Positions 1 to 6,407 of a stretch of DNA of 6,407 bases are shown piece after piece. Source of the DNA: a virus; the IMG/VR virus record IMGVR_UViG_3300023487_000050, positions 1 to 6,407 of that record. One strand, written 5' to 3'. How positions within the stretch are numbered: position 1 is the stretch's first letter; each line of letters starts with the position of its first letter. The notes below the pieces were generated by a model. It saw only the letters and a list, made by a program, of their open reading frames with translations. It had not been told where the DNA came from and made no database searches. The position numbers and the translations under genes are program-made.

Positions 1-55
1 GAAATACAAAACCGGATTATAAATCCGTAACATGTGAATTTGATGTACAAAAAGA
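1..55. repeat. Terminal redundancy: 55-nt exact copy of 6353..6407, marking the closure point of a circular genome
   Basis: Base-by-base comparison shows 1..55 (gaaatacaaaaccgg...gtacaaaaaga) is identical to 6353..6407. An ORF runs in frame across the junction. Microviruses have circular ssDNA with no true terminal repeats, so this is most simply an assembly overlap (k-mer sized). Confidence 0.9.
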
Positions 56-317
56 TTTCGAAAGAACGAAACCTAACTTAGGTTTAACACCTCAACAGGT
101 AGCTGAAATGGCAAAACGTGGTATTCCCGTTTCTCCTATGAATGTAAATTTTATTGACGTTAACGGTGATGCCTCTTGGAATATTGAGCCTCAATTCCGT
201 CGTGATATGGATATGGCAACCGCTTGGGAAATGGAAAAAGCTTCCCAGCGCAAAGCTCTCCAAATTCTTCGTCAGAAGAAATTTGGTGACAAATATATTA
301 ACCCTCAAAATAATTGA
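1..317 (+). CDS. 3' part of a junction-spanning 107-aa ORF (start ATG 6346; 6346..6352 joined to 1..317; stop TGA 315-317). Hypothetical small virion or assembly protein, possibly a VP3-like internal scaffolding protein
   Basis: The frame with codons starting at 3, 6, 9... is open from position 3 to the TGA at 315-317 and contains the track ORF 108..317. With the 55-nt overlap collapsed, the ATG at 6346 is in the same frame. Deduced protein: MARNTKPDYKSVTCEFDVQKDFERTKPNLGLTPQQVAEMAKRGIPV...KYINPQNN. It sits 2 nt upstream of the VP2 start. The scaffolding assignment rests only on size, position and a loose resemblance of the LTPQQ...GIP segment to gokushovirus VP3 N-termini. Confidence 0.7.
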   Translation, partial: NTKPDYKSVTCEFDVQKDFERTKPNLGLTPQQVAEMAKRGIPVSPMNVNFIDVNGDASWNIEPQFRRDMDMATAWEMEKASQRKALQILRQKKFGDKYINPQNN

Positions 318-319
318 TT

Positions 320-1471
320 ATGGCAAATGTTGGAAAAGGCGCTGCTTCTGGTGCTGCTCTCGGCTCTGCTATTTCTCCCGGTTTAGGTACAATAATTGGC
401 GGTATCGGAGGTGCTGCCGTTTCTGCTATCGGTAGTTTCTTTGGAAATAAAAGTAACCGTAAACAGTCAGCCGAGGCATTCGAGCGTGAAAGTAAATTTG
501 CTCGTGAAGAACGTCTTGCACAACAGCAATGGATTGAACAGATGTATGAGAAAAACAACTCGTATAATTCACCTGCTGCCCAAATGCAACGTTTGAAAGA
601 TGCCGGATTGAATCCGGATTTGATGTACTCTCGAGGTGACGTAGGAAATGCAACCGCTCCTGAAGCTCCTGCACAAGCTCCTACACCTCGGTTTAATGTG
701 ATACCTACGAATACTTACGGACAGACTGCGCAAATTGCTGCTGATGCCGGATTGAAAGCTGCTCAAGCTCGCCTTGCTGAATCTGAAAGTAAGAAAACAG
801 ATACGGAAGAAAGTTTGCTTACAGCTGATTATCTGTTACGTAAAGCTCGTACTGAAAGTGATATTGAACTTAACAATTCGACTATTTATGTAAACCATGA
901 ACTCGGACAATTAAATCATGCTGAAGCTGAAGTTGCTGCAAAGAAACTTGAGGAAATTGATGTTGCCATGTCTGAAGCCCGTGAACGTATTAATACAATG
1001 AAAGCTCAACAATCACAGATTGATGAGAATATAGTTCAAATGAAGTTTGACAGATATTTGCGTTCTAAAGAATTCGAGCTTCTTTGTAAGAAAACATATC
1101 AGGAAATGAAGGAGAGTAATTCTCGTATAGCTCTTAACGCTGCTGAAATACAGGATATGATGGCTACCCAAATGGCTCGTGTGATGAATCTGAATGCCTC
1201 TACTTATATGATGAAAAAGCAAGGATTACTTGCTAGTGAACAGACTATGACGGAATTATATAAGCAAACTGGTATTGACATTTCGAATCATCATGCTAAG
1301 TTTAATTTTGACCAGGCTAAAGACTGGGATACAACCGAACGTCTCACCAATGTTGCTACAACTTGGATTAATAGTCTGTCATTTGCTGTCGGTCAATTTG
1401 CTGGTGCTACAACTTCTCTACAAAAAGGAGGTTTCCTTGGTAAATCCATGTCTCCTATCGGTTTTCGTTAA
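320..1471 (+). CDS. VP2: Minor capsid / DNA pilot protein (VP2, functional analogue of phiX174 H), 383 aa from ATG 320
   Basis: The long ORF (track 314..1471) begins at a TTG. The ATG at 320 lies 2 nt after the upstream stop and is the likelier start. The N-terminus is Gly/Ala-rich and hydrophobic (GAASGAALGSAISPGLGTIIGGIGGAAVSAIGSFFG, glycine-zipper-like). It is followed by NSPAAQMQRLKDAGLNPDLMY, which I recognise as the conserved microvirus VP2 motif. A long charged segment that looks coiled-coil follows (aa ~150-330), consistent with a pilot-tube protein. Confidence 0.85.
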   Translation: MANVGKGAASGAALGSAISPGLGTIIGGIGGAAVSAIGSFFGNKSNRKQSAEAFERESKFAREERLAQQQWIEQMYEKNNSYNSPAAQMQRLKDAGLNPDLMYSRGDVGNATAPEAPAQAPTPRFNVIPTNTYGQTAQIAADAGLKAAQARLAESESKKTDTEESLLTADYLLRKARTESDIELNNSTIYVNHELGQLNHAEAEVAAKKLEEIDVAMSEARERINTMKAQQSQIDENIVQMKFDRYLRSKEFELLCKKTYQEMKESNSRIALNAAEIQDMMATQMARVMNLNASTYMMKKQGLLASEQTMTELYKQTGIDISNHHAKFNFDQAKDWDTTERLTNVATTWINSLSFAVGQFAGATTSLQKGGFLGKSMSPIGFR

Positions 1472-1476
1472 TGATT

Positions 1477-1499
1477 AGCCGGGTGTTACCCGGCTTTTT
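1477..1499 (+). terminator. Rho-independent terminator downstream of VP2
   Basis: AGCCGGGT (1477-1484) pairs perfectly with ACCCGGCT (1488-1495) around a 3-nt loop GTT and is followed by a T run (1495-1499). It starts 6 nt after the VP2 stop codon. Confidence 0.8.
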
Positions 1500-1519
1500 A
1501 CGATTTATTCAAAAATCGT
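1500..1519 (+). other. Second hairpin directly abutting the terminator
   Basis: ACGATTT (1500-1506) pairs with AAATCGT (1513-1519), giving a 7-bp stem with the 6-nt loop ATTCAA. Its 5' arm is one copy of the 9-mer TTACGATTT, which recurs at 1590-1598. Confidence 0.5.
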
Positions 1520-1589
1520 ACCGCTATAACTCGATAAGTATGTAGTAACTGACACACCCTCTAATCTCTGATTATTTCCACCGGAAAAG

Positions 1590-1599
1590 TTACGATTTG
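1590..1599 (+). promoter_or_regulatory. Possible degenerate Bacteroidetes-type -7 box upstream of the Rep gene
   Basis: TACGATTTG (1591-1599) resembles TAnnTTTG but has one extra spacer base. It lies 38 nt upstream of the Rep ATG. This is weak evidence. Confidence 0.25.
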
Positions 1600-1636
1600 C
1601 CTAAAGTACGGCTCCCGTCCGTTAAAACTGTTTATT

Positions 1637-2992
1637 ATGAATAATATCTATTGTGAAAACCCGAAAGTAATTTGGCATCCACATGCCTCCAAGCTAATAC
1701 AAAAGTACCGCACATTTACAATGCCATCTGGTGTATATCATGGTTCCGTACTCCATGTTAACAAAAATCATGTCAATAAAAACAATATTGATAAATATAC
1801 GATTGTCAACCCTGCTACAGGCGAAACATTTCCAATGTTTTTAATTGTCCCTTGTAACAAATGTGTTTTATGCAATGAAAAGAAAGCTCAACAATGGTCG
1901 TTTCGTGCCCTCTGTGAATCATATACCTCTAATAAACAAGCCTATTTTATAACTCTTACTTACAACAATGAACACTTGCCGAAAAACGGAGTATTTCCGG
2001 AAGAAATTCAACTCTTCTTTAAACGTCTTCGTACCAAACTGGACAGACGTGGCATTTCTCATAATCTTCGCTATATTGCAGTTTCTGAGTATGGACATTG
2101 GTCAAAACGTCCTCATTATCATATTATATTATGGAATTTCCCTGATAACTTCGAATCCGCGTACTCGAGGCTTACGCTTATTGAAAGCTGCTGGCGTCGT
2201 CCTACTGGCTGTTACAATCCTGACGGATCACCTGTTACTAGGTCTATTGGTTTTGCTTATTGTGTTCCTGTCATTAATGGTGGTATCAATTATGTCATGA
2301 AATATCTAGGTAAGAGAGAAAAGTCTCCTGAAGGAATGAATCCTACGTTCATGCTCGCGTCCCGTAAAAGTGGCGGTATTGGTTCCGCCTATGCTGAACA
2401 ACTTCGTGCATTTTATGAACAGCAGCCTGATACATGTGATATGTCTGTTATTAATATATATACTGGTCAATCTCTTACTACTATGCTTCCTCGTTATTAC
2501 CGTATGAAGTTTATGCCTTCTACGTCAATATGTTATGACCATAATTTTATTAAATACTTCAAGGATACAGTGCGTTGGTTTGAAATTGCCCGTTATCTTC
2601 ATAAGCAATATAAACTTCCGTTTAAGTTCACTTATCCCGAAGAGTATCTTCGATTGGTTCGTATGACTGGCAAAACTCCGTATTATAATCCTTACAAAAC
2701 TGTCGTGAATGATACATTTATAAAGTATTATCTTCCTCAATTTTTGTCCCAGGCCGTTTATGAGGATTTATACTGGAAATCATTTAGTTATGCGCTCGAC
2801 TGTCTTTCTACCGCTCTTGTGTTTTTTGATTCCTCCCAAGTCCTGAAACATGAAAAATCACTACAAATGAATGTTCTTCAACAGGCTGCTATTAATGCCC
2901 GTATGTCTATGCGTGAAGAACTTAACCTTAAAAAAGCTTCTTATGATGTTCGTGAAAAGATGAATAAACATTATAGAAAAGAGAAGATTTAA
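1637..2992 (+). CDS. VP4: Replication initiation protein (VP4 / phiX174 gpA-like HUH rolling-circle endonuclease), 451 aa
   Basis: Three RCR motifs are read directly from the translation. Motif I is FITLTY (aa 104-109, nt 1946-1963). Motif II (HUH) is PHYHIILW (aa 159-166, HYHIILW = nt 2114-2134). Motif III is the two-tyrosine YVMKYLGK (aa 219-226; YVMKY = nt 2291-2305), almost identical to phiX174 gpA YVAKYVNK. An N-terminal CNKCVLCNEKKAQQWSFR cysteine cluster is typical of microvirus VP4. Confidence 0.93.
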   Translation: MNNIYCENPKVIWHPHASKLIQKYRTFTMPSGVYHGSVLHVNKNHVNKNNIDKYTIVNPATGETFPMFLIVPCNKCVLCNEKKAQQWSFRALCESYTSNKQAYFITLTYNNEHLPKNGVFPEEIQLFFKRLRTKLDRRGISHNLRYIAVSEYGHWSKRPHYHIILWNFPDNFESAYSRLTLIESCWRRPTGCYNPDGSPVTRSIGFAYCVPVINGGINYVMKYLGKREKSPEGMNPTFMLASRKSGGIGSAYAEQLRAFYEQQPDTCDMSVINIYTGQSLTTMLPRYYRMKFMPSTSICYDHNFIKYFKDTVRWFEIARYLHKQYKLPFKFTYPEEYLRLVRMTGKTPYYNPYKTVVNDTFIKYYLPQFLSQAVYEDLYWKSFSYALDCLSTALVFFDSSQVLKHEKSLQMNVLQQAAINARMSMREELNLKKASYDVREKMNKHYRKEKI

Positions 2993-3037
2993 ACTAGATT
3001 TAACTACTGATTAACACTTTATTAACAATAGATTCCT

Positions 3038-3045
3038 TATCTTTG
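3038..3045 (+). promoter_or_regulatory. Bacteroidetes-type -7 promoter box (TAnnTTTG) for the small-ORF plus VP1 transcription unit
   Basis: TATCTTTG at 3038-3045 lies 40 nt upstream of the ATG at 3085, in an intergenic region. The same octamer recurs in the other large intergenic region (6159-6166). Only a partial -33 element is present (TTTA at 3018-3021). The box sits in the loop of a 7-bp inverted repeat, ATTCCTT 3032-3038 / AAGGAAT 3058-3064. Confidence 0.5.
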
Positions 3046-3084
3046 TAGTGTGAGAAAAAGGAATACTAATTTAATTTATGTGTT

Positions 3085-3258
3085 ATGAAAAAGTATATTA
3101 TTTTTTACCGTTTGGCTTTTGGTTATGATAATGTTCGTGTTGATGCTGAATCTTTATCGGATGCTATCTCTATTGCTGATGCTTTTAGTTTTAAATCTGG
3201 CGCTACTATTGTCGGCGTATGTCCTGAGTTTTTATTAAATGGTTGGTATCATGAATAA
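3085..3258 (+). CDS. Hypothetical small protein, 57 aa (below the ORF-track length cutoff)
   Basis: Manual translation from ATG 3085 to TAA 3256-3258 gives MKKYIIFYRLAFGYDNVRVDAESLSDAISIADAFSFKSGATIVGVCPEFLLNGWYHE. It fills an otherwise empty gap, is on the same strand as all other genes, and overlaps the next start by 8 nt (ATGAATAA). It is the first ORF after the promoter-like box. Confidence 0.55.
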   Translation: MKKYIIFYRLAFGYDNVRVDAESLSDAISIADAFSFKSGATIVGVCPEFLLNGWYHE

Positions 3259-3430
3259 GTACACATTTATTTTTGAAATTTCATGGCGTGACCCTGAATC
3301 CGGTCAATTGAAACCGCATGAATATCGTAAGATGACTCAAATGTCTATTGATAATGCTCGCGCTTACGCTCGTCGTTTGTCTAATACTCAAAATGTTTTA
3401 TCTGTTCGTTTTTATAAGGAGATGTATTAA
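3251..3430 (+). CDS. Hypothetical small protein, 59 aa
   Basis: This is track ORF 3239..3430. The internal ATG at 3251 (MNKYTFIFEISW...) is preferred because it gives the compact ATGAATAA overlap with the upstream stop and an N-terminus that parallels the preceding ORF (MKKYIIFY vs MNKYTFIF). Stop is TAA at 3428-3430. Confidence 0.55.
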   Translation: MNKYTFIFEISWRDPESGQLKPHEYRKMTQMSIDNARAYARRLSNTQNVLSVRFYKEMY

Positions 3431-3431
3431 T

Positions 3432-3596
3432 ATGTATAAAGGTGTTTTAAAATTCATTAAGAGAGAGACTCTCCATGAAGAATTTATAGTAAATATTGGT
3501 ATTTTTAACCGTCCTTCAACTGCCGAACGTTTTCGCAAGCAATTGCAGGATGCTAATATAGGTTACGATGTTTTACTAATTCTTGAGAAATTATGA
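3432..3596 (+). CDS. Hypothetical small protein, 54 aa
   Basis: Track ORF 3348..3596 starts at a TTG that overlaps the upstream gene by 83 nt. The ATG at 3432 lies 1 nt after the upstream stop and is preceded by the only clear SD-like AAGGAG in the genome (3416-3421). Protein: MYKGVLKFIKRETLHEEFIVNIGIFNRPSTAERFRKQLQDANIGYDVLLILEKL. Its TGA stop overlaps the next start (ATGA at 3593-3596). Confidence 0.55.
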   Translation: MYKGVLKFIKRETLHEEFIVNIGIFNRPSTAERFRKQLQDANIGYDVLLILEKL

Positions 3597-3790
3597 AAAT
3601 TACTCCTAGTCAGTGGATTAAGCTCGTGCAGCTGATTTCCACATTTATTATTGGTGTGATTACTGCCCTTACAGTACAATCTTGTACTGCGTCTATGTCT
3701 GTTTTTTGGAAAAATTCCAACTCAAAACAGGATTCTAAGCAAACTACTCAACAGCGAGTAGATTCTATAACTATTAAACCTCAATTTTAA
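3593..3790 (+). CDS. Small membrane or lipoprotein-like protein, 65 aa; candidate lysis or membrane-targeting factor
   Basis: It has an ATGA start/stop overlap with the upstream ORF, and its stop lies 3 nt before the VP1 ATG. Protein: MKITPSQWIKLVQLISTFIIGVITALTVQSCTASMSVFWKNSNSKQDSKQTTQQRVDSITIKPQF. There is one ~19-residue hydrophobic helix (aa ~11-29, nt ~3623-3679) ending in a partial lipobox (TVQS-C31), then a polar Ser/Gln/Lys tail. Confidence 0.6.
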   Translation: MKITPSQWIKLVQLISTFIIGVITALTVQSCTASMSVFWKNSNSKQDSKQTTQQRVDSITIKPQF

Positions 3791-3793
3791 AAA

Positions 3794-5992
3794 ATGGCAC
3801 AAAACATTTTTGACGCTACATTTGATGCGAATAATCGTATAGACGTAAATTCTTTTGATTGGTCTCATGTAAATAACTTGACTACTGATTTTGGTCGTAT
3901 TACTCCTGTATTTTGTGAGCTTGTTCCTGCCAAAGGGTCTCTTCGTATTAATCCCGAGTTTGGACTTGAATTGATGCCTATGGTATTCCCTGTTCAAACA
4001 CGTATGTTTGCTCGTTTGAACTTCTTTAAGGTTACTCTTCGTTCAATGTGGGAGGATTATTCTGATTTTATTTCGAATTTCCGTGATGACCTTGAAGAAC
4101 CTTATATTTTGCCTGACTCTTTTCGATTTGAGAAAATGTGTAAAACTGGTTCGTTAGGTGATTATTTAGGTCTACCTACTTTTGGAACTAAATCTTCAAA
4201 GGTTTATAATTTTGTTGATAATCCTTGTGCTGCTCGCTCACGCACCGTTTCATCCTCTGATTTAGATAAGGTTATGGCATCGGTTCGCTCTGGTCATGGC
4301 TTCCCTGATAGTCTCTGTGCTTCTACCTTTACTCCAGGTGTTTCGAAAATCGTTTCGTTCACTTCTACAAAGTCCTCTAATCCTATTGCGTCTGATATTA
4401 TTCAGATTGGAGTTGATATTACCATTTCTGGTGGTGATTCTGCAGCTTTTGACGGTGCACAAGGTTATTTTGTTTCTCTTTCTGAAGATAATAAATATCT
4501 TTTTGATGTGCCAATTACTTTAAAGTCTGAAAAAGGTGTTATTATGGCTCATATTAGTTCTGTTGAAGCATCTAAATTTGGCTCTTCTTATGGTATTCCG
4601 CTTGTTATTGTTAATCCTTCTAATATTACGGATGTTATTAGCTTTGATAATGTTAAGTTTTCTGTAGTTTACACAACTTATTCTTTACAGTCAGACGTAT
4701 CTTATCTTACTTATCCGTTTGCTACTGAATCTCGCCCGGATATTTCCCGTTTATTGGCTTATCGTTTCCGCACTTATGAGTCTGTATATAATGCGTATTA
4801 TCGTGATATCCGCAACAATCCATTTATAGTTAATGGTCGTCCGGTTTACAACAAGTGGTTGCCTACTATGAAAGGAGGTGCTGACACTACACTGTATGAG
4901 CTTCATCAGTGTAATTGGGAACGTGACTTTTTAACTACTTCTGTTCCGAATCCTCAACAGGGTGCGAACGCTCCTCTTGTTGGACTTACTGTTGGTGATG
5001 TTGTTACTCGTTCTGAGGATGGAACTTACTCTGTACAAAAACAAACTGTTCTTGTTGATGAGGATGGCTCTAAATACGGTGTATCTTATAAAGTGTCTGC
5101 AGATGGTGAACGCCTTGTCGGTGTTGATTATGACCCTGTTTCGGAAAAAACGCCTGTAACAGCTATCAATTCTTATGCTGAATTGGCTGCCCTTGCGACT
5201 GAACAAGGTTCAGGCTTTACAATTGAAACTCTCCGGTATGTTAATGCTTACCAAAAGTTTTTGGAACTTAACATGCGTAAAGGATTTTCCTACAAACAAA
5301 TTATGCAAGGTCGTTGGGATATTGATATTCGTTTTGACGAGTTGTTGATGCCTGAATTTATCGGAGGTATCTCTCGTGAATTGTCTATGCGTACCGTTGA
5401 ACAAACCGTTGATCAGCAAAATGAAAACTCTCAAGGCCAATATGCTGAAGCTCTTGGCTCAAAAACTGGTATTGCTGGTGTTTATGGCTCTACACCTAAT
5501 AATATTGAGGTTTTCTGCGATGAAGAATCTTATATTATTGGTTTGTTAACTGTAACTCCTGTACCTATTTACACGCAATTAATGCCTAAGGATTTTATAT
5601 ACAACGGTTTATTAGACCACTACCAGCCGGAATTTGACCGCATAGGATTTCAGCCTATTACGTATAAGGAAATTTGCCCAATGAATGTTGTTGCAAATGA
5701 CAGTGCTAATCAATTGAGTAGAACGTTTGGCTATCAGCGTCCATGGTATGAATATGTAGCTAAATATGATAATGCGCACGGTTTGTTCCGAACGAGTATG
5801 AAAAATTTTGTCATGTCTCGTGTGTTCTCTGGGCTTCCTCAACTCGGTCAGCAATTTTTACTTGTTGACCCTGATACGGTTAACCAAGTATTCAGCGTTA
5901 CCGAGTACACGGATAAGATTTTCGGCTACGTGAAGTTTAACGCTACCGCTCGATTACCAATTAGTCGTGTTGCGATACCGCGATTAGATTAA
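3794..5992 (+). CDS. VP1: Major capsid protein VP1 (phiX174 F-protein family), 732 aa
   Basis: This is the largest ORF. Several microvirus F/VP1 signatures are visible in the translation: N-terminal FDWSHVNNLTTDFGRITPVFCELVPAKGSL, then GDYLGLP, then LAYRFRTYESVYNAYYRD, and TIETLRYVNAYQKFLELNMRKG. The large size fits Alpavirinae-like capsids. Confidence 0.95.
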   Translation: MAQNIFDATFDANNRIDVNSFDWSHVNNLTTDFGRITPVFCELVPAKGSLRINPEFGLELMPMVFPVQTRMFARLNFFKVTLRSMWEDYSDFISNFRDDLEEPYILPDSFRFEKMCKTGSLGDYLGLPTFGTKSSKVYNFVDNPCAARSRTVSSSDLDKVMASVRSGHGFPDSLCASTFTPGVSKIVSFTSTKSSNPIASDIIQIGVDITISGGDSAAFDGAQGYFVSLSEDNKYLFDVPITLKSEKGVIMAHISSVEASKFGSSYGIPLVIVNPSNITDVISFDNVKFSVVYTTYSLQSDVSYLTYPFATESRPDISRLLAYRFRTYESVYNAYYRDIRNNPFIVNGRPVYNKWLPTMKGGADTTLYELHQCNWERDFLTTSVPNPQQGANAPLVGLTVGDVVTRSEDGTYSVQKQTVLVDEDGSKYGVSYKVSADGERLVGVDYDPVSEKTPVTAINSYAELAALATEQGSGFTIETLRYVNAYQKFLELNMRKGFSYKQIMQGRWDIDIRFDELLMPEFIGGISRELSMRTVEQTVDQQNENSQGQYAEALGSKTGIAGVYGSTPNNIEVFCDEESYIIGLLTVTPVPIYTQLMPKDFIYNGLLDHYQPEFDRIGFQPITYKEICPMNVVANDSANQLSRTFGYQRPWYEYVAKYDNAHGLFRTSMKNFVMSRVFSGLPQLGQQFLLVDPDTVNQVFSVTEYTDKIFGYVKFNATARLPISRVAIPRLD

Positions 5993-6014
5993 GAAAATAA
6001 TTTTTTCTTTTTTT
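5991..6014 (+). terminator. Weak A/T hairpin plus T tract overlapping the VP1 stop; possible leaky terminator
   Basis: AAGAAAA (5991-5997) pairs with TTTTCTT (6003-6009) around the loop TAATT, followed by TTTTT (6010-6014). The stem has only one G:C pair, so stability is doubtful. It lies within a 19-nt all-pyrimidine tract (6001-6019). Confidence 0.25.
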
Positions 6015-6035
6015 CTTCCGACATTGCATTTCTCT

Positions 6036-6158
6036 GGCATGTGTGTGCGACTTGCTCCAAGGGTTCTAGTAGTAATAATTGTTAAATATTAGAACTCTGT
6101 TATAATATTTAATCAATTATTAGCACTAGGTTCATTGGACTTGTCGCGCGCGCATACC
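6036..6158 (+). repeat. ~123-nt imperfect palindrome (rod-like hairpin) in the main noncoding region; candidate ssDNA origin or structural element
   Basis: The pairings were read by hand. Outer stem: GGCATGTGTGTGCGAC (6036-6051) with GTCGCGCGCGCATACC (6143-6158), giving 12 Watson-Crick pairs, 3 G:T pairs and 1 mismatch. Next: TCCAA 6056-6060 with TTGGA 6135-6139, and CTAGT 6066-6070 with ACTAG 6125-6129. Core: TAATAATTGTTAAATATT 6073-6090 with AATATTTAA-T-CAATTATTA 6104-6122, 18 bp with T6113 bulged. The apical loop is AGAACTCTGTTAT (6091-6103). Confidence 0.75.
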
Positions 6159-6166
6159 TATCTTTG
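6159..6166 (+). promoter_or_regulatory. Bacteroidetes-type -7 promoter box (TAnnTTTG) for the 107-aa ORF plus VP2 unit
   Basis: TATCTTTG at 6159-6166 begins immediately after the 3' arm of the long palindrome and is identical to the box at 3038-3045. The shared context is C-Y-TATCTTTG-Y-A. Partial -33 candidates are TTGG at 6135-6138 and CTTG at 6140-6143. The next ATG with a long ORF is at 6346, implying a ~170-nt leader. Confidence 0.45.
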
Positions 6167-6184
6167 CAATTTCGTAAGATTAAA

Positions 6185-6311
6185 AGGGAAAAGTATTTTC
6201 CCTCTGCGTGAAACGCAAATTAATAGCAACTCTGTTGCGTGCGTCAGGGATAGTAGGCGAGTATCGGAGTGAAACGGAGATATGTTTGAGCCGGATAGCC
6301 CGCCCGGACGC
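6185..6311 (+). other. GC-rich cluster of triloop mini-hairpins plus a 71-nt imperfect rod, in the leader or origin region
   Basis: Hairpin 1: AGGGAAAA 6185-6192 / TTTTCCCT 6196-6203, loop GTA. Hairpin 2: TGCGT 6205-6209 / ACGCA 6213-6217, loop GAA. Hairpin 3: GCAAC 6226-6230 / GTTGC 6234-6238, loop TCT. Rod: GCGTC-A-GGG 6241-6249 pairs with CCC-G-GACGC 6303-6311 and encloses GGC/GCC (6256-6258 / 6298-6300), TATC/GATA (6262-6265 / 6294-6297) and GG/CC (6266-6267 / 6291-6292). The octamer GTGAAACG occurs twice (6208-6215, 6269-6276). Confidence 0.55.
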
Positions 6312-6345
6312 CCAAATAAATATTAAAATTTTAAATTTTACAATT

Positions 6346-6407
6346 ATGGCTAGAAATACAAAACCGGATTATAAATCCGTAACATGTGAATTTGATGTAC
6401 AAAAAGA
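6346..6407 (+). CDS. 5' end of the junction-spanning 107-aa ORF (continues at position 1 once the 55-nt overlap is collapsed)
   Basis: ATG at 6346-6348 followed by GCT AGA AAT ACA AAA CCG GAT... (MARNTKPDYKSVTCEFDVQK). From 6353 onward the sequence duplicates 1..55 and is in frame with the ORF that ends at 317. Confidence 0.7.
   Translation, partial: MARNTKPDYKSVTCEFDVQK
6353..6407. repeat. Terminal redundancy: second copy of 1..55
   Basis: Exact 55/55 identity with 1..55. Confidence 0.9.

Follow-up and report, generated by a model that had tools for sequence, protein, structure and literature searches.

Microviruses are among the most abundant viruses of the mammalian gut, and both the way in which those outside the phiX174 group exit their hosts and the immunity of carriers to reinfection are open questions (PMC7062461, PMC3394797). 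Gokushoviruses lyse their hosts without any recognised lysis gene (PMC7062461). The initial annotation of the locus described here stated that no lysis gene is recognised in any microvirus outside the phiX174 group, which is overstated, since several microvirus groups have M15 peptidases that are considered their likely lysis genes (PMC3394797, PMC9239249). Small phage lipoproteins are known from superinfection exclusion: Llp acts on FhuA, and Rtp45 on LptDE, with beta-strand pairing as the binding mode of Rtp45 (PMC9586334, PMC12685063).

The term "lipoprotein" is absent from two Sgl survey papers, and lipoproteins are not known among the single-gene lysis proteins of phages. Our own literature search found neither a microvirus lipoprotein nor a lipoprotein-type single-gene lysis protein. 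The gene for the lysis protein E of phiX174 is overprinted within gene D. E is no lipoprotein, acts through an uncleaved transmembrane (TM) helix and tolerates replacement of its C-terminal part. Lipoproteins that lyse cells are found among the colicin lysis proteins, whose mature parts are rich in Ser, Thr, Gly and Gln and whose signal peptides are unusually stable. In the bacteriocin-release proteins, the cleaved, stable signal peptide is reported to be toxic. The expression of colicin lysis proteins alone is lethal or lytic, and requires their lipid modification (PMC2896534).

Genomic Location and Conservation of LPP

The window, i.e., the whole stretch of 6407 nucleotides analyzed here, contains a stand-alone ORF located between other genes and not overprinted. 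It starts with an ATG at 3593 and ends with a TAA at 3788-3790 on the + strand, and encodes 65 amino acids, MKITPSQWIKLVQLISTFIIGVITALTVQSCTASMSVFWKNSNSKQDSKQTTQQRVDSITIKPQF. The gene and its direct surroundings comprise the following features:

3593..3790, + strand: LPP (small lipoprotein) precursor gene, a complete ORF of 65 codons plus TAA
3593..3596, + strand: ATGA start/stop overlap of LPP with the upstream 54-aa ORF, also present in close relatives
3432..3596, + strand: upstream 54-aa ORF, cytoplasmic; context and, by comparison with other LPP-bearing lineages, not a conserved partner of LPP
3794..5992, + strand: VP1 major capsid gene (context), with its ATG 3 nt past the LPP stop

Re-reading of the sequence confirmed the ORF as initially annotated (3593-3790, 65 aa, K2, K10 and C31), as well as its coupling on both sides, through the ATGA overlap at 3593-3596 and through the VP1 ATG at 3794, 3 nt after the stop. 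The coupling to the capsid gene is specific to the lineage of the window, as LPP is found upstream of VP4 in other lineages. The earlier argument that the protein is made late, together with the capsid, does not extend to those lineages. The upstream 54-aa ORF shows 81-94% identity in close relatives and gave a sub-threshold SPOR match in the family-library search; in distant LPP-bearing genomes, the upstream neighbor of LPP is not homologous to it. Promoter and terminator scans, including one for a Bacteroides-type -33/-7 pattern, gave results at chance level.

The LPP ORF is a genuine, conserved gene, and an accessory one in Bacteroides-infecting microviruses. A first search returned 1003 homologous proteins at E<=0.01, all on microvirus-size contigs, and a second one, run exhaustively over 1.84 billion proteins, gave 34 clusters (50% identity). 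All homologues lie in microvirus DNA, either free genome-size contigs or Bacteroides proviruses. The gene is intact and at the same place in all close relatives. In relatives with a VP1 of only 70-80% identity, LPP is 89-95% identical, and dN/dS ranges from 0.06 to 0.25 over both halves of the protein. Each of the 54 GenBank microvirus records with LPP annotates it as "hypothetical protein", and one JGI homologue record is auto-annotated "lipoprotein".

Profile searches against Pfam, PHROGs, NCBIfam, PADLOC and the PDB gave no significant match. The hydrophobic part of LPP matched the 29-aa "smalltalk protein" of NCBIfam at E 0.027 and 14.3 bits, below the cut-off of 24.7; this match was discarded as compositional. 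Among PDB chains, the best hit was a glutaredoxin with an E-value of 0.84, and nothing meaningful was found. LPP is a widespread, previously unannotated protein family, with more than 1000 sequences and no Pfam, PHROG or NCBIfam entry.

Predicted Signal Peptide, Lipobox and Mature Tail

The protein can be divided into a hydrophobic N-terminal part and a polar tail, separated by an invariant cysteine:

3593..3682, + strand: predicted type II (lipoprotein) signal peptide, residues 1-30 (pattern match, AlphaFold2 helix and conservation)
3683..3685, + strand: TGT codon of Cys31, predicted lipid-attachment residue and mature +1, invariant in the family
3683..3787, + strand: mature 35-residue peptide CTASMSVFWKNSNSKQDSKQTTQQRVDSITIKPQF, S/T/N/Q-rich, with no further Cys
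3761..3769, + strand: D57-S58-I59 (GAT TCT ATA), matching the Bacteroidota O-glycosylation sequon and column-invariant in the family

The signal peptide consists of the n-region MKITPSQWIK (with K2 and K10), an h-region from L11 to V28 and the lipobox V28-Q29-S30, followed by C31. Residues 11-29 have a mean Kyte-Doolittle value of 1.9, and the hydrophobic stretch of 18-19 residues is of transmembrane length. AlphaFold2 predicts a confident helix at about residues 5-30 (pLDDT 86-95), and a tail with pLDDT <55. The lipobox was scored with a PROSITE-type lipoprotein rule, {DERK}6-[LIVMFWSTAG]2-[LIVMFYSTAGCQ]-[AGS]-C, with the Cys at positions 15-35 and a K or R in the first seven residues. LPP is a complete match to this rule and the sole match in the six frames of the window; any match at all occurred in only 6.7% of 300 Markov-simulated sequences. 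The initial annotation had correctly pointed to a lipobox (TVQS-C), but called it partial, whereas the full rule is satisfied.

Conservation of this site is high. Cys31 is invariant, both in an alignment of 28 sequences (28/28) and in another one of 27 representatives sharing <80% identity (27/27), and position -1 is Ser or Ala in 100% of the family members. The lipobox Cys is located at position 29-33 in 87 of the 89 unique proteins, with VQSC as the main variant (75), followed by IQSC (6), VHSC (3), CVSC (2) and others (3). The strict pattern is passed by 60 of these 89, and the failures are attributed, by inspection, to a Cys at position -4. Further upstream, T17 is conserved at 81%, L26 at 89% and S30 at 93%, and the dN/dS of the N-terminal signal part is 0.18. 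The Gln at -2 (which is allowed), the signal peptide of 30 residues and the h-region of 18 residues are atypical, so cleavage is not certain. Based on the invariance of Cys31 and on the Ser or Ala at -1, the hydrophobic helix most likely serves as a lipoprotein signal peptide that is cleaved off.

Of the 89 unique proteins, 49 have a mature part of 35 aa and 38 more have one of 36-38 aa. LPP carries no C-terminal hydrophobic segment. Its mature part, described initially as a polar, unstructured tail, is not featureless. Its dN/dS is 0.20, and the strongest constraint in the whole protein lies on the lipobox and on the tail residues S36, N41, Q50, D57 and S58: among the 27 representatives, C31, Q50 and D57 are conserved at 100%, and S36, N41 and S58 at 96%. 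The general O-glycosylation sequon of Bacteroidota is D-(S/T)-(A/I/L/V/M/T) (PMC8550257, PMC12871550). Exactly one such sequon, always in the same alignment column, is present in all 105 unique LPP proteins (DST in 78, DSV in 10, DSI in 8, DSL in 6, DSA in 2 and DTL in 1), the third residue being within the allowed set in 105/105. LPP is thus probably glycosylated in the host periplasm.

Lipoproteins of Bacteroidota reach the cell surface by means of a lipoprotein export signal (LES), CS(D/E)2, K-(D/E)2 or Q-A-(D/E)2 (PMC6222051, PMC5080379). LPP does not carry this signal: none of the 89 unique proteins has an acidic residue (D/E) at +2 to +7 after the Cys, and the protein of the window reads C-T-A-S-M-S-V from Cys31 on. 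Lacking the acidic surface-export signal, LPP is predicted to face the periplasm. As judged from these motifs, its product would be a periplasm-facing, lipid-anchored and probably glycosylated peptide. We consider export, lipidation and glycosylation, taken together, as likely. The small envelope-targeted protein proposed in the initial annotation is real and conserved, and provided with an export signal.

Mobility and Hosts

LPP moves independently between very different microviruses, including Bacteroides proviruses, as judged by sequence comparison. Dulem virus 245 has an LPP that shares 58% identity with that of the window, against 24% for VP1 (partial alignment) and ~29% for VP4 (short stretch); in Dulem virus 232, the values are 40% for LPP and 21% for VP1. 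Across distant microviruses, LPP is 40-58% identical and the capsid 21-28%. Gene orders differ among the distant LPP-bearing genomes, and the neighboring ORFs are not homologous.

The proviruses carrying LPP adjoin genes identical to those of Bacteroides eggerthii and to other Bacteroides proteins, and LPP is the first gene past the host junction. A 24-kb contig (L019) was rejected as host or prophage evidence. It is probably an assembly chimera, with a phage part of 37% GC and a flank of 61%; the junction interrupts a phage ORF, and the proteins of the flank are unnamed. A scan of a genome collection with LPP returned only three microvirus-size contigs binned into genomes, and hence no usable host evidence. 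The invariant O-glycosylation sequon provides a simple sequence marker for assigning uncultured microviruses to Bacteroidota hosts.

Distribution of LPP and M15 Peptidases

LPP and M15 were never found together. Among 175 loci, 110 carry LPP and 38 carry M15, and none has both. The full-length phiHBP1-like genomes, a sample ascertained by VP1, comprise 35 with M15, 18 with LPP, 17 with neither and none with both. In all VP1 clusters (70% identity) containing LPP (18/18), the gene is kept in every complete genome. The M15-bearing L158 and the LPP-bearing L076 have the same gene order and a VP1 of 54% identity; in both, the accessory gene is located in the gap between VP2 and VP4, beside a similar-looking ORF of 57-63 aa. 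The microviral M15 proteins are 39-45% identical to annotated endolysins of dsDNA phages of Bacteroides.

This distribution suggests that LPP and M15 are alternatives. The exclusivity involves only two to three independent M15 lineages, and common descent could account for it. Neither gene is present in five clades of complete genomes, and these phages can evidently be released without LPP or M15. In the genomes with neither gene, the corresponding slot contains a small ORF with a TM segment, which was considered and rejected, its reading frame not being conserved across the clade, and no convincing non-homologous lipoprotein was found.

Within the window, the ORF list and the family-library searches revealed no peptidase or endolysin gene, and LPP alone among the non-structural products has an export signal. 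With no peptidase in the genome, a single exported non-structural product and no case of LPP occurring with M15, the earlier choice of LPP as the best lysis candidate in this genome appears reasonable. In many Bacteroides microviruses, moreover, no accessory product other than LPP is directed to the envelope. Other candidates in the window were discarded. A very hydrophobic 39-aa ORF in an alternate frame (3119-3238), an overprinted rival lysis candidate, is absent in L008-L010 and L013, in which its host ORF is replaced. The Leu-rich alternate-frame ORFs found throughout VP1 look like an effect of codon composition.

Possible Roles of LPP

Our best reading, which we hold tentatively, is that LPP could lyse the host by non-enzymatic means, with the colicin lysis lipoproteins as its nearest counterparts in form. 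The precursor would enter the inner membrane via its N-terminal signal peptide, Cys31 would receive a lipid, and signal peptidase II would then cleave. The resulting 35-residue lipopeptide would be tethered in the periplasm and, with the acidic export signal absent, would not be flipped to the cell surface. Ser58 would be O-glycosylated by the general glycosylation system of the host, and S36, N41, Q50, D57 and S58 would bind a conserved component of the host envelope; we infer that such an envelope target exists. Lysis would in this way proceed from the periplasmic side by means of a single gene, in phages without a cell-wall hydrolase, in the manner of a colicin lysis lipoprotein and not of phiX174 E, and LPP would fill the role of the M15 endolysin-like peptidase acquired in sister lineages. 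The members of the LPP family found in temperate proviruses speak against this model, as a constitutively lethal gene would need silencing there. Colicin-type quasi-lysis, furthermore, would not obviously breach the peptidoglycan enough to let virions of 25-30 nm out.

Two other ways of lysing the host through LPP were considered. The single-TM amurin of the phiX174 E type, put forward in the initial annotation, does not fit the lipobox, the constraint on the tail, the stand-alone ORF and the lack of any Pfam, PHROG or NCBIfam match to E or another lysis family. More generally, LPP might stay uncleaved as a single-pass protein, N-in/C-out, with the helix acting as an E-like inhibitor of cell-wall synthesis or as a holin- or pinholin-like oligomer; in a variant of this idea, the cleaved, stable signal peptide would itself be toxic. 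Its transmembrane-length helix is unusually conserved for a signal peptide, with a mean column entropy of 1.43 (residues 11-30) against 1.7 (residues 45-65), a small-xxx-small pattern at positions 21 and 25 in addition to T17 (81%) and L26 (89%), and a low dN/dS in this half (0.18), and the Gln at -2 is atypical of a lipobox. However, the most conserved columns are those of the lipobox and the tail (C31, Q50, D57, S36, N41, S58 and S30), the invariant sequon shows that the periplasmic tail is under selection, the gene occupies no other gene's frame, and no holin family of Pfam, PHROG or NCBIfam resembles LPP. We regard an active helix as distinctly unlikely. An outer-membrane spanin component (o-spanin or unimolecular spanin) is far less probable still. 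A small lipoprotein gene overlapping its upstream ORF by ATGA is superficially similar to the Rz/Rz1 arrangement, but no TM domain is conserved in the upstream 54-aa ORF. A hydrophobic extension at the N-terminus of that ORF (from 3348/3354) is open in some relatives and closed by stops in four of nine close relatives (L008, L009, L012 and L013), and is a by-product of the overlapping frame. In the other LPP lineages, the upstream neighbor is unrelated. No endolysin or holin partner is present in the window, 35 residues cannot span the periplasm, and LPP has no C-terminal TM domain, as a u-spanin would. Without an i-spanin partner or such a domain, the spanin reading is effectively refuted.

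The main rival to lysis is a role in superinfection exclusion or receptor masking, as for lipoproteins of the Llp/Cor/Rtp45 type, a role already named as an alternative in the initial annotation and one which we consider possible but rather unlikely. LPP would bind the periplasmic face of an outer-membrane receptor, for instance, a TonB-dependent transporter of the SusC type, or some other machine of the envelope; the altered receptor would stop adsorption or DNA delivery by further virions, which would protect lysogens as well as infected cells and prevent the loss of progeny on debris and vesicles. The three characterised stand-alone small phage lipoproteins in the literature consulted (Llp, Rtp45 and Cor) are exclusion proteins (PMC9586334, PMC12685063), and the lack of a surface-export signal predicts an Llp-like, periplasm-facing location for LPP. 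On a reading of its sequence, two short stretches of alternating polarity in the tail (SMSVFW and VDSITI) could pair like Rtp45. Carriage by Bacteroides proviruses, directly after the host junction, is also in line with exclusion. Gokushovirus carriage gives superinfection immunity by an unknown mechanism (PMC7062461), and in B. fragilis, phase-variable susC/susD loci and susceptibility to the microvirus phiHBP1 co-vary (PMC13064476). However, a blocker specific for one receptor should change along with the capsid, which is the receptor-binding protein, and LPP remains 89-95% identical where the capsid has diverged to 70-80%, and 40-58% identical across capsids sharing only 21-28%. With respect to the receptor-binding gene, it adjoins VP1 in the lineage of the window and VP4 in others. 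Exclusion gives no reason for the mutual exclusion of LPP and M15. In a profile search of PDB chains, which should include the FhuA-Llp and LptDE-Rtp45 entries, and in Pfam and PHROG, LPP showed no similarity to Llp, Cor, Rtp45 or any other chain or family, and its mature part of 35 aa, predicted to be disordered, is much smaller than the folded exclusion lipoproteins of ~6 kDa. Another periplasmic role, like modulating the envelope physiology of the lysogen or countering an envelope-based defence, would agree with the behavior of LPP as an accessory, horizontally mobile and provirus-carried gene. A genome of ~6.3 kb leaves little room for dispensable cargo, yet LPP is fixed in 18 clades, and PADLOC and the other libraries give no hint of such a function, which makes it an unlikely choice.

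In its complete form, the lysis reading describes a lipidated, host-O-glycosylated 35-residue lipopeptide by which a microvirus lyses Bacteroides; all its parts together are doubtful. If true, LPP would be, among all phages, the first single-gene lysis protein of the lipoprotein type and the first phage effector with a host glycosylation sequon as a conserved feature, and the Bacteroidota envelope would turn out to have a new, conserved point of weakness accessible from the periplasm. As a lysis factor, it would lead to an antibacterial target that is new in Bacteroidota and within reach from the periplasmic side; as an exclusion factor, it would help to identify the receptor used by these microviruses. 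C31, D57 and S58 are sites for point mutants that bear on either role.

Comparison with Known Lysis and Exclusion Proteins

The colicin lysis proteins (Kil, Cel, Cal and BRP) share with LPP a tiny precursor with a lipoprotein signal peptide and a mature lipopeptide of ~28-35 residues without enzymatic domain, a likeness in form and not in homology. No sequence similarity exists between the two, and LPP has no Pfam match at E<=0.1. The colicin lysis proteins are encoded by enterobacterial colicin plasmids and have signal peptides of 19 residues, whereas LPP comes from a virus of Bacteroidota, has a signal peptide of 30 residues and carries an invariant O-glycosylation sequon. Their mechanism is the activation of the outer-membrane phospholipase A, which may not release virions.

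Like LPP, phiX174 E (an amurin that inhibits MraY in a SlyD-dependent manner) is a small microvirus protein with an N-terminal hydrophobic helix, and each is the candidate sole lysis gene in a genome without a muralytic enzyme. Unlike E, LPP is encoded by a stand-alone ORF; its lipobox is invariant, and so is the residue pattern of its periplasmic tail. The M15 genes, e.g., that of Bacteroides phage phiHBP1, are, like LPP, accessory and exchanged between distant microviruses (PMC9239249); both are located in a variable gap next to VP4 and are fixed within clades. M15 is an enzyme homologous to endolysins of dsDNA phages and has no signal peptide, in contrast to the 35-residue, non-enzymatic lipopeptide of LPP.

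Llp (T5), Cor (T1/phi80 group) and Rtp45 (Rtp) are also small phage lipoproteins, predicted or shown to face the periplasm; they are encoded by stand-alone genes and bind a host outer-membrane protein (PMC9586334, PMC12685063). The mature part of LPP is about half their size and, unlike them, LPP is exclusive with an endolysin-like gene and does not co-vary with the capsid. Compared with Llp, Cor and Rtp45, LPP would represent the first such case in a microvirus and in a phage of Bacteroidota.

Genome organization

The window (6407 nt) is a complete microvirus genome. A 55-bp direct repeat is common to both ends (1-55 and 6353-6407), so the circle measures 6352 nt. The GC content is 37.7%, and every gene lies on the + strand.

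6346, across the junction, to 317, +: 107-aa ORF (MARNTKPDYKSV...), just upstream of VP2
314-1471, +: VP2 pilot protein
1637-2992, +: VP4 replication initiator
3085-3258, 3239-3430 and 3432-3596, +: three small ORFs
3593-3790, +: target ORF, member of a predicted small lipoprotein family (LPP)
3794-5992, +: VP1 capsid protein

The junction-spanning ORF is the counterpart of a 107-aa "hypothetical protein" annotated in relatives. The closest GenBank records are gut microviruses of rat, wild rodents and tortoise. Of the large genes, VP1 has diverged by far the most among close relatives (70-80% identity versus 89-95% for VP2 and VP4), a pattern that fits diversifying pressure on hypervariable surface loops. 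A domain and family search of the window genes revealed no muralytic domain, whether peptidase, amidase or other.

The first small ORF after VP4 (3085-3258) is a swap site. In the corresponding slot, relatives that are otherwise about 90-95% identical (L005, L008-L011 and L013) carry unrelated 60-78-aa ORFs (33-67% identity or no match), which, judged from sequence, marks a second variable accessory slot. The 54-aa ORF at 3432-3596, which overlaps the LPP start and is without a signal peptide, gives a sub-threshold Pfam match to the first half of the SPOR (peptidoglycan-binding) domain (E 0.012, 16.4 bits versus a cut-off of 21). Close relatives conserve this ORF at 81-94%, and distant LPP-bearing genomes lack it. 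Very Leu-rich hydrophobic ORFs in alternate frames inside real genes (3119-3238, 4296-4523, 4536-4667 and 4962-5159, + strand) look like a codon-composition effect; the first is unlikely to be an E-like overprinted gene, as it is not conserved where its host ORF is replaced.

A probable small lipoprotein with a predicted periplasmic location

The sequence agrees with the initial annotation of the target ORF as a 65-aa product with K2, K10 and C31, joined to its neighbors by an ATGA overlap (3593-3596) and a 3-nt gap before the VP1 ATG. The single long hydrophobic helix proposed there corresponds to a hydrophobic segment at residues 11-29 and to a confident AlphaFold2 helix at about residues 5-30 (pLDDT 86-95; 28-sequence alignment), followed by a tail with pLDDT below 55. 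The lipobox described as "partial" agrees in full with the PROSITE-type lipoprotein rule. The target is the sole six-frame ORF of the window to do so, and any match to the rule occurred in only 6.7% of 300 simulated sequences. Residues 7-32, the signal-peptide region (ORF 3593-3787), also give a sub-threshold match to the 29-aa "smalltalk protein" model NF033879 of NCBIfam (E 0.027), which is probably compositional.

Across 27 LPP representatives below 80% identity, C31, Q50 and D57 are conserved at 100%, S36, N41 and S58 at 96%, S30 at 93%, L26 at 89%, and T32, S34 and Q46 at 85%. The lipobox reads VQSC in 75 of 89 unique proteins (otherwise I/L-Q-S-C, VHSC, CVSC, VQAC or LDSC), with the Cys at position 29-33 in 87. 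The mature part, mostly S, T, N, Q and K, is 35-38 residues long in 87/89 and without a second Cys in 88/89, one 871-residue fused ORF being an exception in both counts. In Bacteroides, the signal CS(D/E)2 flips lipoproteins to the cell surface (PMC6222051; PMC5080379). An acidic residue at +2 to +7 after the Cys was found in none of the 89 proteins, so the prediction is a product that remains facing the periplasm.

O-glycosylation sequon and hosts

In 105/105 unique members, the residue after the invariant D57-S58 is T, V, I, L or A, and the pattern occurs only once per protein. This is an exact match to the general O-glycosylation sequon of Bacteroidota, D-(S/T)-(A/I/L/V/M/T), which is used in the periplasm, on non-cytoplasmic proteins only, and is usually modified almost completely (PMC8550257; PMC12871550). 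Irrespective of what becomes of the helix, the invariant sequon independently supports an exported tail. It implies a protein putatively built for glycosylation by the host and would assign every member of the family to phages of Bacteroidota.

For two family members the host is confirmed, as they are integrated proviruses flanked by genes with full identity to proteins of Bacteroides eggerthii and other Bacteroides. LPP-bearing IMG/VR proviruses (L165, with LPP at 1637-1831, and L174/L172) are integrated in genomes of B. eggerthii and other Bacteroides. L165 and L174 begin with a host gene, separated from LPP by about 390 nt in L165, and continue with VP4, VP1, scaffold, VP2 and, in L174, host genes, which makes LPP the first phage gene past the junction. 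In a 24.3-kb ENA contig (L019), a close relative with 37% GC, present in 1.6 tandem copies, is fused to bacterial genes with 61% GC, the flank proteins being without names. The break point, near 10767, falls inside the 107-aa phage ORF. The contig is probably an assembly chimera instead of a prophage.

A conserved and mobile accessory gene

A word-indexed search gave 1003 LPP homologues at E<=0.01, the top 120 being 92-100% identical. Almost all homologues come from contigs about 6.4 kb long, and automatic annotation has labeled one JGI copy a "lipoprotein". When 1.84 billion representatives were scanned exhaustively with HMMER, 34 clusters emerged, essentially all of small proteins. By tblastn, the family occurs in 54 microvirus genomes in GenBank, which stem from the guts of lemur, rodent, tortoise, rat and human, as a "hypothetical protein" or unannotated in all of them.

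The target ORF is a real gene under strong constraint. It is neither absent nor disrupted in relatives, either of which would have spoken against the initial annotation: nine IMG/VR relatives (VP1 69-82% identical, upstream region available) carry it intact, with 65 codons, the same location and the Cys at position 31. Pairwise dN/dS against close relatives is 0.06-0.25, similar in the signal (0.18) and mature (0.20) parts. Gene by gene, LPP is 89-95% identical, equal to VP2 and VP4 (89-95%) and far above VP1 (70-80%) and the 57-aa ORF (33-67%).

Placement of LPP in other lineages (identities are to the window)
Dulem virus 245: between VP2 and VP4; LPP 58%; VP1 24% (partial alignment); VP4 about 29% (short stretch)
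Dulem virus 232: immediately upstream of VP4; LPP 40%; VP1 21%
Dulem virus 213: two genes upstream of VP1; LPP 33%; VP1 28%

The adjoining ORF is unrelated in each of these three viruses, so the gene travels alone. The same mobility pattern has been reported for microviral M15 peptidases (PMC9239249). Given these varied positions, the coupling to the capsid gene first noted in the window holds for its lineage and not for the LPP family.

LPP and the M15 peptidase

phiHBP1, the only Bacteroides microvirus in culture, encodes an M15A peptidase (PMC13064476), located at 84-488 of its genome (L027); LPP was not found there. Along its full length, the VP1 of phiHBP1 shares 38-39% identity with those of Dulem viruses 245 and 232, which carry LPP. 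In 175 pooled loci, of which all six-frame ORFs were searched with two profiles, one for LPP and an iterated one for M15, LPP occurred in 110, M15 in 38 and both in none. A sample of 80 phiHBP1-like loci chosen by VP1 only gave, among full-length genomes, 35 with M15, 18 with LPP, 17 with neither and 0 with both. At 70% identity, 18 VP1 clusters have LPP, three have M15 and none is mixed; with just 2-3 independent M15 lineages in the sample, this exclusivity is suggestive, not statistically firm. Entries with neither gene inside LPP or M15 clusters are all partial contigs, so within a clade the accessory gene is fixed. In five clades, made up of complete genomes, LPP and M15 are both missing, and a lipoprotein that could obviously replace them was not found.

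The two genes can occupy the same slot. L158 (M15) and L076 (LPP) share 54% VP1 identity and an identical gene order, and in each the accessory gene lies between VP2 and VP4, next to a 57-63-aa ORF of similar appearance. M15 peptidases are found in 331 phage records, many of them microviruses. The microviral proteins share 39-45% identity with proteins annotated as endolysins in Bacteroides dsDNA phages (B124-14, Barc2635 and the crAss-like cr4_1), which supports a putative lysis role and would fit an endolysin captured by microviruses that infect the same hosts. A 66-aa hydrophobic alternate-frame ORF of L158 (2554-2754), ending just upstream of its M15 gene, could serve the signal-less peptidase as a holin-like partner.

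Possible function

LPP would be inserted in a Sec-dependent manner, lipid-modified at C31 and then cleaved, leaving a periplasm-facing mature peptide O-glycosylated at S58. Taken jointly, these predicted steps are likely. Invariant polar residues in a probably unstructured peptide of 35 residues suggest that it would recognize a specific host component, and since LPP stays nearly constant as the capsid diverges, this component would be conserved among Bacteroides hosts. As the consequence of binding we tentatively infer lysis, which the initial annotation had proposed in the form of an amurin. Lysis is favored by the window genome having no other envelope-directed non-structural protein, by a distribution and genomic slot complementary to those of an endolysin-like gene, and by fixation in genomes with almost no spare capacity. 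Lytic small lipoproteins of like size and composition also exist, namely the colicin lysis proteins (PMC2896534).

The main rival, also raised at the outset, is an exclusion lipoprotein of the Llp/Cor/Rtp45 type. It has these precedents on its side, as well as the carriage of the gene by proviruses and the association of microvirus susceptibility with phase variation of susC/susD. Against it, LPP does not co-vary with the capsid and is exclusive with M15, and we consider exclusion somewhat less likely than lysis. The helix is unusually conserved and could itself be active, uncleaved or as a stable signal peptide, which seems improbable. A spanin is essentially excluded, the defining features of spanins, like those of the phiX174 amurin E, having failed when tested on LPP.

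Comparison with known systems

By sequence, LPP belongs to none of the E, colicin-lysis or Llp/Cor/Rtp45 families, nor to the spanins. It resembles the colicin lysis proteins in form and the exclusion lipoproteins in predicted location. We found no description in the literature of a lipoprotein of any microvirus, nor of a lipoprotein-type single-gene lysis protein. As a candidate, LPP renders two open questions on non-phiX microviruses, lysis and superinfection immunity, directly testable. We would place it among the small effector lipoproteins of phages and plasmids, the new elements being the virus family, the host phylum and the glycosylation sequon.

Follow-up and report, generated by a model that had tools for sequence, protein, structure and literature searches.

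A 208-nt strand-specific hairpin rod with a Bacteroidetes-type promoter in its bubble: a candidate complementary-strand origin in gut microviruses

Every microvirus requires a complementary-strand origin, and microviruses are among the most abundant of human gut phages. To our knowledge, where the complementary strand starts is known, among microviruses, solely for phiX174 and G4. The minus origins of phages M13, f1, and fd consist of hairpins which mimic promoters, to which host RNA polymerase binds, and from which a short RNA primer results. Single-stranded-DNA promoters, such as Frpo and the M13 minus origin, have in common a fold of one strand, promoter elements found on one arm of that fold, a -10 which is mispaired, and a location, in an ssDNA replicon, within its chief non-coding region. 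Frpo and ssi, which are promoters of this kind from the leading regions of F-like plasmids, are said to have been described by Masai and Arai in 1997. Promoters of the Frpo type are described as well in PMC11541004. With phiX174 and G4, the complementary-strand origin lies after the capsid gene (PMC9865509). Hairpins of the reekeekee- and roodoodoo-microviruses, in turn, have been proposed as negative-strand initiation sites, these microviruses being unrelated to phiX, with their function described by the authors of that proposal as one that cannot be certified (PMC9865509). A first-pass annotation of the DNA considered here had stated that no such element has been defined for non-phiX microviruses, which requires some qualification, as candidates, albeit unverified ones, have been put forward for those two other clades (PMC9865509).

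Within the literature searched, the structure described here, a ‘rod’, has not been described previously. It is of a known kind, since ssDNA replicons do have hairpins which serve as strand-specific signals, but its design is new, with a Bacteroidetes promoter found in the bubble of a 208-nt rod. The window, meaning the whole 6,407-nt stretch of DNA that was analysed, holds the whole of a circular microvirus genome, with its opening 55 nt recurring at its end and a unit length, therefore, of 6352 nt. Every gene of this genome is found on the + strand, and third codon positions on that strand are 46-54% T (NNT codons). As T-rich third codon positions are a packaged-strand signature in ssDNA phages (PMC3278643), the + strand is taken here to be the virion strand. 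A tRNA and tmRNA search found none. The main genes are as follows.

3794-5992, + strand: VP1 major capsid protein gene (732 aa)
6346 to 317 across the repeated ends (6346-6407, then 56-317), + strand: orfX (107 aa), the first gene 3' of the rod promoter, with pilot and Rep following
314-1471, + strand: pilot protein gene
1637-2992, + strand: rolling-circle Rep gene, after which come small ORFs

The rod begins 1 nt past the VP1 stop codon, directly after the capsid gene. No ORF of at least 50 aa overlaps it on either strand, and the ORF annotated across the rod in Tortoise microvirus 1 probably is spurious. What had been reported initially was a 123-nt palindrome of about 43 bp at 6036-6158, with an AT-rich core stem, a (CG)4 run, and a TGTGTG paired with CGCGCG via three wobbles, and all of this is seen. 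Folded as DNA, the + strand of 6036-6158 reaches -28.4 kcal/mol with 47 pairs (z = -8.0), versus -9.5 +/- 2.4 kcal/mol for shuffles, none of 200 of which folds as well. The AT-rich core comprises 19 pairs, the (CG)4 run occupies 6146-6153, and the TGTGTG at 6041-6046 does pair with CGCGCG through three T:G wobbles. The - strand of the same stretch, at -21.0 kcal/mol (z = -5.2), folds less well, as had been suggested, though still into a strong hairpin. As RNA the values are -55.7 kcal/mol for + (z = -10.3) versus -45.0 kcal/mol for -.

The boundaries, by contrast, do not hold up, for while the hairpin is real, 6036-6158 is too narrow, this being the fast-evolving inner part of a 208-nt rod. 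That is, the arms 5993-6028 and 6165-6200 pair too, as an inverted repeat which is 81% complementary, so that 5993-6200 as a whole forms one continuous rod with 80 pairs (as seen upon folding of 5993-6205). As DNA its energy is -45.7 kcal/mol on the + strand (z = -10.0) versus -40.4 kcal/mol on the - strand. No other local structure in the genome comes near it in strength, 210-nt windows averaging -18.3 +/- 5.8 kcal/mol. Its parts, along with those of the promoter which it contains, are listed here.

5993-6028, + strand: 5' outer arm, with conserved polypyrimidine block GAAAATAATTTTTTCTTTTTTTCTTCCGACATTGCA; pairs with 6165-6200; 78-100% identity across lineages
6029-6035, + strand: 5' side of the bubble, facing the -7 box; unpaired in the fold and the most variable stretch of the element
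6036-6158, + strand: inner rod, i.e., the hairpin as first reported; 51-61% identity between lineages, yet paired
6039-6051 with 6143-6155, + strand: alternating TG/CG stem of the inner rod
6056-6060 with 6135-6139, + strand: TCCAA/TTGGA stem of the inner rod
6061-6065 with 6130-6134, + strand: invariant GGGTT/GTTCA non-canonical pairing of the inner rod
6073-6091 with 6103-6122, + strand: AT-rich core of the inner rod
6093-6101, + strand: apex of the inner rod, AAC-TCT-GTT
6134-6137, + strand: -33-like ATTG on the 3' arm, within the TTGGA/TCCAA stem, 21 nt upstream of the -7 box
6159-6166, + strand: -7 box TATCTTTG, of sigma-ABfr type (TAnnTTTG), its first six bases forming the 3' side of the bubble
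6165-6200, + strand: 3' outer arm, conserved and purine-rich; pairs with 5993-6028; 77-98% identity across lineages
6186-6202, + strand: alternative hairpin GGGAAAA-GTA-TTTTCCC, found in the centroid structure and competing with the outermost rod

Transcription from the double-stranded promoter is presumed to run first through the 3' outer arm, and the alternative hairpin at 6186-6202, going by the predicted fold, could form in a transcript starting at the rod promoter. Read from the alignment, G-to-A in this hairpin is paired with C-to-T in two homologues (L006, L005). Rfam, as searched with the window plus ten related genomes, has no family for the rod, the best scores being for models of plant microRNA precursors, matched just as long hairpins of a generic sort, at 32.8 bits versus a threshold of 245.

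Conservation of the rod was considered in terms of an alignment of 63 distinct homologues from gut microviruses, with the RNAalifold consensus spanning outer as well as inner stems. Standard pairs are found in 99.2% of 3707 cells, versus 89.5% with 500 shuffles and approximately 50% when the pairing partner is slid by 1-3 columns. Changes on both sides are seen at 29 of 59 pairs, where the shuffle mean is 15.9 (with none of the 500 reaching 29) and slid controls give 3-10. Related genomes, that is, have kept the palindrome, and compensatory changes among them are abundant. Those of the outer stem are found at alignment pairs 23:200, 24:199, 28:194, and 33:189. In three lineage types C-to-T at 6019 goes with G-to-A at 6174, in two homologues (L030, L074) T-to-A goes with A-to-T, and, in the outer stem of the D-type rods introduced below, an extra T is matched by an extra A. 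These outer-stem compensatory events are independent. In the inner rod, 6062/6133 (alignment pair 71:153) covaries from G:C to C:G.

Within paired columns there are 347 G:T cells versus just 4 that are A:C or C:A, and in all 63 rods the + strand exceeds its complement in stability, on average by 7.2 kcal/mol (DNA parameters). It is upon the + strand fold that selection therefore acts, with the wobble asymmetry and the uniform difference in stability together showing the rod to be a selected, + strand-specific structure. The earlier proposal of a fold favoured specifically in the + strand is to that extent borne out. The asymmetry is expected for packaged ssDNA and for sense RNA alike and does not tell the two apart. 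As all 63 rods are homologous, their geometry is to be counted as one evolutionary observation.

The primary sigma factor of Bacteroidetes has as its consensus TAnnTTTG at -7 along with TTTG near -33 (PMC7366714). The promoter-like TATCTTTG box had been placed correctly, as starting at 6159, but it is not merely adjacent to the hairpin; instead it sits within a conserved internal bubble. All 63 rods have CCTAnnTTTGCA without variation, the nn alone differing among them (tc, cc, tt, ct), and in each of the 63 there is a 6x7-nt internal loop at TAnnTT, 6159-6164 facing 6029-6035. The opposite side of this bubble occurs in 25 variants over the 63 homologues, and at most 2-3 (once 4) of its bases are complementary to the six of TAnnTT. 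The first six -7 bases always are unpaired, that is, because the 7 nt opposite never complement them. It is as a bubble that this loop has been conserved. In the fold, by contrast with these six bases, pairing is seen for the spacer as well as for the -33-like element. That ATTG matches the consensus TTTG at 3 of 4 bases, is replaced in one homologue (L022), and is separated from the -7 box by 21 nt in 61 of the 63 homologues and by 20 nt in the other 2.

With the consensus elements on the 3' arm, the template for an RNA polymerase bound to the folded strand would consist of the 5' arm plus the ssDNA upstream, which is the direction for minus-strand priming. Just downstream of the predicted start, on the template arm, is an invariant polypyrimidine run, 5996-6018. 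A second TATCTTTG promoter box is found at 3038-3045, in the intergenic region between Rep and a small ORF, and there it is without a hairpin, folding being below the genome average. A duplex promoter, that is, needs no mirror arm. The pilot gene, in turn, is followed at 1477-1502 by a short GC-rich terminator hairpin plus T-run, AGCCGGGTGTTACCCGGCTTTTT, so terminators of the window genome look unlike the rod. A different promoter, a sigma-70-like TTGTTA-16-TATAAT over the loop (6079-6106), was set aside, being at chance level (1 found versus 1.4 expected), absent from other lineages, and of the wrong type for the presumed host.

Downstream of the rod, and outside of it, are further folded modules.

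6205-6217, + strand: mini-hairpin TGCGT-GAA-ACGCA, an adjoining module
6226-6238, + strand: mini-hairpin GCAAC-TCT-GTTGC, an adjoining module, with AAATTAATA between the two mini-hairpins
6241-6311, + strand: Flavo-1-like module closed by GCGTC/GACGC, so called from its fold and from sub-threshold Rfam scores in relatives

The mini-hairpins covary, from GCGTGAAACGC to GCGCGGAGCGC and from GCAAC/GTTGC to GCAAT/ATTGC. Rfam RF01705 (Flavo-1) scores in relatives are 39.3, 39.1, 33.2, and 30.1 bits versus a gathering score of 42, and a search of the window's own copy at 6241-6311 with RF01705 gave no match. For Flavo-1 no function is known, and in Flavobacterium it occurs both along and against the direction of transcripts (PMC9723704). 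The downstream modules display no strand bias in their folding, so provide no direct evidence as to DNA versus RNA. Their orientation is informative in a different way. In one clade, here ‘R-type’ (L037, L045, L051, L054, L066, L091, L095), these modules occur without the rod and on the strand opposite all genes. Third codon positions of this clade, and of GenBank's Tortoise microvirus 13, are 43-57% A and 7-22% G, which mirrors the T-rich, C-poor pattern otherwise usual. According to Roux et al. (PMC3394797), the family has next to no known genes on the complementary strand, and the R-type clade may package the strand which is antisense to its genes. The modules thus track the T-rich strand rather than transcription, which, as seen over one evolutionary inversion, suggests that the non-coding region works at the level of DNA.

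The element is found, by blastn versus GenBank phages, in microviruses of rodent, tortoise, and lemur guts, with matches to microviruses only. Pattern scans of viral and metagenome contigs supply many further copies, all true matches being on contigs of microvirus size. The 15-nt promoter core by itself also matches unrelated large phage contigs (L008, L010, L011, L012), and gapped-pattern matches in four others (L021, L024, L026, L028) are due to chance. An additional contig (L111), of 43.7 kb, carries microvirus genes and was considered as a prophage; its ORFs are all phage-like and on one strand, and it is without the rod. For the rod-associated adjacent module, a search of bacteria (185,579 species, one genome each) supplied no real copy, the single match being a chance one to a Methylobacillus coding region. 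Metagenome contigs with this module number 66, all no longer than 12.8 kb.

Two gene orders are relevant here. In the ‘A-type’, that of the window, the order is VP1, element, orfX, pilot, and then Rep. In the ‘D-type’ it is instead VP1, scaffold, pilot, small ORFs, element, and then Rep. VP1 and Rep of the D-type are approximately 21-24% identical to those of the window, while identity in the rod's outer arms is 78-100%, a disparity which implies that the cassette has been exchanged between distant lineages. That lineages differing in gene order and in VP1 and Rep have it in common fits an element which is read by host machinery. Among A-type genomes, VP1 identity is 70-94% versus approximately 95% for pilot and Rep, placing a module boundary near the rod. 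The promoter-in-hairpin design is dispensable in at least one lineage, as a variant seen in L032 and L067 keeps the apical hairpin while both outer arms and the promoter box are absent. In rod-less relatives no TAnnTTTG was found after VP1, and these therefore must prime differently. Directly after VP1 they do have a hairpin, which is short and GC-rich, consists of (CG/TG)n, and includes wobbles.

That the rod is a complementary-strand origin, whatever its mechanism, is on balance probable. More specifically, and tentatively, it is possible that the rod is a minus-strand origin working as a folded single-stranded-DNA promoter, and of the specific explanations considered this is the one we put forward as best. 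Under such a mechanism, the rod would stay double-stranded in incoming, SSB-coated ssDNA, where it would resemble a promoter which has been pre-melted at -7. Host RNA polymerase with sigma-ABfr would bind to the rod, start near 6171-6174, and copy the 5' arm, from 6021 down to 5993. The polypyrimidine template would give rise to purine-rich RNA in a stable hybrid, and DNA polymerase III would then extend this primer around the circle to yield the replicative form. Once this duplex has formed, the bases of the rod would act in it as an ordinary promoter, serving orfX, pilot, and Rep. G:T wobbles, in turn, would keep + pairing while leaving the duplex an imperfect palindrome, which would limit cruciform formation as well as minus-strand pairing. 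Somewhat doubtful is the full dual use, that is, with the rod being an early sigma-ABfr promoter in the replicative form but, upon refolding of the packaged strand with the -7 box melted, also a site at which RNA polymerase makes a purine-rich primer.

The -7 box being inside of the bubble points to an RNA polymerase-dependent mechanism, of the Frpo or M13 type, rather than to a primase site of the G4 type. Counting against the folded promoter are the -33 match, at just 3 of 4 bases and lost in L022; the G:T wobbles and covariation, which are equally expected for sense RNA; and various inner-rod features which it does not explain, i.e., the islands CCAAGGGTT and TGTTAAAT along with the GTT/GTT mismatches.

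Alternatively, the rod could act as RNA, that is, within a read-through VP1 mRNA as a terminator, as a protective 3' hairpin, or as an RNase III-type processing site, setting the message for the capsid apart from the operon downstream, and overlapping with a promoter simply because the genome is compact. Such a role is suggested by the rod's placement 1 nt past the VP1 stop along with its fold as RNA (-55.7 kcal/mol, z = -10.3), and it also would explain the strand asymmetry, given that G:U pairs are normal and only the sense RNA is made. The inner rod, furthermore, has a GC-rich base which is followed by UAUCUUUG (5 U in 8), and rod-less relatives have their short (CG/TG)n hairpin just after VP1. 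The supposed U-tract, however, is enclosed by the covarying outer stem, a terminator consensus scan did not call the inner rod, and the clear terminator of the window genome is instead a short hairpin plus T-run. D-type rods, in addition, do not follow VP1, and the base of their inner rod is weak and AT-rich. An RNA role also has no part for the -7 bubble nor for the invariant polypyrimidine 5' block, and the neighbouring modules are oriented by T-rich strand, not by transcription. We consider this explanation unlikely, if still a serious one. A complementary-strand origin read instead by host primase or by a PriA primosome, as with G4 oric or the phiX174 n' site, and with the promoter overlapping only, would draw upon the same structural evidence (covariation, + strand stability, G:T excess). 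The adjoining mini-hairpins have GNA loops, which are unusually stable in DNA. The invariant GTT opposite GTT, the G:A beside CCAA/TTGG, and the bulge at TGTTAAAT could be features recognised by protein, both rod-less relatives and the L032 variant keep a promoter-free hairpin, and the position after the capsid gene is that of phiX174 and G4 (PMC9865509). What would go unexplained are the constant unpairing at -7 and the top conservation of the outer arms (from the transcription start to about +35, plus the partner of that stretch), and in sequence the rod is unlike the elements of G4 and phiX. We consider this reading distinctly unlikely.

The remaining explanations are less probable still. 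In one the rod acts as duplex DNA, with a cruciform or Z-DNA (at the CG/TG tract) regulating the embedded promoter, or else with the rod being mainly a hot spot for recombination, at the capsid cassette's boundary. Alternating purine-pyrimidine tracts indeed are found in most lineages, variously placed at base or apex, and the step in identity between VP1 and pilot/Rep is near the rod, in a cassette which is exchanged between lineages. A cruciform requires both strands, though, while selection favours one (347 G:T versus 4 A:C), and the alternating tract is missing from several rods (L003, L063), so that a duplex role seems improbable. In the other the rod is a folded attP like that of CTX-phi, through which host XerCD would integrate the ssDNA genome at dif. 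The conserved TGTTAAAT has what we take to be a resemblance to the XerD arm of dif. Integrase-less microvirus prophages with flanking dif-like sites are found in Bacteroidetes, and for some of these a CTX-like mechanism has been suggested (PMC3091885). The best match in the genome to a 28-nt dif consensus nevertheless is 21 of 28, falls outside of the rod, and is within the 20-23 seen with shuffles. Nor was there an integrated copy of the adjacent module among the 185,579 species (one genome each), and the 66 metagenome contigs are all at most 12.8 kb. With the dif match at chance and no integrated copy found among the genomes and contigs searched, an XerCD attP was rejected as highly improbable.

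The rod, as a candidate origin, is both concrete and testable, in that its bases and its bubble are defined, while its start site and its sensitivity to rifampicin are predicted. If it does function as proposed, then no RNA-polymerase-primed origin would have been known before it in the Microviridae, nor would any single-stranded-DNA promoter have been described before it in Bacteroidetes, and it would also be a portable cassette which is swapped among unrelated gut microviruses. A folded promoter would, furthermore, extend the ssDNA-promoter principle to Bacteroidetes and their unusual sigma factor, i.e., beyond enterobacterial plasmids and filamentous phages, and would supply a compact ssDNA-to-dsDNA conversion signal for the engineering of Bacteroides phages and vectors. 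The exchange of the cassette between distant lineages means that it is non-coding cassettes, in addition to genes, which are shuffled among gut microviruses.

Comparison with known systems may begin with the rod's own family. Like the phiX174 n' site and the G4 origin, the rod is a hairpin element found, in the window, after the major capsid gene (PMC9865509), and where those elements are needed on the packaged strand (PMC9865509), it is there that the rod folds best. Those elements, however, are 45-140 nt in length, are recognised by PriA or DnaG, are promoter-free, and have no sequence or Rfam similarity to the rod. The hairpins of reekeekee- and roodoodoo-microviruses are, like the rod, conserved, intergenic, and marked by compensatory substitutions (PMC9865509), but they are 13-64 nt in length, without a promoter, and without reported strand asymmetry (PMC9865509). 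Rolling-circle plasmid sso elements (ssoA, ssoU) resemble the rod in being non-coding imperfect palindromes, of 150-300 nt, which are used in one orientation, and with them a primer is made by host RNA polymerase; the type of replicon and the phylum of the host differ from those of the rod, and the ssoA-defining RSB and CS-6 motifs were not found upon reading the rod.

Closer are those systems in which a fold stands in for a promoter. As with the minus origin of M13, f1, and fd, the rod is an intergenic hairpin of an ssDNA phage which adjoins other replication signals, though M13 uses two separate hairpins and sigma-70 while the rod is one 208-nt structure with a single bubble, and no homology between them was found, the matches among GenBank phages being to microviruses only. 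Frpo and the rod are alike in being long imperfect hairpins of one strand, with host promoter elements on one arm, if with a weak -33-like element in the rod, and with mispairing at the -10 equivalent. The rod also lies, as such promoters do, in the main non-coding region of its genome. The RNA which is made by Frpo on ssDNA can prime DNA synthesis, and its template-arm geometry is of the same direction as that inferred for the rod. Any relationship would be one of analogy rather than of homology, and it is in three respects that the rod departs from Frpo: it possesses the Bacteroidetes TAnnTTTG in place of TTGACA/TATAAT, it is phage-borne, and it would double as a duplex promoter.

Positions 1-55 of the window recur at 6353-6407. 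This terminal direct repeat of 55 nt shows the genome to be circular, with a unit length of 6352 nt, and orfX spans the junction between window end and start. Two further features of this genome lie elsewhere:

Window 3038-3045: another TATCTTTG promoter box, with no hairpin, located 5' of VP1 (major capsid protein) and of the small ORFs.
Window 1477-1502: a canonical terminator-like hairpin plus T-run, 3' of the pilot gene.

Among genomes which share the window's gene order (A-type, i.e., VP1, element, orfX, pilot, Rep), those with pilot and Rep approximately 95% identical to the window nevertheless span from 70% to 94% in VP1 identity, as exemplified by loci L016, L031, and L055 versus L009 and L032. 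This disparity suggests that the capsid cassette has been exchanged, with one boundary of what would be exchanged falling near the rod, the long fold just after VP1. Two variant genomes (L032 ~980-1160 and L067 ~985-1165) retain an apical hairpin of 27 bp, perfectly paired and with TTGTTAAAT, but possess neither of the outer arms nor the TAnnTTTG box. In Tortoise microvirus 1 (L003 2206-2499, MK765551.1), a GenBank hypothetical protein, QCS36754.1, spans the rod; as a counterpart ORF is missing from the window as well as from most relatives, this annotation probably is spurious. Elsewhere, the Rep (rolling-circle initiator) gene of Dulem virus 256 (L006 3327-5017, PP511387.1) is annotated as a join of two pieces, which could represent a frameshift or instead an intron-like interruption.

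Relatives lacking the rod, with VP1s that are 47-57% identical, have, immediately 3' of the VP1 stop codon, a short hairpin that is built of alternating (CG/TG)n and contains G:T wobbles:

Contigs L105, L109, L111, and L112: (CG/TG)n hairpin, just after VP1.
Contigs L106 and L115: (CG/TG)n hairpin.
Contigs L110, L113, L114, and L116: (CG/TG)n hairpin.

Within rods, the alternating CG/TG tract is found at the base in the window type and at the apex in other types, and it is not present in L003, L063, L032, L117, or the R-type clade (a third clade, in which neighboring modules occur without a rod). One of these rod-less contigs, L111 (1-12470 of IMGVR_UViG_3300029532_000171, 43.7 kb), combines a microvirus gene set with further same-strand ORFs; it may represent an integrated form, a chimeric contig, or a concatemer. 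Common to rod-less A-type relatives and the R-type clade, in addition, is a GC-rich structured element of approximately 150 nt, for which an Rfam search was without match. Its pattern is …CGTTTGA.CGC.GATGG…GGGCGC.TAGCCCT…CGTCTAG.ACCTTG.TATC…, in gene sense in the former and antisense to genes in the latter:

L106 ~4620-4760: GC-rich element.
L037 ~3900-4150, after orienting the contig: GC-rich element.

Third codon positions are 43-57% A and 7-22% G in a single clade consisting of L037, L045, L051, L054, L066, L091, L095, and L123 (Tortoise microvirus 13, MK765563.1), a composition which mirrors the usual T-rich, C-poor pattern. These are true microviruses, i.e., as possessing a Phage_F capsid and a Rep domain. 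Where contigs of this clade carry the conserved non-coding module, homologous to window 6203-6311, every gene is on the strand opposite to it. For Tortoise microvirus 13, neither strand yielded a blk3b-like match. The packaged strand in this clade may be antisense to genes, which, if true, would make these negative-sense microviruses.

The module itself comprises two mini-hairpins followed by a structure resembling Flavo-1, an Rfam motif (RF01705) of unknown function (PMC9723704). Relatives match Flavo-1 slightly under threshold (39.3, 39.1, 33.2, and 30.1 bits vs 42), and the window copy, 6241-6311, has no Rfam match:

Window 6241-6311; L018 3736-3813; L001 2476-2535; L020 296-363; L017 3506-3573: Flavo-1-like structure, 3' of the mini-hairpins.
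Window 6205-6238: mini-hairpins GCGT-GAA-ACGC and GCAAC-TCT-GTTGC.

Both mini-hairpins display compensatory changes between lineages, with a conserved G-R-A triloop. This mini-hairpin region could be the Rep nick site, and its spacer, AAATTAATAGCAAC, resembles the core of the phiX174 plus-strand origin.
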